Below, one piece after another: positions 1 through 55,090 of a DNA stretch of 55,090 nucleotides. Numbering within the stretch: position 1 is the first letter of the stretch; every line of letters starts with the position of its first letter. The notes beneath the pieces were generated by a model that saw only the letters and a program-made list of their open reading frames with translations, ran no database searches and had not been told where the DNA came from. Position numbers and translations under genes: made by a program. The DNA comes from an uncultured virus (IMG/VR IMGVR_UViG_3300049489_000201) (lineage: Duplodnaviria; Heunggongvirae; Uroviricota; Caudoviricetes): the IMG/VR virus record IMGVR_UViG_3300049489_000201; one strand, written 5' to 3'.

Positions 1-351
1 CTGGCCCTAGTTAAACTAAATGTAACTCCTTCCGCCATAACTGTTTCCTCGACATCTGACGTTCTGACAAACAGTGGTATTGGATCGTTTACTGGTGTCT
101 TTATTAACTCAATAGATGTAAGATTCGATGAAAAAGTTACCACCACATTTATTAAGAGCAAATTTAGCACTACTGTGCTAGAGGCCAGAACTATGATTGA
201 TGTATTTGGAAAAAAGATTGCTGTGGACTTTACAGCACCAGATGGTTTTGGCACCAACTGGACTGGGATGGGCACGAGGTACGCTGGTGTCGTATACTTA
301 TCTGCCGGTAAATTGAATTGGTATTTCATCAGCCCAGGAGAGTACCTATAG
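1..351 (+). CDS. 3' end of an upstream gene, probably a virion/tail protein (partial)
   Basis: Frame 1 is open from base 1 to TAG at 349-351; Thr/Ser-rich; precedes tail genes. Confidence 0.6.
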   Translation: MALVKLNVTPSAITVSSTSDVLTNSGIGSFTGVFINSIDVRFDEKVTTTFIKSKFSTTVLEARTMIDVFGKKIAVDFTAPDGFGTNWTGMGTRYAGVVYLSAGKLNWYFISPGEYL

Positions 352-389
352 GGTTCGACTTTTTCTAGGTCAAACTGTATAATCAGACC

Positions 390-1325
390 ATGCGCGGAAC
401 ATATGTAATTAAGCAGGATGGCGTTGAAATCGCCCGAAGCGAAAACCTTATTACAACGGCTGGCAAGCGAGCCATCGTTTCTTTTCTTTCGGGTGCTGGC
501 GCTGGGTGGGGCGATGCCATGGCAATTGGTGCTGGAACTGCCGCAGCCGTTGTTGGTGACACGGCGCTGCAACTTGAGTATGATCGCCAGGCTACTTTGG
601 CCAAAGCCGTCACCTTTAACGGCGGCGGGGCGGGGATTCACAGAATCATCTGCAAAACAACGGTACCTAGTAATGTATCTGGCTGGATCAACGAACTTGG
701 CATATTTTCACAGTACGAGGGGGCGAGCCAAACCTCATCAAGTGCCATGCTGGCGGGGTTGTTTGATGACGAGGACTGGGAGGTCTATTCTGGTGGTAAC
801 TGGATCGATATTGCTACTGCACCAGACACATCAGAAAGCCGGGTGGGGGCGAATGCAACAACGCTGACCTCGGGAACAACTACTACACAGTACCGAGTAA
901 ATCTAGCAGACACAGACTATACTCTTTTTGGCTCAACCGACAAACTTAAGTTTGGTGCATACCTTATTTCTGGTGCCCTGTCATCAGTCGTTATCAAATT
1001 CTATACAGACGACAGCAATTACTTTTCTTATGCGCCAACTACAAGTGCATTTTGCAGCGCAAGCCTCGGTGTTTACACTGCGTCCAGTTTCTTGAAGTCC
1101 AATTGGACTGCCACTGGATCTCCCGTGTGGTCAAATATTAGCAGCATGGGCGTTGATATTACTGCTACGTCTGGCACTGTCAATGTTGCATTCGATGCCG
1201 CCAGGTTTGAAGATGCTGATAGTTTTGACGAATCCTACTGCTTGGTTAGCCGCTCGATCCTTTCCCCAGCAATTCAGAAGGTAGCCGGGACCGAACTAGA
1301 TATCGAATACTACTTGGACATCTAA
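390..1325 (+). CDS. Minor tail/baseplate-type structural protein
   Basis: 311 aa; ENLITTAGK N-terminus and INELGIF motif typical of phage tail proteins; leaderless TATAAT-N6-ATG. Confidence 0.7.
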   Translation: MRGTYVIKQDGVEIARSENLITTAGKRAIVSFLSGAGAGWGDAMAIGAGTAAAVVGDTALQLEYDRQATLAKAVTFNGGGAGIHRIICKTTVPSNVSGWINELGIFSQYEGASQTSSSAMLAGLFDDEDWEVYSGGNWIDIATAPDTSESRVGANATTLTSGTTTTQYRVNLADTDYTLFGSTDKLKFGAYLISGALSSVVIKFYTDDSNYFSYAPTTSAFCSASLGVYTASSFLKSNWTATGSPVWSNISSMGVDITATSGTVNVAFDAARFEDADSFDESYCLVSRSILSPAIQKVAGTELDIEYYLDI

Positions 1326-3121
1326 TGGACCATAGATTAGAAAAACTCCGAATCGGAACAAGATACGTAGCCCAAATCCGCAGTATCAACGAGGACCAAA
1401 CATCTGAGTGGTCGCCTGCGTTCTACATTAACACACCCACTGACTCTACAATCCCAGGAAACGTGACCGGGCTTAGCGGCTCTTATTCTGGTGGGAGTTT
1501 TAGGTGGACGTGGCTCAAGCCGATCTACAACACGAATGGTAAGCCATTCAAGGACTTTAGTTACTACGAAATCACGGTTTCGGACGGAACAAACTCTTAT
1601 ACTGACAGGACCACCTCCCGAGACTACTTTATTGATGTAAGCACATATCAGACAAAACTTGGCAATGGGCCAACACTAACGCTCAGCGTCAAGGCTGCTG
1701 ACTGGAGCGACAACAAATCTGTAACCCCGGCGTCGAGCGCTGTTACTGCGCCAGTCCCATCGACAATTTCTGGATCTTCAACCATTTCCGGTGTAGCATC
1801 GGTGCGACTAACATGGACTGAGGTAACCAACGTCGCTGTCGACGAATACGAAGTCTTTGTTGATGACACGGTTGGTTTCACGGCAGACACAAGCACATTC
1901 ACAAACCTATCCGGTAGAACCAACGACGCTTCATTTATCTGGCAGTCTGGCGAAACAACGGCTTTAACTCGATACTTCAAGATACGTGCGAGGTCTGTTT
2001 ACGGCGTCTACGGAAGTTTTCAGGAGGTTGCTGGTACGACGCTTGCAGTTGGCGCGGGTGGTGGCGGCAGTTCTGCAACATATGATTCAGTTATTTCCAC
2101 CTATTCTCCACTAGGAAACTGGAAACTTGATGAAACCACTGGAACTACTGCTACCGATACAGGAAGCAATGCAGACAATGGTACATATACAGGAACTTAT
2201 ACCCTCGGAGGGGCGGCGCTAGCAACCGGACTTGGCGCATCGGTAAACCTATCGTCAGACTACGTTGACATTACTAGTTCTGATTATCAGGCATTGACTT
2301 CGGCTTGGACTGTCATGGGGTGGGTAAAACTTTCATCAAGCACCGACCACGTACTCGTTAGCCACGCCTATAATGGCTCTAACGTACCGTTCGTACTTGG
2401 TTCGCTATCGCAGTTTGCAACCTCTGGAAAGGCAGGTTGTGGATTCTATAATGGATCGTGGCGCGGTGTATCAGGAACAACTACATTGTCGCTAGGAACC
2501 GTTTACCACATTGCCGGTACATGGGACGGAACATATCTCAAGATATACGTGGACGGCAACCTAGAAAATACATCTGCGCCTGGATCTAGCCCATCTTCCA
2601 GCACTGGAACGCACGTATATATCGGAAAGCGCTGGGACACATCTAGCCCTGAGTTTATGAATGGTGACGTTTCCAACGTATCTATTTTTGGAAGCGCTTT
2701 AACCGCCTCAAATATTCTTGAAATATACAACACTGGTGTTGGCGCTGGTGGTGGTGGCGGGGCTGGACCAAGCATCCAGCGCGAGACTTGGTCTTATCAG
2801 GGAACAGTTGCTACAATTGCTGGAGGTCAGCGTTTGTACGTTGAACAGCCCAGCACTATTCTTAGTTGCCGCGCGTCGGTGGGCACAGCACCAACCGGCA
2901 ACAGCATTAAGGTTGATGTGAACAAAAATGGAACAACTATTTTTACTACGCAGGCGAACCGCCCAACAATCGCAATTGCTGGAAATACGAGTGGCGCTGT
3001 GACAAATATGAACATTTCATCACTGAGCGCTGGTGACTATCTAACGGTTGACGTGGATCAAGTCGGTTCAACCGTGGCCGGGGCAGACCTAACAGTAACA
3101 GTAACTTTGGAGACAGTATGA
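1325..3121 (+). CDS. Tail fibre/minor tail protein with Fn3-like repeats and LamG/concanavalin domain
   Basis: 598 aa; Fn3-like W/Y patterns; LamG motif WKLDE...YHIAGTWDG..LKIYVDG; Gly linkers. Confidence 0.8.
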   Translation: MDHRLEKLRIGTRYVAQIRSINEDQTSEWSPAFYINTPTDSTIPGNVTGLSGSYSGGSFRWTWLKPIYNTNGKPFKDFSYYEITVSDGTNSYTDRTTSRDYFIDVSTYQTKLGNGPTLTLSVKAADWSDNKSVTPASSAVTAPVPSTISGSSTISGVASVRLTWTEVTNVAVDEYEVFVDDTVGFTADTSTFTNLSGRTNDASFIWQSGETTALTRYFKIRARSVYGVYGSFQEVAGTTLAVGAGGGGSSATYDSVISTYSPLGNWKLDETTGTTATDTGSNADNGTYTGTYTLGGAALATGLGASVNLSSDYVDITSSDYQALTSAWTVMGWVKLSSSTDHVLVSHAYNGSNVPFVLGSLSQFATSGKAGCGFYNGSWRGVSGTTTLSLGTVYHIAGTWDGTYLKIYVDGNLENTSAPGSSPSSSTGTHVYIGKRWDTSSPEFMNGDVSNVSIFGSALTASNILEIYNTGVGAGGGGGAGPSIQRETWSYQGTVATIAGGQRLYVEQPSTILSCRASVGTAPTGNSIKVDVNKNGTTIFTTQANRPTIAIAGNTSGAVTNMNISSLSAGDYLTVDVDQVGSTVAGADLTVTVTLETV

Positions 3122-4110
3122 CACTTTTATATATAGACGGCTTTGAGACTCAGGACTCTGAAAGATACAACGCTGGGTATGTACTTGGGTATTCTAGCAG
3201 TGGAACCAGGTTTGGCTACGGCTACTGTGTAGATATAAGCCGTCCAATATTGCAATATAACCTTGGTTCCGCCGAGTCAACAATTATCACCGGCCATGCC
3301 ATAAAAACAAACTCCTATGAGTGGGCTAACATATTTTACAGCGACGGTGGATCGCTGACTGCCGCCAGAATTAACTTGTCTGCAACTGGATCAATTACTG
3401 TCTATAGGGGCGGTGGTACGTTAGTTGGTTCTACCGCCGCCGGAATCTTTCCAACAACAGCATGGTTTTACCTTGAAACAAAAGTCGTAGTTCACGACAC
3501 AACTGGCTCTATCGAGGTAAGGGTAGACGGAGTGCAAGTTTATCTTGCAACGAACATCGACACAAGGCCCGGCACTGGAACCGGAATCGATTCAATCCAG
3601 TATTACTACTGGACAACTGGTAGTAATCGCCAAGTTGACGACCTATATATATGTAATGGTAGTGGGTCAGTAAACAACGACTTCCTCGGAGATGTGCGCG
3701 TCGCCACACTTACCCCCAACGGGAACGGTGCGTCTAGCCAATTGGTCGGATCTGATGGTAACAGCACAGACAACTACCTACTTGTTGATGAATCGCCACC
3801 GAATGCTTCGGATTATGTCGGAGGTACAACGTCTGGAGATAAAGACTCGTATCTTATGACTGACCTACCAGCGGGCGTAAGTAGCGTTCTTGGTATTCAG
3901 CAGGTTGCTAGGCTGACAAAGACTGACGCTGGCGCGAAGAGTGCCAAGCACCTTATTCGCATGGCAGCGACAAACTACACCTCTGCCTCATTTGTATTGG
4001 GTGCCGCGTGGACCACCCATACTTATGTCAGAGAGACTAATCCAAATACAGGCGTGGCATGGACTATTGCCAATGTGGATGCCCATGAAGCAGGAATAGA
4101 AATTGCATGA
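3118..4110 (+). CDS. Virion structural/tail-associated protein
   Basis: 330 aa beta-rich ORF coupled (ATGA overlap) to the tail genes. Confidence 0.65.
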   Translation: MTLLYIDGFETQDSERYNAGYVLGYSSSGTRFGYGYCVDISRPILQYNLGSAESTIITGHAIKTNSYEWANIFYSDGGSLTAARINLSATGSITVYRGGGTLVGSTAAGIFPTTAWFYLETKVVVHDTTGSIEVRVDGVQVYLATNIDTRPGTGTGIDSIQYYYWTTGSNRQVDDLYICNGSGSVNNDFLGDVRVATLTPNGNGASSQLVGSDGNSTDNYLLVDESPPNASDYVGGTTSGDKDSYLMTDLPAGVSSVLGIQQVARLTKTDAGAKSAKHLIRMAATNYTSASFVLGAAWTTHTYVRETNPNTGVAWTIANVDAHEAGIEIA

Positions 4111-5333
4111 CAGACTTACGGCTAACATCTGAGGCCACAGAAGCACTTATAGTCGGCTCACCTGAACTTCGTTCTGCGGCCAACTCTACAGAGGTTCTAG
4201 TTCTTGGTAGTCCTTTTGCTAGATTGGCCGCAGAGTATACTGAAGTTCTTGTTCTTGGAAGCCCTGCACTTCGTGCTGCTGCATTTTACACTGAAGTCCT
4301 TTATCCTTCGGTTGCACCATACACACCACCACCAACAGATAGGTTCGTTGGTTGGGGTATTCCTATGCGCGGAACTGGTTATGTTTCTACACCGCCAGTA
4401 CCACCTGACGACGGCGGTTCGGGCTCGGGCGGATCAGACGTAGACGGATGGGCATTCCTATTCGAAGACCAGTTTGGTACATTTGATACATCTAAATGGG
4501 GTAAGACAACTGGTACATTTGGTGCGCCTGATCGTATCCAGTATTACCGACCAGAAAATGTGACCGTTGGAACTGGTTCGGCAGGGGCTACAGGCGGAAC
4601 GTCGATGAAGATGCTGAGCAAGCGTGAAAACTACGGTGGACGAAACTTTACCGCAGGAATGATCGCAAGCAAGAATGTCAACTACTATCTGCCACGCTAC
4701 TGCCGTATCGAGATGCGCCAAAAGATTCCTCACGGCCAGGGCGTCTGGCCTGCTGAGTGGCTGACTGCAAAATCAGGCGGTGCGGACATGGTGGAAATTG
4801 ACATCATGGAATACTTCCACGCTCAGATTCCTGGGCGGCTTCTATGTACGCTTCACCGCAAGAATAACGCCGGAACGACCCAGTATAACGTTCACAAGAA
4901 CTTCGGCGGGACGTTCTTTGAAAACCCAACTACTACACCTGGTTGGCACACCATCGTATTCGAAGTATACCCAGAGTCAGGCAGTCCGACAGCACCAAAT
5001 ACAAACGTTCGCATGAAGGCTTATTTGAACGGAACGCTCATGTGGAACTACCTGGACACCCAGGCACTCTACTGGACAACAAACGGTGGGTCGGACAGTT
5101 CGTTCTACAATCTGTATTTGCAGGGAAGTCAGATCGACGGACGCTACGTTGGTCACCCTGACGGGCCGCTCGGATACGATCATATCAGGGATGCCTGTAT
5201 CATCGGTGGAACCAAGCCGAGTAGTTGCACCACCGTCAAAAACGGAATCAACGTAATCTACCCGACGTTTGGAGATCCGTCATCAACCTATGAAATCGAT
5301 TACATCAAGGTATGGAAATACACAGGAACATGA
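4107..5333 (+). CDS. Tail-associated protein: N-terminal 17-aa repeats fused to a GH16 glycoside hydrolase
   Basis: GH16 motif EIDIME with upstream GVWPAEW; F.DQF..FD.SKW domain start. Confidence 0.8.
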   Translation: MTDLRLTSEATEALIVGSPELRSAANSTEVLVLGSPFARLAAEYTEVLVLGSPALRAAAFYTEVLYPSVAPYTPPPTDRFVGWGIPMRGTGYVSTPPVPPDDGGSGSGGSDVDGWAFLFEDQFGTFDTSKWGKTTGTFGAPDRIQYYRPENVTVGTGSAGATGGTSMKMLSKRENYGGRNFTAGMIASKNVNYYLPRYCRIEMRQKIPHGQGVWPAEWLTAKSGGADMVEIDIMEYFHAQIPGRLLCTLHRKNNAGTTQYNVHKNFGGTFFENPTTTPGWHTIVFEVYPESGSPTAPNTNVRMKAYLNGTLMWNYLDTQALYWTTNGGSDSSFYNLYLQGSQIDGRYVGHPDGPLGYDHIRDACIIGGTKPSSCTTVKNGINVIYPTFGDPSSTYEIDYIKVWKYTGT

Positions 5334-5350
5334 GTTTATCGAAGACCGAC

Positions 5351-5380
5351 TTGACAGGCTCCGCGAGTCGTCGCTACACT
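5351..5380 (+). promoter_or_regulatory. SigA-type promoter
   Basis: TTGACA-N18-TACACT. Confidence 0.6.
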
Positions 5381-5400
5381 ATGTCGTAGACATTAAGGAA

Positions 5401-5811
5401 ATGAGAAAATTGTTCAAAAAGAAAGAAGTTAAGCAAAAAGAAACTATACTCTATAACAAGCGGGTCAACGCGCCGAACGGCGTGGCTTTCAAGGTCGGCG
5501 ATGAGTATTTTCTTGTCAAGTCTGGCAAGTTGCTGAAGTTTTTCTCGGAGAGGGTTTTTATCTCATGGGGGTTGGACTTCAGAGAAGTTGGCCCCGACTC
5601 CCTAAAGCACCTCAAGCGGGCGGGTACAATTGGTTTCCGCGACGGTAGTTTGATACAGAACTTCGTTGATGGTAAAATGTACCTAGTGTCCGACAACAAG
5701 CGTAGGCTTATCACGGACCCAGATCTGCTCGTGCTCTACGGCCCAGCCGTGGTAGCCTCCGAAGCAGAAATAAACTTGCAAGATGAGGGTGAACAAATAA
5801 ATGGCGTTTAG
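5401..5811 (+). CDS. Hypothetical protein
   Basis: ATG 5401 preceded by AAGGA; downstream of promoter. Confidence 0.7.
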   Translation: MRKLFKKKEVKQKETILYNKRVNAPNGVAFKVGDEYFLVKSGKLLKFFSERVFISWGLDFREVGPDSLKHLKRAGTIGFRDGSLIQNFVDGKMYLVSDNKRRLITDPDLLVLYGPAVVASEAEINLQDEGEQINGV

Positions 5812-6217
5812 TACCGTTGGTATGGTCACAAGTGATGATTTCATCGACAGTGGCCTGCTTGACCAGTTGCTAGAAAATGACAAGGTTCTTATTGGCATCA
5901 TGCCAAATCTGCAACTAAAGTCAGGTACTAACCTTTGGAACACCGACAAGGGGAACAAGATCAAGATCACTTCTGGTCATGTTGCTTTTAAAAAGTTCAA
6001 GGGTAGTCAGCGAGTCACCATTAAGTTCGATGGACGAGTCCCACCAGCGTCCGGAGGATTGCCAGTTTTGGTTGTCACCCCTCAGGCCAGTGGACCAGTT
6101 GTTTGTTATATTGGTGCTTGGTCAGCGGGCTTCAAGACGGCCACCGTGATCATGCAGACCATTGGAAGCAAGGGCGTAAACGCAGGTAAACTGCACTGGA
6201 CACTGACCCACCGCTAA
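5801..6217 (+). CDS. Hypothetical protein
   Basis: 138 aa ORF with GAGG RBS, tightly packed. Confidence 0.7.
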   Translation: MAFSTVGMVTSDDFIDSGLLDQLLENDKVLIGIMPNLQLKSGTNLWNTDKGNKIKITSGHVAFKKFKGSQRVTIKFDGRVPPASGGLPVLVVTPQASGPVVCYIGAWSAGFKTATVIMQTIGSKGVNAGKLHWTLTHR

Positions 6218-6477
6218 TGTATTTTCCTCTCGGTCGGTGGACAAAGCGTCCACGCAAGATGCGGTCGGGATATGTATTGGTGTGGGTTCCCGAGCATCCT
6301 AGCAAATTTGGTGAAGGTTGGTATTATGAGCATCGGCTCGTCTATGAGCGCGAAGTTGGACGTGTCCTAGAAACCTGGGAAACGGTACACCACATCAATC
6401 AAATCAAAACCGACAACCGTCTTTGTAATCTTTTTGTCTGCACAGAAAAGGAACACCGCAAAGCACACCGCTTCTGA
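6217..6477 (+). CDS. Small HNH endonuclease
   Basis: EHRLV...VHHIN.IKTDNRL.NL. Confidence 0.85.
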   Translation: MYFPLGRWTKRPRKMRSGYVLVWVPEHPSKFGEGWYYEHRLVYEREVGRVLETWETVHHINQIKTDNRLCNLFVCTEKEHRKAHRF

Positions 6478-6498
6478 GTGTGCTACACTGGTTGCACA

Positions 6499-7314
6499 AT
6501 GACTAACGACCTCAAATGGTTGATATCTTCTGATCAGCAGATACCATACCATGACAAGCGTGCGCTAGACCTGTATTTCCAGGTGATGAAAGCGTGGCGT
6601 CCCGACGTTATAGATCTCGTCGGTGACCAATCTGATCAGTTTTGTTTTTCTAGGTGGAGCGAGGGGCGACCACAGGAGTTCCTTGAGAAGTATAAGCGCG
6701 GAGAGATAGATGATATCTTGACCGGAAGCAAGGTCGAAGAACGTCCGGTTGCAGAGTTCTACGCTCAGCACCGCAAGATGCGGAAGAACGCGGAAATATT
6801 TGTTGCCCTTGGCAATCACGATGTTCGTGCTTTCGACTACTTTGAAAAGAAAATCCCAAGCATGATGAATGATGTTACTCCAGAATCGCTCTGGGGGCTT
6901 GATAGTCTAGGCATCGATTACATATATTACAGCGACCGTCCGAAGCATCGATATGGTGGCATCCATGCCCACCATGGAATGTCCATTAGCAAGCATGCTG
7001 GTGAGTCCGTGAGAAACGACATAGACAATTTTGGTATCTCTATGGTTCGCGGCCATAGTCACCGGCTAGCCTCATATGCAAAGTCGTATCCGCTGCGAAA
7101 CGAGATTGTTCGTGGGTGGGAACTAGGCCACATGATGGACATTAACTGTGGTGGTGCTAGTTACGATAACGTTCACAACTGGCAGCAGGGCTTCGCTATC
7201 GGACACATTGAGTCAGGTGCCGATACGCCAGATGGTTACTACGTTCACATTCAGTTGGTTGAGATAAGTCCAGACTACGTTTGTTATGTCGATGGCAAGA
7301 AATTCCAAGCCTGA
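6499..7314 (+). CDS. Calcineurin-like metallophosphoesterase
   Basis: SD.Q, GD..D, GNHD, HG and GHSH motifs. Confidence 0.85.
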   Translation: MTNDLKWLISSDQQIPYHDKRALDLYFQVMKAWRPDVIDLVGDQSDQFCFSRWSEGRPQEFLEKYKRGEIDDILTGSKVEERPVAEFYAQHRKMRKNAEIFVALGNHDVRAFDYFEKKIPSMMNDVTPESLWGLDSLGIDYIYYSDRPKHRYGGIHAHHGMSISKHAGESVRNDIDNFGISMVRGHSHRLASYAKSYPLRNEIVRGWELGHMMDINCGGASYDNVHNWQQGFAIGHIESGADTPDGYYVHIQLVEISPDYVCYVDGKKFQA

Positions 7315-7342
7315 CAAATCTGCTCTGTGGTATAATTAAAGA

Positions 7343-7867
7343 ATGAAAACGTGTACCGTGGAGAACTGTCAAAGAACTCTGTTTAGTCGTGGCCTGTGTC
7401 GCAGTCACTATAGACGCGGAGGGCCAGGAGAAATACGTGTCGCTAGATATTCTGACGAGTGTAGCGTAGCCGAGTGCGCCAAACAGGCAAAACTCTTGCG
7501 AATGTGCGATAAACATTATCGGGCGTACGTAAAACATGGTGACGCGACGGTAGTTAAACGACAGAGTGGTACAATATCACCGAACGCAGACGGTTATATG
7601 GTTGTCGGGTCACTTCACCCAGACAATCCATATAATCATAGAATTTACCATCACAGACTGGTGATGGAAAAAGAGTTGGGTCGCTCACTGGTAAAGGGTG
7701 AGTCGGTTCATCATAAAAATGGTGACAGGTCTGATAATAGAATTGAAAATCTAGAACTATGGTCTACTTCTCAGCCCTCCGGACAGCGAGTGGAAGACAA
7801 AGTGGCTTGGGCAAAAGATATCCTCAGCCTGTACGATCCAAAAAGTTTAGTGTGTGAGAGGAGGTAA
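7343..7867 (+). CDS. HNH endonuclease with N-terminal Cys/His zinc repeats
   Basis: Two C-x4-C...C-x2-H repeats, then HRLVME...VHHKNGDRSDNRIENLELW; leaderless promoter. Confidence 0.9.
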   Translation: MKTCTVENCQRTLFSRGLCRSHYRRGGPGEIRVARYSDECSVAECAKQAKLLRMCDKHYRAYVKHGDATVVKRQSGTISPNADGYMVVGSLHPDNPYNHRIYHHRLVMEKELGRSLVKGESVHHKNGDRSDNRIENLELWSTSQPSGQRVEDKVAWAKDILSLYDPKSLVCERR

Positions 7868-7870
7868 ATA

Positions 7871-8167
7871 ATGACCCTAGCAGTTGTAATTGTAGCGGTA
7901 GCAGTAGTCCTGCTTACATCGCTATTTAAACTAGAGGTGTTTAGCGACACCGTGAAGAAGGCCATTGCAGCAGTGGTTTCTCTAGCCGCTGGTGTAGCGA
8001 CCGCATACTATGGCGGTCAGTTCGACGGTGTTACAGACGTAGCCCAAGTAGTCCTTGTAATTTATGGTCTACAGCAGGCAATCTATAACTTCCTGTTCGA
8101 CTCTGGCAAGCCATTTAATGCTATCGACCGCGCGTTGGAAAACGTCGGTGCGGGAGACAACGAGTGA
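7871..8167 (+). CDS. Small membrane protein, holin-like
   Basis: 98 aa with 2-3 hydrophobic segments; GGAGG RBS. Confidence 0.55.
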   Translation: MTLAVVIVAVAVVLLTSLFKLEVFSDTVKKAIAAVVSLAAGVATAYYGGQFDGVTDVAQVVLVIYGLQQAIYNFLFDSGKPFNAIDRALENVGAGDNE

Positions 8168-8352
8168 AGCATATAAAATGTGGTGGGCCGGTCTTTGTGG
8201 ACCGGCTCTACCCACAAAACAAACGAATTGAATTGTACTGCATGATGTGCGGTACTAGATGGTTTTTACCGAAGTTGAATGGGAGTGCATTTACTAGATG
8301 GCTGAGTCGCGCCGAGACGTTCGTCCGAAACGGCTCCGTTACTTCTATATGA
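8164..8352 (+). CDS. Small zinc-ribbon protein
   Basis: HxxC...CxxC; overlaps neighbours in operon style. Confidence 0.6.
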   Translation: MKHIKCGGPVFVDRLYPQNKRIELYCMMCGTRWFLPKLNGSAFTRWLSRAETFVRNGSVTSI

Positions 8353-8813
8353 ATGGCCTGCTCTACAAGGCTAAGCGACAGGAAAAGCGTAACAACTTGA
8401 TGTACGCTCTCGATGCTCGTGACCACAAACTGACAGCGTTTCTTATCAGTGATGTTCGCAACCACTCACAACGCGCCTTTGATATCAAAGATGCTTGCAA
8501 AATGCTTGGATGCCAGCCGCTCACTTTGCGACGGTATGAACGCGACGGGAAGGTGTCCGGGGTTCAGCGATGGACCTCGGACCTTTCCAATCCTAAGAAC
8601 TTAGGGCGCAGAAAATACAGCGAGGACCATCTGCGGGAACTAAGAGAGGCGATGTCTGAGGTTAGCATCGGTCGCCCCAGGTTCGATGGTATGATAGTCC
8701 CAAGAGACACGCTCCCAAGCGCGGCGGAACTAGAAGCCATGCTCAGAGGTGAAGATGTGTTCTATATAAAGGATGGCAACGACTTTGTACCACTATGGAA
8801 AGCCAAGTTTTGA
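8298..8813 (+). CDS. MerR-like helix-turn-helix DNA-binding protein
   Basis: IKDACKMLGCQPLTLRRYERDG...RRKYSEDHL. Confidence 0.75.
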   Translation: MAESRRDVRPKRLRYFYMNGLLYKAKRQEKRNNLMYALDARDHKLTAFLISDVRNHSQRAFDIKDACKMLGCQPLTLRRYERDGKVSGVQRWTSDLSNPKNLGRRKYSEDHLRELREAMSEVSIGRPRFDGMIVPRDTLPSAAELEAMLRGEDVFYIKDGNDFVPLWKAKF

Positions 8814-9076
8814 GTGACGAAGAACTAGACAGCGAAGAACTTACCTCAGATGGTAACGGGCTCGTTCCACTAGACACTACGTTTGCTATAACCCGCGCGG
8901 CCATGCATCTTGATGAGACTATGCAGATGGCTCGGGATCTCAAAGATCCAGAAGCAGCCCTCGGAGTGGTTAATGCTTGGCTCACGATAGCCGCGCTGCT
9001 AGACCAGGACGATGACGAAGAACTTCCACGACGAAAGCACAAGACAGGTTTCCACCATGGACCCCACGAGGATTAG
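8795..9076 (+). CDS. Hypothetical acidic protein
   Basis: 93 aa ORF filling the gap; start uncertain. Confidence 0.6.
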   Translation: MESQVLSDEELDSEELTSDGNGLVPLDTTFAITRAAMHLDETMQMARDLKDPEAALGVVNAWLTIAALLDQDDDEELPRRKHKTGFHHGPHED

Positions 9077-9287
9077 AATAACTGCGGGCATCACCCGTAA
9101 CTTGGGCAACTTTGAGTCCGTGCGCTATGATGTGTCCATCGAGGACAGCGTACGTGCTGATGAAACTATCCATGATGCCACTCTACGTATCCGCAAAAAG
9201 ACAGAATCAGAACTACAAGATGCTGTCAACGAGTTGGAGGCAGAAATCGTAGCGACGAGAAAGGTGAACAAGCACCGTGGCGGCTAA
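9057..9287 (+). CDS. Hypothetical protein
   Basis: T.NLGNFESVR.D motif common in phage replication modules. Confidence 0.7.
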   Translation: MDPTRIRITAGITRNLGNFESVRYDVSIEDSVRADETIHDATLRIRKKTESELQDAVNELEAEIVATRKVNKHRGG

Positions 9288-9597
9288 GCAAGACACCAGG
9301 CCATACGCCCTGATTGATCTATACGCGCTTCTTTATCAGCAAAAGATGAAGCGGAAGGCGAGCGTGAACAAGTACCGCGACAAGTGGGGCTTTATGGACA
9401 TGCTCGACGCCCTTGACTACGAACGATCAGTCGAGGTGGTACAGTATTACTTCACCCTGGAACGAGCCGACTACCCCTTGATCTACCTATTCAGCAACTT
9501 CGATAGACTCGATGTTCAGATCAAGGCGCGGGACGAAGACAGGGCCAATCGTAGAAAACTAATGAAGCAAACGCAAGAGCGTGTGGAGGGTAAGTGA
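9277..9597 (+). CDS. Hypothetical protein
   Basis: 106 aa ORF coupled to the helicase. Confidence 0.7.
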   Translation: MAAKQDTRPYALIDLYALLYQQKMKRKASVNKYRDKWGFMDMLDALDYERSVEVVQYYFTLERADYPLIYLFSNFDRLDVQIKARDEDRANRRKLMKQTQERVEGK

Positions 9598-10814
9598 ATT
9601 TAGAGGCACAAGTAATAACATCCATCTGCAAGAACAAGGACATTGGTGTCCTGTTTTCAGAAAACGTGGATGACCTGTTTGTATCGCACGGTGATATTTG
9701 GTCAGCGATCAAGTCCTACTACCAGCAATACAAGGGTGTGCCGGATGTAGAAATGGTTCAGCAGAAGTTTCCGGACTTCATGGAAGCACAATCAAATGCA
9801 CCAACACAGTACCTCGTTGACGAACTCCGCAACGAGTTTCTTACTGCCCGCCTCAGGGAAACCGTTCTCAGGACGGGCCAGGCGATGGCGAGCCACGCAC
9901 CAACAGCCGTTATCTCGGCTTTGCAGAAAGACCTAGCAGAACTAGAGCGCTACACGACAACCGTTCGTGACCTAAACATCACTGACCCTCAACTAGCGCG
10001 AGAGCACTACATGAAGGTCAAGGAACTATCCGACCTACGTGGCGGCACACCTGGTATTCCTACTGGCGTCAAGGCGATTGACTCGTCATACGCAGGTATG
10101 CAGGCTGGCCACCTTATCGTTGTCATCGGTTGGTCTGGTAAGGGTAAGTCGTGGTGGACCGCATATCTAGCAGTCCAGGCATGGCGGGCGGGCTACAAGC
10201 CGATGATCGTCAGTCTTGAAATGTCACCAGAGATGATGCGTGACCGTATCTACACGGTTATGGGTGAGGGAGCATTCCTCAACTCCGATCTTGTACGTGG
10301 TAATGTGGATATCGACAAGTTCGATGGATTCGCAAAGCGGACATTTACGGACAAAGCAGACTTCATCGTCGTCAGCAACCAGGGTGCAGCAACGGTCAAC
10401 CCGAATCTAATTCAGGCCAAGATCGAGCAGCACCGCCCTGATATGGTAATTGTCGACTACCACCAGTTGATCAGCGACAACCGCAACAGCGAGAACGCGA
10501 CGACACGAAACATGAATGTGTCTCGTGAACTGAAACTGCTGGCGGTCCAGAACAACATTCCGGTCGTTGACATTACCGCCGCGACAGCGGAGGAGCAGTC
10601 GGACAGAAAAGACCCGCCGATGCTTCACCACGTTGCATGGTCAAAGGCTATCGAGTACGACGCTGACATGGCTATGGCAGTCCATAAAGAGGCAGACAGT
10701 GATATAATGGAAATTGTCGGACGAAAGAACCGTCACGGCCCATTGTTCGGGTTGTTCCTTAACTGGGACATCAACTCGGGCGTTATCACTGAAACCTTTG
10801 CAGATGACTCATAA
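9594..10814 (+). CDS. dnaB: DnaB-like replicative helicase
   Basis: Walker A GWSGKGKS, SLEM, IVDY, IEYDAD, KNRHG. Confidence 0.93.
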   Translation: MNLEAQVITSICKNKDIGVLFSENVDDLFVSHGDIWSAIKSYYQQYKGVPDVEMVQQKFPDFMEAQSNAPTQYLVDELRNEFLTARLRETVLRTGQAMASHAPTAVISALQKDLAELERYTTTVRDLNITDPQLAREHYMKVKELSDLRGGTPGIPTGVKAIDSSYAGMQAGHLIVVIGWSGKGKSWWTAYLAVQAWRAGYKPMIVSLEMSPEMMRDRIYTVMGEGAFLNSDLVRGNVDIDKFDGFAKRTFTDKADFIVVSNQGAATVNPNLIQAKIEQHRPDMVIVDYHQLISDNRNSENATTRNMNVSRELKLLAVQNNIPVVDITAATAEEQSDRKDPPMLHHVAWSKAIEYDADMAMAVHKEADSDIMEIVGRKNRHGPLFGLFLNWDINSGVITETFADDS

Positions 10815-11085
10815 AGCCATTAAGCGCTTCCAGATGGACGGAAACATCAACGATGACTCCGACATCTCACGACTGCGAGAGCAGTATATCAAAATCCTGA
10901 CCGACCAAATGCGGGACGAGGGCTATGTTCGATTATTAGACCTCGATCCCGCATGGTCGATTGTATATAACCATAAGACTGAGCACTACAGTTTTCTACT
11001 GACTGTGCATGGGGTACACTATGGTAAAGCGAAGGCAGCAAAACTTTATGGCATTTCAAACGCAAGAGAGGTTCCACTCTCGTAG
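10804..11085 (+). CDS. Hypothetical protein
   Basis: ORF between helicase and primase. Confidence 0.7.
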   Translation: MTHKAIKRFQMDGNINDDSDISRLREQYIKILTDQMRDEGYVRLLDLDPAWSIVYNHKTEHYSFLLTVHGVHYGKAKAAKLYGISNAREVPLS

Positions 11086-12115
11086 TTACACGTATCGCCA
11101 GGTGCGGAACGTGCTTAAGGAAATCGGCGTACCGATTGAGGGCGAGACGCACAACGACTTTACATGCCTGTGCCCGTATCACAGCAATCGTGATACACCA
11201 GCCATGACAGTTAGCACGACAAAGGGCACGTTCCACTGTTTTAGTCCTCAGTGCGGTGAGTCTGGCAGCCTGATCAAGTTGATCATGGACATGCAGAAGT
11301 GTACGGAATTCGTGGCGCGCAGGCTTATCGCCAAGCACGCAGCGATGACCGACGAAGAATTCGAATCCGACCTGCTTGGTGCGGTCGAGGATGCTCCTAC
11401 GTTCACAGAGTTTAGTCCTGCGCTACTGTCTGACCTGCGTGATAACCTGTGGACCGTTCCAGGCGCAAGAGAATATATGAACGGGCGGGGGTTCGAAGAC
11501 CGTACGCTAGAGCACTTCGATATAGGCTACTCATACAAGAACTCCTATAGGATGCGTATTGTCACCGTCCCTGTTGATATCCCTGATGGACGACGTATTG
11601 GATTCATTGGTCGTAACATCGACGGCAAGAACTTCAAGAACAGCCCAGGTCTTTTGAAGTCTAAGACTCTGTTCAACATCCACAACGCACGGGCTAACTC
11701 TACGGCCTATGTTACCGAGGCTAGTTTTGACTCGATGAAGATCTGGCAGGCTGGATTCCCTGGTGCCGTAGCAATTGCTGGTGGAGACATCAGTAACCGT
11801 CAGTTGCATCTGCTCGATATGTATTTCTCGCGCATCGTGATCTGCACAGACTTCGACGATAAGGAAAAGCACCGCAAGCGTGACTGTCCGAAATGTCCAC
11901 CTTTCCAGTGCCAGGGGCACAACCCTGGGCGGGATCTAGGTATGACCATCGCAAACAAACTACCTCACAAAGATATCCTATGGGCCACCTACGAACCTGG
12001 TATGGTGTACCCAGACGGAGCGAAGGACATGACCGACATGCCCGACGCACAGATACAGCAGTGCATTGAAAACGCAACACCAAACTTCATCTACCAGCAG
12101 TGGAACCTCTACTGA
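11048..12115 (+). CDS. dnaG: DnaG-like DNA primase
   Basis: CHC2 zinc finger CPYH...HCF...C; TOPRIM TEA.FD and DFD. Confidence 0.92.
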   Translation: MAFQTQERFHSRSYTYRQVRNVLKEIGVPIEGETHNDFTCLCPYHSNRDTPAMTVSTTKGTFHCFSPQCGESGSLIKLIMDMQKCTEFVARRLIAKHAAMTDEEFESDLLGAVEDAPTFTEFSPALLSDLRDNLWTVPGAREYMNGRGFEDRTLEHFDIGYSYKNSYRMRIVTVPVDIPDGRRIGFIGRNIDGKNFKNSPGLLKSKTLFNIHNARANSTAYVTEASFDSMKIWQAGFPGAVAIAGGDISNRQLHLLDMYFSRIVICTDFDDKEKHRKRDCPKCPPFQCQGHNPGRDLGMTIANKLPHKDILWATYEPGMVYPDGAKDMTDMPDAQIQQCIENATPNFIYQQWNLY

Positions 12116-12182
12116 TGTGGTATAATGGTATATAACGAGGCCACATACAGCCTCCATTACATATAAGGAGAACATACATAAA

Positions 12183-12878
12183 ATGGGACTAATCGAAGGG
12201 CTAGCAGCCCTACAGAAACTGTCGGAGCCATATGAATCCGGCGAGAAGACCACCTGGCTAAAGGTGGCAGACGGCGAGTCCGTCCAGATTTACTTTTTGC
12301 AGGAACTAGATGCTAGTTCCCCCCGCTATTCAGCGAAGAACGGCCTTGGCCTCGCAGCAGGCGAGCACGTTTCACCAGAAAACTTCATGGTAAAGTGCCT
12401 ATGCTCTATGTCTGATGAAGATCGCTGCTACGGTTGTGAGCAGTACCGCCTGGATTACCAGAACACCCCGAAGGGCGAAAAGCCTTCTGCTCGTTGGCGT
12501 GCAAAGACACGTCTTTACATCAACGTATTGGTAAAGCCAAAGGACGGTTCAGATCCTTACGTTGCTGTTATGTCGCAGGGCTTTGGTCCTAAGGCTGTCG
12601 GAGACGATATCGTCAATATCGCTACGGTCAACAAGACTCTTACTGACCGTGCCTACACTCTCAAGCGTACTGGCGAAAAGAGGGACACGTCGTGGACCCT
12701 TACTCCATCATTTGATGCAGACCCTAAGTTCAAGCCAGAGGATTACGAGGTATACGATCTTAAGACCGTTGCTACTCGTAGCGTCCCTTACGCTGAGCAG
12801 GAAGAGTTTTTTGGTGGCGGCATTATCGTCGCAGCACCAGCGCAGGCAGCAACATCGCCTCACGTTGAGTGGAACTGA
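12183..12878 (+). CDS. Single-stranded DNA-binding protein (gp32-like)
   Basis: H..., C.C...C..C zinc ligands; KRTGEK.DT.W; own promoter and AAGGAG RBS; lies between primase and polymerase. Confidence 0.75.
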   Translation: MGLIEGLAALQKLSEPYESGEKTTWLKVADGESVQIYFLQELDASSPRYSAKNGLGLAAGEHVSPENFMVKCLCSMSDEDRCYGCEQYRLDYQNTPKGEKPSARWRAKTRLYINVLVKPKDGSDPYVAVMSQGFGPKAVGDDIVNIATVNKTLTDRAYTLKRTGEKRDTSWTLTPSFDADPKFKPEDYEVYDLKTVATRSVPYAEQEEFFGGGIIVAAPAQAATSPHVEWN

Positions 12879-12890
12879 TCAAGTGCTATA

Positions 12891-12922
12891 GTAGGAGGGT
12901 CGGCTTCGGTCGGCCCTCCTAC
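12891..12922 (+). terminator. Strong UUCG hairpin (terminator/attenuator or leader element)
   Basis: GTAGGAGGGTCGGC-TTCG-GTCGGCCCTCCTAC; weak U-tract. Confidence 0.6.
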
Positions 12923-12939
12923 CCGTTTGAAGGAAACTA

Positions 12940-15900
12940 ATGGATTTCGTACACCTACACAATCACAGCCACTACTCCCTGCTTGATGGGCTAAACACAC
13001 CTACTGAGTTGGTCGAGGCAGCGCGCGACTTTGGGCAACCTGGAATTAGTCTAACTGACCACGGTGGTCAGGCTGGATGGAGAGAACTACAGCGTGCCGC
13101 GAAGGCGGCGGGGATCAAGCCGATCCTAGGGCTAGAAGCATATTTCTCCACCACAGACAGATTCGACAAGCGCAGTAAGGCCAAGCGCTCTGACGGCGAT
13201 GCTGTATACAACCACCTTATTCTACTTGCCAAGAATCAGACAGGCACCAGGAATATCAGTCGTATGTCTGAGGAAGCCTGGAAGACAGGGTTCTACCAAA
13301 AGCCACGAGTGGATTCCGAACTACTGGAAACATACCGCGAGGGCGTAATCGTGCTGTCCGGATGCCTTAGCGGACCAATCACTAAGGCTATCGTCAACGG
13401 TGATATGGAAAAGGCCGAATACTGGGTTAAGTGGTTCAAGGAAACCTACGAGGAAGACTTCTACATCGAGGTTCAGGCACACAACCCTCCCGAGGTAAAC
13501 GGCAAACTACTTGAGTTTGCTGACATGTATAGCATCGAGCCTGTTGCTACGTCAGACTGCCATTACGCTAAAAAGGAAGACGGGTGGGTCGAGGAGGCCC
13601 TACTGATTCTTTCCAGCAAGCCAAAGCAGGCAGACGAAATGTCATGGAAGAACACCAACCAGATCAAAGATATCTATGAGCGCTTCAACGCTCTGTATCC
13701 TGATAGACGAATGTCGTTCCAAGACTTCAACCTATACGTGCAGTCTCGTAACGAACTAGAACAAGACTTTGCCAAGCAGTGTGACCGTACGGATATCTTT
13801 GACAACACCATTGCCATTCTAGACAAGGTTGGCGAATACGAATACAAGGAGAATCTAAATGTCCTACCGAAGCCGAAGGCTGACCCGCTCACTGAGTTGC
13901 GCCGCCTATGCATGGACGGTCTGGTCCGTCTCGGAGTCTCGAAAGACGAGCGCTACCTCAAGCGCCTGGAAATCGAACTGGCAATCATCGAGAAGAAGAA
14001 TTTTGCACCGTACTTCCTGATCGTCGCTGACCTCGTACAAGAGGCTAAGCGACGTGGCATTCTCGTTGGTCCTGGCCGTGGATCTGCTGCTGGATCGCTT
14101 GTGGTTTACAGTCTTGATATCACCACCATCGACCCGATTAAGCGCGGACTGCTGTTCGCTCGTTTCATCAACGAAGAGCGTAACGACATGCCTGACATCG
14201 ACGTTGACATTCAGGGTAGTCGCCGTAATGAAATGAAGGACTACATGGTTGGCAAGTTTAAGAATGTAGCCTCTGTTTCAACGTATACATATTTCGCGGA
14301 AAAGGGTGTCATTAAGGACGCCGCTCGTGTGTTCGGAATTGATCTTTCCGAGGTCAACAAGGCTACCAAGTCTATCGTGACCTTTGAGCAATTCATGGAC
14401 AGCCCGAATACAAAGGCGTTCCGTGATAAGTACCCTGAGGTTCTAGACCTGGCACAGCGCCTTCGTGGCCGTATCCGTGGGTCTGGAATGCACGCGGGTG
14501 GCCTGGTCGTGGCGAATAAGCCACTAAACCAGTTTGCTCCTATTGAGACACGTAGTTCAACTGACGATGACAGCAAAGAGCGTATCCCTGTGGTTGCGGC
14601 GAACAAAAAGGAAATCGCTAATATCGGTCTGATCAAGATCGACGCCCTGGGTCTAAATACTCTGGACGTTGTGGCAGATGCCGTGCGTCTAATCAAGGAA
14701 CGACACGGTATTGAGATTGATCCACTGACAATCAGCGTAGACGATCCTAAGGTCCACGCAATGATTGCTGCTGGATACACTAAGGGTGTTTTTCAGGCTG
14801 AGGCAGGACCGTCTACAAAACTGCTGATGGACATGGGTTGCGACAACTTCGGCGACCTAGTTGCGTCTAACGCGCTCGTTCGCCCTGGTGCTATGAATAC
14901 CGTTGGTGCCTCGTATGTCGCGCGTAAGCAGGGGCGAGAGCAAGTTAAGACACCGCACCCAATCCTAGATGAAATCACCAAGGAAACATATGGCGTTATC
15001 ATCTACCAGGAGCAGGTCATGCTCGCGTGTACCGAACTGGGTGGATTCTCCTGGTCTGAGGCTGATGAGATCCGCAGCATTATCGGTAAAAAGGAAGACC
15101 CGCACAAGTTCGATGCATTCAAGCAGCGCTGGCTAGATGGTGCGTCAAAGAATATTACTGTCGAGCAGGCAGAAGAACTATGGCACGATTTTGAGGCCCA
15201 CGCTGGCTACTCGTTCAACAAGTCGCACGCTGAGGCTTACTCGACAGTATCCATGTGGACTGCCTGGTTGAAGTATTACTACCCTCGTGAATACATGACT
15301 GCGCTACTTCGCAACGAGCCAGACAAGACGAAGGTGACGGGATATCTGATCGAGGCCAAGCGCCTTGGCATTACTGTCAGGCTGCCGCACATCAACTATT
15401 CTGGGCTGAACTTCGAACTAGAGGGTGACGCTATCAGAATGGGGCTGGGCAACATCAAGTTTGCTTCGGCTAAGACCGCGCCGCCTGTTATTCGTCACCG
15501 TCCGTACAAGTCGTACAAGGAATTCTATGACATTGCTTCGGCGGAAGGATCAGGAATCAACAGCCGTCTCGTGGGTGCATTCAACGCCATTGGTGCGGCG
15601 ACATTCGATGACAACCCATTGACTGGTAACGAAATCGATAACTTCTACGAGTACCTGTCGATTCCTAAGTTCAACACGTCAAATATTCCTCCGCAGATCA
15701 TCGCTATGATCCGCGAGGCGCACGACTACGAAGACGAAGGAACGTTCGTCGTCCTTGCTATGGTAACTGCCATTAAAAAGGGCAAGGGCTGGACGCTTAT
15801 CAACCTTGTGGATCAGTCTGGCGAGGCATCTGTATTCGCTGGTGGTAACTCTACTATTGAGAAGGGAGTTATGTATCTGATGCTCGTGTCAGAAAACAGG

Positions 15901-16242
15901 GTTAAGCAGTTTATCCCCGCCCACGAGGTTACTGATGAGACAGATATCGGGTTTGTACGATACGTTCTGAACCCGCCTAAATTGAAGCAGGGTCGCCACT
16001 ATGTGGTAGACTTTGAGGCGTACAAGACCAAGGCCGGGAAGCAAATGGCATACGTCGTGCTTGGAGACGAGCATGGAGATATGCAGCGGGTCATGGTCTT
16101 CGAAGACCTCTACCGAAAGGCGATGGGAGCAATGGCTCCCGGCAAGTCGCCTAAACTAACTCTGGCTCGTTTGAAGTCAGGGGCACTATTTGTAAAGGAT
16201 ATCATTGATGACAGAATCGCAAACAGACCAGCAGGCGCTTGA
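12940..16242 (+). CDS. dnaE: DNA polymerase III alpha subunit
   Basis: PHP HLHNHSHYSLLDG, GPGRGSAAGS, PDIDVD, YSFNKSH; no intein. Confidence 0.97.
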   Translation: MDFVHLHNHSHYSLLDGLNTPTELVEAARDFGQPGISLTDHGGQAGWRELQRAAKAAGIKPILGLEAYFSTTDRFDKRSKAKRSDGDAVYNHLILLAKNQTGTRNISRMSEEAWKTGFYQKPRVDSELLETYREGVIVLSGCLSGPITKAIVNGDMEKAEYWVKWFKETYEEDFYIEVQAHNPPEVNGKLLEFADMYSIEPVATSDCHYAKKEDGWVEEALLILSSKPKQADEMSWKNTNQIKDIYERFNALYPDRRMSFQDFNLYVQSRNELEQDFAKQCDRTDIFDNTIAILDKVGEYEYKENLNVLPKPKADPLTELRRLCMDGLVRLGVSKDERYLKRLEIELAIIEKKNFAPYFLIVADLVQEAKRRGILVGPGRGSAAGSLVVYSLDITTIDPIKRGLLFARFINEERNDMPDIDVDIQGSRRNEMKDYMVGKFKNVASVSTYTYFAEKGVIKDAARVFGIDLSEVNKATKSIVTFEQFMDSPNTKAFRDKYPEVLDLAQRLRGRIRGSGMHAGGLVVANKPLNQFAPIETRSSTDDDSKERIPVVAANKKEIANIGLIKIDALGLNTLDVVADAVRLIKERHGIEIDPLTISVDDPKVHAMIAAGYTKGVFQAEAGPSTKLLMDMGCDNFGDLVASNALVRPGAMNTVGASYVARKQGREQVKTPHPILDEITKETYGVIIYQEQVMLACTELGGFSWSEADEIRSIIGKKEDPHKFDAFKQRWLDGASKNITVEQAEELWHDFEAHAGYSFNKSHAEAYSTVSMWTAWLKYYYPREYMTALLRNEPDKTKVTGYLIEAKRLGITVRLPHINYSGLNFELEGDAIRMGLGNIKFASAKTAPPVIRHRPYKSYKEFYDIASAEGSGINSRLVGAFNAIGAATFDDNPLTGNEIDNFYEYLSIPKFNTSNIPPQIIAMIREAHDYEDEGTFVVLAMVTAIKKGKGWTLINLVDQSGEASVFAGGNSTIEKGVMYLMLVSENRVKQFIPAHEVTDETDIGFVRYVLNPPKLKQGRHYVVDFEAYKTKAGKQMAYVVLGDEHGDMQRVMVFEDLYRKAMGAMAPGKSPKLTLARLKSGALFVKDIIDDRIANRPAGA

Positions 16243-16414
16243 TCCCACCAGGGTTCTTGGTGCGATCTTGCAGCACAACGGTCCAGTCTATCTAGACAAG
16301 ACTGATTTCGAAACATACTACATGGCCGAGGGCGCAATCATGCTCGACTATGACGAGGCCACCAAAGCGGTGATCGTTAAGTATGTTACTGACGTGGAAA
16401 TGTCTGCTGAATGA
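16205..16414 (+). CDS. Hypothetical protein
   Basis: 69 aa ORF with AAGGA RBS. Confidence 0.6.
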   Translation: MMTESQTDQQALDPTRVLGAILQHNGPVYLDKTDFETYYMAEGAIMLDYDEATKAVIVKYVTDVEMSAE

Positions 16415-16737
16415 GCCTCGACCTACTAGCAGAGCGTGTCCACGCTACCGCCCGTGAAAAAGGTTTCTGGGCGGGAGATGTTGACATCAACTTCGTACTG
16501 GCAAAAATTGCCCTTGTTCATTCAGAGGGCTCAGAAATCTTGGAGGCAATCCGTAAAGAAAAAGGTGACGCGGCGGTCGTAGAAGAAATGGCAGATCTGA
16601 TCATCAGGCTGTTAGATCTATACGAAGGAATGCGTAGAACTGGATGGCTAAATGAAACAGTTAGCCTAGACCACGCTATCGATGCCAAGGCTAGGTTTAA
16701 CACGACCAGGCCACAAAGACACGGCGTCCTAGCATGA
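16411..16737 (+). CDS. MazG-like nucleotide pyrophosphohydrolase
   Basis: HSE.SE.LEA.RK...EEMAD.IIR.LD. Confidence 0.85.
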   Translation: MSLDLLAERVHATAREKGFWAGDVDINFVLAKIALVHSEGSEILEAIRKEKGDAAVVEEMADLIIRLLDLYEGMRRTGWLNETVSLDHAIDAKARFNTTRPQRHGVLA

Positions 16738-16749
16738 TATACTAGGGGT

Positions 16750-17019
16750 ATGGTAAACGCATATTTCCTAGAGGGCACGGACGACGAGTATCTGCTAGTT
16801 GTCAGAACTTTTGATCGTGACCTGGCCCTCAGCGTAATTGAGGCCATCAAGACATCACACATCAAAGAATTAGACGAAGTAGCAGAACAGTTGGAGACAA
16901 GCCTGTATGGCGGGAATAGCGGACGTACTAGCAAAACTAGATCCAAAAACAAGAAAGCGCTTGCAAATGGCGAGCGCAGTAAAGGTCGAGAAGCAGTTAA
17001 CCCCAAGCGTAGGACTTAA
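16750..17019 (+). CDS. Hypothetical protein overlapping recA
   Basis: Leaderless TGaTATACT-N6-ATG. Confidence 0.6.
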   Translation: MVNAYFLEGTDDEYLLVVRTFDRDLALSVIEAIKTSHIKELDEVAEQLETSLYGGNSGRTSKTRSKNKKALANGERSKGREAVNPKRRT

Positions 17020-17956
17020 CATTGGTCTTGGCGGCGGTCTAGCATATGGTCGCCAGCATTTGATCTGGGGCAACAAGTCGGCAGGCAAGTCGAGTTTCTG
17101 TCTGCAACTAATTGCCATGGCTCAGAAAAATGGTAAGTCCTGCGTTTGGGTTGACGTTGAGCAGACGTTCGATCCGGAGTGGGCCAAGAAACTAGGCGTT
17201 GACGTAGATAATCTACTGATCGTACAGGAAAATGCCATCAGCAAGGTCGCCGATTCGTGCATCGAACTGCTGCAAGCCGAGGTAGATATCATCGTCATTG
17301 ACAGTATTTCTGACGTTCTGTCAAGCGCCTACTATGACGACGAGGAAATCAAGTCATTTGAAAAGACCGGGCAGATCGGCAGCCAGGCTAAGGATTTGTC
17401 TAAGATGTCTACTATGATGCTCGGCGTCAACGAGAACACCATGGTCATTATGATTAGCCAGCAGACTAATGAAATCGGCGCCACGTATACCAAGATTGGA
17501 TACAACGGCGGAAATAAGGTCAAGCACAACAGCAGCACAATTATCAAACTGTTTGGTTCTGAGTCGCAGTCGAATTTGAAGACCGATAAGGTCAAGATCA
17601 ACGACACACTAATTGACACAGTAGTTGGCCGGGAGATCATCTGGAATGTCGACTTTAACAAGACTGCCGCTATGGGACCGCGAGGAGAATACAACTTCTA
17701 CTTCGCGGGTGATCGTGAGTACGGAGTCAGCAAGAATTCAGAACTAGTTAAACTTGGTATTCGCTATGGAATCATCAAGAAATCAGGTGCCTGGTATACT
17801 GTTGACGAACAGGTGCTACAGGGTGAGGCCAAGGTCGAGACATACCTTATGGACAACCCAGACGTAGCAGCAAAAATTGAGGAGCAAATCTATGCCGTCA
17901 CTTCTGGACATGATCCAAAACTCGGAGTCGAGCCAACCGCAACCGAAGACGACTGA
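16907..17956 (+). CDS. recA: RecA/UvsX-like recombinase
   Basis: GNKSAGKS, DVEQTFDP.WA..LGVD, IVIDS, KKSGAWY. Confidence 0.93.
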   Translation: MAGIADVLAKLDPKTRKRLQMASAVKVEKQLTPSVGLNIGLGGGLAYGRQHLIWGNKSAGKSSFCLQLIAMAQKNGKSCVWVDVEQTFDPEWAKKLGVDVDNLLIVQENAISKVADSCIELLQAEVDIIVIDSISDVLSSAYYDDEEIKSFEKTGQIGSQAKDLSKMSTMMLGVNENTMVIMISQQTNEIGATYTKIGYNGGNKVKHNSSTIIKLFGSESQSNLKTDKVKINDTLIDTVVGREIIWNVDFNKTAAMGPRGEYNFYFAGDREYGVSKNSELVKLGIRYGIIKKSGAWYTVDEQVLQGEAKVETYLMDNPDVAAKIEEQIYAVTSGHDPKLGVEPTATEDD

Positions 17957-18089
17957 TCTTTCGTTGCAGTGCCGCTGCGGGTCATGGCTAACTAAGGTCA
18001 CGTATTTCAAGTGGGGCGAGTTTACCGTATACTGCGAGACATGTGAAAACACCTACGAAATTGAACTAAAGATTGGAAACTACGAATGA
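17892..18089 (+). CDS. Small zinc-binding protein
   Basis: CxC...CxxC; GGAG RBS. Confidence 0.6.
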   Translation: MPSLLDMIQNSESSQPQPKTTDLSLQCRCGSWLTKVTYFKWGEFTVYCETCENTYEIELKIGNYE

Positions 18090-18361
18090 AGTTCAGGAAG
18101 CGCCCGGTAGTCGTCGAGGCCGAGCCCATCTGGCTATTGATCGACTTTGCAAGAAACAACTGGAAGGGCCTGCCAGAGTGGGTCCAGAACGGATACGACG
18201 AGGGTAAGATTCTTTTCAAGAACGACGGAATTAGCATCCAGACGCTAGAGGGCACTATGTTTGGTCCAAGCAGCCACTTGCTTATTCAGGGCGTCGAGGG
18301 CGAACTGTATGCCTGCGAGCCCAATATCTTTGTCAAGACGTACGAGCCAGTAGATGAGTGA
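18086..18361 (+). CDS. Conserved phage protein
   Basis: KFRKRPVVVEA...TLEG...GVEGELYAC.P.IF.KTYE. Confidence 0.8.
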   Translation: MKFRKRPVVVEAEPIWLLIDFARNNWKGLPEWVQNGYDEGKILFKNDGISIQTLEGTMFGPSSHLLIQGVEGELYACEPNIFVKTYEPVDE

Positions 18362-18659
18362 AAAGTCTGAAATAAAGCGCGACGGCAGCAAAGCCCAAAA
18401 AAACTCTGGGCGGGGCAAACATCAAAAAGGTGATGCCATCTACAGAGGCTTTGTTGTAGACTACAAAGAATACGAAAAAGGATTCTCGATCACACGGGAC
18501 GTGTGGTCCAAGGTATGCACAGACGCATACACCGTGGGCGGGTTTCAAACCGATCCAACTATCAAAGTGATACTGGGCAAGGGCAATGATAAAGTCAGGC
18601 TCTACATTATCTCTGAGGAAGTATTCAACGAACTAACGGAGGGCCGAGATGGAGCATGA
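18354..18659 (+). CDS. Putative PD-(D/E)XK Holliday junction resolvase
   Basis: NSGRG..KGD...VDYKE. Confidence 0.7.
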   Translation: MSEKSEIKRDGSKAQKNSGRGKHQKGDAIYRGFVVDYKEYEKGFSITRDVWSKVCTDAYTVGGFQTDPTIKVILGKGNDKVRLYIISEEVFNELTEGRDGA

Positions 18660-18984
18660 AACAGCCATTGAATTAGTGTCCAAGATCACTGAGTTTAATG
18701 ACCTCAGTGTGCATATGAATGATCCCGATCTTGATATTGCGCTTGGATATGTGGTAAAATTAGTAGCGAACCCGGAAGTTCCGGTATTCAAAGTACCTAA
18801 CCTTATCGTCAAGTTGCAGGCAATAGCCGCACAGTGTCAGACGAAGGGTAAATATCTGCAAACATTTGGTTCCGGGGTAACTCCTGAGGAGCGCAAACTG
18901 GCAGCAGACAAAAAGAACGTATATTACACGGTTTCGGCGGAACTAGACAAACTAGTAAACACGCTGAAATACTACGCTAAATAA
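18649..18984 (+). CDS. Hypothetical protein
   Basis: 111 aa ORF with GGAGG RBS. Confidence 0.7.
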   Translation: MEHETAIELVSKITEFNDLSVHMNDPDLDIALGYVVKLVANPEVPVFKVPNLIVKLQAIAAQCQTKGKYLQTFGSGVTPEERKLAADKKNVYYTVSAELDKLVNTLKYYAK

Positions 18985-18986
18985 GG

Positions 18987-19763
18987 ATGACATTGCAGCG
19001 ACACGCTAGCCTAACTAAGCAGGTTGAAACCGATGGTTTCGATGCCTACAAGTTCGGCCTATTGATTGAAGAAACAATGGTCGGAGAACAAGGACCAAAG
19101 TTCAAGACCAAAAAAAGTTTCAGCCCATCGTCCCTTGGCTACGGCCATGGGACGTGCCCGCGCTACTGGCACCTCGCCTTTTCCGGCGCGATGTTTGATG
19201 ACACGGCAGACGCCATTGGCGTGTCGAATATGGGGAACGGGACATTTGTCCACGAGCGGCTACAGAAAGTTCTATCAGAAGCCCTTGGTGAGAACGTAGA
19301 AATTGAGCGTGAAATCAACTATACGAATCCTCCCATCAGGGGCTTTGTCGATGCCATCGTAGAATTCGATGGGGTCAAGGCGGTTGGTGAGATCAAGTCA
19401 GCCAAGCAGGAAATCTTCGACGGCCTGGCCTCATCCCGAAAGCCGATTGCCTATCACCTAGTTCAACTATTGCTTTACTGCCGTGTCTTGGGGATCAAGA
19501 ACGGTTTCTTTTATTACGAGAACAAGAATACTCAGCAATTCGTAATCATTCCAGTAGAAGTAAATGATGCACTAGAAAAGTACACGGATGATATCTTTGA
19601 ATGGATGCGCCTCGTGGACACCACATTCAAGGACGGCAAACTAGCCCATCCAATTAGCGCCAAAAGAAAGGCAGTGGCTTGCCGTTATTGCCCGCTCGTT
19701 GATGAATGCATCAAGCGACCGGACGGCGATATTCAAATAGACACCTTGACGGTATTGCCATAA
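18987..19763 (+). CDS. Cas4-like/PD-(D/E)XK exonuclease
   Basis: CPR, G..VH, G.VD, EIKS, QL..Y and C..C.....C (Fe-S ligands). Confidence 0.85.
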   Translation: MTLQRHASLTKQVETDGFDAYKFGLLIEETMVGEQGPKFKTKKSFSPSSLGYGHGTCPRYWHLAFSGAMFDDTADAIGVSNMGNGTFVHERLQKVLSEALGENVEIEREINYTNPPIRGFVDAIVEFDGVKAVGEIKSAKQEIFDGLASSRKPIAYHLVQLLLYCRVLGIKNGFFYYENKNTQQFVIIPVEVNDALEKYTDDIFEWMRLVDTTFKDGKLAHPISAKRKAVACRYCPLVDECIKRPDGDIQIDTLTVLP

Positions 19764-20047
19764 TGATATGTGCCAATCCTACCTGCAACAAAGCATTCTC
19801 AGCCAAGACTCACAATCAGAAATACTGTAGTCCTGAGTGCTGTAAGATCGTAACAAATGAGGACATCAAGCGCAAGTACCATGAAAAGCGCGCGAGGCTC
19901 AAGGGATTGGTTCGCTACTGTTCGAATGGCTGTGGCACGGTGCTCAGTCGATACAACAAATACGATGTCTGCGCTTATTGCGATGCAGCCAGCGCAGCAC
20001 AACAAAAGACAGAATTGTTTGGAATTTTAAGTGTTATCCAGGGCTAA
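19763..20047 (+). CDS. Zinc-binding hypothetical protein
   Basis: C-x4-C...QKYCS.EC and further Cys pairs. Confidence 0.7.
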   Translation: MICANPTCNKAFSAKTHNQKYCSPECCKIVTNEDIKRKYHEKRARLKGLVRYCSNGCGTVLSRYNKYDVCAYCDAASAAQQKTELFGILSVIQG

Positions 20048-20585
20048 AACCAAAAAAATGGTTACCGTGATGGGCATTGATGCCAGCACGAATAGCCTAG
20101 CGTTCTGTATTATGAAGAATGGCAAGCCGGTTAAATGGGGAGAAATACAATTTCATGGTGCGAACGTCTATGAACGCATCCTTGATGCTAGCATTAAGGT
20201 TCGTGATCTTCGGGAGACATTTAAAGTCGATTACATCGCAATCGAGTCAGCCGTCCTCGTAAACTCTGTTTCCGTCGCGGTGAAAATGGCATACGTGTTT
20301 GGTGCTATAATGGCTGAACTGTTACGAGAGGGCGCAGAGGTCATAGAGATCAAACCGATTACTTGGCAGTCATTTATCGGGAACAAGGTGTGGACGGCCA
20401 CACAAAAGGCGGCACTCAAAAAGAAAACGCCTGGCAAGTCGGCAAGTTGGTACAAGACAGAAATGCGTCGTCAGCGTAAGCAGTTCACACTGGACTACTT
20501 CAACAAGAAATACAAGTTGAAGTTGACCTCGGATAACGTCGGGGACGCTTTCGGGGTGGCACATTATCTTTCGGAGAACACATGA
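20031..20585 (+). CDS. RuvC-like resolvase
   Basis: MGIDAS, IAIE, DNVGDA. Confidence 0.85.
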   Translation: MLSRAKTKKMVTVMGIDASTNSLAFCIMKNGKPVKWGEIQFHGANVYERILDASIKVRDLRETFKVDYIAIESAVLVNSVSVAVKMAYVFGAIMAELLREGAEVIEIKPITWQSFIGNKVWTATQKAALKKKTPGKSASWYKTEMRRQRKQFTLDYFNKKYKLKLTSDNVGDAFGVAHYLSENT

Positions 20586-20743
20586 GGCTATACAAGAACG
20601 AGGCTTGGCTGAGGCAACGCTACGTCGTCCAGCATAAGACTGCTTATCAGATAGCAGAGGAGTGCAAAACCTCTGTGCAGGTCATCCAGTATTGGCTGAC
20701 TAAATACGAATTGATTAGGAACCCTAGAACGTGGACCAGGTAA
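20582..20743 (+). CDS. Small HTH protein, 53 aa (absent from ORF track)
   Basis: MRLYKNEAWLRQRYV...QIAEECKTSVQVIQYWL; GGAG RBS. Confidence 0.75.
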   Translation: MRLYKNEAWLRQRYVVQHKTAYQIAEECKTSVQVIQYWLTKYELIRNPRTWTR

Positions 20744-21486
20744 AGTATACGATTATGCATATCGATGACAGCCGTATCGAGAAGCGTAATCACATCAGGA
20801 ATGTGCTGTTCTTTTATGATGAGGTAACAGATATAGAATTTGTCAACGGCGCAGACGCTGAGCAAGTCAAGCGAATGCGTGAGCGCTATCCTAATTTTAC
20901 CGGGCGGGACATATGGAACCCAAAGACTGGTGAGGCTGGCGTATGGTATAGCCAGATGCAGTGCTGGCGCTATGCTGCTGAAAATGACGTACACCTGATT
21001 GTGTTTGAGGACGATGCCATGCCTGACCCCAAGTTTGAATCGCTGTGGCGGACGCTGCTTATGGAACTCCCAGCCGACTACGACTTCTTGTCTATCTTTG
21101 TTCCCAATAACCAAACCGATGACTACTTTGCCATCACTTTCTACGATGAGACGGGTCACCCAATTGCATCAACTGGTGCCAACGCAGAGATGTCCGGCTT
21201 CAATTTCAGCGAAAACCTAGCCACTGTTTACCAGGGCTACAGTTGCGTGGCTACGATGTTCAGCCCGAAGGGCGGGCGGAAACTGCTAGATCTAGCAGAT
21301 CACTACGGTATGTATACACCAGTTGACTGTTTCCTATTTTTACAGGCGCACGCTGGTAGACTTGATGGGTATGCACCTAAGCCCGACTGGCTGTACCCAC
21401 GAATGGTCACTATTGACTGGTCTGCGCCGACGACCGTGCAGCATACAGACAGAATTGATCAAAACCTATTGGTTGGAGAAGTATGA
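20731..21486 (+). CDS. Glycosyltransferase, family 25-like
   Basis: GE.GVW.S...W, IVFEDD, P.G..KLL, PVD. Confidence 0.8.
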   Translation: MDQVKYTIMHIDDSRIEKRNHIRNVLFFYDEVTDIEFVNGADAEQVKRMRERYPNFTGRDIWNPKTGEAGVWYSQMQCWRYAAENDVHLIVFEDDAMPDPKFESLWRTLLMELPADYDFLSIFVPNNQTDDYFAITFYDETGHPIASTGANAEMSGFNFSENLATVYQGYSCVATMFSPKGGRKLLDLADHYGMYTPVDCFLFLQAHAGRLDGYAPKPDWLYPRMVTIDWSAPTTVQHTDRIDQNLLVGEV

Positions 21487-22052
21487 GAGTCGGTTTCATT
21501 GGCAGTCATTCGACTGGCAAGACCAGCGTTGCCAAATACATCACAGAATTAGACCAGAAGTGGACCTTTGTTCCATCAACCGCCCGCAAGGTAGCGGCAG
21601 CGGGCCTAGGGGTAAATCGTCAAGCAGACCATATGTCTCAGATACTCACCACGCTCAGCAGATTCGTTGATGAATCCAGGGCGCACGAGTTAAATCCAGA
21701 AGGCAGTATGTCTGACAGGACTCCGCTCGACAGCCTTGCTTACACAAAATACCAGATCGACAACGTATGGATCGGCAATGAACTGAATGATTTCTATTGG
21801 GACTACAGCAAAAAGTTCGTGATCGAAGCCATGAAGAACTACGACATAGTGTTCTATTTCCCGGTTGACGCCTTTGCCATGACCTCTGATGGGCTGCGCG
21901 AAGAGGACGAAAGGTATAGATCAGATATTGATGGTATAATTGTAGAACTGATCGAGGATCTTGGTATTAAGGTTCTGACAGTGCCGAACGGAACCATTGA
22001 AGAAAGATCACTATACGTTTTGGAAAACATAGATGCCGCTATACACATTTAA
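21483..22052 (+). CDS. P-loop nucleotide kinase/ATPase (NadR/TMK-like)
   Basis: GSHSTGKTS, DRTPLD..AY, DGLR. Confidence 0.8.
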   Translation: MRVGFIGSHSTGKTSVAKYITELDQKWTFVPSTARKVAAAGLGVNRQADHMSQILTTLSRFVDESRAHELNPEGSMSDRTPLDSLAYTKYQIDNVWIGNELNDFYWDYSKKFVIEAMKNYDIVFYFPVDAFAMTSDGLREEDERYRSDIDGIIVELIEDLGIKVLTVPNGTIEERSLYVLENIDAAIHI

Positions 22053-22200
22053 ATGCGACGAGTGTAACGACTACACAGAAATCAAGTCGGATATCGATGG
22101 GAGAGACGATGAAAGGCATTGCGCCCAGGGTCATCTACTTAGACGAGTTCTCGACCGTCCCGCCCTCGTCTGGGCACCAACTTCTGGTGGCTTTCGGTGA
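22033..22200 (+). CDS. FmdB-like zinc-ribbon protein, 55 aa (absent from ORF track)
   Basis: MPLYTFKCDEC...C..GH.LRRV. Confidence 0.7.
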   Translation: MPLYTFKCDECNDYTEIKSDIDGRDDERHCAQGHLLRRVLDRPALVWAPTSGGFR

Positions 22201-22499
22201 GCAAGCAAACGAAGCGACAGGCAACTACTTTGACCGAGGTTTTATACGCTGGTGGCAATGTGGTGTGCGCTTTCGAATTCCCTCTTGGCACCGACACTGT
22301 GAAGACTGGGGATCTAGTCAAAATCAAGAATCTTCGCGGTTCCTTTAGATTCTACAAGATAGCGCATAACGCGACACTAGATGTTACGTGGATAGATTGC
22401 ACTGATGCTAAGACCGGTGAATTTAGAAGTTTCTATCTGCATAAGGTAAAAAGTAAAGTTAAGCCAAAAAGGAGTTACAAGAAACGTGTACGAGTATAA
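22197..22499 (+). CDS. Hypothetical protein
   Basis: 100 aa ORF with GTGA overlap. Confidence 0.65.
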   Translation: MSKQTKRQATTLTEVLYAGGNVVCAFEFPLGTDTVKTGDLVKIKNLRGSFRFYKIAHNATLDVTWIDCTDAKTGEFRSFYLHKVKSKVKPKRSYKKRVRV

Positions 22500-22731
22500 T
22501 CCATGGGGTGTCCCAACATATACGCCGCCAACATATACATTCCCAACTACAACTACGAGCCGCTGGCACTGCCCAGACTGCAAGGGTTGGGTTGTCGATT
22601 GGTTGCCAGTGCATCACTGCACGCCATATACATCTGGCACAACCACAAATATCAAGGTTAATTCTGGTAGCAACACGCGAGTAACTTTTGATGACAATAA
22701 TGAGGTGCAGTTCGTCAAGAGCGGAAACTAA
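22486..22731 (+). CDS. Hypothetical protein
   Basis: 81 aa with CxxC; GGAG RBS. Confidence 0.55.
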   Translation: MYEYNPWGVPTYTPPTYTFPTTTTSRWHCPDCKGWVVDWLPVHHCTPYTSGTTTNIKVNSGSNTRVTFDDNNEVQFVKSGN

Positions 22732-23273
22732 TGGCTGCTGAACTAGAATTAGCCGACAAGTTCGAAACCATGAATAAGGTTGTCGAGCAGAAACTAACCG
22801 GCCAGAACATGACACAGATCGCTCGCAACCTGGGCCTCACAAGGGCTCAGGTTACTGAGTATTACGACATGTTCAAGGCAATTGCCCAGGAATCAAGTAA
22901 CATGAAGTCTCGCGCCCGCGAGGCTTTGTTTGCCGTAGACATTCACTACGACAAATTGATCAAGGAGTTCTATCAGATCGTCGGCGAAGCCGATGATTGG
23001 CAGATGTCTGAGGGCGTAGATGCCAAGATGCTTGGTCAGAAGACCCAAGCACTTAAGGCAATTGCTGATCTAGAGGCCAAGCGCGTCGGACTTTTGAAGG
23101 ACGCCGGGCTACTAGATGATCAAGAACTTGCTAATGAGGTCATGGAAGCAGAACGTAAGCAGCAGATTCTTGTGGATATCCTACGAGATAGTCTATGCAA
23201 GGAATGCAGCAAAAAGGTGGCAGAAAAACTGCAAGCCGTAACTAATACTCCGGTGGCCGTCCGCGTTGTTTGA
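22731..23273 (+). CDS. HTH/helical protein, candidate terminase small subunit
   Basis: TQIARNLGLTRAQV HTH; immediately upstream of terL. Confidence 0.6.
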   Translation: MAAELELADKFETMNKVVEQKLTGQNMTQIARNLGLTRAQVTEYYDMFKAIAQESSNMKSRAREALFAVDIHYDKLIKEFYQIVGEADDWQMSEGVDAKMLGQKTQALKAIADLEAKRVGLLKDAGLLDDQELANEVMEAERKQQILVDILRDSLCKECSKKVAEKLQAVTNTPVAVRVV

Positions 23274-25044
23274 GGACTTTCTAGGTGCGCTGTCAGGTGA
23301 TGAATTCGACGAAATCCCAGTGGAGGTCGAAGAATTCTGTGTATCACCAGACTACCTAGACCTGGGCGATTCAGAGCCGTCACCATTGCAATACCAAATG
23401 ATCAGGGCTACTACGCAGATTATGCGTCAGGACACCCTGGTCAATTTGTATGGGGAGGAAAAAGGGAACGCCAGGTGGGAAGAAACCTTCAACGAGTCTA
23501 TCTTCCAGTTAGGCAAAGGTTCTGGCAAGGACTTCTGTAGCAACATCGCCGTGGCCTATATCGTCTACGTGCTGCTCTGCATGAAGTCACCGCAGAAATA
23601 TTACAAAAAGCCTCGCGGTAACGCTATCGCCATTCTGAACATCGCTATTAACGCCAAGCAGGCGAACCAAGTGTTCTTCAAGGGCTTCTCCGACCTGATC
23701 ACCGCCTCGCCGTGGTTTGCTGGTAAATATAGTGATCACCGCGATGACATCGAATTCGACAAGAACATCACCGTTTACTCTGGCCACTCCGAAAAAGAAT
23801 CATGGGAGGGCTACAACACCTTCATGGTTATCCTTGACGAGATTGCGGGATTCATGCTTGAGTCTGCTTCTGGAAATGCGAACGCCAAGACCTCCGAAGA
23901 AATCTACAAGATGTATTCGGCCTCTGTCACCAGTCGTTTCGATGAATTCGGCAAGGTCGTCCTGCTGTCCTTCCCTCGTTACAAGGACGACTTCATTCAG
24001 CAGCGCTATAACCAGGTTGTCGGTGAAAAAGTAACAGTCGTCCACGAGGAAAAAGTATATCTGATCCCAGAACTCGGAGATGTTGAGGGCAACTTCGTAG
24101 AATTTGAGTGGGAGGAAGACCATATCACTCGCTACACCGAGCCCCGTGTCTATGCCCTCAAGCGTCCTTCGTGGATTATGAACCCGACCAAGACGGTAAA
24201 TTCTTACACTCGTGACTTCCATAAGGATAAGGTTGACGCACTTATGCGTTACGCCTGCATGCCACCAGACAGCATCGATGGTTTCTTTAAGGATTCAGAG
24301 CGGGTCAACCAGGCTTTCAGCCAGCCTTTGATGATCGCCGAAGACGGAATAGTAGATCCTCGATTTAAGGCAGACCCGGACAAGGTATATTACATGCACG
24401 TCGACCTTGCTCAGAAAGTTGACAACTGCGCCGTTGCCATGGCACACGTAGACAAGTGGCGCACCACAAGGTACAATGGCAACGAAGAGTGGGTCGAGCC
24501 CGAGGTTATCGTTGATTTCATTCGTTACTGGAAGCCAAGCAAAGACAAAACAGTTGACTTTGCCGAGGTTCGTGACTTCATCACTAGCATTGCTCGTAAA
24601 GGATTCAATATCGGCCTGGTGACGTTCGACCGCTGGAACTCCGTGGACATGATGGAATACCTGGATAGCAACGGAATGAAAACAGAAACGCTTTCTGTCG
24701 CCAAGCAGCACTATACTGATATGCTGGGTATCGTCAACCAGGGCAGGCTCAAGGCACCAGACATAGAACTGGTCAGAAAAGAACTTGTGCAATTGAGAGT
24801 AATCAAAGACAAGATCGACCACCCTCGTTCTGGAAGCAAGGACTTGGCCGACGCTACCTGTGGAGCAATCTACAACGCGATCAGTTACACCCCGAAGGAA
24901 GAGTGGGGGGAGATAGAAATCGAGACGATAGACACTCTCCGCAGACCAGAGCCCCATGTCATAGAGCCACCAGTCGAGCGCAAGGCTACCGAAGCCATCC
25001 CGCCCGACCTTCAAGCATACCTTGACTCGCTCATGGTTTTGTAG
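23266..25044 (+). CDS. terL: Terminase large subunit
   Basis: GKGSGKD, ILDE, nuclease HVDLA, TFDRWNS, DHP.SGSKDLADA. Confidence 0.93.
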   Translation: MFEDFLGALSGDEFDEIPVEVEEFCVSPDYLDLGDSEPSPLQYQMIRATTQIMRQDTLVNLYGEEKGNARWEETFNESIFQLGKGSGKDFCSNIAVAYIVYVLLCMKSPQKYYKKPRGNAIAILNIAINAKQANQVFFKGFSDLITASPWFAGKYSDHRDDIEFDKNITVYSGHSEKESWEGYNTFMVILDEIAGFMLESASGNANAKTSEEIYKMYSASVTSRFDEFGKVVLLSFPRYKDDFIQQRYNQVVGEKVTVVHEEKVYLIPELGDVEGNFVEFEWEEDHITRYTEPRVYALKRPSWIMNPTKTVNSYTRDFHKDKVDALMRYACMPPDSIDGFFKDSERVNQAFSQPLMIAEDGIVDPRFKADPDKVYYMHVDLAQKVDNCAVAMAHVDKWRTTRYNGNEEWVEPEVIVDFIRYWKPSKDKTVDFAEVRDFITSIARKGFNIGLVTFDRWNSVDMMEYLDSNGMKTETLSVAKQHYTDMLGIVNQGRLKAPDIELVRKELVQLRVIKDKIDHPRSGSKDLADATCGAIYNAISYTPKEEWGEIEIETIDTLRRPEPHVIEPPVERKATEAIPPDLQAYLDSLMVL

Positions 25045-25070
25045 TATGCTTGACTCCGAAAGGAGGTACG

Positions 25071-25598
25071 ATGACAACCACAACAGAAACATACCTGCCT
25101 CGTGCAGAGATCATCGAAATCGTCACAGAGCGTGACGGCTACCAGTGTTACTTGTGTCCTGAGCCATTCAGCGAACTGCGAGGAATGGAGATGACACTTG
25201 ACCACGTCCTTCCCCTGTCGAGGGGTGGAACGTGGGCGGTAGATAACATCAAGTTCGCCCACCGTAAGTGTAACCAGGAAAAGGCTGACCGTATCTTCCT
25301 AGAAGACGGATCGCTTGAGCCTCGTGAAGTTCGCATGGGCTATGCACAGCGCAAGCAGAACAAGGAACAAATCCTTGCGAACTTCTGCGAACTGTGTGAA
25401 AACGGTCGTATGCTTATGCCCGAGGAATACTGTCCTGACTGTTTCCGTGGGGCGACACCTTATCCACAGACCACCAAGCGCAAGCCTTCTGAGTGTACGC
25501 ACTCAGGCTTTGATTGGTGCTGGATGGACGCTTGCGGTCTGATTGATCGTGTCCCAGCATTTGTCTATGTGCTCGACGGGGAATTCGTAGACGAATAA
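25071..25598 (+). CDS. HNH endonuclease adjacent to terminase
   Basis: RDG..C.LC...TLDHVLPLSRGG....N...AH..CN..K. Confidence 0.88.
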   Translation: MTTTTETYLPRAEIIEIVTERDGYQCYLCPEPFSELRGMEMTLDHVLPLSRGGTWAVDNIKFAHRKCNQEKADRIFLEDGSLEPREVRMGYAQRKQNKEQILANFCELCENGRMLMPEEYCPDCFRGATPYPQTTKRKPSECTHSGFDWCWMDACGLIDRVPAFVYVLDGEFVDE

Positions 25599-25646
25599 CT
25601 TAAGTCTCTGTAGGTATGCTATAATTGGTATGCCTACAGAGCACCA

Positions 25647-25717
25647 GTGGTAGTGGTGAAATGGTATCATGTGACGTTGCCAACGTTACGGCGCGGGTTC
25701 GATTCCCGTCTACCGCA
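25647..25717 (+). tRNA. tRNA-Gly(GCC)
   Basis: Cloverleaf; anticodon loop TTGCCAA; T-loop TTCGATT. Confidence 0.92.
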
Positions 25718-25748
25718 CAACAAGCACTAAACAAACCATAGGGAAAAC

Positions 25749-26690
25749 ATGAAGGTACTTGTAACTGGTGGTTCTGGATTTATCGGAACCGCGACAATCA
25801 AGCAACTAACCAACGACGGACACGAGGTCTTGGTGCTTGATCACCAGACAGAAAACCACAAGGCCAAAAACTACGGCCCAAACACCGACGTATTTCTTGG
25901 AGATATCCGAGACGCAGATGCGATGGTAGAGGCAATGGCTCACGCAGACGCATTTATCCACCTTGCCGGTGTTCTCGGAACAGCCGAGACGATCAAGAAT
26001 CCTCGCCCAGCCGCTCACACGAATATCGTGGGCGGTCTTAACGTGCTTGAGGCGGCGGTCCAATACAACATTCCAGGTATCAATATTGCTGTTGGCAACT
26101 GGTTTGAGAACAATACGTATTCGCTTACCAAGAATACCGTCGAGCGTTTTTGCAAGATGTACCAGAAAGAACGCGGCCTCAATGTCACCGTTGTCCGTGG
26201 CCTTAATGTATTTGGTCCCGGTCAGTCGGTAGCCGCTCCATTCGGTACGTCTAAGGTTCGCAAGGTCGGACCATCGTTTATGTGCCGCGCGCTGACTGGT
26301 ATGCCAGTTGAGATTTATGGTGACGGTCAGAATATCATGGACTTCATCTATATTGATGACATGGCAAGGGTTCTTGTTCGTGCGCTAGACTACACCGTCG
26401 AGAATGGCTACGTGCCAACAGTTATCGAGGCCGGACTAGGCCGTCACAGCAGCGTCAACGACTTCGCTGCCCGTATCAAGCACCAGACCGAAACAGACTA
26501 CGGCGTACCCGTTGTGATTAACCACCTTCCTATGCGACCAGGTGAAACCAACGGCGCGGTCGTCAAGGCAGATGCCTCTACTCTGAACCTCATTGGTATG
26601 GACGTATCAGAACTAGTCACAATTGATGACGGAATCAAGCACTCGCTTGCCTATTTCAACAACTACCTGCGCGAAAAGGGCTACAAGTGA
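25749..26690 (+). CDS. NAD-dependent epimerase/dehydratase
   Basis: GGSGFIG, HLAG, YSLTK, N.FGPGQ. Confidence 0.92.
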   Translation: MKVLVTGGSGFIGTATIKQLTNDGHEVLVLDHQTENHKAKNYGPNTDVFLGDIRDADAMVEAMAHADAFIHLAGVLGTAETIKNPRPAAHTNIVGGLNVLEAAVQYNIPGINIAVGNWFENNTYSLTKNTVERFCKMYQKERGLNVTVVRGLNVFGPGQSVAAPFGTSKVRKVGPSFMCRALTGMPVEIYGDGQNIMDFIYIDDMARVLVRALDYTVENGYVPTVIEAGLGRHSSVNDFAARIKHQTETDYGVPVVINHLPMRPGETNGAVVKADASTLNLIGMDVSELVTIDDGIKHSLAYFNNYLREKGYK

Positions 26691-27397
26691 AGCAAGTTAT
26701 CCACAGGATTTGGATCGGTCCCGCCAAGATGCCAAAGGAATATGAGCAGTTCGGGCGGGACTGGGAAGACTTAAATCCAGGCTGGCGAGTATTGGACTGG
26801 AACGAAGATACGCTGCATCTTAATGATACGTCGGCCTGGCAGAACGCCGCAGTTCTGGAAGACCTTTTGGCGCGAGGCAGAGAGCCAGACGCGGATAAAG
26901 TTGCTCTTGCCACCCACCTTGCTGATGTGCTAGCATACGAACTAGTCTACGAGTTCGGCGGGCTGTACGTAAACACAGATATGCAGCCAGTCCGTGCGCT
27001 GTCAGACTTGTTCGACGCTAACCCAGCGATGCTGGAAAAGCCAGCGGCGGGCCGCGAGGATGACAACTGGGTCGTCAACGCCGTGCTATGGGCTCCTGAG
27101 CCTGGTGACGATTTCTGGTTGGCGGTGATCCGAGCACTACCGCACCGTTACTTTAGTATGCCAGATGAATACATGTCGAACACCACTGGACCGCATCTGC
27201 TCACACAGGTTTACCGTGACAGACCGCAGGATCTAGTAGTCCTTGACAGACAGGTGTTCAACCCGCTACACTTCACCGAAGTCGAGTTTGGCGAGGATGC
27301 CAAGTTCAATCGCTGGGAACTGCCCGATGAGACGATCACCGTCCATCACTGGGGGCATAGGCGCAACAGGCGCAACCAGCGTGTCCTAGAAAGGTAG
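26687..27397 (+). CDS. Glycosyltransferase, GT32/OCH1-like
   Basis: IHRIWIG, AD......YEFGGLY.NTD, TTGP.LLT, H.W. Confidence 0.85.
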   Translation: MKQVIHRIWIGPAKMPKEYEQFGRDWEDLNPGWRVLDWNEDTLHLNDTSAWQNAAVLEDLLARGREPDADKVALATHLADVLAYELVYEFGGLYVNTDMQPVRALSDLFDANPAMLEKPAAGREDDNWVVNAVLWAPEPGDDFWLAVIRALPHRYFSMPDEYMSNTTGPHLLTQVYRDRPQDLVVLDRQVFNPLHFTEVEFGEDAKFNRWELPDETITVHHWGHRRNRRNQRVLER

Positions 27398-27400
27398 AGC

Positions 27401-27754
27401 ATGAACTTGTTTTTGATCAGCCTAGTTTTTTATATTGTTGTGATTGCAGCGAACGCAGTGCTGCTCAAGATAACATATATATGCCCCAAGCCTCAATATG
27501 GCAGCAGGGATCCGGTTACTGGATCATTTCGTTGCAGCGAAGATTCTGCGCTGGTATGGGCCTCCGTTCTACCACTGCTCAACTTAATTCCGTTAGGTTA
27601 CATGATACGCTCACGCATAGATCCAAACCACGACATGTATAAAAAGTTCAGACTGATCGAGGCTAAGACTTCGCGGGAAGAACTTGAGCGTAAGTACGAC
27701 GAAATCATTACTAAGCGTCATCAGCGTATGGAACGCGAACTAGGCATCTCTTGA
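27401..27754 (+). CDS. Membrane protein
   Basis: Two hydrophobic segments. Confidence 0.65.
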   Translation: MNLFLISLVFYIVVIAANAVLLKITYICPKPQYGSRDPVTGSFRCSEDSALVWASVLPLLNLIPLGYMIRSRIDPNHDMYKKFRLIEAKTSREELERKYDEIITKRHQRMERELGIS

Positions 27755-27780
27755 CAGAACCGTCGCCTCAACGGTATACT
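27751..27780 (+). promoter_or_regulatory. SigA-type promoter for tRNA unit
   Basis: TTGACA-N18-TATACT. Confidence 0.75.
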
Positions 27781-27790
27781 TGAGGCTCAT

Positions 27791-27869
27791 GGGATGAAAG
27801 GCAAACTGGTAGAGCCGCCAGTCTTATAAACTGGGAATACGATTGTGGGTTCAAGTCCCACTCATCCTA
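27791..27869 (+). tRNA. tRNA-Ile(TAT)
   Basis: GGGATGA/TCATCCT acceptor; CCAGT-CTTATAA-ACTGG anticodon arm; 10-nt variable region. Confidence 0.8.
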
Positions 27870-28007
27870 CGGTAGTCCACCTCACCTTCGGGTGCCCAAA
27901 GACAGGCTAGTTAGCCATAAGAGTAAAAACGCAAAGGGCGGGGTTGTCCACAGCGTTTTCTGTCAGGTGTGGACGAGATAGTAAACGTAAACCCCGCCTA
28001 AGCGCGT

Positions 28008-28079
28008 GCCTCGGTAGTATAACGGATATTACACGTTCTTGGTAAGAACGAAAATCGGGTTCGATTCCCGGCCCTGGCT
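28008..28079 (+). tRNA. tRNA-Thr(GGT)
   Basis: CGTTC-TTGGTAA-GAACG; two acceptor-stem mismatches. Confidence 0.8.
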
Positions 28080-28100
28080 CTCACGAACATAGGAGTAAAT

Positions 28101-28430
28101 ATGACCACGACACTTAAGGTCGGCGGTGTGGCTGACCTCTCGTCAAGCAGCAGAGCCGATGACATAAAGTTAAAAGTAGAAAACTACATGGCGTTCCTTG
28201 GTTACAGGGCCTCGGAGTATGATTTCACCATCAACATCACTCCTCAGCGCATTCCGCAGGAGCGGTTCTTCGCGGGCGATGTCTATTCGTACAAGTATAA
28301 TCAGTACGGAAACGAATACACATTCGTCTTCGACGGCACTAACTGGACCGGCAACGGCATGACCAGCAACAAAATGCGTGAAGCAATTCGTGACGGTCGT
28401 GCCTATAAGTGCAAACTAGTTAGAGCGTAG
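28101..28430 (+). CDS. Hypothetical protein
   Basis: AGGAG RBS, 109 aa. Confidence 0.7.
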   Translation: MTTTLKVGGVADLSSSSRADDIKLKVENYMAFLGYRASEYDFTINITPQRIPQERFFAGDVYSYKYNQYGNEYTFVFDGTNWTGNGMTSNKMREAIRDGRAYKCKLVRA

Positions 28431-28431
28431 C

Positions 28432-28920
28432 ATGGCTGGGTCGCTGACAGCGGCAATCTTCATGATCATATTTATTGTCGCTGGTCTGTGGTATGGTGAG
28501 CGTCGCGGGCGGCAAAAAAAATTGCTGCCAGTCCAAGATCGTATCTACGAACTAGAATGCGCCAATGGCATGTGTGACTTTGCTGGACACGACCACAGCA
28601 AGCCAATAAAACCACCTGTTGGTGGTATGCGTCCACCGCCCAAGTCCGTGACTGTTTCAGCAGCAGATGCATACATTAAAACCAAGCGTGAACTAGAAAA
28701 AACCCAACTAGAACTTGCTGCCATACGCGAAGAACTGGATGGTTTTAAGCGTCGCTTTAATTATAGGCATTATGAGTCCGGATCTGATTACGAAGAAAGA
28801 TACACAGTCCATGAAATCAGTACGCTTGAAGGCCATAAGATGATTTACACCGAGCCAGTGTATCGTACTGAGTGGCGCAAGGAAATGAAGCCGATTCCAA
28901 CAAAAAGGATGCGTATATGA
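28432..28920 (+). CDS. Membrane-anchored hypothetical protein
   Basis: N-terminal TM helix and coiled coil. Confidence 0.65.
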   Translation: MAGSLTAAIFMIIFIVAGLWYGERRGRQKKLLPVQDRIYELECANGMCDFAGHDHSKPIKPPVGGMRPPPKSVTVSAADAYIKTKRELEKTQLELAAIREELDGFKRRFNYRHYESGSDYEERYTVHEISTLEGHKMIYTEPVYRTEWRKEMKPIPTKRMRI

Positions 28921-29111
28921 GCCTAGTCGGACAGCGAGTTAAGTTGTCATATAGCCACGCCGGGGCTCCTGTGGGAGCAACATGGCTGGTGCTTTCGGAA
29001 GATGCCTGCCACTACTTCGTAGCGCCCATCATAGACAGGTGGGACCAGGCTAGCGTACGCATTCCTAAGCGCTGCGCCATCCTGCCCGAAGACTTCCACC
29101 TTACCCACTAG
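28917..29111 (+). CDS. Hypothetical protein
   Basis: AAGGA RBS, ATGA overlap. Confidence 0.55.
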   Translation: MSLVGQRVKLSYSHAGAPVGATWLVLSEDACHYFVAPIIDRWDQASVRIPKRCAILPEDFHLTH

Positions 29112-29114
29112 CCC

Positions 29115-29143
29115 TTGACATGTGCAGGGGCTAGTGGTATGAT
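29115..29143 (+). promoter_or_regulatory. Promoter embedded in a 12-bp inverted repeat
   Basis: TTGACA-N17-TATGAT with extended TG. Confidence 0.7.
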
Positions 29144-29207
29144 CTATCCATCAAGAGTTACAAGCGTTGGTCAAACGGCTTGGCTCGATACAGAAGGAAG
29201 TAAAACA

Positions 29208-30053
29208 ATGACCGTCTACCTTGTGGGTTCTCTAGACGGAGAACCCATTACTTTTGCCCCTAAGCAGGGGCTCTACTCGGACAACACGCCCTGGATGAAG
29301 GGCTACCCTCCGAAGGGGATGCAGATCGATGATGTATTCATCATGCAGTCCTCACTGCAAGACTTTGTTGCATCTATGATGTATGTTCGTGCAGCGCTTA
29401 ACACAATGACAGAAAAGACCCGACTGGTCATCCCATTTTATCCAGGTGCTCGCCAAGATCACCCAAGTACGATTGGTGATGTTCTGGGCACAAAGGGCTT
29501 TGTTACTCAGTGGGTGAATGAATTAGAGCCGTTCTTTGCTGAAATTGTCGTTTTTGACATGCATTCTGAGCGACTCAACCCGCGCAGGCTGCGTAACATC
29601 ACGCCAGCAGAAATCATTGCTGCCAATCCTGGGTTCAACCCGACTCCTGGGTACTATGATACGATCATCGCTCCCGACCATGGTGCAACGGCCAGGGCTG
29701 AGGAAGTGGGCGCTCTGTTCCACACACCAGTGATCGTAGCCGATAAGATCCGTGACCTGTCTAACGGACGTATCACGCACTACGAAATCGATACGTCACA
29801 GACAGAAATGAAAAAAGTACTTGTCGTTGACGATATTTGTGACGGCGGGGCGACATTCGAAATCCTTGCAGATTCTCTGCCGATAGGAACAGAGCGCCAC
29901 CTATTCGTCACACACGGACTATTCAGTCGCGGAACAGATAATTTACTTTCATGGTACGACCGCATCATCACAACCAATAGCGTTTACCGCGAAAGCGGCC
30001 ACAAGCGCATTTCAGTCATCGACCTTTTCCCAGGAGTGAGTTTTAATGTTTAA
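29208..30053 (+). CDS. Ribose-phosphate pyrophosphokinase-like protein (Adps-like)
   Basis: PFYPGARQD, D.HS, APD.GA..RA, VVDDICDGGATF, VTHGLFS. Confidence 0.9.
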   Translation: MTVYLVGSLDGEPITFAPKQGLYSDNTPWMKGYPPKGMQIDDVFIMQSSLQDFVASMMYVRAALNTMTEKTRLVIPFYPGARQDHPSTIGDVLGTKGFVTQWVNELEPFFAEIVVFDMHSERLNPRRLRNITPAEIIAANPGFNPTPGYYDTIIAPDHGATARAEEVGALFHTPVIVADKIRDLSNGRITHYEIDTSQTEMKKVLVVDDICDGGATFEILADSLPIGTERHLFVTHGLFSRGTDNLLSWYDRIITTNSVYRESGHKRISVIDLFPGVSFNV

Positions 30054-31479
30054 CCCTACGACCCTTATCGACGGATACAAGACCGATCACCGTCGACAGT
30101 ACCCCGACAAGACGGAGTACGTATATAGCAATTGGACCCCACGCGGATCGCGCGTGCCAGGAGTAGAGCGAGTCACGCTGTTCGGATTGCAGTATTTCCT
30201 CGACCGCTACCTCATGGACGAATTCTACGAGTTCTTCTCGGGCGACGTTGATATTGCCTGTAAGCGCTACGAGCGTCGCATGAATGGCTACCTTGGCCCT
30301 AACAACATTGGCACCGACCATATCCGTGCGCTGCACGAACTTGGTTACCTACCGCTGGAAATCTGTGCTATTCCTGAGGGTAGCGATGTTCCCCTGCGTG
30401 TGCCTATGCTGACCATTACAAACACGCACCCCGATTTCGGGTGGCTAGTCAACTACATGGAAACTCTGCTGTCCGCACAGTTGTGGCTTCCTTGTACCAG
30501 TGCAACAACCGCTAAGCATTTTCGCAAGCGTTTGGATTACTGGGCTCGTCGTACGGGAACCGACCAGGCGTTTGTTGATTGGCAGGGTCACGACTTCTCG
30601 TTCCGTGGAATGTCTGGCGTCGAGGCTGCTGCGCTTTCTGGCGCTGGTCACCTAATTTCGTTCACAGGAACAGATACAATTCCTGCGCTCGATCTGATTG
30701 AAGATTACTACGCATCATCCGACTTTATCGGTGGATCTGTCGCAGCAACCGAGCACTCGGTTATGTGCGCGGGCGGATCAGAGTCCGAGGGTGAAACATT
30801 CGACCGACTAATGGATCTATACCCAAGTGGTATTCTGTCAGTTGTTTCGGACACCTGGGATTTCTGGGGCGTTCTTACAGATATTCTGCCTGCGCGCAAG
30901 GACAAGATTCTTGCTCGTGACGGCAAACTGGTCATTCGACCTGACTCGGGCGACCCTGTTAAGATCGTTGCTGGTGACCCTGACGCCGTTCCTGGTACGC
31001 CAGAATACTACGGCGCGGTGGAAATGCTGTGGAAGACCTTCGGCGGAACCACAACGGACGCTGGATACAAGTTGCTAGACAGCCACATCGGAGTTATTTA
31101 TGGAGATAGCATTACTTACGAGCGCGGCGATCAGATCCTCGCAGAACTCGCGCGAAAGGGCTTTGCTTCTGGTAACGTTGTATTTGGTATCGGTAGTTAC
31201 ACTTACCAGTACGTCACCCGTGACACCTACGGATTTGCCATGAAGGCTACGTGGGTTCAGATCAACGGCGAAGGTATGGCTATTTTCAAGGATCCGAAGA
31301 CTGATAATGGCCTCAAAAAGTCCGCAAAGGGACGCTTGGCTGTCATCAACGACGAAGTTATTGATGAGGCTACGCCTGAGCAAGAGGCGGTGTCGCAGTT
31401 GCAGCCCGTGTGGCGTAATGGCGAGTTCGTCAACCGTCCGCTGGGCTTTGACGAGGTTCGCAGAAACGCTAGACAGTGA
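30046..31479 (+). CDS. Nicotinamide phosphoribosyltransferase-like protein (NadV/Namat-like)
   Basis: DGYK..H..QYP, HDF.FRG, ATEHSVM, SVVSDTWD, IRPDSGDP, KKSAKG. Confidence 0.95.
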   Translation: MFNPTTLIDGYKTDHRRQYPDKTEYVYSNWTPRGSRVPGVERVTLFGLQYFLDRYLMDEFYEFFSGDVDIACKRYERRMNGYLGPNNIGTDHIRALHELGYLPLEICAIPEGSDVPLRVPMLTITNTHPDFGWLVNYMETLLSAQLWLPCTSATTAKHFRKRLDYWARRTGTDQAFVDWQGHDFSFRGMSGVEAAALSGAGHLISFTGTDTIPALDLIEDYYASSDFIGGSVAATEHSVMCAGGSESEGETFDRLMDLYPSGILSVVSDTWDFWGVLTDILPARKDKILARDGKLVIRPDSGDPVKIVAGDPDAVPGTPEYYGAVEMLWKTFGGTTTDAGYKLLDSHIGVIYGDSITYERGDQILAELARKGFASGNVVFGIGSYTYQYVTRDTYGFAMKATWVQINGEGMAIFKDPKTDNGLKKSAKGRLAVINDEVIDEATPEQEAVSQLQPVWRNGEFVNRPLGFDEVRRNARQ

Positions 31480-31521
31480 CCTTCTGGTCTGCTATACTGT
31501 CCTAGACACATAGGAGGCGAC

Positions 31522-31692
31522 ATGAACGAGGAGCAGGCGCAGATCGCGCTGGCCATCTGTCAGTCCGAGCCATTCGCGTGGCTTATGGCGGGGTCCAACC
31601 ATGTAGACATGCAGTTGGCCGCTCTGCGCCCCGCGTGGGAGCAGTATGTCGAGGCTGGTGGCGGCTACTTCAACCGCTCCAAGCGACAGTAA
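31522..31692 (+). CDS. Small hypothetical protein, 56 aa (absent from ORF track)
   Basis: AGGAGG RBS; promoter TAGACA-N17-TATACT at 31470-31498; followed by a hairpin at 31697-31732. Confidence 0.7.
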   Translation: MNEEQAQIALAICQSEPFAWLMAGSNHVDMQLAALRPAWEQYVEAGGGYFNRSKRQ

Positions 31693-31735
31693 GACCGTGG
31701 TGGGTCTTCGACCAATAGGCTAGACTCACCACTTT

Positions 31736-31803
31736 ACCCCGTCTATAGGACGAGACTTGGGACTTCTAATCCCAAAGGAACGGTTCGATTCCGTTACGGG
31801 GTA
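31736..31803 (+). tRNA. tRNA-Arg(TCT), D-arm-less
   Basis: ACCCCGT/ACGGGGT acceptor; TGGGA-CTTCTAA-TCCCA; perfect T-arm; 15-nt D region. Confidence 0.75.
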
Positions 31804-31805
31804 CT

Positions 31806-31926
31806 GGGTACGCCGAGGCTGTTAGTTGCAACTAGCATCGGGTGATTTTACAGATAAGTGCGCGAGGCTAGCGCAAACTGTCTGCATTTGAGCGGTCAAT
31901 CTATGCCAGACGACCTTTACCCGCCA
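31806..31926 (+). ncRNA. Unknown multi-hairpin RNA ending GCCA
   Basis: GGGTA/TACCC closes three hairpins. Confidence 0.5.
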
Positions 31927-31993
31927 GCCGCCAATAAGGATATAGCCCGTCCCTCCGAAGGATGAGTTCAGAGTTCGATTCTCTGTGGTGGCA
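31927..31993 (+). tRNA. tRNA-Arg(CCG), D-arm-less
   Basis: GCCGCCA/TGGTGGC; CGTCC-CTCCGAA-GGATG; T-arm CAGAG-TTCGATT-CTCTG; 14-nt D region. Confidence 0.75.
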
Positions 31994-32089
31994 CAATGAA
32001 GATATACTAAAACTCCGTAAAATGCGATGCCCAGGACGCCGGGTTGGATATTAGTATAAATTCAGGGGCGGGTTGCAAACCGTCCACAT

Positions 32090-32155
32090 GCCGCGTGTAA
32101 GGAACGAAGCAGGTTTCCTAAACCAGCCTATCGGGTTCGATTCCCGAACGTGGCA
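32090..32155 (+). tRNA. tRNA-Arg(CCT), D-arm-less
   Basis: GCCGCGT/ACGTGGC; loop TTCCTAA; T-arm TCGGG-TTCGATT-CCCGA; 13-nt D region. Confidence 0.72.
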
Positions 32156-32156
32156 C

Positions 32157-32336
32157 ATGGATAAGTGGTGTGGTGACCCACGAGACCATTTACGGCACCC
32201 TAATGTGTCGTGGTGGTTCGGTGAGAGTTACGTGAGCAAGACTAGTTTTTGTCCCGGCGTTGAGTCTATATATCGTTGGTATGAAGGACCGGAAGACGAA
32301 AACGAGCCAGCATTCTTTAGGGAGAAAAGTGCTTAA
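32157..32336 (+). CDS. Hypothetical protein
   Basis: ATG directly after the tRNA; no RBS. Confidence 0.45.
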   Translation: MDKWCGDPRDHLRHPNVSWWFGESYVSKTSFCPGVESIYRWYEGPEDENEPAFFREKSA

Positions 32337-32670
32337 AGACGAAATTCTCGACGTAAAATACGAGGTTGTTCTCCAAGAGCAATCATACACCGACAATGAA
32401 TACGGCGACTGGATAGAAGGGCAGACCAAGGTACTTGCCTCCTATAAGGACCGTGCGGAGGCGCAAGCCCACCTAGATGAAGCAAATGAATTCATCGAGA
32501 AGACAAAGAAAAAGTATCGTGGTAAGATATCATACTTTATTAGGCCCATGTACCTGCGTGAACATGTTACGCTGATATGGACTCAATCAAACAAATCAGA
32601 GGCAGAAACGCAGGCCGCACTGGCTAAGTTGTTCCCGCCCAAGGTTCTACCAACTAGAAACGTAGGTTAA
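32329..32670 (+). CDS. Hypothetical protein
   Basis: GTG start with GGAG RBS. Confidence 0.65.
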   Translation: MLKDEILDVKYEVVLQEQSYTDNEYGDWIEGQTKVLASYKDRAEAQAHLDEANEFIEKTKKKYRGKISYFIRPMYLREHVTLIWTQSNKSEAETQAALAKLFPPKVLPTRNVG

Positions 32671-32671
32671 A

Positions 32672-32914
32672 ATGTCAGACCTTTCTAAGCAGTACGAAAG
32701 CCTAACTAAGCCTAAGAACGTGGGGCTCGCTGGCTTTGCAGTCCTACTCGTCATTGGGCTTGCTATTTTCTTCTTCCAGGCATGGATTCTTATGCTTATC
32801 CTGGGAGGGCTATCAACATTTACCGCCATCCCCGCCCTAGGTTATGGGCAGACTATGCTAGTGGTTTTATTCTTGAACGTCATTGCCGGAATTTTCCGGG
32901 GCATTAGGAGTTAA
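32672..32914 (+). CDS. Membrane protein
   Basis: 2-3 TM segments. Confidence 0.7.
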   Translation: MSDLSKQYESLTKPKNVGLAGFAVLLVIGLAIFFFQAWILMLILGGLSTFTAIPALGYGQTMLVVLFLNVIAGIFRGIRS

Positions 32915-32915
32915 C

Positions 32916-33350
32916 ATGAAGCACTACAAGGCAATTTTCGAGGGTTACGAAAAAGTAACCCGCGACGCTGACCCTGACGACCGTTGGGATCGTGACGACA
33001 CTACGTTTGTTTTGACACGCATTCGTGTCGAGCCTAGCGATGAGCCACAGGCAAACAACGTGTGGGGCTACGACCGCGTGTTTGATTTCAGCGTTCCTGA
33101 CGACGTGACCAAGGTATATCTCGTCTATGCTGAATATGGCACGGGCGATACCTTCGGTAACGACGACGGCCAGATTGTTGCTTTTGAGGCTTTCACGGAA
33201 GAATTTCAGGCAGACTATCTGGCACAGCGCCTGCGCGAAGCCACAGGATTCTCACTGCCGAACGACCACGGCGAGGACTACTACATTCCGTGGAACGGTT
33301 ATTTTGAGACGCTGAACGAAGTCAGGGTCGCAGAACTTTCGCTTTTTTAA
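32916..33350 (+). CDS. Hypothetical protein
   Basis: AGGAG RBS; Y.TGD.FG and W.GYFE.L motifs. Confidence 0.75.
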   Translation: MKHYKAIFEGYEKVTRDADPDDRWDRDDTTFVLTRIRVEPSDEPQANNVWGYDRVFDFSVPDDVTKVYLVYAEYGTGDTFGNDDGQIVAFEAFTEEFQADYLAQRLREATGFSLPNDHGEDYYIPWNGYFETLNEVRVAELSLF

Positions 33351-33403
33351 ATTCCGCGTGCTACAATTAGGTGTTCTAGAACATTTGATTGAGGTGATTA
33401 TAA

Positions 33404-33562
33404 ATGCCGAACGAAACCGCGTTGCAGCGTCGTCAGCGCACAGTTGACGCACAGTCTACAGAGCGCAAGAATCGTGCTTACAAGTTCATCGGTCAGACCC
33501 GCGCACAGCGTGAGTTTGTCGACAGTAACACGAGCCTTTGGACACTTGTCCAGACTCTCTAA
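33404..33562 (+). CDS. Small basic protein, 52 aa (absent from ORF track)
   Basis: GAGGTGA RBS; TGcTACAAT promoter; followed by hairpin. Confidence 0.65.
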   Translation: MPNETALQRRQRTVDAQSTERKNRAYKFIGQTRAQREFVDSNTSLWTLVQTL

Positions 33563-33580
33563 CCGAACAACAACTTAATA

Positions 33581-33609
33581 GGCAGGGCGATCTTCGGACC
33601 GCCTTTGCC
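33581..33609 (+). terminator. UUCG hairpin, probable terminator
   Basis: GGCAGGGCGATC-TTCG-GACCGCCTTTGCC. Confidence 0.5.
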
Positions 33610-33610
33610 A

Positions 33611-33639
33611 TTGACACCGAAGCCGTGACACGCTATACT
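33611..33639 (+). promoter_or_regulatory. SigA-type promoter
   Basis: TTGACA-N17-TATACT. Confidence 0.8.
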
Positions 33640-33698
33640 TGGTGGATCAGGGAAGCAGAGGAGTGGGCTGGTCACCTCTTTAAAAACGCGCCTACCAT

Positions 33699-33772
33699 GG
33701 CCCTGTACCAGAATTGGCATATGGACTCGACTCAAAATCGAGGGTTTGTGGGTTCGACTCCCACCTGGGCTA
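33699..33772 (+). tRNA. tRNA-Leu(CAA), short variable arm
   Basis: CTCGA-CTCAAAA-TCGAG. Confidence 0.85.
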
Positions 33773-33773
33773 C

Positions 33774-33868
33774 TTGGACGAGAAAAACGCGGTAAGTATA
33801 CGTGGCGCGTGGCGGAAAGGAACAGCCGCCTGGGTCTGGAATTGCACCCAACAGCCTCGTCCAAACCA
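33774..33868 (+). ncRNA. Unknown four-way-junction RNA ending ACCA
   Basis: 9-bp TTGGACGAG/CTCGTCCAA closes three 5-bp hairpins. Confidence 0.6.
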
Positions 33869-33869
33869 T

Positions 33870-33942
33870 GGCCTCTTATCCCAGCGGCAGAGGAAAGCGG
33901 CTTAAACCCGCTCAAGCATCGGTTCGAATCCGATAGGGGCTA
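33870..33942 (+). tRNA. tRNA-Leu(TAA), short variable arm
   Basis: AGCGG-CTTAAAC-CCGCT. Confidence 0.88.
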
Positions 33943-33960
33943 CTTAACAAAGGATTATAT

Positions 33961-34140
33961 ATGCGACCACATGAAATCGCTTGCAGTCTATTCGTCAAAC
34001 TCCAAGACATGGAAGACGTGCAGCGCGCATTCACATATAAGACAGAGTGGTTCGGCGGGGATGCAGTGCTCCTACACGTCACAGATACCATGAAGAATAC
34101 AACAGAAACGTTCGCCCTATTTGTGGGCTCAAAAGTATAA
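33961..34140 (+). CDS. Small hypothetical protein, 59 aa (absent from ORF track)
   Basis: AAGGA RBS; MRPHEIACSLF... Confidence 0.6.
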   Translation: MRPHEIACSLFVKLQDMEDVQRAFTYKTEWFGGDAVLLHVTDTMKNTTETFALFVGSKV

Positions 34141-34174
34141 CGTGATAGAATAACAATCTACGATTAGGAGACTG

Positions 34175-34921
34175 ATGACTTACCCTGAGTTCCAACTTCT
34201 AGAGGCCCCCGCAGATGCCTCGCCGGAACAGATCAAGGATATCGTCGCTGCCAATACAGCGATCCTTGACTACCGACAGAAGATCGATGACTTAGAAATT
34301 GACGTGCTAGAGCGTCAAAAGACCAAGATCGATCTAGAGGTAGCAGAAATCGAACTGGCTAAGAAAAAGCACTGGGCCAGCAGAGACGTAGACGCATACC
34401 GCTACCGTAGCGGCGTCTTCACGCTTTATGACTACGTAGATGATTACTCGTGCAAGCAGGTCATCAACGACATTACCGTGTGGCACAGCATTACGCCTAA
34501 GGGCACGCCACTGCAACTAAACATCAATTCATACGGTGGCTCTGTTACTGATGGTTTCGCGCTATTCGATACGCTACGTTACGTCGCGGAAGATGGTGAC
34601 CGTAAGGTCAAGACTGTCAACCTCGGTGTTGCTGCTTCGATGGGTGGAATTCTGTTGCAGGCTGGTGACGAGCGTGTCGTTACCCCGTCCAGCATTCTGA
34701 TGATCCACGAGGTTTCGTACGGTGTTGGTGGCTCCGCTGCCCGTCACCGTGACACAATGGACATGTCCGACATTCTGGCCGCTCGCATAATCGAGGTATT
34801 TTCAGAGCGTTCGAACCTGACGCCAGATGAATTCAAAGACAAGTGGGATCGCCGCGACTGGTGGCTGTCCGCTGCTGATGCACTTAAGTTCGGCTTCGCT
34901 GACCGCGTAGCCTTCTCGTGA
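34175..34921 (+). CDS. clpP: ClpP-like protease with N-terminal coiled-coil extension
   Basis: INSYGGSV.DG.A.FD, G.AASMG, LMIHE, RDWWLSA.DAL.FG.AD. Confidence 0.92.
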   Translation: MTYPEFQLLEAPADASPEQIKDIVAANTAILDYRQKIDDLEIDVLERQKTKIDLEVAEIELAKKKHWASRDVDAYRYRSGVFTLYDYVDDYSCKQVINDITVWHSITPKGTPLQLNINSYGGSVTDGFALFDTLRYVAEDGDRKVKTVNLGVAASMGGILLQAGDERVVTPSSILMIHEVSYGVGGSAARHRDTMDMSDILAARIIEVFSERSNLTPDEFKDKWDRRDWWLSAADALKFGFADRVAFS

Positions 34922-35026
34922 CAAGACTGGCCGAGCATCGGGTAAGGGCGGGACTCAAAGCAAAGATGCTGACACTCCCAGCCGCCAGGTCTTGACGCAC
35001 CAACTACCAACTGATAGGATGCTTGC

Positions 35027-35230
35027 ATGAAGATCAAGAACAAAGACATTTATTCGACAGATCAGGCTTGGCTTGATACAATTGCAGAGGAGTACGAATC
35101 CGCTGGCTTTTCAGTGGTCAAGGCTCCTGGCAAACTGACTGTGCTGGCAATCAAGCCGCGCAAGCAGAAGCCAAAGGAAGATCAGAAGTCTACTCGCAGG
35201 CCCACCAAGCGACCTGGTGCACGCGAGTAA
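35027..35230 (+). CDS. Hypothetical protein
   Basis: Leaderless; TTGACG-N17-TAGGAT-N6-ATG. Confidence 0.65.
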   Translation: MKIKNKDIYSTDQAWLDTIAEEYESAGFSVVKAPGKLTVLAIKPRKQKPKEDQKSTRRPTKRPGARE

Positions 35231-35236
35231 CATAAT

Positions 35237-35324
35237 GGAATAGTCACCCGACAGTTGGCACCGGGGCCTCTTTGCTAAAGAGAGTGGGCGCAAGCCCGTG
35301 CAGGATCATCCCCTGTCTATTCCG
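35237..35324 (+). tRNA. tRNA-Ser(GCT), atypical T-loop
   Basis: GGAATAG/CTATTCC-G; loop TTGCTAA; long variable arm; T-loop ATCATCC. Confidence 0.75.
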
Positions 35325-35328
35325 CTCC

Positions 35329-35666
35329 GGGGACGCAAGGTATCGATCTTGTGTTTGAGGTATAAAGTGGCAGTCGGTTCGGTTGACCTAATCAACCAAC
35401 AAAATAATAAATGCAAACGAAGATGCAGTCGTAGCCGAGGCTATGGCTAATATCGACGCTGAGTACGAGGCGCTTTGCGCCAAGTACGCACTGGCAACAG
35501 TATAAGCGTCCGAGCGGCAACTGCTTAGGAACAGAAAGTTGCAAACCGCCTGAGAGGGCACCCTGTAATGCCAGCACTAAAGTAATACCGGGGGCGGATA
35601 CCCATGACTGTATCTACAGAATATCGATTAACAAGACACGCGGGTTCGACTCCCGCCGTCTCCACC
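35329..35666 (+). ncRNA. ssrA: tmRNA
   Basis: GGGGACG/CGTCTCC-A acceptor with G3-U70; T-arm; resume codon after ATAAAT; tag ORF 35413-35505. Confidence 0.93.
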
Positions 35667-35681
35667 TAGAAAGGCACAGCA

Positions 35682-36008
35682 ATGTATGAGGTAACTACAT
35701 ATAGCGGTACAGTGCATTTGTTCGACACGGAAAACAAACTACACATGCGTAATTCAACGCGCGATCTCGGCCTTAGGGCCGATGGTCAGTGGTCTGCCTA
35801 TACCGATCTTGGTGTGGCAAATACTCCCGAGGGTGACTGCCTGCTGGTTCGCTATACAAATGGCGAGTGGCTTGCCACCTCACTTGTTCGATCCGTGAAA
35901 CTAGACGGCGTTGAAACTGATTTCATAGTCCTTGGGCCAGCCTTTCTAGCGGGGGTAAACGAAAAGCATGACGCCATACAGGTAAGGAAGTATAGCCGTA
36001 ATGCGTAG
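35682..36008 (+). CDS. Hypothetical protein
   Basis: GAAAGG RBS, 108 aa. Confidence 0.7.
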   Translation: MYEVTTYSGTVHLFDTENKLHMRNSTRDLGLRADGQWSAYTDLGVANTPEGDCLLVRYTNGEWLATSLVRSVKLDGVETDFIVLGPAFLAGVNEKHDAIQVRKYSRNA

Positions 36009-36279
36009 GCAAATCGACACCGACCGAGTTTATCGGGTGATTGAGACATACGACTTCATTATAAACGGAATGGCTACGCCTAGGCGTAGTGTTATGGGGC
36101 CATATCTTAAGATCGGTGCGGCCAAAGGCGTTCGCACCAATCAGATCAACATGTATAACCTATGGCATGACCCGAACAATCCGCGCTCTGTTACACAAAA
36201 TCGATCACCAATGGTGTCGTACCATAACTATGAATGTTACATCGAGATTTCAGACCCGCTGGTCTGGACCAGAGTTTAA
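36001..36279 (+). CDS. Hypothetical protein
   Basis: AAGGA RBS, 92 aa. Confidence 0.65.
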   Translation: MRRQIDTDRVYRVIETYDFIINGMATPRRSVMGPYLKIGAAKGVRTNQINMYNLWHDPNNPRSVTQNRSPMVSYHNYECYIEISDPLVWTRV

Positions 36280-36287
36280 GGATAAAC

Positions 36288-36917
36288 ATGAGGCACAAGT
36301 TAAGACTGACCATCGACTTCGATGATTTCTTCGTGACCTCCGACAACCACTTTGGTCACAATATGATGGCTCAGACCATTCGTAAGTTCAACAGCACTGA
36401 GGCTCACGACCAGTTTATGGTCAATCAGTGGAACGCTCGCGTATCGCCCAGCCAGACTGTTCTGGCGCTAGGAGACTGGTCTTTCCTCAATGTTGAGCGG
36501 ACCCAGCGCATCATGGATCAATTAAACGGCACCATATTTATCGTGCCAGGAAACCACGATGACTCGCGTAGATTGGCCAAGTGGTTCCCCGAGCGCGTGC
36601 TGCCAGAAATGACCAACGTTCGACTGACTGATCCAAATAACGGTGAAAAATTGTCGTTCGTTGCCTGTCACTACCCGTTGGCAGCCTGGGACGGCTCTGA
36701 CAAGGGCTCACTGCATTTGCACGGTCACTTGCACAGCGTTGGAAACGAAGTTTCGCACCATTTCTGTGCGCCTTACCAGGGCGCGGGAAACAGGTTTGAC
36801 GTAGGTATTGACAACGCTGGTTGGTTCGGGTATCCTAGTGGTCCAGTTCCTATCCGGGCGGTCATCAGAGAGCATGAGCGTCGGCGGGAAGCATGGAGAC
36901 AACTAAATGAAGCATGA
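36288..36917 (+). CDS. Metallophosphoesterase
   Basis: SD.HFGH, LGD, GNHD, HYP, HGHLH, DVG.D. Confidence 0.9.
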   Translation: MRHKLRLTIDFDDFFVTSDNHFGHNMMAQTIRKFNSTEAHDQFMVNQWNARVSPSQTVLALGDWSFLNVERTQRIMDQLNGTIFIVPGNHDDSRRLAKWFPERVLPEMTNVRLTDPNNGEKLSFVACHYPLAAWDGSDKGSLHLHGHLHSVGNEVSHHFCAPYQGAGNRFDVGIDNAGWFGYPSGPVPIRAVIREHERRREAWRQLNEA

Positions 36918-37069
36918 TTTTGTACGAGACGATAGTGTTTGGCAGGAAGATCCACATGACGCATGGTATAAATGTCGTCGTTGCGGTGAGGCTGAATGGC
37001 GCTGTTGTTGGTACGACATGGAGACGGAAGAATGTCCTTCCAGTCAAATGGAGTTATTTTGATGACTAA
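36914..37069 (+). CDS. Small hypothetical protein, 51 aa
   Basis: ATGA overlap on the left, short overlap with the next start. Confidence 0.4.
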   Translation: MILYETIVFGRKIHMTHGINVVVAVRLNGAVVGTTWRRKNVLPVKWSYFDD

Positions 37070-37463
37070 GATATACGACGACATGTATAATGAGCATGAA
37101 TATGTCGTCGTAGTTCCACCTGGTGATACAGAAAAATGGCCAATTGATGTGGCTGTGCTTCCAATTCTTAGCGACCTATGGTCAAACGGAATTCTAACTA
37201 GGGCTAGTTGCCAAGGTGGACCGTGCGAGTATGTTGATGAAGATATGGAAGGCTATATCTACTTCGATGATTCGGTAAAAGACCTACGGCCCGCTATTGC
37301 AATTATGAAACGCAATGGATTAAAAAACTTACGAGTGAAGCGTTTAGACGGTGGCATAATGGGCAAGTTTACCGAGTCTCCGCGAGGTCGGGTCGCTAAG
37401 TCACCAAACTTTACCCGGTGGCTCGTTACCTTTGACTCGATTGGTCTTGACGGAAACAACTGA
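37062..37463 (+). CDS. Hypothetical protein
   Basis: ID....PI...LW..GI.T..SCQG motif; GGAG RBS. Confidence 0.7.
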   Translation: MTKIYDDMYNEHEYVVVVPPGDTEKWPIDVAVLPILSDLWSNGILTRASCQGGPCEYVDEDMEGYIYFDDSVKDLRPAIAIMKRNGLKNLRVKRLDGGIMGKFTESPRGRVAKSPNFTRWLVTFDSIGLDGNN

Positions 37464-37475
37464 TCGTGCTATACT
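37447..37475 (+). promoter_or_regulatory. SigA-type promoter
   Basis: TTGACG-N17-TATACT with TG. Confidence 0.8.
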
Positions 37476-37530
37476 TGTGTTCACGACACGAGCGAGAGGG
37501 TGGATGCAACCTCTTTAAAAACATCCACAT

Positions 37531-37601
37531 ACCCCGGTCGTCTAACGGCAGGACGGTGGGTTTTGGTCCCACCTATCGAGGTTCGAATCCTTGCTGGGGT
37601 G
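37531..37601 (+). tRNA. tRNA-Gln(TTG)
   Basis: GTGGG-TTTTGGT-CCCAC. Confidence 0.9.
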
Positions 37602-37703
37602 CTGGCTCGACGGAGCCTGGGAAGATGGTGGGAAATGAGGGAATTACCCCGCCGGGTTGCTAAGACGATGCCATTCCCCTTCGCTCAAAGCAACACCCAC
37701 AAT

Positions 37704-37776
37704 GCCTCGTAAGCATCTTAGGAGAAGCGCTGCTCTTGTAAAGCAGAGGTAGCCGGTTCGAATCCGGCACGAGGCT
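37704..37776 (+). tRNA. tRNA-Thr(TGT)
   Basis: CTGCT-CTTGTAA-AGCAG. Confidence 0.9.
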
Positions 37777-37788
37777 CGTAAAATATAT

Positions 37789-37859
37789 AGGCCGTTGGTG
37801 TAGTGGTAACACAAATGCTTCCAACCCATTTGTCCGGAGTTCGATTCTTCGACGGCCTG
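37789..37859 (+). tRNA. tRNA-Trp(CCA)
   Basis: A1-U72, G73; loop TTCCAAC. Confidence 0.82.
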
Positions 37860-37903
37860 CTCTGAACTTATTGCTAAGATATCAGATGTGCTATACTGGT
37901 GGC

Positions 37904-38329
37904 ATGGAAACAAAACGATGCCCAAAGTGCGATGAGTTTAAGATGCGCGAACAATTCACGACGAAGCGCGGAGGCTTTGGGTCGTATTGTAAGCAATGTA
38001 AGTTAGAGTATGACAAGCAATACTACGCAAAAAACGACTCACGCCAGAAGTGGCAACGAGAGCAAAACAAAAAAGTAGCCAAGAGAAATCAAGACTACGT
38101 ATGGAACTATCTACTAAATCATCCATGTGTTGATTGTGGCGAGTCTGACCCAGTAGTTCTAGAGTTTGACCACCAGAAAGATAAAATTTCTGGAGTGGGA
38201 AAAATGTCTAGCAAGCAAGTTTCTATTTCTAAATTGCAAGCAGAGATAGATAAATGTCAGATTAGGTGTTGCAATTGTCATCGTCGTAAAACAGCAAGAA
38301 CATTAGGATGGCACAGTTATTCAAGATAA
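37904..38329 (+). CDS. HNH homing endonuclease-like protein
   Basis: CxxC...CxxC, PC.DCG.....LEFDH, EI.KC...C.NCHR; leaderless. Confidence 0.88.
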   Translation: METKRCPKCDEFKMREQFTTKRGGFGSYCKQCKLEYDKQYYAKNDSRQKWQREQNKKVAKRNQDYVWNYLLNHPCVDCGESDPVVLEFDHQKDKISGVGKMSSKQVSISKLQAEIDKCQIRCCNCHRRKTARTLGWHSYSR

Positions 38330-38401
38330 CGGAGTGTAGTGAAATGGTAATCACGGCAATCTGATACATTGCAATCGGAAGTTCAATTCTTCCCATTCCG
38401 A
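38330..38401 (+). tRNA. tRNA-Ile(GAT)
   Basis: GCAAT-CTGATAC-ATTGC; acceptor CGGAGTG/CATTCCG. Confidence 0.85.
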
Positions 38402-38412
38402 CGTAAAGTTAA

Positions 38413-38483
38413 TCCCAGTGGGTGTGATGGCAGCACTATAGTCTCTGACACTATCGGACGTGGATCGAAACCATGACTGGGAG
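38413..38483 (+). tRNA. tRNA-Gln(CTG)
   Basis: ATAGT-CTCTGAC-ACTAT; T-loop ATCGAAA. Confidence 0.82.
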
Positions 38484-38487
38484 CAAT

Positions 38488-38558
38488 GGTTCTGTAGTTA
38501 AATGGTATAACGAGTGCTCGACACGCACTTATTCTAGGTTCAATTCCTAGTGGAACCA
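38488..38558 (+). tRNA. tRNA-Val(GAC)
   Basis: AGTGC-TCGACAC-GCACT (C33). Confidence 0.85.
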
Positions 38559-38562
38559 CGCT

Positions 38563-38964
38563 ATGAAGGAATGCTCGGCGTGCCACAATAATTTCTCGAC
38601 GGAGCAGTTTGCCGCGAGATCATCTATGTGCAAGCCATGTCATAATTCATACACAAGAGATCACTACCAAAAGAACAAGCAATACTATAAGAATAAGGCC
38701 AGGGCGCGCGAAGCACAGTCGAGAGCCCTAATTTCAGAATACAAAGCATCTACACCCTGTGCAGACTGCGGACTTTCGTACCCCGCCGTGTGTATGGATT
38801 TTGATCACCTGAGCGACGACAAGTTATTCAACATTGCTAGTCGCGCGAAGAGTGGATTTTCTAAAAGTGTAGTTGCTGAAATGCAGAAGTGTGAGTTGGT
38901 TTGTGCTAACTGCCATCGACTGCGAACACAAATGCGGGTATCGCCTAACGGATATGGCACTTGA
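38563..38964 (+). CDS. HNH homing endonuclease-like protein
   Basis: PCADCG.....MDFDH, KCELVCANCHR; paralog of 37904. Confidence 0.88.
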   Translation: MKECSACHNNFSTEQFAARSSMCKPCHNSYTRDHYQKNKQYYKNKARAREAQSRALISEYKASTPCADCGLSYPAVCMDFDHLSDDKLFNIASRAKSGFSKSVVAEMQKCELVCANCHRLRTQMRVSPNGYGT

Positions 38965-39010
38965 CTACGAATCAAGCACAATGTAGGTTCGAATCCTACT
39001 ACTCGTACCA
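38934..39010 (+). tRNA. tRNA-Arg(ACG)
   Basis: CTTGA-CTACGAA-TCAAG; encoded CCA. Confidence 0.9.
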
Positions 39011-39043
39011 TATTTATCCCGCCCTACGACCAAAGGACAATCA

Positions 39044-39403
39044 ATGAGTTTTGAGCCCTGCTCAATTCTATTTTATGGCGGGCCCATGCATGGACGAATA
39101 ATGACCGTTGATCGCCCGACATATGTTGTGCACACACAGGGACCGCCACAATTTTTTCATCAAGATAACATGACCGAGTGTACGGTGCCCATGCCAAAGC
39201 GGTTTTACTATAAATATACTCCAATCAAAAACTTACGGGTAGATATTGATTTCCACAGTCATAGGGTAACCAATACAGTAACTCAGGGTTACGCCATGGT
39301 TTGCGACGCCAAAAAGTATGACAGCGCCAAGGTTTGGCGCATGATGGAGCGGTATAAGACAATACCAGGATATTCTGAGATAACTTGGCCTGTTCCACAG
39401 TAA
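39044..39403 (+). CDS. Hypothetical protein
   Basis: AAGGA RBS; F.GGP.HG motif. Confidence 0.65.
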   Translation: MSFEPCSILFYGGPMHGRIMTVDRPTYVVHTQGPPQFFHQDNMTECTVPMPKRFYYKYTPIKNLRVDIDFHSHRVTNTVTQGYAMVCDAKKYDSAKVWRMMERYKTIPGYSEITWPVPQ

Positions 39404-39419
39404 GTGGTATCATATATGT

Positions 39420-39689
39420 ATGGCTATTCCAACTTTAACCGCGTCGCTTAATAAGGCGACCTACGCACCTGGTGAGAACATGTTGCTCACCATCAACTAC
39501 GCCGATGCTGACAATCAGTCAGTAAGCGTTACCATCGTCGTGACAGACGCAGCAGGAAATAGTTCTGCTCCTGTGACAGCCGCCGCCTTCATCAAGGATG
39601 CAGCAACACTTACAGTTACCGAAACCGGCAAGGTCTGGACCAAGGTATCTGACAACGGTGCGGTAGCGGTATACTCGCGGACGGCGTAA
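39420..39689 (+). CDS. Small Ig-like beta protein
   Basis: LNKATYAPGE.M.LT..., VTDAAGN; leaderless. Confidence 0.7.
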   Translation: MAIPTLTASLNKATYAPGENMLLTINYADADNQSVSVTIVVTDAAGNSSAPVTAAAFIKDAATLTVTETGKVWTKVSDNGAVAVYSRTA

Positions 39690-40556
39690 ATGCCAAACGT
39701 ATCTGTATCTGTTACTGACGGGTCTGGACAGACAAGCACAACATCAGTAAATTACACTGTTGCTGCTTCGTCAACCCGCCCGGCACTTTTAGTGCCTGGC
39801 TATGCTGTAGAGAAATTCTACGACGACTTCAAAACCTTCGACACCACAAAGTGGACTAAAAATACTGGTCCGCTCGGTGCGCCTCGTGAAGAATACAACC
39901 GCGCTGAAAATGTGACCATTGGGCCAGACGGGCTGCAAATCACAGCAAAGCGTGAGGCATACGGTGGCAAGCAGATCACATCTGGATATGTCACCAGTTC
40001 TGGCAAGGCAGCATTTGGCCCGTATGCGCTGTTTGAGGCAGAAATTACGATGCCGAAGATGTCTCCACCTGACTCAGCAGGTCTTTGGCCTGCGTGGTGG
40101 TTGCGCTACGACACGCTGCCGGGAGAAATTGATACTCTAGAGGCGTACGGTAGGCCGTTTGCAGCCGCACGGACGTCAGCAGACACGCTGATTATGACCG
40201 AAGCCTACGAAGTTACGACTCACGGAAACACTAATGGAAGCCTTGGTAGGCTTAATGCTCAGGCCCCGACCGGATCGGTTAAGGATCTAACAAGGCATCG
40301 CTACGGCGTCGCTATTGACGCTGTTGGCATCACGTACTACCTAGACGGACAACCAGTTCTAGATAAGTATGGACGTAACCCTATGTCATGGGCTACACTT
40401 GCTACCAAGAACGTTCCACAGGCTAACTTTATGGCTGCCGCGCACATGCGCTTGCAGTTGCAGGTTGGCTCAAGTTACTGGGGGCCGTCTAATGCACAAA
40501 CAGCGTTGCCAGCAACGATGAAGGTTCACTGGACAAGAGTTCTAACTAAGACTTGA
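39690..40556 (+). CDS. GH16-family glycoside hydrolase
   Basis: FYDDF..FD.TKW, GLWPAWW, GEIDTLE. Confidence 0.85.
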   Translation: MPNVSVSVTDGSGQTSTTSVNYTVAASSTRPALLVPGYAVEKFYDDFKTFDTTKWTKNTGPLGAPREEYNRAENVTIGPDGLQITAKREAYGGKQITSGYVTSSGKAAFGPYALFEAEITMPKMSPPDSAGLWPAWWLRYDTLPGEIDTLEAYGRPFAAARTSADTLIMTEAYEVTTHGNTNGSLGRLNAQAPTGSVKDLTRHRYGVAIDAVGITYYLDGQPVLDKYGRNPMSWATLATKNVPQANFMAAAHMRLQLQVGSSYWGPSNAQTALPATMKVHWTRVLTKT

Positions 40557-40582
40557 CAGGCCCGCAGCCAGTCTGGTATAGT
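40553..40582 (+). promoter_or_regulatory. SigA-type promoter
   Basis: TTGACA-N18-TATAGT. Confidence 0.75.
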
Positions 40583-40644
40583 ATTCCATACGACGCCAGA
40601 GCCGCTCTAGTCCTGGGGAGAGACTTAAAACCTTCCCTCCACCT

Positions 40645-40715
40645 GGGGCGTGAAGTGTAAGGGTAGCACAAAACACTTGCAATGTTTTAGAGGGGTTCGA
40701 CTCCCACACGCTCCA
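40645..40715 (+). tRNA. tRNA-Ala(TGC)
   Basis: G3-U70; AAACA-CTTGCAA-TGTTT. Confidence 0.85.
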
Positions 40716-40721
40716 CTTGCT

Positions 40722-40766
40722 TTCTTGAATCCGGAAATTCTGGCAAAGACTATTGAATACCTAAGT
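40722..40766 (+). pseudogene. Possible C-terminal relic of an EndoVII-type endonuclease
   Basis: Translates FLNPEILAKTIEYLS with no start codon. Confidence 0.4.
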
Positions 40767-40913
40767 CCTGTCCGCATGAGATAGGCGAGCCTGCACTTGT
40801 ATGGAGGTAGGCGGCTGGCCCAGCCAGGCTACGGGCACGCTAGCGTAGGTTGTCCTAGGAATCAACCTTCTGTAATCAGCCAGACGTTGCTCCCGTCGAT
40901 AAGGGGGAACCAT

Positions 40914-40983
40914 GCACCGGTCGCTAACGGTAAGCACGTTGCTTTACACGCAACCGATGGGGGTTCGATTCCCTCCCGGTGTA
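40914..40983 (+). tRNA. tRNA-Val(TAC)
   Basis: GTTGC-TTTACAC-GCAAC. Confidence 0.88.
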
Positions 40984-41092
40984 CGTTAACCGCAAGACGA
41001 ATATGTAAAAGGCAGGGCAAATGTCCGGAGCCGGTGGATTTCGAATAGGCCACATATAAGTCTACCGTGGGGTGCGTTAATCCTTACACCAT

Positions 41093-41167
41093 GTGCTTGT
41101 AGCCCAACTTGGCAGAGGTGCTCGGCTTAGACCCGAGAGGTTGTGGGTTCGAATCCCACCTGGCACA
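41093..41167 (+). tRNA. tRNA-Leu(TAG), short variable arm
   Basis: CTCGG-CTTAGAC-CCGAG. Confidence 0.87.
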
Positions 41168-41177
41168 CGTTATATAT

Positions 41178-41259
41178 GCTCCCGTGGTGAAACTGGTATA
41201 CACGTTAGACTTAGGATCTAATGACGCAAGTCGTGTCGGTTCGAATCCGACCGGGAGTA
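41178..41259 (+). tRNA. tRNA-Leu(TAG), long variable arm
   Basis: TTAGA-CTTAGGA-TCTAA. Confidence 0.92.
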
Positions 41260-41271
41260 CGTGAAAGACAA

Positions 41272-41339
41272 CGCTCTGGATCTGGTGATCAATCTCGTCT
41301 CATAAGCGAGTCAGTTGGGATCGTTACCCAATGGAGCGA
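41272..41339 (+). tRNA. tRNA with CAT anticodon (Met or Ile2), shortened D region
   Basis: CTCGT-CTCATAA-GCGAG; T-loop ATCGTTA. Confidence 0.7.
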
Positions 41340-41342
41340 CAA

Positions 41343-41413
41343 ATCGGAAGTGCGGGTTCGATCCCCGTCCGGTCCCACGAAGGGGCGGGTAGTGTAAATG
41401 GCAGCACGCTGGT
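41343..41413 (+). ncRNA. Circularly permuted tRNA-like element (YrlA-like tRNA-mimic domain)
   Basis: Order is T-arm, loop-closed acceptor stem, D-arm; ends pair as the anticodon stem. Confidence 0.7.
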
Positions 41414-41418
41414 TAAAA

Positions 41419-41492
41419 CGGAATGTGGGGCAGTGGTCAGCCCGCTCGGTTTGGATCCGAGAGTACCGTGAGTTCGAATCTCACCTTTCCGA
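41419..41492 (+). tRNA. tRNA-Pro(TGG), A37
   Basis: CTCGG-TTTGGAT-CCGAG. Confidence 0.88.
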
Positions 41493-41494
41493 CT

Positions 41495-41569
41495 GTGCCG
41501 GAAGTGGAGGCATCAACACTTGCACTGTGACTGCAAGTATCGCGGGTTCGAATCCCGTTCGGCACCCCA
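41495..41569 (+). tRNA. tRNA-His(GTG)
   Basis: TTGCA-CTGTGAC-TGCAA; C73 plus CCA. Confidence 0.85.
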
Positions 41570-41587
41570 CGTAACTACTATTAGTAG

Positions 41588-42361
41588 GTGAATGTGACAA
41601 CCCTGATTATTGGCTCAACGGCTATGCGTCGTTATATCCCCGACCGCACCGTCAATGATGTAGATACATTTTCTGATGTCCCCGAGACAAGCGACGACGC
41701 CTTTTGGCATGACTCGTTTTATGGTTGGCTAGGCACGTCTGGTATTCGATACGCCACGCTGGACGAACTCTACACCATCAAGGCTAGCCACGCCTATTGG
41801 TCTCTGCCCAATGGATCATGGAACAAGCACATGAACGATATGATCCTGCTAAAGCGGGCGGGTGCAATCCTTCACCTCCCGCTCCACGACCTGCTATACT
41901 CTGTCTGGGTCGAGAAGCACGGCGCTAAGCGCGTCAACTTGAACATGGACAGGGCAGACTTCTTCGATGACGCCGTGACACGGATCTACGATCACGACTC
42001 GATCCATTACTCTGTTGCCTACGGCGACCGCCCGCTCTATGAAGGTGTGTTCGACCAGGGCGCAAACATCAAGATGGATATGGCTGCGATCAAGGCCCTG
42101 CCATTTGAGACGCAAATACGGCTATATCGTGAAGAAATCTACGCAACTGCGTTAGAGCGGTACGTAATCCCTAGCGGTTACAAGATCAGTCCGCGCAAGG
42201 CATACGCCTGGGCGCTACAAAAGACCATCGTTAGTCTGACTAAGGGCTGGTCTGCCAGGTTCATCGTAGACAATTACGAGACCTTCATCAAGCCTGATAT
42301 GAACTACGTTGCGTGGCACCGTAGCAAGGCACACGAACTTATTAGATTGGATGCACGATGA
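41588..42361 (+). CDS. Putative Pol-beta-type nucleotidyltransferase
   Basis: IIGS.A...DVD; later Y.IK.SH, W.KH..D and YDHD.IH motifs. Confidence 0.6.
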   Translation: MNVTTLIIGSTAMRRYIPDRTVNDVDTFSDVPETSDDAFWHDSFYGWLGTSGIRYATLDELYTIKASHAYWSLPNGSWNKHMNDMILLKRAGAILHLPLHDLLYSVWVEKHGAKRVNLNMDRADFFDDAVTRIYDHDSIHYSVAYGDRPLYEGVFDQGANIKMDMAAIKALPFETQIRLYREEIYATALERYVIPSGYKISPRKAYAWALQKTIVSLTKGWSARFIVDNYETFIKPDMNYVAWHRSKAHELIRLDAR

Positions 42362-42792
42362 CTGCACTGAGCGAACTAACGACTGACGAAGTTCTTCGTC
42401 TGCTTGCTGTTGAGGCCGGTCCTGACGGATATGGCGGCGAAGAAACTGACGAGGACGACCTAGAATGGCAGACCGAAGAATACGGCGCGTTCTGGGGCTG
42501 GGATGCGCTAGATTACGGAATCTTTGCTGCCTACACATACGATCACACCGTAAGCCCGTCCAGGCGCATCGAGCGTCGGCCAACGCTTGGCGGATTTGAT
42601 GCAAAAATCGTTGAAGATGTGGGCGGCGAGGGTCAGGGTGACACACGATATGTCGTCTTTAGTCTGTCTGATGGCACTAACACCAGGTATTTCCGCAAGG
42701 ACGGCTACTACGCCAGTTACGACGGATCTACCTGGGATGGCGAATTCCGTGAGGTAACACCTATCGATAGAGTGGTAACGTTCTATGAGTGA
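42358..42792 (+). CDS. Hypothetical protein (paralog 1)
   Basis: GGEG.G...YFRK.GYY.SY.G..W...EV.P...V.T.YE. Confidence 0.75.
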   Translation: MTALSELTTDEVLRLLAVEAGPDGYGGEETDEDDLEWQTEEYGAFWGWDALDYGIFAAYTYDHTVSPSRRIERRPTLGGFDAKIVEDVGGEGQGDTRYVVFSLSDGTNTRYFRKDGYYASYDGSTWDGEFREVTPIDRVVTFYE

Positions 42793-43141
42793 TCTATACG
42801 TGTCAGTTGCGGATATCACCCCGCAAAACATCAAGGACTTTGTCGCTGCCGCATATTGCGCCGACGCTGGATATTCCTATGACCCTGGCTGCTATAGCGA
42901 GGCGATCTGGGAAATGTCTGGTGGTTCAATCCGCTACGGTGACGTATTCATTTCGTGCCAGCGCACAGGCGGTGGCGAGGGATCTGGTGAATACATGGAC
43001 GTTGTCTGGACATTCAAGGATGACAACAGCGCTCGCTATTTCAAGGAAACTGGCCGCTACTACAGTTTTGTGGGCGGGGAGTGGAACGACGACATGCGGG
43101 AAGTATTCCCCCGACAGGTAGAGGTGACAGTATATGAGTAA
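42785..43141 (+). CDS. Hypothetical protein (paralog 2)
   Basis: Same C-terminal motif. Confidence 0.75.
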   Translation: MSDLYVSVADITPQNIKDFVAAAYCADAGYSYDPGCYSEAIWEMSGGSIRYGDVFISCQRTGGGEGSGEYMDVVWTFKDDNSARYFKETGRYYSFVGGEWNDDMREVFPRQVEVTVYE

Positions 43142-43376
43142 CCCCAAGATCGAGTTTGTAGAAACCATTGACAACAAGCCATCGCTAACGTACTATGGTG
43201 AGTACGACCAGGGAACCACCTGGACAAACTGGAACGTGTATAAACTGACTGATGCTGCTGGTAACATCACGTACTTTAAGATCGGTCAGATTTACAACAG
43301 TTACGGCAGCCAGGAGGGCTCAACTAAGCCCGAACTCTGCACACCAGTAACTCGTACCGTTACAGCCTGGGAGTAA
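43134..43376 (+). CDS. Hypothetical protein (divergent paralog 3)
   Basis: YFK....Y.SYG...P...TVTAWE. Confidence 0.7.
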   Translation: MSNPKIEFVETIDNKPSLTYYGEYDQGTTWTNWNVYKLTDAAGNITYFKIGQIYNSYGSQEGSTKPELCTPVTRTVTAWE

Positions 43377-43378
43377 TC

Positions 43379-43594
43379 ATGGCCGGAAAGTGGCTTCAAA
43401 TCGTTCCGAAACCGTGCGCCTGCCCGAAGCCATTTGGCCTAAAAGAATTAATTCACGGGGTTGGCAGTAGGTGGCAGTGCGACTGTGGTAAAATTTGGGA
43501 AATCACCAAGTGGAACGGTGGCGATCAGCGCGAAGGGCCTTATGCTACGTGGCGGGAAGTTATTGCTCGTTCTATTCCGAATCGTTACACGTAA
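43379..43594 (+). CDS. Small Cys-containing protein
   Basis: C.CP...W.C.CG..W; GGAG RBS. Confidence 0.65.
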   Translation: MAGKWLQIVPKPCACPKPFGLKELIHGVGSRWQCDCGKIWEITKWNGGDQREGPYATWREVIARSIPNRYT

Positions 43595-43923
43595 TGGAAT
43601 ACAAAGATCCATATGCCCCTGACTGGTGGCTAGAAAAGTTTCCTCATACTTATACTGAGTATAAAGCGATAAAAGATGCTATCTGGATTACCGTTTATTT
43701 CAAGTTGGCTGGGAAAAACACCAGGCTAGATATGGAATACGATAGAGCCCAAATAGAGGTGTTCGGATCTTATGAAGAAATGTTCAAGCATTTCGCCATG
43801 GAGGTTTTGACCGAAGTGATTAGTTTTGGTGATCAGTCTGAGCCTCCGTTCATATACGGCCACCTGGTTTGGGATGACGATTGGAGAGACTACTATGGCA
43901 ACGCTACTAGTGGGGACGTTTAG
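43594..43923 (+). CDS. Hypothetical protein
   Basis: TAATG overlap. Confidence 0.6.
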   Translation: MEYKDPYAPDWWLEKFPHTYTEYKAIKDAIWITVYFKLAGKNTRLDMEYDRAQIEVFGSYEEMFKHFAMEVLTEVISFGDQSEPPFIYGHLVWDDDWRDYYGNATSGDV

Positions 43924-44152
43924 TACCAAGTGCTCTGCGTGCCATATGGACGCAGCGCCGGACCAAATCACGCACGATATTCAATATGGCTATGGCCCAC
44001 AGAACGGCACGCCAGGTTGTGGCGTTAAGTTTACGCACATCGTGTCTACGTACTACTACTGGTCCGAGGGCGGGATAGATCTAGGCGAGAAGTGGTGTCG
44101 AGAAAAGCGCCCAGATCTGATCTACGGAAACGACTTGACACCGACCGTCTGA
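43895..44152 (+). CDS. Hypothetical protein
   Basis: GGAG RBS, CxxC. Confidence 0.6.
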   Translation: MATLLVGTFSTKCSACHMDAAPDQITHDIQYGYGPQNGTPGCGVKFTHIVSTYYYWSEGGIDLGEKWCREKRPDLIYGNDLTPTV

Positions 44153-44164
44153 GTCTGATATAGT
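44135..44164 (+). promoter_or_regulatory. SigA-type promoter
   Basis: TTGACA-N18-TATAGT. Confidence 0.75.
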
Positions 44165-44199
44165 ATACCTACTGATCAGGGCGAGAGTCCAGATCGTAA

Positions 44200-44271
44200 C
44201 GGAATGTAGGCAAGTGGTATGTCGCTCGGTTTGGGGCCGAGATGTCGGGAGTTCGATTCTCCCCATTCCGA
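44200..44271 (+). tRNA. tRNA-Pro(TGG), G37
   Basis: CTCGG-TTTGGGG-CCGAG. Confidence 0.92.
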
Positions 44272-44378
44272 CCGGATAACAAAACAAAACAAATTACCCC
44301 GTGACGGTAGCGGTCGAAATGTAGAGTTAGTTATCTTAGGGAGAGAGTAGCGGTTACCGTCGATGAAATCTCCCGTCT

Positions 44379-44452
44379 GGGCCTATAGTTTAGCGGTTAA
44401 AACCCCAGTCTTTTAAACTGTGAGAGCCTCGGTTCGAATCCGAGTGGGCCTA
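44379..44452 (+). tRNA. tRNA-Lys(TTT)
   Basis: CAGT-CTTTTAA-ACTG. Confidence 0.88.
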
Positions 44453-44465
44453 CGTAAGAAACAAT

Positions 44466-44558
44466 GGCAGGGCAAGCCGAATTTTGGACGACGGCACTCG
44501 CCTTGAAAGCGAGCGAGCGTAACAGCCTTGAGGGTTCGAAACCACTCTCCTGCCGCCA
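44466..44558 (+). tRNA. tRNA-Ser(TGA)
   Basis: CTCGC-CTTGAAA-GCGAG; long variable arm; GCCA end. Confidence 0.85.
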
Positions 44559-44590
44559 ACTTATGAGACGAGTTATGATATAATGTCTCT

Positions 44591-45046
44591 ATGGATAAAG
44601 ACTGTAAAAAGTGCGGCGAGACAAAAAATGTAACAGATTTTCATCTGGCAGATTCAAAAACTAGACGCCGCCGCAATCAGTGCAAGGCGTGTCAAGCAAA
44701 GTATATTTCGGCGTATAAAAATGCTGATCCAGAAGCAATGCGTGATCGCTGGCGCAAAGCAAGCAGGAAATACTATAAAACAGAAAACAGAAAAAACAAA
44801 ACGCTCAGACAATATAGTCTTGATGAGTCTACGTACAACGAAATGTACGACTCACAAAACGGCGAATGCGCGATATGTCATCGCTCTATAACCTTAGTGG
44901 TAGATCATTGCCACACAAAAGGGGTTGTCCGTGGCCTACTTTGCAACATGTGCAATGTTGCATTAGGTTGTATGCAGGATGACGTTGACAGGTTGCGCGC
45001 GGCGGTGCTATACTTAGAACTTGCAGGCGGTAGGTTGGATATCTAG
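44591..45046 (+). CDS. Endonuclease VII-family homing endonuclease
   Basis: Q.G.CAIC....L.VDHCH..G.VRGLLC..CN..LG; leaderless. Confidence 0.9.
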   Translation: MDKDCKKCGETKNVTDFHLADSKTRRRRNQCKACQAKYISAYKNADPEAMRDRWRKASRKYYKTENRKNKTLRQYSLDESTYNEMYDSQNGECAICHRSITLVVDHCHTKGVVRGLLCNMCNVALGCMQDDVDRLRAAVLYLELAGGRLDI

Positions 45047-45101
45047 TCAAGTCTCATAAACTTGAAATAAATGCGGTTCGATTCTCGCAGCCCTGCTACC
45101 A
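45022..45101 (+). tRNA. tRNA-Met(CAT), atypical
   Basis: TCAAGT-CTCATAA-ACTTGA; GCAGG/CCTGC; ACCA end. Confidence 0.7.
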
Positions 45102-45163
45102 CTTAACATGAGGAGCAAAATGAACGACGGCTGATCCTTCAACATACGTTGGAGGTGATACAA

Positions 45164-45328
45164 ATGCCAGGACCGAATTCTGCTCCGAATGGAGACGTTG
45201 GTCTGATTCGCGGCCACGCACAAGAACGTTTTGTGTGGTGCGATATCTGCCACAAGATTCTACCGGCACGAGTTGACGGCGCAAAGCACCGCAACTTGCG
45301 AACGGGCAAGACGAAACTTAATAACTAA
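45164..45328 (+). CDS. Small protein, 54 aa with CxxC (absent from ORF track)
   Basis: GGAGGTGA RBS; MPGPNSAPNGDVG...WCDICH. Confidence 0.6.
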   Translation: MPGPNSAPNGDVGLIRGHAQERFVWCDICHKILPARVDGAKHRNLRTGKTKLNN

Positions 45329-45329
45329 A

Positions 45330-46080
45330 TAGCATTAAAACAGGCATGGCTGATATGCATACGTGAGTATGCGAAAGGTGTGTGACAATCACCGCCCATT
45401 GGGTAATCCATGCAATCCGAGACTACAACGAGTTCAGCAACAATGGACCGGGGTGGCGTAAGTTCGGTGGGCAACGGAAAGTTCTGAGCCCTCCCCTCCA
45501 CGCAGGAGGATAGCCGATCAAAACGAGCGCTATTGGTAGGAAGGAAGGAACAGAAGTCCGAGGCGTCAACCAAGGGCGGGTTCCATGAAGCAGCAAAAGT
45601 GGTGTGGCGACATCATAAGTAGCAGCAGAGATTGAGAGTACCTGACAAGGAAATCATATCGAGGTAGTGGAGCATTCTGTGGGACAAAATCTCACGGACC
45701 TTCTAGGGAAGCGCTTCCTCCGTCTTACACGTATTGATTAATGGTAAATCAATTGGCATTTAACCAATGAATACAGGTTCGAATCCTGTTACAAAGCAAA
45801 AGACTTCCCTTGTTCGTGTTCGAAAGCGCCTTAATGCTTGGCCCTCCGGGGAACCAAGCGCGATCCTAGCCGCAAGCGAAGATTGTTCCATCGCCAGTAA
45901 TGCAGTCAAGAGGCTTGCTACCTCTGGGCGAAGTAAAAACGGTGGAGTGGAATGCGAATATAAAGAGTGGTAGGCTATACCGACCAGGCGTGACAGTTAC
46001 CATGGGGACATGGTGGAAACGACGGGAAACAATAATCCGTCAAGAGACTGTCAAGAGCGGGAGTATTCTCATCCCAATCA
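45330..46080 (+). ncRNA. GOLLD-like large non-coding RNA (boundaries approximate)
   Basis: About 750 nt purine-rich with no credible ORF, inside a tRNA array; 3' motifs AAGCAAAAG, CGAAAG..CTTAAT, GTGGA...AATAATCC..CAA and GTATTCTCA resemble GOLLD as recalled. Confidence 0.75.
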
Positions 46081-46087
46081 CCATTTT

Positions 46088-46164
46088 GCATGTGTAGTGT
46101 TTAACGGTCAGCACATCAGTCTTCCAAACTGAGGGTATGGGTTCGAATCCCGTTACATGCTCCA
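46088..46164 (+). tRNA. tRNA-Gly(TCC)
   Basis: TCAGT-CTTCCAA-ACTGA; U73-CCA. Confidence 0.92.
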
Positions 46165-46185
46165 TCTAGTCTTACGGAGGCTTTT

Positions 46186-46554
46186 ATGAAGTCGGACTAC
46201 AATTACAGTGGTATCATCCGGAGGGATTTCAGGCAGTCGCACGACGAGCCAGAAGTCCCTCGTTGGCGTAAAAAAGCCAAGCGCCACGTAGACAAGTCCC
46301 GCTGCAAGCACGAATACAGCGATTGGGCACCGAGAAACTGGAAGTACCCACAGCCGCCCATTCTAAGAACTAAGTCGCGGAGCGACGGTTACAAAACTGA
46401 GTCGCGTACGTACTTTGACTACGAGTACCGTGCTTGCCGACTATGTGGAAAGCACCAGTCTCGCCACCGCCAGGTCACAAAGTTCAAGCATTTCCACTGG
46501 GACAAAATGTTCTTCGAAAACGAATACACTACCGAGTGGAAGACTCGCTGGTAA
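46186..46554 (+). CDS. Basic hypothetical protein
   Basis: GGAGG RBS; C.H...C..CG. Confidence 0.7.
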   Translation: MKSDYNYSGIIRRDFRQSHDEPEVPRWRKKAKRHVDKSRCKHEYSDWAPRNWKYPQPPILRTKSRSDGYKTESRTYFDYEYRACRLCGKHQSRHRQVTKFKHFHWDKMFFENEYTTEWKTRW

Positions 46555-46598
46555 TTCGCTGTAAGTCTGTTTAGTGAATTTGGTGCTATAATGCCCAT

Positions 46599-48734
46599 AT
46601 GCCAACTGTAAATATTTCGCTAGCGGACTCCACAGGAAATGTTGTAACAACTGATATTTCCTACTCAATCAGCGCCCCCGCCTTTCCTGAATTTATTGCG
46701 GGCGAAGTAAAGCCGATAGGCTATTACGATGACCCAGCCACTAGAAACATCGGCCCACGAGTTGCCGACTTCGCATCGCTCACGCCAATTTATGGTGACG
46801 TTATTATTGGTGCGGGTGAGGTAGTAGAGTTCAAGCGTATCTACGGTCGGGTTACTTTCACTGGCAAGGGAACGCTACGCGACTGCATCGTCCATGGCCC
46901 AACGCAGGCACAGATTGCCACGTTCACAGGAAATTATAACGCGGCGATTGTCAACGGCAACTATAACGGCTACGGATCGACAATTGAATGGGTTTTGATC
47001 GACGGCCACGGCTTTGAGAATGTCTGGACTGACGGTATCCGTGGCAACAACTTCACGCTACGATATTCTGAAATCACCCGAGTTTCTGATGGATTCGGTG
47101 GCGCATCTGGCTCTCAGCACGGCCCGACGCTTATTGAGAATAGCCGTATCCACAACGGCTTCTACACCGCCTGGCTTAACCCAGCCACAGGTCTTGGCTA
47201 CCCAGGATTCCCAACCACTCCGTCTGACCGTCGTTGTCATAATGACGGTGTGCAGATTCAAGGCTGGCGCGGATACACAATCCGTGGAAACTATATCGGT
47301 GGTGGCCGCGCCGTTGGAATAACGTCCACAACAAAACAAAACAACAGAGATTATCTAAATCCTGCTCACCAGCCAACTATTGCGGCGGTAGACGCAGCAG
47401 ACGATATGGCTAATGCCGCGCTAATGATTCAAAACAACAGCGGAATGCTGGCATTCACTGGCGCACTTATCGAAAAGAACTGGCTTGCTGGTGGTGATGC
47501 TGTTGTCAATTTCTCAGCATCCTCGACCTACGGCGACGACCTGAGTGCAGTCACATTACGAAACAACCGCTTCATCCGACAGTCGTTGTTCGGATCCAGC
47601 GATGGTCTTGGTATTTACAAGAGCACTAACGCCAAGCCAATACTATCCGGAAATGTATGGGATAACGATAATACACCAGTTGTTATCACACTAAATACTG
47701 AGACGTTCACGCTCGGCGTCCACCGCCCAACGCCAGACAATACCTTTGTTGGCACGGGCTTGACAACTGTAGTTGGCGATATCACTACGACAGCCGCAGG
47801 ACAGATCATCGAGAACAAGGACGTATTCGGCTTCATCAACGTGTTGCACGCAAACGTCATTATCCGAAATTGCCGTGTCCGAGGTCGTGATACTGGACCT
47901 CTATATGTTATCGGTGGCCTTACGCTACCAGGTACACCGTCTGGAACGCCGTCTGGATCTGGCGCATATGCGCGAGCATTTCCTGCAAATGGTCAGCGTT
48001 GCCTTATCAACGGAGACAGCACAGCAGCCGCAGGATTGATTGTAGAGCGCTGTATGCTAAAGCCAGATTATCCTGCATGGTGGCTTATGGGTGTTTATGC
48101 TCGCAACGCTACCGTAACTCGCTGTGATATCAGTAACGTAGGCGACGGCATCGAAGTTCGTGGTGGTGCCTGCACCATCACCGGCAATTACATTCACGAT
48201 CTTATTTTGTTCGACTGTGACTACGACCAGCGCAATTCAAGTCCTGCGTGGTGGTCGCACAACGATGGTGTAATGGTACAAGGTGGATCCGGAACAGTTA
48301 TTCGTGGTAATTTCTTCGACATGAAGATGACCGGAGCACGCACGAGTGTTATGGCAGCGGCTGGATATGCTGATCTACAGTGGGGTGCCGGTGTTACAGT
48401 TGCGGCAACTCAGTCTGCGGTGAATAACTTGACAGTGGATAAAAACTGGTTCAAGGGTGGTGCCGCCTGCTTCCAGGCAAACCAACTAAATACAGCAGCC
48501 GGGTGGACGGGAGCCAGCGACGTGATTGGAACCATCACTGGTAACCGCGTCAGTCACGACCAGCATGAGGTTCCTGTGTCATCGACCTACCAGATCCGTT
48601 ATGCAAACGCGGCGATGATCACCAACAACACGGGCAACGTTTGGGATGGCGATCCATCTGTGGTAGCATGGAACCCAGCCAAGCCTGGTACAGCACTCAC
48701 GGTGGGCTTCACGGGCGGTATCCGCATCCCTTGA
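46599..48734 (+). CDS. Tandem right-handed beta-helix (pectin-lyase-like) protein
   Basis: 711 aa; duplicated HNDGV..QG...IRGN and I..NW..GG motifs; leaderless. Confidence 0.78.
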   Translation: MPTVNISLADSTGNVVTTDISYSISAPAFPEFIAGEVKPIGYYDDPATRNIGPRVADFASLTPIYGDVIIGAGEVVEFKRIYGRVTFTGKGTLRDCIVHGPTQAQIATFTGNYNAAIVNGNYNGYGSTIEWVLIDGHGFENVWTDGIRGNNFTLRYSEITRVSDGFGGASGSQHGPTLIENSRIHNGFYTAWLNPATGLGYPGFPTTPSDRRCHNDGVQIQGWRGYTIRGNYIGGGRAVGITSTTKQNNRDYLNPAHQPTIAAVDAADDMANAALMIQNNSGMLAFTGALIEKNWLAGGDAVVNFSASSTYGDDLSAVTLRNNRFIRQSLFGSSDGLGIYKSTNAKPILSGNVWDNDNTPVVITLNTETFTLGVHRPTPDNTFVGTGLTTVVGDITTTAAGQIIENKDVFGFINVLHANVIIRNCRVRGRDTGPLYVIGGLTLPGTPSGTPSGSGAYARAFPANGQRCLINGDSTAAAGLIVERCMLKPDYPAWWLMGVYARNATVTRCDISNVGDGIEVRGGACTITGNYIHDLILFDCDYDQRNSSPAWWSHNDGVMVQGGSGTVIRGNFFDMKMTGARTSVMAAAGYADLQWGAGVTVAATQSAVNNLTVDKNWFKGGAACFQANQLNTAAGWTGASDVIGTITGNRVSHDQHEVPVSSTYQIRYANAAMITNNTGNVWDGDPSVVAWNPAKPGTALTVGFTGGIRIP

Positions 48735-48759
48735 CAGGGCCACGCGGTTTTGCTATACT
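48731..48759 (+). promoter_or_regulatory. SigA-type promoter
   Basis: TTGACA-N17-TATACT with TG. Confidence 0.8.
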
Positions 48760-48806
48760 TAAACCACTCCGGGCGGAAGCGGTGAAAGCCGTGCCGCACC
48801 GGGCAT

Positions 48807-48878
48807 GTCTCTTTGGCGTAACTGGAAACGCACACGGTTGAAGCCCATGAGTTCACGGTTCGATTCCGTGGGGAGACA
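48807..48878 (+). tRNA. tRNA-Phe(GAA)
   Basis: Loop TTGAAGC; T-arm CACGG-TTCGATT-CCGTG. Confidence 0.85.
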
Positions 48879-48948
48879 CAACAGGGTATACTAGTTAACA
48901 TCCCCTCCGGTTTTAGTCCGGCGTACGTCGCACGATACGCGGCTCCAT

Positions 48949-49020
48949 GGTCCCATAGTATATTGGATAGTATCGGTGGTTCTCAGCCATCAGGACGGGG
49001 TTCAATTCCCCGTGGGACTG
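48949..49020 (+). tRNA. tRNA-Glu(CTC)
   Basis: GGTGG-TTCTCAG-CCATC. Confidence 0.88.
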
Positions 49021-49120
49021 CAAATCTATTCAGCCCAAGGGCGAACTACGTAGAAGTTCAATTGTCTGGGTCGGCTGAAAAGATAGGGGTGTGAAAGGTC
49101 TACGATTTCTATCCCCGGCT

Positions 49121-49194
49121 GCCTCGCTAGTTAAACGGAATAACTGGTGTTTCGTAAGCACCCATTCGCAGTTCGATTCTGCGGTGAGGCTCCA
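49121..49194 (+). tRNA. tRNA-Thr(CGT)
   Basis: GGTGT-TTCGTAA-GCACC; TCCA end. Confidence 0.88.
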
Positions 49195-49213
49195 CAAGTG
49201 GTACAATTACCTT

Positions 49214-49363
49214 ATGGACAAATACAAGTTTAAGGTAGAGTTGCAAGTAGAGGTCGAAGCATTCGATCCGCACGACGCACAAATTGTCATCGGAGATTAT
49301 CTCGGCCCCGGCCCCATGGATGACATAATCCAAATAACAAAAATGACCATCAAGCACAGTTAG
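49214..49363 (+). CDS. Small hypothetical protein
   Basis: Leaderless TGgTACAAT-N6-ATG. Confidence 0.65.
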   Translation: MDKYKFKVELQVEVEAFDPHDAQIVIGDYLGPGPMDDIIQITKMTIKHS

Positions 49364-49373
49364 TGAGGCAGAA

Positions 49374-49790
49374 ATGCGGATTCTTGTAACTGGGAGCCGC
49401 TTTTTCAGCGACTACCCTACATTCACTCGTGGTATCACGGTTGCATTAGAAACTCTGATCGCTAAGTTTCCCGACGACAAAAACATTGTGCTTGTCCACG
49501 GCGGGGCTAAGGGCGCAGACGCTATGTGCGACATATTTGTAAGCCACACATCTACATATCTGCATGGCCGAGGCTACACCATTACCACTGACCCAGTAAA
49601 GGTCACTGAGGACGAATGGAAGCAGTACGGCAAATTCGCAGGACCACAGCGCAACACACGTATGGTGGTTAAGGGTGCAGATATCTGTGTCGCATTCTTT
49701 AAGACCGGCGAACTAAACAAGGGCACAAAAGATTGCTCTAGCAAGGCGCGTCTTGCCGGTATCGAAGTCCTAGAGTTTTGGGGTAAATAA
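49374..49790 (+). CDS. SLOG/DUF2493 (YspA-like) protein
   Basis: ILVTGSR, HGGAKGAD, AGP.RN..M, KGT. Confidence 0.85.
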   Translation: MRILVTGSRFFSDYPTFTRGITVALETLIAKFPDDKNIVLVHGGAKGADAMCDIFVSHTSTYLHGRGYTITTDPVKVTEDEWKQYGKFAGPQRNTRMVVKGADICVAFFKTGELNKGTKDCSSKARLAGIEVLEFWGK

Positions 49791-50581
49791 TGTTCAAATT
49801 CTACGTCGTGGGTGATACCCACGGTGACCTGTCGTTCGCTAGCAAGGTTTGTAAGGCCGCTGAGCGGGATGGCGTTACGACTATTTTCCAGGTCGGTGAC
49901 TTCGGCATTTGGTCGAAGAAAGATGAAGACAACTATTTTCTTGACAAACTAAATGAGAATGCTGGCCTACGCGGCGTACACTGGTACGTTACGCTTGGCA
50001 ACCATGAGAACTATGATATGGTTGAGGAATTCCAGTCGGTTGCCACAGGTAGTTTCATTCCCGTTCGGGAGAACATCACCGTTCTCGGAAACAAGACGGC
50101 TGTATTTGAACTACAGGGCGTCAAGTTCGGCTCTGTTGGTGGCGCGGTTAGCATCGACAGGGAAATGAGGATCGAAGGTAAGTCGTGGTGGCCTCAGGAA
50201 AATACTAAGTATGCTGACGTGCAGCGCTTCATGGACCTTATCGATATCATGGGTCCAGTAGACGTTTTGCTCACGCATGACGCACCAAGCACCATCGAGT
50301 TCGACGGGTTCTACAAGAACGACGTTCTGTCTAATGCCAATCGGGCCATGATGGACGTTGTTGGCGATATCGCACGGGCCAAGTATTGGTTCCACGGACA
50401 TTACCACAGGGCTCTGGCGTACCGCTACAAGGACACGCACGTCGTGGGCCTTGGTGCCAATCCAGAAGCCATGCCCTGGCACATGGATGAGTTCGACCAC
50501 AAGTCCGTTGCTATCGTGCATGTTGACGACGACGGTGACGTGACATATGGTTACACGCACGAGTGGTGTTACAAGTCGTAG
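49790..50581 (+). CDS. Metallophosphoesterase
   Basis: GD.HG, GDFG, GNHE, GGA.SID, THDAP, HGHYH. Confidence 0.9.
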   Translation: MFKFYVVGDTHGDLSFASKVCKAAERDGVTTIFQVGDFGIWSKKDEDNYFLDKLNENAGLRGVHWYVTLGNHENYDMVEEFQSVATGSFIPVRENITVLGNKTAVFELQGVKFGSVGGAVSIDREMRIEGKSWWPQENTKYADVQRFMDLIDIMGPVDVLLTHDAPSTIEFDGFYKNDVLSNANRAMMDVVGDIARAKYWFHGHYHRALAYRYKDTHVVGLGANPEAMPWHMDEFDHKSVAIVHVDDDGDVTYGYTHEWCYKS

Positions 50582-50659
50582 GGAAAGCCTCTTGACCAGG
50601 GGCTTTCCCTACTGCTAGACTATAGGTACAAACCGGACAAACGAGAAAAGAGCATACAA

Positions 50660-50881
50660 ATGAAGTACGTGACCCTTGACTACGACACCGCGCACACGTT
50701 GGTCGAAGCCAACAAGTTCCTGTCGTGGGATGGATATGACATTGTGACACGTCGTAAGTCGCCCAATGGCTTTAGTGACAAGCGGGGGCGCTTCGTGAAC
50801 AACGAGTGGTGGATTGAGTTTAGGTACCCGCTCCGTGCTGACGGATCGTGGAAGGTGCCTGACATCTATGCAAAGAATTGA
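50660..50881 (+). CDS. Hypothetical protein
   Basis: 73 aa after promoter/inverted repeat. Confidence 0.7.
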   Translation: MKYVTLDYDTAHTLVEANKFLSWDGYDIVTRRKSPNGFSDKRGRFVNNEWWIEFRYPLRADGSWKVPDIYAKN

Positions 50882-51173
50882 TGATTTAGACTGGCGGAAC
50901 TTAGCAACGTGCGCTGGCACGTCCGCAGAAACAGACGACGCAGACCCATTTTTCGATGACTACGAGGCAGACCCGTTCGTTGCACAAGCAGTGGATCAGA
51001 TGTGTTTGTCCTGCCCGGTGATCAAGCAGTGTGGTATGACGGGGCGACGTGGTAAAGAATGGGGAGTTTGGGGTGGGATCTATTTGAAGGACGGCAAGAT
51101 AGATAAATCCCGTAACCAACATAAGACAGATGAAGACTGGAAGCGACTAAAGGCAATCCATGACTGGTCCTAG
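50868..51173 (+). CDS. whiB: WhiB-family transcription factor
   Basis: W...A.C...C..CPV...C...GVWGG. Confidence 0.9.
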   Translation: MQRIDDLDWRNLATCAGTSAETDDADPFFDDYEADPFVAQAVDQMCLSCPVIKQCGMTGRRGKEWGVWGGIYLKDGKIDKSRNQHKTDEDWKRLKAIHDWS

Positions 51174-51462
51174 ATACAGCGCGGCGGTTGGAAATAAACT
51201 ACGTGAAATCAAGAAGCCGTTTGATCATGGCTGGACCATGGATATCGTTGAGCATATGCAGCCCAAGCAGGACGAAGAGTGGCAATACTACGTAGAACTA
51301 CGTGTGTATGAAAACGAAATCGCCGCATTCAGCGAAATCCAGCGCCTAGAGATAGGCAACTATCTTATGCTCTGTCAAAATATGATACAATCATATAACA
51401 TAAAGTGTGAATTAGGCGGCGCACCTGGTGACCCGCCACAAAATAAACGGACAAAGGGATAA
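51160..51462 (+). CDS. Hypothetical protein
   Basis: 100 aa ORF in operon. Confidence 0.65.
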   Translation: MTGPRYSAAVGNKLREIKKPFDHGWTMDIVEHMQPKQDEEWQYYVELRVYENEIAAFSEIQRLEIGNYLMLCQNMIQSYNIKCELGGAPGDPPQNKRTKG

Positions 51463-51463
51463 G

Positions 51464-51709
51464 ATGCAGACAGCACTCTGTCAATCATGCAACAAGCAGC
51501 GCGCGGTACTTAAGCAGCGCAAGTCTAGGCTAGATCCAGGGTTCCAACTGTTAGTGTGCCAGACTTGCATTGATGCAAAGCATGAGCCTCGATGGCTGAT
51601 CATTCTGCACGGTAGGAATTATGGACCAAACTCGGTCACGGACTACATCACCAAGCGTAGGTACACCGGTGCAGAAATCACTGCCCGAGAACTTATTAAG
51701 CCTGAATGA
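51464..51709 (+). CDS. Zinc-binding hypothetical protein
   Basis: CxxC...CxxC...EPRW. Confidence 0.7.
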   Translation: MQTALCQSCNKQRAVLKQRKSRLDPGFQLLVCQTCIDAKHEPRWLIILHGRNYGPNSVTDYITKRRYTGAEITARELIKPE

Positions 51710-51932
51710 TGTAGAACTTATAGAATCTGTTGGTAAATTGATTCGGCTACGCCCTTACGTTCGTCCAGCGAACGCAAGGGTTATTGCCATTATGGCTAAG
51801 CGAACACGAAATCGTGCGGTAGTAGACATTGAATCTCACACTGGCAGTTTCACCTACAATTGCTTTGCTGTTGAGATTTGTAACACATTGATATCTGAAT
51901 GCAAGAAATGCCTTGATTTTAAATCACGGTAG
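51621..51932 (+). CDS. Hypothetical protein (true start probably near 51700)
   Basis: Only ORF filling the gap. Confidence 0.4.
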   Translation: MDQTRSRTTSPSVGTPVQKSLPENLLSLNDVELIESVGKLIRLRPYVRPANARVIAIMAKRTRNRAVVDIESHTGSFTYNCFAVEICNTLISECKKCLDFKSR

Positions 51933-51946
51933 GGTATAATCTAACT

Positions 51947-52375
51947 ATGAAGCAACGCCTGGCTACTCTCCGTAACTACTACCTAACACTTGTCACAAAG
52001 TACCGCACAGCAGTGCTTTTTGTAATAGGAGTTTTCTTCTTTTTGAAGGGCTGTGTAGAGTCTGCGCCAGGAGTTCAGTTGCCACAGTCTCGCTATATTG
52101 AGCAGTTCGGCGAGGGCATGGAAATGGTATACGCTGTCGTTGCAATGGCGATGGGCCTCTGGCTGATGATTCAGCACCGCTATATCAAGAATAAGCACTG
52201 GTTCCGCGCCACTCATATCACAGTCTTCGTAGGTTTCTTGTTCCAGGTATGGGTCGTGTTCGTTGCACTTACCTCTGAACCCCCATTCGGCATATTGGCT
52301 TCACTAGCAGTCGTCGTAGGCGCACTGCTGTCTACTATTTATGTCCTGATGGGTGTTGAAAATGGATCTAAATGA
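51947..52375 (+). CDS. Four-TM membrane protein
   Basis: Hydrophobic segments; leaderless. Confidence 0.75.
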   Translation: MKQRLATLRNYYLTLVTKYRTAVLFVIGVFFFLKGCVESAPGVQLPQSRYIEQFGEGMEMVYAVVAMAMGLWLMIQHRYIKNKHWFRATHITVFVGFLFQVWVVFVALTSEPPFGILASLAVVVGALLSTIYVLMGVENGSK

Positions 52376-52697
52376 CAACCAATATACGCTACTAGGAATA
52401 ATCATTGGTGGCATAGGGCTTAAAGTAGTTGAATACTTTGCCAAGAAACGCCAGGGACGTGTTGACCGTATTGCTGAACTAGAAAAGCAGTTGGATGCAC
52501 GGTCTGATGAAACTCGCCAGGAACTACGCGATGATCTAGCAGAACTACGTCAGCGATTTGATACAATCAATGACGATCTAGACGAGTGGAAAGAAAAGTA
52601 TTGGGCTCGGGCGAGAGAACTAAACGACCTGCAACTAGAAAATGCTAAACTGCTTGCAGAACTTGTTCGCAAGTCCAATGGAGGAACAGATGCTTAA
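52362..52697 (+). CDS. Membrane-anchored coiled-coil protein
   Basis: TM helix, then heptads (LDEWKEKYW). Confidence 0.75.
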   Translation: MDLNDNQYTLLGIIIGGIGLKVVEYFAKKRQGRVDRIAELEKQLDARSDETRQELRDDLAELRQRFDTINDDLDEWKEKYWARARELNDLQLENAKLLAELVRKSNGGTDA

Positions 52698-52983
52698 GAT
52701 TACAAACGACTGGGACGAGGTTTCCAGCGACCCGCAGGCCATCGTCGCGTTCACCGCTTCGTGGTGCCAGCCATGCAAACTTTTGAAGCCGCAACTGGTC
52801 AAGACGAGCGGGAAGATCGACAGAACTATCTACATCGTAGACGTTGACGAACTCGACCCCGCCGTGCTAGACTACTACTCGATTCGATCAGTACCGACAG
52901 TCGTGGCCCATGAGCCAGAGCAGTCGTGGTACTACGTGACAGGACGCACAGAGTCCGAGATACTACTACAACTTGGAGAATAA
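52690..52983 (+). CDS. trx: Thioredoxin
   Basis: F.ASWCQPCK, IRSVPT. Confidence 0.9.
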   Translation: MLKITNDWDEVSSDPQAIVAFTASWCQPCKLLKPQLVKTSGKIDRTIYIVDVDELDPAVLDYYSIRSVPTVVAHEPEQSWYYVTGRTESEILLQLGE

Positions 52984-52984
52984 C

Positions 52985-53170
52985 ATGGCTAAGGTAGATG
53001 ACGACGAGGCTCGTCGCCTCATGTCTGCATACAACGCCGCCTGGAAGCGCGTCAGCGTATCGACAGGTAAGACCGCTCAGGGTGCCGAGGCTGCATACGG
53101 CCAGGCTTATCAGGCTCTTGTTCGTGCAGGGCTCGCCCCGCAGATCAAGCAAAAGTACCGCCGCTCGTGA
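52985..53170 (+). CDS. Hypothetical protein
   Basis: GGAG RBS. Confidence 0.7.
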   Translation: MAKVDDDEARRLMSAYNAAWKRVSVSTGKTAQGAEAAYGQAYQALVRAGLAPQIKQKYRRS

Positions 53171-53598
53171 CCAAGGCCGAGCAGGCAGCGCTCTGGCTTC
53201 GCCGCGCTGCTGAGATTTATGGTGACGACAACGACGATGCTGCGGTTGCCGCCGAATTGGCTGATCTTGCTGATTACGTGGAGACGCTGGATGCGTCACA
53301 GCCCCGCCTGATTGTCGAGCGTAACGCCGACTATGGTGACGAGTGCGACAAGTTCCACTTGATCACAAACGACGAGCAGTGGATCGACTTGTCACTTAAG
53401 TTGCTTGAAGAATATCTTGAACTGCTCCGTTTTGTCGATGAAGACGAAAGAGAGATCATCGAGGCCAATAGGATCGTTGCCGTGCAAGATCGGTCTAAGA
53501 CGCCGCGAGGAGCACCGCTTGCCTGGCTCTATCTTGGTGCAATTCTTGAGTACGACGACGACCTGTCCGTAAAGGTCGAACGATTTGCCACCACGTAG
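53167..53598 (+). CDS. Hypothetical acidic protein
   Basis: GTGA overlap, 143 aa. Confidence 0.7.
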   Translation: MTKAEQAALWLRRAAEIYGDDNDDAAVAAELADLADYVETLDASQPRLIVERNADYGDECDKFHLITNDEQWIDLSLKLLEEYLELLRFVDEDEREIIEANRIVAVQDRSKTPRGAPLAWLYLGAILEYDDDLSVKVERFATT

Positions 53599-53748
53599 AA
53601 AGAAAAAGGAAGACCTTGGCTACACTTATCAGCGTTCTCGATCAGGCTGGTGCCTTACTCAATATCATGGTGACTGCCCAGCCGTTTTCCCCAGTGGCGA
53701 ATGTACGTGCGAATGCCACCTTGCTGCTCCTAAAGTAAAGGACAAGAA

Positions 53749-54129
53749 ATGATCAAGCGGTTTATTTTTGCTCTGCTGCTTATGTTCAGCCTGGCTGCCT
53801 GCGGCACGTTTGGTGTTAGCGAGGGCGATGTAATCGACAAGGCTTACCACCCCGCGCGGGACTGGACTGAGAAAGTCGCTGACTACATCAGTGTTCCTAG
53901 GACAGTTACTTCTGTATCCTGCACGACTGTGAATAAGACACAGCAGTGCCGTACATCTACGAGCACCGTTTGGGACAGGGTATTTGTTGGTTGGCACGAC
54001 GAGGCCCGCCACGAAAACGAATACTGGACGCTGACCATCAAGGACGGCAACAATAACGTTGGTACCGTACGCGTGTCAAAGATTATTTACAGCGAAAAGC
54101 AACTCGGTAGTCACTATAAGGTGGAATAA
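53749..54129 (+). CDS. Lipoprotein
   Basis: Signal peptide with LAAC lipobox. Confidence 0.75.
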   Translation: MIKRFIFALLLMFSLAACGTFGVSEGDVIDKAYHPARDWTEKVADYISVPRTVTSVSCTTVNKTQQCRTSTSTVWDRVFVGWHDEARHENEYWTLTIKDGNNNVGTVRVSKIIYSEKQLGSHYKVE

Positions 54130-54623
54130 TGCATATCTGGCTCCCTGAACCATACTTAAATGCCGTGGCTATTGATTTGTCTAACAAAGATCTTACTCAC
54201 AACATTCTCAACTCGTATCTGATTCTGCGCGACCTGGCGACAGGCAGGGAAACCTCAGCCCCTGGGATTATGATGTGGAAGGGTCACGAGGGCTGGCTAT
54301 ATCGAGTGCACCTACAAAACCAACGTGAGTCTGGTATGCGTAGTCTTGGCATCATCTATGGCCACAGCGTGCAGACGCTCATGCGCGAGGCATTTCCTGA
54401 GTGGGAGTCCGACGTTGCGCCGCCGTGGTGGATTGATAGCAGAGTTTCAATCAGCCATCGTGCAGCACTCTACGGGCGGGACAAAAAGAACTACCCTCAG
54501 TTCTACCTTGACGCAGCACTCAACAGTCGCTATGCTTGTTGTCCTGGCTGCGACTTGTTCTGGCCTACACATACACAAGACTATGGATGGGTACAAGATG
54601 GTGACGGACTTCGCAAAATTTGA
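54129..54623 (+). CDS. Pyrimidine-dimer DNA glycosylase/DenV-like family protein (divergent)
   Basis: L.N..L, MW.GHE..L, PPW......SHRA.L..D...Y..F. Confidence 0.6.
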   Translation: MHIWLPEPYLNAVAIDLSNKDLTHNILNSYLILRDLATGRETSAPGIMMWKGHEGWLYRVHLQNQRESGMRSLGIIYGHSVQTLMREAFPEWESDVAPPWWIDSRVSISHRAALYGRDKKNYPQFYLDAALNSRYACCPGCDLFWPTHTQDYGWVQDGDGLRKI

Positions 54624-54771
54624 TGGGTTAACTCCTGGTGAGTCCGGCCCCGAAATCGTGCGTTACATCTGGCTCATTCGTACACTAAGACAAACTGCGC
54701 TGCTTGCTGGCAGCCTGACAATTATCGAGATTGATGTTGCTATCGAAGCGGCACGAAAGGTTGACGCATGA
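54598..54771 (+). CDS. Small hypothetical protein
   Basis: Fills gap with overlaps. Confidence 0.45.
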   Translation: MVTDFAKFDGLTPGESGPEIVRYIWLIRTLRQTALLAGSLTIIEIDVAIEAARKVDA

Positions 54772-55088
54772 CCATGACCCCCGAACAGCGCGCCGAGTGG
54801 CGTGCCCTGGCCGACGCCGCAACCGAAGGACCGTGGGAGGACGCAGACGGGATCGTCTACCGCGCCCGGCAGGGTCGCGCACTTGCCGAACTGCTGGGCA
54901 CGGGCCGTTCGGAGAACGCCGCGTTCATCGCCGCTGCCCGTGAGGCGGTGCTTGCCCTGCTCGACGCGCTCGACGCCGCTGAGGCCGAGGTGGAGCGGCT
55001 GACCGAGAAGGCCGCGCGGCTGCAAGAGATCGTCGCCACCCGCCCGCCACTGGACTACCGGGCCGCTGAGGCTCGCCTGGCCCGGTAG
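54768..55088 (+). CDS. Ead/Ea22-like protein
   Basis: LADAATEGPW...NAAFIAAAREAV.ALLD; high GC. Confidence 0.75.
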   Translation: MTMTPEQRAEWRALADAATEGPWEDADGIVYRARQGRALAELLGTGRSENAAFIAAAREAVLALLDALDAAEAEVERLTEKAARLQEIVATRPPLDYRAAEARLAR

Positions 55089-55090
55089 TC

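What the first reader, a model, noticed from the sequence alone, without database searches (positions are those of the whole stretch)
31736..32155. Three clustered D-arm-less tRNA-Arg genes with a tmRNA-like loop
Seen: Arg(TCT), Arg(CCG) and Arg(CCT) have intact acceptor and T arms and recognisable anticodon arms. Only 15, 14 and 13 nt without a D-stem replace the usual roughly 19-nt D region (CTATAGGACGAGACT, ATAAGGATATAGCC, GTAAGGAACGAAG). All keep AGGA. Their stems differ in sequence yet pair, which argues for selection rather than decay, and Arg(ACG) elsewhere is canonical. Established: G18-G19-A20 covers the elbow contact and the ArgRS identity base; tmRNA also lacks a D-stem (here CAAGGTATCGA). 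Inference: a distinct class of minimal phage tRNAs that are functional, nuclease-evading or decoys, possibly stabilised by SmpB or a phage factor.
Basis: partly seen in the sequence, partly recalled or inferred. Interest (0 to 1): 0.85.

Follow-up and report, generated by a model that had tools for sequence, protein, structure and literature searches.

The report
Compact-D-arm arginine tRNAs in a phage
Three arginine tRNA genes of an uncultured phage have one arm shrunk to a tiny hairpin joined directly to the amino-acid-carrying stem, a conserved tRNA shape found in many other phages and bacterial tRNA clusters that gene finders often miss and that probably still works in protein synthesis.

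Summary
The three genes are real: Arg-UCU 31736-31803, Arg-CCG 31927-31993, Arg-CCU 32090-32155, with D regions of 15, 14 and 13 nt. They are not D-stem-less or tmRNA-like. Comparison with relatives shows a compact cloverleaf: no U8-N9 linker, a D hairpin starting right after the acceptor stem (usually 4 bp; only 2-3 bp here) capped by N-G18-G19-A20, a 2-3-nt linker, and usually a sixth anticodon-stem pair (26-44). I found 85 distinct arginine and 25 other tRNAs with such short D regions in phages (including cultured roseophages, mostly unannotated) and bacterial tRNA arrays; the stems covary. The closest phage relative keeps the short form, and in near-complete phages 9 of 10 compact Arg genes are the only gene found for their anticodon. 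Best reading: functional Arg tRNAs charged by host ArgRS (about 0.7; no RNA data). Evasion of tRNA-cutting defences is the likeliest reason but untested. Closest known shapes: Methanomethylophilus alvus tRNA-Pyl and mitochondrial tRNA-Ser(UCN). Nine paper searches found no description. The scan noted this family before on other DNA (e1-6016265).

The parts
31736..31803 (+). compact tRNA-Arg(UCU), 68 nt: acceptor 31736-42/31796-802; D region 31743-57 (C-G, T-A pairs at 31743-44/31753-54, then A.G and T.C, loop AGGA 31747-50); 26-44 pair T-A; anticodon 31765-67; T arm 31779-95; A73 31803
   Evidence: aligns in register with 14 relatives of the 15-nt type; no substitution listed inside it in a close relative, against 5 substitutions and 1 gap in the same record
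31927..31993 (+). compact tRNA-Arg(CCG), 67 nt: D hairpin ATA/TAT (31934-36/31941-43) with AGGA loop; 26-44 is C.A but the linker can pair with the variable loop; anticodon 31955-57 with A37
   Evidence: 48.1 bits with model R1, which was built without it; identical copy with other flanks in run X6
32090..32155 (+). compact tRNA-Arg(CCU), 66 nt: D hairpin GT/AC (32097-98/32104-05) with AAGGA loop, 26-44 G-C, anticodon 32117-19, one A.A mismatch in the anticodon stem
   Evidence: 52.4 bits with model R1, built without it; identical in run X3; same GT/AC type in L014 and L017
31697..31732 (+). 11-bp hairpin just upstream of the first tRNA (leader or processing element; role unknown)
   Evidence: -20.2 kcal/mol, z -4.8, 0 of 200 shuffles as stable
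31994..32089 (+). structured spacer between the CCG and CCU genes; dispensable (replaced by 4 nt in one relative)
   Evidence: z -2.6; joint in run X3
31470..31498 (+). sigma-70-like promoter candidate upstream of a 56-aa ORF (31522-31692) and the tRNA cluster
   Evidence: 10 of 12 matches, but 1 found against 0.6 expected, so not above chance; ORF has no PHROG or Pfam match
38934..39007 (+). canonical tRNA-Arg(ACG), the fourth Arg gene of the window (comparator)
35329..35666 (+). tmRNA (comparator; its 11-nt D loop has no first-position hairpin)

Best explanation
They are working tRNA-Arg genes of a compact architecture. Shown by sequence comparison: the acceptor stem runs straight into a short D hairpin whose loop presents G18-G19 and A20; a 2-3-nt linker follows; the anticodon stem usually gains a 26-44 pair; the variable loop is 3-4 nt; U8 and usually the pyrimidine at 48 are gone. 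Inferred: the form arises from a canonical tRNA-Arg by loss of about four nucleotides (8-11), the remaining 12-15 pairing with 20a-23 as in a Sec-type D hairpin; G18/G19 still dock on the T loop, so an L-like shape is kept, as in tRNA-Pyl and mt-tRNA-Ser(UCN); the RNAs are cut from the phage tRNA transcript, get CCA from the host, are arginylated by host ArgRS through A20, C35, U/G36 and A73, and read AGA, AGG and CGG. Why the shape is selected is inference: most likely it keeps Arg decoding alive when the host destroys or modifies canonical tRNA-Arg during infection (about 0.45 given function), otherwise a tolerated compact alternative that spreads between arrays.
For: Covariation in 15 aligned sequences: 95.5% of cells paired, 20 of 22 pairs with both-side changes, 0 of 500 shuffles as high; D helix 86.7% paired, 3 of 4 pairs compensatory; pair 26-44 has 5 types (related sequences can beat such shuffles, and some rows came from a pattern that fixed the stem). 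Unbiased subset: 27 of 31 Arg sequences not matching any stem-fixing pattern have >=2 bp at the first position, 94 bp in sum against 41+-6 in 10,000 shuffles (max 63); 16 of 19 found only as neighbours or by BLAST do, 18 of 19 keep GGA. Whole set: 26-44 paired in 76 of 85 against 172 of 657 canonical; first nt U in 5 of 85 against 581 of 657. Position 20 follows the amino acid: Arg loops are mostly NGGA, while 6 of 8 short Trp and 2 of 2 Tyr have an NGG loop with no base 20 and 2 of 3 Ala have G20, matching bacterial identity elements A20 (Arg) and G20 (Ala) (PMC9976931, passages). Slot replacement: in four viral genomes 94-100% complete all 8 compact Arg genes are the only gene found for their anticodon; in phage MD18 1 of 2. 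3' ends follow the genome's habit: encoded CCA in 35 of 85, C74 without CCA in the window like most of its tRNAs. The closest phage (G003; terminase 55%, HNH 71%, Clp protease 54%) has compact CCU and CCG genes in the same gene order. AGA, AGG and CGG are 205 of 674 Arg codons in 46 window ORFs. An engineered D-armless tRNA is accepted by E. coli HisRS, EF-Tu and ribosome (PMC11551756, two sections read).
Against: No expression, charging or structure data. The window's own hairpins are weak (2-3 bp), not predicted by folding; the CCG gene has C.A at 26-44 and the CCU gene an A.A in its anticodon stem. Compact Arg tRNAs carry more stem mismatches than canonical Arg (acceptor 0.14 against 0.01, anticodon stem 0.17 against 0.07 per tRNA). 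Pairs 25-45 and 24-46 show no Watson-Crick covariation (23 of 64, shuffle 21; 12 of 64, shuffle 23), so how the core is closed is unexplained. In bacterial genomes the compact genes are extra copies beside canonical ones (4 of 4 published genomes for CCG; canonical TCT or CCT in G007, G008, G009, G011), so they are not shown to be essential. Two compact TCT genes lack A20 (L335, L422). G2-C71, listed as an Arg element, is C2-G71 in all three. The window is only part of the phage genome, so canonical copies elsewhere cannot be excluded.
Confidence: 0.7

Rival explanations
1. Non-translating decoys: folded tRNA-Arg mimics that soak up an anticodon nuclease, a tRNA-modifying toxin or ArgRS, without entering the ribosome.
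For: All sequence conservation seen would also fit a mimic; extra copies beside canonical genes in bacteria and beside canonical Arg(ACG) in MD18; loss of U8 and often of Y48.
Against: They take the place of the canonical gene for their anticodon in 9 of 10 phage cases; anticodon loop, discriminator, T arm, G53-C61 (63 of 64) and amino-acid-specific position 20 are all kept, more than a bait would need.
Confidence: 0.13
2. Weakly active or condition-specific tRNAs, or processing signals (RNase P/Z substrates that punctuate the phage transcript), with translation a minor role.
For: Structured spacers and an upstream hairpin; weak D hairpins in this window; acceptor/T half is the best kept part.
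Against: Anticodons are restricted to sense codons with intact loops and match position 20; a punctuation signal would not need them.
Confidence: 0.09
3. Decaying pseudogenes of canonical tRNA-Arg.
For: Higher mismatch rate than canonical Arg tRNAs; low Rfam scores; 2-bp stems in the window.
Against: Same deletion register and compensatory D-stem changes in 85 distinct sequences across unrelated phages and arrays; genes unchanged while flanks change in close relatives (for the UCU gene 0 of 68 against 6 of 82 positions, Fisher p 0.03, one low-depth record).
Confidence: 0.05
4. tmRNA-like D-loop RNAs that need SmpB or a dedicated phage protein.
For: Similar length (11-15 nt) and a GG in the loop as in the window's tmRNA.
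Against: D region is a hairpin, unlike tmRNA; anticodon arm intact; no SmpB in 5 carrier phage records nor among 62 window proteins scanned; carriers range from actinophages to roseophages and Myxococcota arrays. Host SmpB binding was not tested and a small unknown phage factor is not excluded.
Confidence: 0.03

Closest known systems
tRNA-Pyl of Methanomethylophilus alvus (review PMC7609411, section 8 read whole)
   Same: No nucleotide between acceptor and D stem, 4-nt D loop, 6-bp anticodon stem, 3-nt variable loop, 7/5 acceptor branch, used by ordinary translation machinery.
   Different: Pyl tRNAs have a CUA anticodon, G73 and their own synthetase; those of M. barkeri and D. hafniense lack G18-G19 and TPsiC. 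Here the anticodons are sense Arg codons, GG-A20 and TTCRA are kept, a 2-3-nt linker sits between D stem and anticodon stem, and no synthetase is encoded.
Mammalian mitochondrial tRNA-Ser(UCN), type I mt-tRNA (PMC7609411, section 9 part 1 read)
   Same: Small D loop with G18-G19, TPsiC kept, 6-bp anticodon stem, 3-nt variable loop, L-shaped.
   Different: One-nucleotide connector, mitochondrial machinery; here zero connector, bacterial or phage setting, Arg identity.
tRNA-Sec and allo-tRNA D arms (PMC5389517 abstract and passages; PMC7609411 passages)
   Same: D stem closed by a tetraloop.
   Different: Sec/allo-tRNAs have a long (6-bp) D stem, long variable arm and 8/5, 8/4 or 9/3 acceptor branches; these are 7/5 with a 3-4-nt variable loop.
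D-armless tRNAs: mt-tRNA-Ser(AGY) and engineered E. coli mini HisT (PMC11551756)
   Same: Shortened region between acceptor and anticodon stems.
   Different: Those have only 4-5 connecting nt and no GG; here 13-16 nt with a hairpin and GG-A20.
tmRNA tRNA-like domain (Rfam RF00023)
   Same: Short D region with GG, no U8.
   Different: No D stem, no anticodon loop, G3.U70 alanine identity, SmpB partner (recalled); none applies.
Phage and tRNA-array tRNAs as anti-defence supplements (PMC10264068 abstract; PMC12803027 passages)
   Same: Redundant tRNA sets in mobile arrays, with differences from host copies; proposed insensitivity to host tRNA nucleases.
   Different: Those papers discuss anticodon-loop changes or unspecified D-arm differences, not a connector-less D hairpin (0 hits for D-arm, D-loop or Arg in PMC10264068).

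Membership tests
canonical bacterial tRNA-Arg (type I cloverleaf) | 7-bp acceptor stem, 5-bp T stem, TPsiC loop, 7-nt anticodon loop | tested here: met
canonical bacterial tRNA-Arg (type I cloverleaf) | U8-N9 connector and 3-4-bp D stem at 10-13/22-25 with single nt 26 | tested here: not met
   first nt C, A, G; stem starts at the first nt; no pairs in the 10-25 register
canonical bacterial tRNA-Arg (type I cloverleaf) | R15-Y48 Levitt pair | tested here: not met
   last variable nt G, T, A in the three; pyrimidine in 38 of 85 compact against 502 of 657 canonical
canonical bacterial tRNA-Arg (type I cloverleaf) | ArgRS identity bases A20, C35, U/G36, A/G73 | tested here: met
   sequence against PMC9976931 Table 1; C3-G70 met, G2-C71 not met
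canonical bacterial tRNA-Arg (type I cloverleaf) | arginylation and use in translation | not testable with these tools
   no RNA holder listed
D-armless tRNA (mt-Ser(AGY) type) | no D stem, short unpaired connector, no G18-G19 | tested here: not met
   hairpin with covariation and GG kept
tmRNA tRNA-like domain | stemless D loop, no anticodon loop, G3.U70, tag reading frame | tested here: not met
   intact anticodon loops, C3-G70, no RF00023 match at the locus
tmRNA tRNA-like domain | SmpB binding | not testable with these tools
   only absence of SmpB genes in 5 phage records tested
tRNA-Pyl | 0-1-nt connector, small D loop, 6-bp anticodon stem, 3-nt variable loop | tested here: met
   (26-44 pair in 2 of the 3 window genes, 76 of 85 overall)
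tRNA-Pyl | CUA anticodon and G73 | tested here: not met
   anticodons TCT, CCG, CCT; A73
allo-tRNA / tRNA-Sec | 8/4, 9/3 or 8/5 acceptor branch and long variable arm | tested here: not met
   7/5 branch, variable loop 4 nt; RF01852 20.8 bits against 47

The most novel reading that the evidence does not exclude
A widespread natural family of elongator tRNAs for the ordinary bacterial ribosome with a rebuilt core (no U8, no 8-9 connector, no Levitt pair, tetraloop D hairpin, 6-bp anticodon stem), which phages and tRNA arrays swap in for canonical isoacceptors, above all Arg, because host tRNA-targeting defences recognise the canonical D-arm/core; one of at least two alternative wirings (the other moves the D loop behind the anticodon arm) that fill the same Arg slots in sister phages.
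Probability: 0.35. Interest if true: 0.85.

Novelty: new variant of a known kind. Interest (0 to 1): 0.7.

Why it matters
[quoted passage not shown] These are not arm-less, but they would be natural tRNAs on bacterial ribosomes without the U8-A14 and 15-48 core, charged by a standard synthetase, a shape so far known from tRNA-Pyl and mitochondria. They are missed or mis-folded by ARAGORN and Rfam, so phage tRNA sets are undercounted (4 of 5 cultured roseophage records checked leave the compact Arg(CCG) unannotated). They make the open question of why phages carry tRNAs directly testable: cultured phages carry compact and canonical Arg tRNAs side by side, so shape-based escape from tRNA nucleases can be assayed. 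They are also new scaffolds for tRNA engineering.

Tried and rejected
No whole genome is held for the window, so copies outside it could not be sought. BLAST of the cluster found no homolog in 50,697 phage records beyond short tRNA matches. Cultured Streptomyces BE/BK phages Gilson and Daubenski, Rhodococcus NiceHouse, Gordonia GMA2, Salmonella 7-11, Caulobacter Cr30 and Aeromonas phiA8-29 have canonical Arg genes at the places checked, no compact ones; 0 of 7 loci fetched through the neighbouring NAMPT gene hold one. One pattern scan was mis-spaced and found 0. No full-length match in plasmids or further cultured phages. Alternative fold of the UCU gene with a 5-bp acceptor and 4-bp D stem (cmscan, MFE) rejected because acceptor pairs 6 and 7 covary and are 100% paired in relatives. 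An extension of the anticodon helix by 25-45 and 24-46 pairs was tested and not supported. Sole-copy status in bacterial genomes was tested and not found, apart from one small MAG (G010) with only a compact TCT match. Sequencing runs: no RNA holder listed. No family tree was built, so single or repeated origin is open. Literature: nine full-text searches (open-access PMC and bioRxiv only) gave no description of this form; subscription papers and supplements (for example those of PMC5389517, not opened) could hold one.

Full report
Setting. The window is part of a large phage with an actinobacterial host (inferred): DnaE is 50% identical to Streptomyces BE/BK phages, NAMPT 58-59% to Rhodococcus phages, and it encodes WhiB, terminase, helicase and tail genes. 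It carries 28 ARAGORN genes including a tmRNA and a GOLLD RNA. The best sequencing-run holder is a freshwater sediment metagenome, possibly the source.

Observation. My own scanner (T arm, 7-bp acceptor, anticodon arm, free D length) parses three genes at 31736-31803 (UCU), 31927-31993 (CCG) and 32090-32155 (CCU) with perfect acceptor and T stems and D regions of 15, 14 and 13 nt; the other window tRNAs have 17-21 nt. Twenty shuffled windows gave 0 such parses. ARAGORN mis-folds all three and Rfam scores them 37.2, 29.3 and below cut-off. So the short D regions are real.

What the D region is. The distance from GGA to the anticodon stem is canonical (mostly 7 nt); what is missing lies 5' of GG (5 nt instead of 9-11). 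Pattern scans of IMG/VR, JGI metagenomes and GTDB, and BLAST of cultured phages (yields under Tried and rejected) gave, among 904 unique parses from 435 sources, 110 with D regions of 13-16 nt and short variable loops: 85 Arg (CCT 22, CCG 21, TCT 20, ACG 15, TCG 7) and 25 others (Trp 9, CAT 4, Ala 3, Thr 3, Cys 2, Tyr 2, two doubtful). The Arg excess is partly built into my patterns. In them the first base after the acceptor stem pairs: CCTA/TAGG, CTTA/TAAG, CCCG/TGGG, GGT/GCC, ACAT/ATGT, CCAG/CTGG and, in the window, CT/AG, ATA/TAT, GT/AC. 77 of 85 Arg have >=2 bp and 68 >=3 bp. Because three patterns fixed stem-side letters, I repeated the test on the 31 Arg sequences (of 64 then held) that match none of them: 27 have >=2 bp, 94 bp in sum against 41+-6 (max 63) in 10,000 shuffles; on 19 that match no pattern at all, 16 do (7 of the 19 are related roseophage genes). 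On a 15-row alignment the D helix is 86.7% paired with both-side changes in 3 of 4 pairs, and slid registers fall to 34-48%. The window's three alone reach >=2 bp together in 0.85% of shuffles, but they are the weak end of the family and energy folding does not show their hairpins. Two further traits separate the class from canonical tRNAs: 26-44 is paired in 76 of 85 against 172 of 657, and the first base is U in 5 of 85 against 581 of 657; position 48 is a pyrimidine in 38 of 85 against 502 of 657. A model built from the 15-nt type scores the window's CCU and CCG genes, which were not in it, at 52.4 and 48.1 bits, above all its canonical tRNAs (<=40.9), though a few canonical Arg genes elsewhere reach 50-56.

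Origin (inference). Removing positions 8-11 from a canonical tRNA-Arg leaves almost exactly the compact D region: the canonical TCT gene of Gordonia phage GMA2 and the compact TCT gene of L012 differ there by those four bases, one change that lets 14 pair with 21, and one linker base. From recall, U8 lies next to C13 in the L-shape (s4U8-C13 photo-crosslink), so a direct link from 7 to 12 is sterically plausible. How 24, 25 and the variable loop close the core is not resolved: no Watson-Crick covariation there.

Selection, not decay. The closest phage fragment (G003) is syntenic (Ile-TAT, Thr-GGT, Arg cluster, a homolog of ORF 32672, Clp protease) and has compact CCU and CCG genes; its CCU gene shares acceptor and T arm with the window's CCG gene and most of the anticodon arm with the window's CCU gene. 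Low-depth contigs of three independent samples show the genes unchanged where covered while flanks differ: no listed change in the UCU gene against 5 substitutions and a gap in the same record, the CCU gene identical with the 95-nt spacer replaced by 4 nt (4 unlisted differences lie in the CCG part of that record), the CCG gene identical with other flanks. In G001, G002, G004 and G017 (94-100% complete) all 8 compact Arg genes are the only gene found for their anticodon; in MD18 the CCG is alone and the compact ACG sits beside a canonical one (the pattern cannot see genes with long variable regions). Position 20 tracks the amino acid (PMC9976931 passages). In bacterial genomes the class occurs in tRNA arrays, mostly of Myxococcota MAGs, always as far as tested beside canonical housekeeping copies; whether these arrays are chromosomal or binned phage DNA was not settled. 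All 19 compact CCG genes have A37 where 4 of 6 canonical ones have G37 (partly pattern-imposed).

Mechanism. Most likely (0.7) they are processed from the phage transcript, completed with CCA by the host, charged by host ArgRS and used for AGA, AGG and CGG, which make up 30% of the window's Arg codons. No helper is evident: no SmpB or ArgRS in 5 carrier records. Precedent for tolerance: M. alvus tRNA-Pyl and mt-tRNA-Ser(UCN) (PMC7609411, sections 8 and 9 part 1) and an engineered D-armless tRNA in E. coli (PMC11551756). The reason for the shape is untested; escape from tRNA-targeting defence extends the hypothesis of PMC10264068 (abstract) from anticodon loops to the core. That sister phages fill the same Arg slots with a second odd wiring (D loop behind the anticodon arm) suggests repeated pressure on tRNA-Arg shape, but this is inference.

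Novelty. It works like a tRNA-Arg and looks like tRNA-Pyl/mt-Ser(UCN) in its core, but belongs to none of the tested families by their defining features. Nine searches of open-access full text found no description. After I had reached this reading, the scan's notes showed the same family from a T4-like freshwater phage (e1-6016265), an unchecked AI note and not independent support. No claim here rests on the unpublished genome G006 except the one-locus share of the yield.

Noticed in passing
L008:2326-2403, 7139-7214, 15626-15699; L017:1654-1729; L019:2084-2161; L031:9933-10006 (Gilson); L032:6076-6152, 19162-19236 (Daubenski); L299:5539-5615, 13678-13753: A second odd wiring: only 7 nt between acceptor and anticodon stems and an 18-22-nt region after the anticodon arm that carries a D-loop-like AA..GG motif and pairs with the 5' linker. 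Seen for Arg (TCT, ACG, CCG, TCG) and Ile(GAT), also in cultured Streptomyces BE/BK phages, where most BLAST hits are unannotated.
   Followed up: partly
L303:4571-4637, L305:15323-15389, L312:1154-1220, L321:3490-3557, L325:4061-4128 and 2563-2630, L335:2420-2487, L340:1661-1804, L351:1074-1142, L435:530-891: Compact forms of Trp, Tyr, Ala and Thr tRNAs with the same connector-less hairpin; Trp and Tyr use an NGG triloop.
   Followed up: partly
L029:1483-1552 (MD18), L307:2408-2477 and 4001-4070 (RcXuper), L308:601-670 (DSS3P8), L310:605-674 (RpAliso), L311:601-670 (MAL1): Cultured roseophages carry compact Arg(CCG), some also Arg(ACG); only the MAL1 record annotates the CCG gene. Best material for experiments.
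   Followed up: yes
window 33699-33773, 33870-33943, 41093-41168: Three tRNA-Leu genes (CAA, TAA, TAG) with short variable loops; a second TAG gene (41178-41260) has the long arm.
   Followed up: no
window 27791-27870: tRNA with anticodon TAT and a 10-nt variable arm; the same type in L017:2404-2481.
   Followed up: no
window 45660-46075: GOLLD RNA, 218 bits, with an internal tRNA-like match at 45731-45792.
   Followed up: no
window 35329-35666: Phage tmRNA with a long (30 aa) tag peptide ending in ALATV, next to a Clp protease gene (34175-34921).
   Followed up: no
window 31820-31840 and 32066-32086: Two short hairpins in the spacers share a GTTGCAA core; the second resembles an isolated anticodon arm with TGC. 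Both tRNA 1 and tRNA 2 are preceded by CTTTACCC-like text.
   Followed up: partly
L001:5890-5940 (NiceHouse): Unannotated mini tRNA-like element (7-bp acceptor-like stem and T arm with a 19-nt insert, no clear D or anticodon arm) just upstream of the canonical Arg(CCT) gene (read by eye).
   Followed up: no
L021:989-1056: Compact tRNA with anticodon CAT but an Arg-type TGGA loop, possibly an anticodon switch from CCT.
   Followed up: no

Follow-up and report, generated by a model that had tools for sequence, protein, structure and literature searches.

Pseudoknots of the tmRNA pseudoknot 1 type precede tRNA genes in an uncultured phage and in other viruses

Promoters, pseudoknots and tRNAs at the locus

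The window (the whole stretch of DNA analysed here, 55,090 nt) contains three H-type pseudoknots on the plus strand, at 33657–33695, 37494–37528 and 40609–40637. Each lies between a promoter-like site and a tRNA gene, namely tRNA-Leu(CAA) (33699–33773), tRNA-Gln(TTG) (37531–37602) and tRNA-Ala(TGC) (40645–40716), all on the plus strand and called with ARAGORN and Rfam. Gaps between pseudoknot end and tRNA are 3, 2 and 7 nt, respectively. The original prediction, three pseudoknots between a promoter and the first tRNA, matched what we found as written, except that copy 1 ends at 33695 and not at 33696.

The promoter-like sites, all plus strand, follow the pattern TTGAC-17/18-TATA(C/G)T (10–11/12). 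A sigma70-type site, TTGACA-17-TATACT (33611–33639; 11/12), precedes the Leu(CAA)/Leu(TAA) unit, and TTGACG-17-TATACT (37447–37475; 10/12) precedes copy 2; both are kept in the closest relative, G001. Copy 3 follows TTGACA-18-TATAGT (40553–40582; 11/12). Transcription probably starts near A33646, A37483 and A40590; just 11–19 nt precede the knot, both in the window and in G001. The 11-nt 5′ segment before copy 1, ATCAGGGAAGC (33646–33656, plus strand), has the same letters in G001 and is similar to the stretch before pseudoknot 1 (PK1) of a Corynebacterium tmRNA. Each knot is followed by a tRNA rather than by a ribosome-binding site and reading frame, and none of the three leaders has a terminator-like site.

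The copies share an architecture and differ in letters. In copy 1, stem 1 (33657–61/33675–79) has five Watson–Crick pairs, stem 2 (33663–68/33690–95) has six pairs, one of them G-U, and an A-rich loop (33680–89) crosses between them. Copy 2 combines stem 1 at 37495–99/37510–14, with an additional G-U at 37494, and a stem 2 of seven Watson–Crick pairs (37500–06/37522–28). Copy 3 has stem 1 at 40609–12/40622–25, with the differing letters AGTC/GACT, and stem 2 at 40615–20/40632–37 with one G-U; a 5′ hairpin predicted at 40592–40612 on the plus strand would compete with it.

Among 79 TAAAA runs on both strands of the window, only the three copies reach a pseudoknot score of at least 11. Relaxing the loop rule brings the number of sites scoring at least 12 to 16, of which only the three copies end within 10 nt before a tRNA. 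Scores of at least 12, a cut-off set at the weakest copy's score after the data were seen, occur in 3/28 leaders of ARAGORN tRNA/tmRNA genes in the window; dinucleotide shuffles of the 28 leaders gave a mean of 0.064 and a maximum of 2, so that three was reached in 0/1000. Shuffles matched the individual scores of copies 1, 2 and 3 in 2, 0 and 1 per 1000. The 13-mer CCTCTTTAAAAAC, allowing up to two mismatches, has two matches against 1.15 expected and is not significant alone. By nested folding, which cannot model knots, none of the three leaders is unusually stable (z = +1.3, −1.2 and +0.1).

Other promoter-proximal leaders in the window, examined for comparison, are built differently. Those of tRNA-Pro (44171–44199, plus strand; −10.7 kcal/mol, z = −3.3) and tRNA-Phe (48766–48806, plus strand; z = −3.3) form plain hairpins that each stop 3 nt before the tRNA, and the tRNA-Phe hairpin is retained in G001 with other letters (z = −5.3). 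A long folded leader seems dispensable, because 3/8 promoter-proximal tRNAs have short leaders (8–21 nt from the −10 box). In G001 itself, stem 2 of the Leu copy has three pairs only, in the Gln copy a nested hairpin is the better fold (−15.3 kcal/mol, z = −4.0), and no knot is present in the Ala leader.

The same element in other viruses

We scanned other viruses with patterns that specified stem 1 and, for the tRNA-adjacent set, a downstream tRNA, leaving stem 2 unspecified. In the two scans of this kind pooled, a strong stem 2 was present in 17/36 tRNA-adjacent matches versus 3/74 others (pooled Fisher p = 1e-7); since the patterns demanded the tRNA, these counts do not establish exclusivity to tRNAs. 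The first scan gave 10/26 versus 3/61, with p depending on the stem-2 cut-off (0.22 at 5, 0.004 at 6, 0.0002 at 7) and a Mann–Whitney p of 0.098. Two other stem-1 sequences, scanned at the same cut-off, gave 7/10 versus 0/13 (Fisher p = 5e-4). With stem 1 omitted from the pattern, 1/55 tRNA-adjacent matches scored at least 12 (shuffle mean 0.35, maximum 2). Away from tRNAs, 12/80 non-tmRNA matches had a strong stem 2 (tail-swap mean 3.3, maximum 10).

The 17 matches with a strong stem 2 represent 12 lineages by flank BLAST, and their knots end 0–8 nt (median 4) before the tRNA. Loops 1 and 2 range from 0 to 8 nt and have no invariant letter. At the same site in one lineage, L150 and L416 have AGAGG/CCTCT versus AGAAG/CTTCT in stem 1 and GGGAT/ATCCC versus GAGGAT/ATCCTC in stem 2. 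The covariation proposed originally, with loop–tail pairing kept, is thus seen in both stems, and because both change compensatorily at orthologous sites, selection appears to act on the fold. The sequence comparisons support an element made of two stems and an A-rich crossing loop, placed 0–8 nt before a tRNA.

The promoter context originally described holds in the window, and the element in general is not bound to promoters. In the other viruses scanned, none of the 17 matches has a promoter within 75 nt (0/17), and the upstream neighbour is a tRNA 2–3 nt away (L223, L255) or, in several others, a stop codon (by eye); the tRNA neighbour stays constant while the upstream context changes. In one gut-phage lineage the unit forms tandem arrays of two, three or four copies with a period of 41–46 nt (14 loci), and L099 has mixed arrays between tRNAs; arrays in L150 and L099 finish at a tRNA. 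The window copies are single.

Comparison with known RNAs

Judged from sequence, the closest known match is PK1 of tmRNA, the ribosome-rescue RNA of bacteria (RF00023), which the original prediction did not mention. Both have a 5-bp stem 1, a 0–2-nt loop 1, a 5–8-bp stem 2, a short loop 2 and a (T)TAAAAA crossing loop, and the knots parse in the same way as the PK1 of Streptomyces phage Anedea (L171) and of Leptospira (L402); letters are frequently shared too, with these and with phage tmRNAs. The elements differ from PK1 in standing alone, with a tRNA within 0–8 nt, and in forming tandem arrays, and no tRNA-like domain, resume codon or tag frame of a complete tmRNA is found at the knots.

Fragments of tmRNA genes (a helix-2 strand plus PK1) could have recombined before tRNAs and persisted as harmless spacers. 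Of 94 distinct viral matches of the window's stem-1/loop pattern, 14 lie inside tmRNA genes, 12 of them with a strong stem 2. In a comparison prompted by recall and made post hoc, the Leptospira tmRNA is nearly identical in the stem-1 3′ strand and loop, and the stretch ahead of PK1 in the Corynebacterium tmRNA (L404) reads CAGGGGAAGC, against CAGGGAAGC in copy 1. However, the compensatory changes in both stems indicate that the fold is under selection; the tmRNA of the phage itself, the only one in the window (35329–35667; ARAGORN and Rfam), carries a different PK1; and GATCAGGG also opens the hairpin leader at 44171 and may be a promoter-proximal motif. We regard inert relics as decidedly improbable; a tmRNA origin would be compatible with a present-day function.

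The class I preQ1 likeness originally noted holds for the scaffold, a compact H-type knot of ~35 nt with a purine-rich stem 1 and an A-rich crossing strand, and fails for the binding site. PreQ1-I requires UC (type I) or AC (types II and III) immediately before the P1 3′ strand (PMC11625349); the window copies have CA, AA and GA there and the G001 copies TA and CA. A search with the Rfam PreQ1 model, suggested with the original prediction, gave no RF00522 match with E ≤ 10 at any of the three copies (cut-off 39 bits) and nothing above cut-off in five related records (0/5), the knot in L099 reaching 11.5 bits. Unlike preQ1-I, which has a terminator or Shine–Dalgarno platform before a queuosine gene, the knots have a long, freely varying stem 2 and no expression platform, with a tRNA within 2–7 nt, no terminator-like site and no queuosine genes. 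Other Rfam families fared similarly: for SAM-II (RF01726, cut-off 44 bits) copy 2 reached 12.6 bits (E = 4.5); GP20-b RNA (RF03003, cut-off 36.2 bits) gave 10.5 bits (E = 7.1) at copy 3, the stretch being cut at its 3′ end; and wcaG RNA (RF01761, cut-off 42 bits) had no match in the window and none above cut-off in related records (0/5), where weak matches were not at knots.

An orphan aptamer built on the scaffold of preQ1-I and NAD+-II might still control whether RNase P reaches the first tRNA, its junction (the A before the stem-1 3′ strand and the C past the A run) binding a small molecule and switching tRNA maturation; such a riboswitch would have tRNA processing as its output, and not termination or translation. 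As in the NAD+-II (pnuC) riboswitch, stem 1 is followed by a crossing strand of five adenosines, there lying in the minor groove, and then by C, and the A and C of three window and two G001 copies occupy the places of G41 and C54, which hold NMN (PMC9841397). In copy 3 and in the Gln copy of G001 the predictions include competing folds, and the window encodes a nicotinamide phosphoribosyltransferase. Against this, junction letters vary across lineages (also TT, GG, GT, AT and GC), the C of copy 2 lies paired in stem 2, no terminator or ribosome-binding site is available for switching, and related records, G001, G002, G005 and G006 among them, have no NAPRTase/NAMPT family match (0/5 records). 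NAD+-II itself is described with a P1a stem, a G6-U7/C40-G41/C54-A55 pocket, an indispensable G41 and an invariant 3-bp knot containing the ribosome-binding site (PMC9841397), whereas each window copy has A at position 41, P1a is absent and stem 2 is variable with no Shine–Dalgarno sequence. We consider both the aptamer and its proposed switching of RNase P very unlikely.

Antitermination through a boxA-type signal that binds NusB/NusE, also raised originally, is less credible still and can almost be set aside. The letters CTCTTTAA resemble the enterobacterial boxA, and they are promoter-proximal in stable-RNA units. A boxA would be a conserved single-stranded linear sequence; because the supposed boxA letters are instead the stem-1 3′ strand and covary with the 5′ strand (GACT, CTTCT, CTTGT, TTGGT, GCTC and CGTC), a boxA is unlikely. 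Copy 3 lacks boxA-like letters, the arrays differ as well, and many copies have no promoter nearby.

Two further groups of RNAs invite comparison. Coremin/xrRNA-WCC exonuclease-resistant RNAs likewise have a short hairpin, a UUAAA-type spacer, a knot, a helix directly behind (here the acceptor stem) and tandem copies (PMC6546385, PMC10321173); as they are described there, they differ in having loops of 4–6 nt (here 9–13 nt), a stem 2 of 2–3 bp (here 5–9 bp) and a YGAD/CUAC consensus that is missing here; the present element also belongs to a DNA phage of bacteria. The 3–5-bp YGAD-loop hairpin and conserved 10-nt CUAC spacer of Coremin/xrRNA-C are likewise not found at the 9–13-nt loops. Theta ribozymes of gut phages are pseudoknotted RNAs joined to phage tRNAs with a proposed processing role, but are HDV-like and proposed to cut 3′ trailers (PMC10879173), whereas the present element is a single small knot on the 5′ side that ends at a variable distance.

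A possible boundary at the tRNA 5′ side

Of the functions originally offered (ligand sensing, antitermination or processing), we favour a processing-type role; the preQ1 sensor is discarded, and boxA finds no support. Specifically, the knot may be a protein-free boundary that keeps the leader off the tRNA and shields the precursor 5′ end until RNase P cuts, a reading to which we give a probability of roughly 45%. A portable H-type pseudoknot of 29–39 nt, of the tmRNA PK1 type and placed 5′ of a tRNA in multi-gene precursors, would fold during synthesis, stop the leader from pairing wrongly with the acceptor stem and keep a few bases single-stranded for the host's RNase P. RNase J or RNase E carries out 5′-end-dependent decay, which the knot would slow in the precursor after a transcription start or an upstream cut. 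No ligand would be sensed, and a plain hairpin could substitute for the knot. In favour, plain hairpins are found in the two other long promoter-proximal leaders and stop at the same distance from the tRNA; on the other side, stem 2 in G001 is weak or ambiguous and the third knot is missing there, and a stem lying 2–3 nt from the cleavage site could impede RNase P. PK1 of Escherichia coli tmRNA can be replaced by unrelated sequence, that is, its role is structural (PMC2481249). A knot by itself need not block an exonuclease, because known frameshift pseudoknots are reported not to stall Xrn1 (PMC10321173).

Protection could also face the other way, the knot burying the new 3′ end of an upstream mRNA after the RNase P cut and blocking 3′–5′ exonucleases, like the triple helix that precedes mascRNA in MALAT1. 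In L158, L187, L190, L415 and L437 a reading frame ends shortly before the knot and neither a tRNA nor a promoter intervenes (by eye), and stem 2 stops 0–8 nt short of the cut. There is nothing to cap, however, where only 11–19 nt lie upstream (window, G001) or a tRNA ends 2–3 nt away (L223, L255), and a general 3′ cap seems quite unlikely.

Alternatively, the knot might be the product: a stable 45–55-nt RNA that, like pseudo-ToxI, would act in trans and distract a pseudoknot-binding protein of the host, for example a type III toxin RNase. We consider this decoy role unlikely, and equally the RNA's supposed release by RNase P on the 3′ side and, on the 5′ side, by either the start of transcription or cleavage at a tRNA 3′ end. 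The tandem arrays of the gut-phage lineage and the mixed arrays in L099 fit a decoy, as does a window leader scarcely longer than the knot, with its first 11 nt unchanged in G001. Phage TE escapes ToxIN by expanding a pseudo-ToxI repeat (PMC3475682), and ToxI units are 34–36-nt H-type pseudoknots with single-stranded tails (PMC5086642); ToxI/CptI antitoxins and phage pseudo-ToxI share with the present element H-type knots of 34–45 nt and, in one lineage, tandem arrays of variable copy number. Yet no ToxI-type Rfam match was found in the window or eight loci, and even a single genome shows free variation in stem and loop letters, whereas ToxI–ToxN pairs are described as highly specific (PMC5086642). 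Window copies are single, and changes in array copy number may be plain slippage. The repeats–terminator–toxin gene layout of type III antitoxins (ToxI, CptI, TenpI) is also absent; no terminator or toxin gene stands behind, and a tRNA ends single copies and arrays alike.

The tRNA genes of large phages number in the dozens, in part as replacements for host tRNAs cut by defence nucleases, and little is known of how these tRNAs are excised from long precursors and maintained; theta ribozymes cover the 3′ side only. A 35-nt module at the tRNA 5′ side in unrelated viruses, sometimes expanding into arrays, offers a cheap and testable handle on 5′ processing. That one scaffold (tmRNA PK1, preQ1-I, NAD+-II) seems to be reused without a ligand pocket calls for caution in riboswitch annotation. 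Should the knot indeed block RNase J or titrate a defence RNase, that would make it a new RNA tool of phages.

Pseudoknots in tRNA leaders of the window

All three of the H-type pseudoknots (stem 1, stem 2 and an A-rich crossing loop; hereafter knots) placed by the original prediction between a promoter and a tRNA are present. Copy 1 (33657-33695) ends 3 nt 5' of tRNA-Leu(CAA), copy 2 (37494-37528) 2 nt 5' of tRNA-Gln(TTG) and copy 3 (40609-40637) 7 nt 5' of tRNA-Ala(TGC), each behind a promoter-like site matching 10-11 of 12 positions. Pair counts derive from our own scripts and knots were ranked by our own score (pairs minus G-U pairs plus half of G-C pairs). Among 79 TAAAA runs on both strands of the window, only copies 1-3 fold to a knot scoring at least 11; with a looser loop rule, 16 sites score at least 12 and only these three end within 10 nt of a tRNA. 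Scores of at least 12 occurred in 3/28 tRNA or tmRNA leaders, a count reached in 0/1000 dinucleotide shuffles, and 14/5000 random windows scored at the knot cut-off, which was fixed only after the copies had been inspected. A 13-mer common to the leaders had no significance by itself, and the nested folding of the three leaders was not unusually stable.

A locus search anchored on a DUF7275 protein returned two loci: the closest relative of the window (G001, locus L119), a complete 115-kb viral contig, and L120, which is without a tRNA cluster. A ClpP-like anchor gave no loci in viral or metagenome contigs. Upstream of tRNA-Leu(CAA) and tRNA-Gln(TTG), G001 retains the promoters as well as stem 1 and the A-rich loop, and it keeps the 11 nt ATCAGGGAAGC preceding copy 1; its stem 2 at Gln has changed to AGAGC/GCTCT. 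Support from this relative is good for stem 1 and the loop and partial for stem 2, because its Gln leader prefers a nested fold (hairpin of -15.3 kcal/mol, z -4.0), stem 2 of its Leu knot is down to 3 pairs and its Ala leader has no knot. A promoter-anchored pattern matched 24 loci, with a tRNA behind only in the two G001 copies. Among the pieces listed from sequencing-run contigs (two RNA libraries, share 0.06; 82% likeness), none lay over copies 1 and 2 besides tRNA matches; one relative's contig spans copy 3, and none of the 13 differences listed (of 16) falls within the knot. These contigs indicate neither expression nor ends.

Knots before tRNAs in other viruses

Viral, metagenome and species-genome collections were searched with a pattern of stem 1, the loop and, 54-84 nt downstream, a tRNA T-loop; this pattern leaves stem 2 unspecified and itself selects a position 5' of tRNA. 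The first scan gave 87 distinct matches, 26 with a tRNA directly behind. Strong stem 2 (own pairing score >=7) was found in 10/26 tRNA-adjacent matches versus 3/61 others (Fisher p 2e-4); the excess depended on the cut-off (11 versus 8 at 6, p 0.004; 12 versus 19 at 5, p 0.22), and a Mann-Whitney test gave p 0.098. When tails were swapped among the 21 non-genome matches, the observed mean was reached 0 times in 2000. A repeat scan for two further stem-1 sequences, at an unchanged cut-off, gave a strong stem 2 in 7/10 tRNA-adjacent matches versus 0/13 others (p 5e-4). No enrichment was seen when stem 1 was omitted from the pattern (1/55 tRNA-adjacent matches scored, within shuffle expectation), and the element is therefore rare; the best match of that pattern, L371, was dropped by eye as lying inside a tmRNA.

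The 17 tRNA-adjacent matches with strong stem 2 represent 12 lineages by flank BLAST. The tRNAs behind them, at gaps of 0-8 nt (median 4), are of the Thr, Leu, Gly, Ile, Trp and CTA-anticodon types, with one call uncertain; no promoter lies within 75 nt of the knot in any of the 17, and in two another tRNA ends 2-3 nt upstream. L446:301-411 has its knot immediately 5' of a tRNA with the CTA (amber) anticodon. Several metagenome matches are putatively viral, namely L187, L189, L190 and L223 from tRNA density and L225 from its likeness to G002. Species genomes yielded five distinct tRNA-adjacent matches, with strong stem 2 in one (Corynebacterium callunae, L255; two G-U pairs), and on that chromosome a knot-compatible spacer occurs twice between tRNA-Val and tRNA-Gly (L255:401-432 and 705-736). 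L217, which has a stem-2 score of 5 and appears chromosomal by eye, was set aside.

A 190-kb gut-phage lineage has both stems altered at the same site and carries tandem arrays of 2, 3 or 4 knots (period 41-46 nt) in 14 loci; in L099, four differing knots lie between two tRNAs. BLAST matched the gut-phage array only to tRNA-Leu of two Pseudomonas phages, and leader 1 of the window gave chance matches in T4-like nrdB genes. Tandem arrays would suit a knot released as decoy RNA, for which the consulted portions of PMC3475682 and PMC5086642 offer a precedent in pseudo-ToxI; the loose conservation of knot sequence speaks against such a product, which we consider unlikely.

Relationship to tmRNA and riboswitches

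When the tRNA condition was dropped, scanning for the window stem 1 and loop returned at least 94 distinct matches. Among those listed, 14 lie in tmRNA genes (called by ARAGORN or flanking motifs) at the place of pseudoknot 1 (PK1), 12 of them with strong stem 2; of the remainder, 4 lie near tRNAs, 16 precede a ribosome-binding site and ATG, and 60 are others. That the scaffold is also found away from tRNAs counts against a tRNA-exclusive element. Because the window knots have the same parse as the tmRNAs of phage Anedea and Leptospira, and matches fall at the PK1 place, we regard the knots as the tmRNA PK1 fold, but free-standing. In Streptomyces phage Anedea itself the knot occurs only within the tmRNA, with none before tRNAs in 75-120 kb; an unannotated 80-nt tRNA-like gene of this phage (L172, PP978811.1:84210-84289) scores 32 bits on the tmRNA model. 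Descent from a tmRNA may account for the origin of the knot but leaves its covariation unexplained, making a mere relic very unlikely. In the consulted part of PMC2481249, PK1 of Escherichia coli tmRNA is replaceable by unrelated sequence, which agrees with a structural role for the knot.

No Rfam family reached its cut-off for the knots; the best sub-threshold rows were SAM-II (12.6 of 44 bits) and GP20-b (10.5 of 36.2 bits), and in related records the PreQ1 and wcaG models each reached cut-off in 0/5. The noted resemblance to preQ1-I breaks down at the junction as well: in this class the 3' strand of P1 must be preceded by UC or AC (PMC11625349, as excerpted), whereas the copies have CA, AA and GA. 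At least six matches leading a ribosome-binding site have, unlike the window copies, a loop ending in ATC. L012, L032, L051, L053, L056 and L065 (match at ~401) are viral elements with window-type stem 1 and loop in which GGACTT follows the 5' strand, ATC precedes the 3' strand and a ribosome-binding site lies downstream; they are candidate preQ1-I-like cis-regulatory elements. The suggested boxA is likewise not supported, as its letters form one strand of the covarying stem. A 'mini NAD+-II' class may also exist; a literature search found no paper on it. NAD+-II shares the five-adenosine minor-groove strand with the window knots, against which stand its requirements for G41 and an invariant knot (PMC9841397, in part). 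For Coremin, the acceptor stem could serve as the required helix behind, but the 4-6-nt loop described in the sections consulted of PMC10321173 and PMC6546385 does not fit. A ligand-gated switch is highly improbable: A/C junction letters are conserved in the five copies of the window and G001 but not across lineages, and in G001 no NAPRTase/NAMPT family match to the window NAMPT gene was found.

Phage setting

The window is a piece of a large tailed phage whose DnaE polymerase shares 50% identity with its counterparts in Wakanda, Braelyn and similar Streptomyces phages, from which we guess an actinobacterial host. ARAGORN called 27 tRNAs and one tmRNA, and relaxed thresholds alone added candidate tRNA-Met(CAT) at 41272-41340, tRNA-Ser(TGA) at 44468-44554 and tRNA-Met(CAT) at 45023-45097. 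Against isolate phages, the tRNA cluster gave only tRNA and HNH matches by BLAST; two HNH genes and one endonuclease VII-type gene lie among the tRNAs (37871-38329, 38563-38964, 44591-45046). The tmRNA (35329-35666) encodes a 30-residue tag ending ALATV, and its own PK1 differs from the leader knots. Immediately 5' of it, 35236-35325 folds as a cloverleaf with a GCT anticodon and unusual D and T loops, called by neither ARAGORN nor Rfam on the + strand; G001 retains it, its anticodon stem there bearing a compensatory change. A full-length GOLLD RNA occupies 45660-46075 (218 bits), and its start is present in G001 too. Inter-tRNA spacers 33774-33869 and 27871-28007 are strongly folded and share the motif AAAAACGC, similar to a motif in the G001 Ala leader; they are possibly another spacer RNA family. 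At 29115-31479 a ribose-phosphate pyrophosphokinase-like gene adjoins a nicotinamide phosphoribosyltransferase gene, which we take to resemble an NAD-rebuilding anti-defence pair.

A proposed structural boundary before phage tRNAs

The eight promoter-proximal tRNAs of the window, for two of which the promoter is weaker or the tRNA call relaxed, comprise three with a knot, two with a plain hairpin ending 3 nt upstream and three with short leaders. Across viruses, the knot follows a promoter, a tRNA or a reading frame, and a structural boundary would by itself cover all three contexts; a 3' cap for the upstream RNA would suit only knots behind a reading frame and is quite unlikely. What is assumed here of RNase P, RNase J, RNase E, boxA and MALAT1 is general background.

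Rfam 15 lists no free PK1-type module 5' of phage tRNAs, and we found no paper on such knots, nor encountered them in the consulted parts of PMC2864571, PMC5737381, PMC10879173 and PMC10690425; the catalogues of PMC5737381 and PMC10690425 may contain the motif. The fold is known, and the free module uncatalogued among Rfam 15 and the papers found.

Sequence comparison supports the fold and its position and shows that stem 2 and the loops vary freely. The knot before tRNAs is real and conserved, and we infer, at slightly below even odds (about 0.45), that it forms a structural boundary on the 5' side of the tRNA, where it would keep the leader away from the acceptor stem, leave a few unpaired bases for RNase P and shield the 5' end of the precursor.

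Follow-up and report, generated by a model that had tools for sequence, protein, structure and literature searches.

A tRNA-shaped module in the linker of a phage GOLLD RNA appears to be kept for its shape and not for its anticodon

The DNA analysed here (the window) is a stretch of 55,090 nucleotides from an uncultured virus (IMG/VR record IMGVR_UViG_3300049489_000201). PHROG matches to tail genes, DnaB helicase, primase, DnaE, terminase and NAD-salvage genes identify it as a phage fragment, and the similarity of its DnaE to those of Streptomyces phages (~50% identity, e.g., Wakanda and BillNye) suggests an actinobacterial host. ARAGORN called 28 genes, comprising 27 tRNAs and one tmRNA, and the GOLLD RNA considered below is set in this phage tRNA island, in a fragment with terminase, tail and DnaE genes. 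The tmRNA (35329-35666, +) is predicted to encode a tag peptide that, at 30 residues, is unusually long, a tRNA-Ile (27791-27870, +) carries the rare TAT anticodon, and three HNH or endonuclease VII genes lie within the tRNA array (37871-38329, 38563-38964 and 44591-45046). Adjacent genes for ribose-phosphate pyrophosphokinase and nicotinamide phosphoribosyltransferase (29115-31479, +) form a pair that we take to be a match to the phage NAD-rebuilding counter-defence pathway.

The GOLLD region is ordered as a promoter-like site, an atypical tRNA with a CAT anticodon, a 54-codon ORF, the GOLLD RNA and a tRNA-Gly (Table 1). The promoter-like site sits within the endonuclease VII ORF 44591-45046, just upstream of the CAT tRNA; three such sites occur in the region, with 2.4 expected from shuffles. 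The CAT tRNA overlaps the end of the same ORF and has apparent bulges in its acceptor and T stems; for this interval there was no ARAGORN call and no Rfam match at the cut-off. In the closest relative among the matches listed (locus L204), its homologue stands directly before the GOLLD RNA, with the same anticodon loop and with compensatory changes, and a tRNA with a TCC anticodon follows the GOLLD RNA as in the window. Given this arrangement in L204, trimming of the flanking tRNAs could conceivably free the GOLLD RNA from a longer transcript. The 54-codon ORF (45164-45328, +) has a weak match to PHROG 4670 (E 1e-4), and L204 has none at the corresponding place. A 711-codon ORF without a PHROG match (46599-48734, +) follows the GOLLD RNA and the tRNA-Gly. 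Between the tRNA-Lys and the endonuclease ORF, a long-arm tRNA-like sequence with a Ser-type TGA loop and a T loop was seen by eye (44480-44557, +) and was reported neither by ARAGORN nor by Rfam at the cut-off.

Table 1. Features of the GOLLD region, in coordinates of the window.
Feature	Position	Strand	Basis or remark
tRNA-Lys(TTT)	44379..44453	+	ordinary member of the array; ARAGORN, Rfam
Promoter-like site	44985..45014	+	sigma-70-type, extended -10, 11/12 consensus letters; consensus match only
Atypical tRNA, CAT anticodon, encoded CCA	45023..45101	+	Met-like; upstream of GOLLD
GOLLD RNA, whole, ~750 nt	45324..46075	+	Rfam, relatives' alignment, RNA-library contigs; 5' end about 45324-45350
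Last helix of GOLLD 5' domain	45660..45719	+	start of Rfam model; bulged strand 45705-45711 inside
Linker-closing long-range helix, 5' strand	45705..45711	+	pairs with 45804-45810, 7 bp in the window
tRNA-like module in linker	45731..45792	+	D, anticodon and T arms with 3-bp acceptor stub
5' acceptor-like strand	45731-33	+	sequence reading
U8/U9	45734-35	+	sequence reading
D arm	45736-50	+	4 bp, GG in loop
A26	45751	+	sequence reading
Anticodon arm	45752-68	+	5 bp
Anticodon-like loop	45757..45763	+	C32 A33 TTT A37 A38; A33 at 45758
T arm	45773-89	+	5 bp, TTCGAAT loop
3' acceptor-like strand	45790-92	+	followed by AAAGCAAAAG, 45793-802
AAAGCAAAAG motif, opening the 3' domain	45793..45802	+	Rfam consensus; directly after acceptor stub
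Conserved GOLLD 3' domain	45793..46075	+	Rfam, relatives
Linker-closing long-range helix, 3' strand	45804..45810	+	pairs with 45705-45711
tRNA-Gly(TCC)	46088..46164	+	ARAGORN and Rfam; directly downstream of GOLLD

The Rfam GOLLD model (RF02032), which spans only the last ~416 nt of the RNA, matches 45660-46075 over its complete length (model positions 1-416; 218 bits against a cut-off of 150; E 2e-60), and the GOLLD identity proposed in a first-pass annotation is thereby upheld. The 5' domain aligns with four relatives (L204, L221, L219 and L231) from ~45324. The RNA follows the known GOLLD plan of a conserved 3' domain, a less conserved 5' domain and a variable linker between them. This linker is closed by a long-range helix that differs in sequence from lineage to lineage and covaries over 84 GOLLDs, averaging 7.25 bp for strands of the same RNA and 4.92 for crossed strands. 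The AAAGCAAAAG motif was found in GOLLDs both with and without the module described below. A blastn search of cultured phages with the GOLLD RNA gave a single weak match of 76 nt, and the Y RNA family (YrlA-type) had no Rfam match in the window at the cut-off, nor to E 5 in 45050-46200. Fold prediction for the whole GOLLD RNA gave z -2.1 and did not recover the cloverleaf that we describe in its linker.

Within the linker lies a tRNA-like module that has the D/T elbow consensus and the 4/5/5-bp arms of a tRNA, with a variable loop of 4 nt. Its three arms are where the first-pass annotation had placed them, as a recheck of the coordinates confirmed. The Rfam tRNA match (43.4 bits, cut-off 29) covers model positions 5-66 only and thus bears out the acceptor of 3 bp, merging into the large RNA, that had been described; ARAGORN made no call for the module. 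The 7-bp acceptor stem and NCCA end of a tRNA are absent, the 3 bp being followed by the GOLLD motif, and U33 is absent, with an A at its place. Given the 3-bp acceptor, the lack of a CCA end, A33 and the conserved GOLLD sequence on the flanks, charging of the module is very unlikely, in agreement with the earlier description of a non-chargeable domain accompanied by a normal tRNA-Lys(TTT) elsewhere in the array. When the letters of the 92-nt linker were shuffled, 0/2000 sequences reached the cloverleaf score of 26.5 given by our parser and 2/2000 reached 22. Folding energy does not single the cloverleaf out (z -0.65 and z -0.03), and the predicted ensemble weight of the exact cloverleaf is low (0.0004), which is common when AU-rich tRNAs are folded without their modifications.

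Contigs of four of the 24 listed sequencing runs were compared with the window, including RNA runs X3 and X12, metatranscriptomes from different studies. A 647-nt contig from X3 is identical to 45350-45996, and a 633-nt variant contig from X12 covers 45347-45956; both bridge the module on either side. Around the module, the X12 variant departs from the window on the acceptor-side flanks, with five changes at 45725-45730 and an extra base after 45792, and agrees with it throughout 45731-45792. Such contigs stand for unbroken molecules in RNA libraries, possibly DNA, and carry no information on strand, ends, level or absence of excision. The two long RNA contigs start at 45347-45350 without loose ends, and a contig from DNA run X2 also starts at 45348. 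Neither RNA run gave a contig over the ORFs beside the GOLLD RNA, a gap that proves nothing. Other GOLLD relatives, whose contigs align with the window's GOLLD RNA in conserved parts only, were present in X3 (records 17, 18 and 20) and X12 (records 5 and 6).

Four productive pattern scans for homologues returned at least 353 loci, and a scan of viral contigs with a 3'-end pattern gave no match. The T-loop-pattern scan yielded at least 100 loci and 29 GOLLDs, all with the module by selection; the broad scan at least 101 loci, with 57 GOLLDs among the matches listed, four of them with the module; a further pattern scan 32 loci and 27 GOLLDs, 22 with the module; and a scan of a genome collection, mostly noise, at least 120 loci, with two GOLLDs among the matches listed, one with the module. 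Twenty loci hand-picked from the T-loop-pattern scan were all recognised by the Rfam GOLLD model at E < 0.001 (nine above the cut-off), and 19 of the 20 had a tRNA match in the linker, the module of L010 falling below threshold. An HMM of the 3' domain matched 118 of 354 sequences, of which two below 25 bits were dropped. The module was found at the same place in 35 of the 86 distinct GOLLD linkers among the matches listed, in 32 distinct forms, and scores of the cloverleaf parser were bimodal (modules 22-26.5, other linkers <=21.5). Real tRNAs from the same loci served as the control: 114 distinct short-arm tRNAs out of 172 ARAGORN calls, excluding 26 calls that were the module itself, and the remainder as duplicates, long-armed or unparsed.

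The elbow of the module proved at least as uniform as that of the control tRNAs. A14 was present in 32/32 listed modules (103/114 real tRNAs), the G18G19 pair of letters in 31/32 (109/114) and G53-C61 in 32/32 (113/114); C56, R57 and A58 were found in 32/32 modules among the matches listed, and at R26 and in the T loop the modules matched or exceeded real tRNAs. R37, in the anticodon loop, was likewise kept in 32/32 (111/114). Some of the agreement in the T loop and the stems comes from the method, because the parser requires a portion of the T-loop consensus and of the stem pairs and one scan pattern contained the T loop; the anticodon and acceptor results are free of this effect. As the T-loop-pattern scan selected on the T loop, the count was repeated on 19 modules found by patterns without it, and T54, C56, R57, A58, G53-C61, A14 and R37 were all present in 19/19, with U33 in 14/19, a full acceptor in 3/19 and TTT in none.

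Other positions are less well kept. U33 was retained in 24/32 listed modules versus 108/114 real tRNAs (Fisher p 0.003), Y32 in 23/32 versus 110/114 (p 0.0002) and the full 7-bp acceptor in 4/32 versus 68/114 (p 2e-6), these p values being nominal and uncorrected for relatedness among rows. An A34 other than in ACG was found in 6/28 seven-nt loops of listed modules versus 1/111 in real tRNAs, and 4/32 listed modules have 8-nt anticodon loops. The 28 seven-nt loops among the matches listed hold 19 different triplets, with TTT once and CTT in three modules, and the entropy at positions 34-36 is near-maximal (1.7-1.9 bits). The acceptor has 0-1 contiguous bp in 8/32 listed modules and a G+C fraction of 0.31, versus 0.63 in real tRNAs; CCA stands at the tail in 4/32. 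Since 6-7 of the 7 acceptor positions still pair in 17/32 listed modules, and own strands pair better than crossed ones (4.75 versus 2.46), the acceptor is weakened but still present, and RNase P could act on some of the members.

Twelve hand-chosen close pairs were used to follow divergence and pairing. Across these, the anticodon loop (0.41) diverged like the linker before (0.39) and after it (0.37), versus 0.14 for the T loop and 0.10 for the D stem, and changes in the D, anticodon and T stems comprised 32 compensatory, four one-sided and six broken pairs. A hypervariable anticodon, as in an arms race, was not seen in these pairs. Compared with L204, all three stems of the window's module differ by compensatory pairs and the D and T loops are identical; the module anticodon loop differs at 4/7 positions (ATTTGGA in L204, triplet TTG), whereas the flanking real tRNAs retain their anticodon loops. 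These patterns indicate purifying selection on shape, with the elbow (D and T loops), the three stems and the form of the anticodon loop, in which purine 37 is invariant and U33 usual, being kept; the triplet and a full acceptor stem are not.

The body of the window's module is 58% identical to that of its tRNA-Lys(TTT), at rank 45 of 114 with a median of 57%, and by similarity this tRNA is not the source of the module. An isotype of origin was not assignable in this way (leave-one-out accuracy 59/114, with one Lys in the reference set). A kissing-loop role for the anticodon loop was considered and gave no signal (longest complement 5.22 in the own GOLLD, 5.09 in others). Palindromes of 4 nt were present in the loop of 8/32 listed modules, versus 4- or 6-nt ones in 15/114 real tRNAs, a weak difference, and by eye the window's loop, read as its reverse complement, does not yield the canonical anticodon loop that loop inversion would give.

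Occurrence of the module was patchy. On a tree of 76 3' domains, 10 of the 86 having been left out as short or identical, its distribution needs five changes, at least four of them forced by well-supported branches; gains and losses are indistinguishable because the tree is unrooted. L222 differs from L029 and L062 by only ~0.01 changes per site in the 3' domain and carries a dissimilar module, and the close 3' domains of L010 and L214 do likewise. These comparisons indicate that the module has been gained, lost or swapped repeatedly, and the near-identical 3' domains with unlike modules suggest exchange of the linker as a cassette between GOLLDs. In L220 of the same clade, a single hairpin resembling an anticodon arm is all that is left of the module, and in L219 and L231 a plain G+C hairpin takes its place. 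Flanking tRNAs were more numerous at loci with the module than at loci without it (mean 2.85 vs 0.98), and at least one was present at 21/27 and 19/40 of these loci, respectively.

Among cultured phages, a mycobacteriophage GOLLD (L206), identical to those of Aziz and GenevaB15, matched 32 of 50,697 phage records, all of them Mycobacterium phages; Estes and Aziz belong to subcluster M2 (PMC7953290). GenBank features under these matches are tRNA-Ser, -Leu, -Gln or -OTHER, a hypothetical protein, or nothing. The tRNA-Leu annotated in Estes is the module, and the other tRNA features under the matches presumably are as well. The linker of the cultured phage Nanosmite has no module, which is therefore dispensable for at least this phage; with only 4/57 GOLLDs listed in the broad scan carrying it, any role of the module would be accessory. 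ARAGORN labels for the module spanned 12 different isotypes or were undetermined in 26 loci, so that the isotype label is incidental, and the labels given in GenBank and reviews (Ser, Leu, Gln, Phe, OTHER) probably arise as artefacts of annotation and make phage tRNA counts too high.

We consider it moderately probable that the module serves, inside the GOLLD cage, as an optional handle of tRNA shape that is tethered and codon-blind. Its fold sits in the linker that joins the 5' domain to the 3' domain, with the long-range helix clamping both ends, and would stay within the long RNA, neither charged nor decoding. If GOLLD oligomerises here like the solved ones, ~10-14 copies would point into the cage, where a partner may recognise the tRNA shape, at the elbow and down the D/anticodon stack, and not the codon. 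The Lys anticodon of the window's module is then an accident of drift. As partner we tentatively favour the ribosome, through its tRNA sites or the L1 stalk on the elbow, because a ribosome pull-down by GOLLD has been reported and what is kept belongs to the D/anticodon stack and not to the acceptor/T stack; proteins that modify tRNA or bind it otherwise would be the next candidates. A bolder and rather unlikely extension is that cages with 10-14 inward codon-blind tRNA mimics capture ribosomes or subunits via the tRNA sites, the linker being an exchangeable cargo-adaptor cassette swapped by recombination. Phages would by this means store, stall or reserve translation machinery.

The handle has to be weighed against other readings. 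The module may be a self-contained stabilising fold or a slowly decaying relic, in which a captured array tRNA protects the AU-rich linker by its compact fold; a stable fold could be selected without any partner. Its patchiness, with at least 4-5 gains or losses, its absence from 51 of the 86 distinct linkers listed and from Nanosmite, the substitute hairpins of L219/L231 and L220, and the richer flanking tRNAs at module loci (2.85 vs 0.98) would all fit. The elbow letters exposed at the surface, the lengths of the arms and purine 37 are nevertheless conserved across deep branches, beyond any obvious need for stability, and an unstructured linker suffices for many GOLLDs, which makes this reading unlikely, if reasonable. 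An improbable one is that the module is a processing signal or stored pre-tRNA, at which RNase P or RNase Z would cut the GOLLD RNA, or from which a tRNA would be freed on cage opening, as in the "inhibited storage" idea of PMC12990946. Both enzymes do read the elbow (PMC4810234, PMC4919913), and 17/32 listed modules keep 6-7 acceptor pairs and 4/32 a CCA at the tail. RNase P, however, measures the acceptor/T stack (PMC4919913), which is short-stacked here on 3 bp, and the acceptor is down to 0-1 contiguous bp in 8/32 listed modules; the product would have a non-canonical loop in several of them (U33 lost in 8/32, 8 nt in 4/32, A34 in 6/28). The RNA-library contigs bridge the module, and Northern blots in M. 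aubagnense are reported to show no separate signal for a pseudo-tRNA (PMC6582537).

Phage tRNA arrays have been tied to tRNA-targeting defence (PMC10264068), and the module might accordingly act as a codon-blind sink for host nucleases or modifying toxins that attack tRNAs, with anticodon arms swapped to match hosts. The unlike modules on near-identical 3' domains (L222 vs L029/L062; L010 vs L214) and the partly kept shape of the anticodon loop would agree with such a sink, but the loop changes no faster than free linker and thus gives no sign of diversifying selection, PMC10264068 and PMC11464382 describe resistant replacement tRNAs and not decoys, and the linker lies within a closed cage (PMC12286853); we regard a sink as doubtful. 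Far less probable still is the specific proposal of the first-pass annotation, a tRNA-Lys mimic displayed as a decoy for Lys-specific anticodon nucleases of the PrrC, RloC or AriB type. The window's TTT followed by A37 and A38, the CTT of three other listed modules and the role of tRNA-Lys as a known target of PrrC and AriB (PMC10264068, PMC11464382) would support it. The Lys identity does not hold in the comparison, however, with TTT in 1/32 listed modules, CTT in three, TTG in the closest relative, 19 triplets in 28 seven-nt loops and a body that is not Lys-like against the sole Lys tRNA of the reference set; the decoy loses its basis with a triplet that is not kept and a loop that diverges like free linker. 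Changes in the anticodon stem-loop let T5 tRNA-Lys escape AriB (PMC11464382), so A33 should lower recognition, whereas a decoy would have to be recognised. "Displayed" is itself doubtful with the linker placed inside the cage by cryo-EM (PMC12286853), and "disabled" is misleading, since purifying selection acts on the shape.

Among the parts of GOLLD, the linker alone is known to face the cage interior. Our comparison narrows the role of the embedded tRNA in that its partner should read shape and not codon or amino acid. The handle is testable, as cultured M. smegmatis phages carry different modules and Nanosmite none, and these natural variants make a ready laboratory system.

That tRNAs and pseudo-tRNAs occur in GOLLD linkers is already published, and the window is an ordinary member of this group. 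The env-38 GOLLD forms a 14-mer nanocage with its linker inside, described as disordered, and the same study mentions that tRNAs sometimes occur in the linker and cites the ribosome pull-down by GOLLD (Kretsch et al., PMC12286853). The window's RNA resembles env-38 in Rfam family, conserved 3' domain, variable 5' domain, linker, phage tRNA-array setting and position downstream of a CAT-anticodon tRNA; it differs in that its linker holds a cloverleaf. GOLLD has also been described as a marker of tRNA clusters (PMC9569102). For a M. aubagnense GOLLD with an internal pseudo-tRNA, Northern analysis is reported to detect GOLLD and not the pseudo-tRNA separately (PMC6582537), and a "tRNA-Phe" has been placed in J13/15 of a Mycolicibacterium GOLLD (Morgado et al. 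2020, as cited in PMC12990946, which also puts forward the idea of "inhibited storage"). Both elements correspond in position and anatomy to the window's module. The GOLLD of plasmid pCBMA213_1 (L356) is 65% identical to that of the window over 97% of the query, with the modules aligned; its module, in which the anticodon loop has 8 nt and includes GAA, the acceptor is short and an ACCA runs into the GOLLD motif, is probably that "tRNA-Phe". Where the mycobacterial reports name an isotype or a pseudo-tRNA, the comparison here shows the label to be incidental. Our literature search found no paper that tells conserved from variable parts of the embedded tRNA, although the supplements of Kretsch et al. 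and PMC6582537 may hold a linker analysis, and none on elbow elements of tRNA type in the RNAs of phages.

Nuclease-resistant phage tRNAs that restore translation after attack on the anticodon (PMC10264068), such as T5 tRNA-Lys against PARIS (PMC11464382), share with the module the phage tRNA-array context and an altered anticodon stem-loop, but are complete, whereas the module is without a full acceptor, a free CCA end and a kept triplet. Readers of the elbow and its mimics, including viral tRNA-like structures, have been reviewed (PMC4810234). With these structures, the module would share a near-perfect D/T elbow placed in a larger RNA and engaging the tRNA-binding machinery of the host. The tRNA-like structure of the plant virus TYMV is 3'-terminal and chargeable; the module of the window is by contrast internal and tethered at both ends, with an anticodon arm whose triplet is free to vary.
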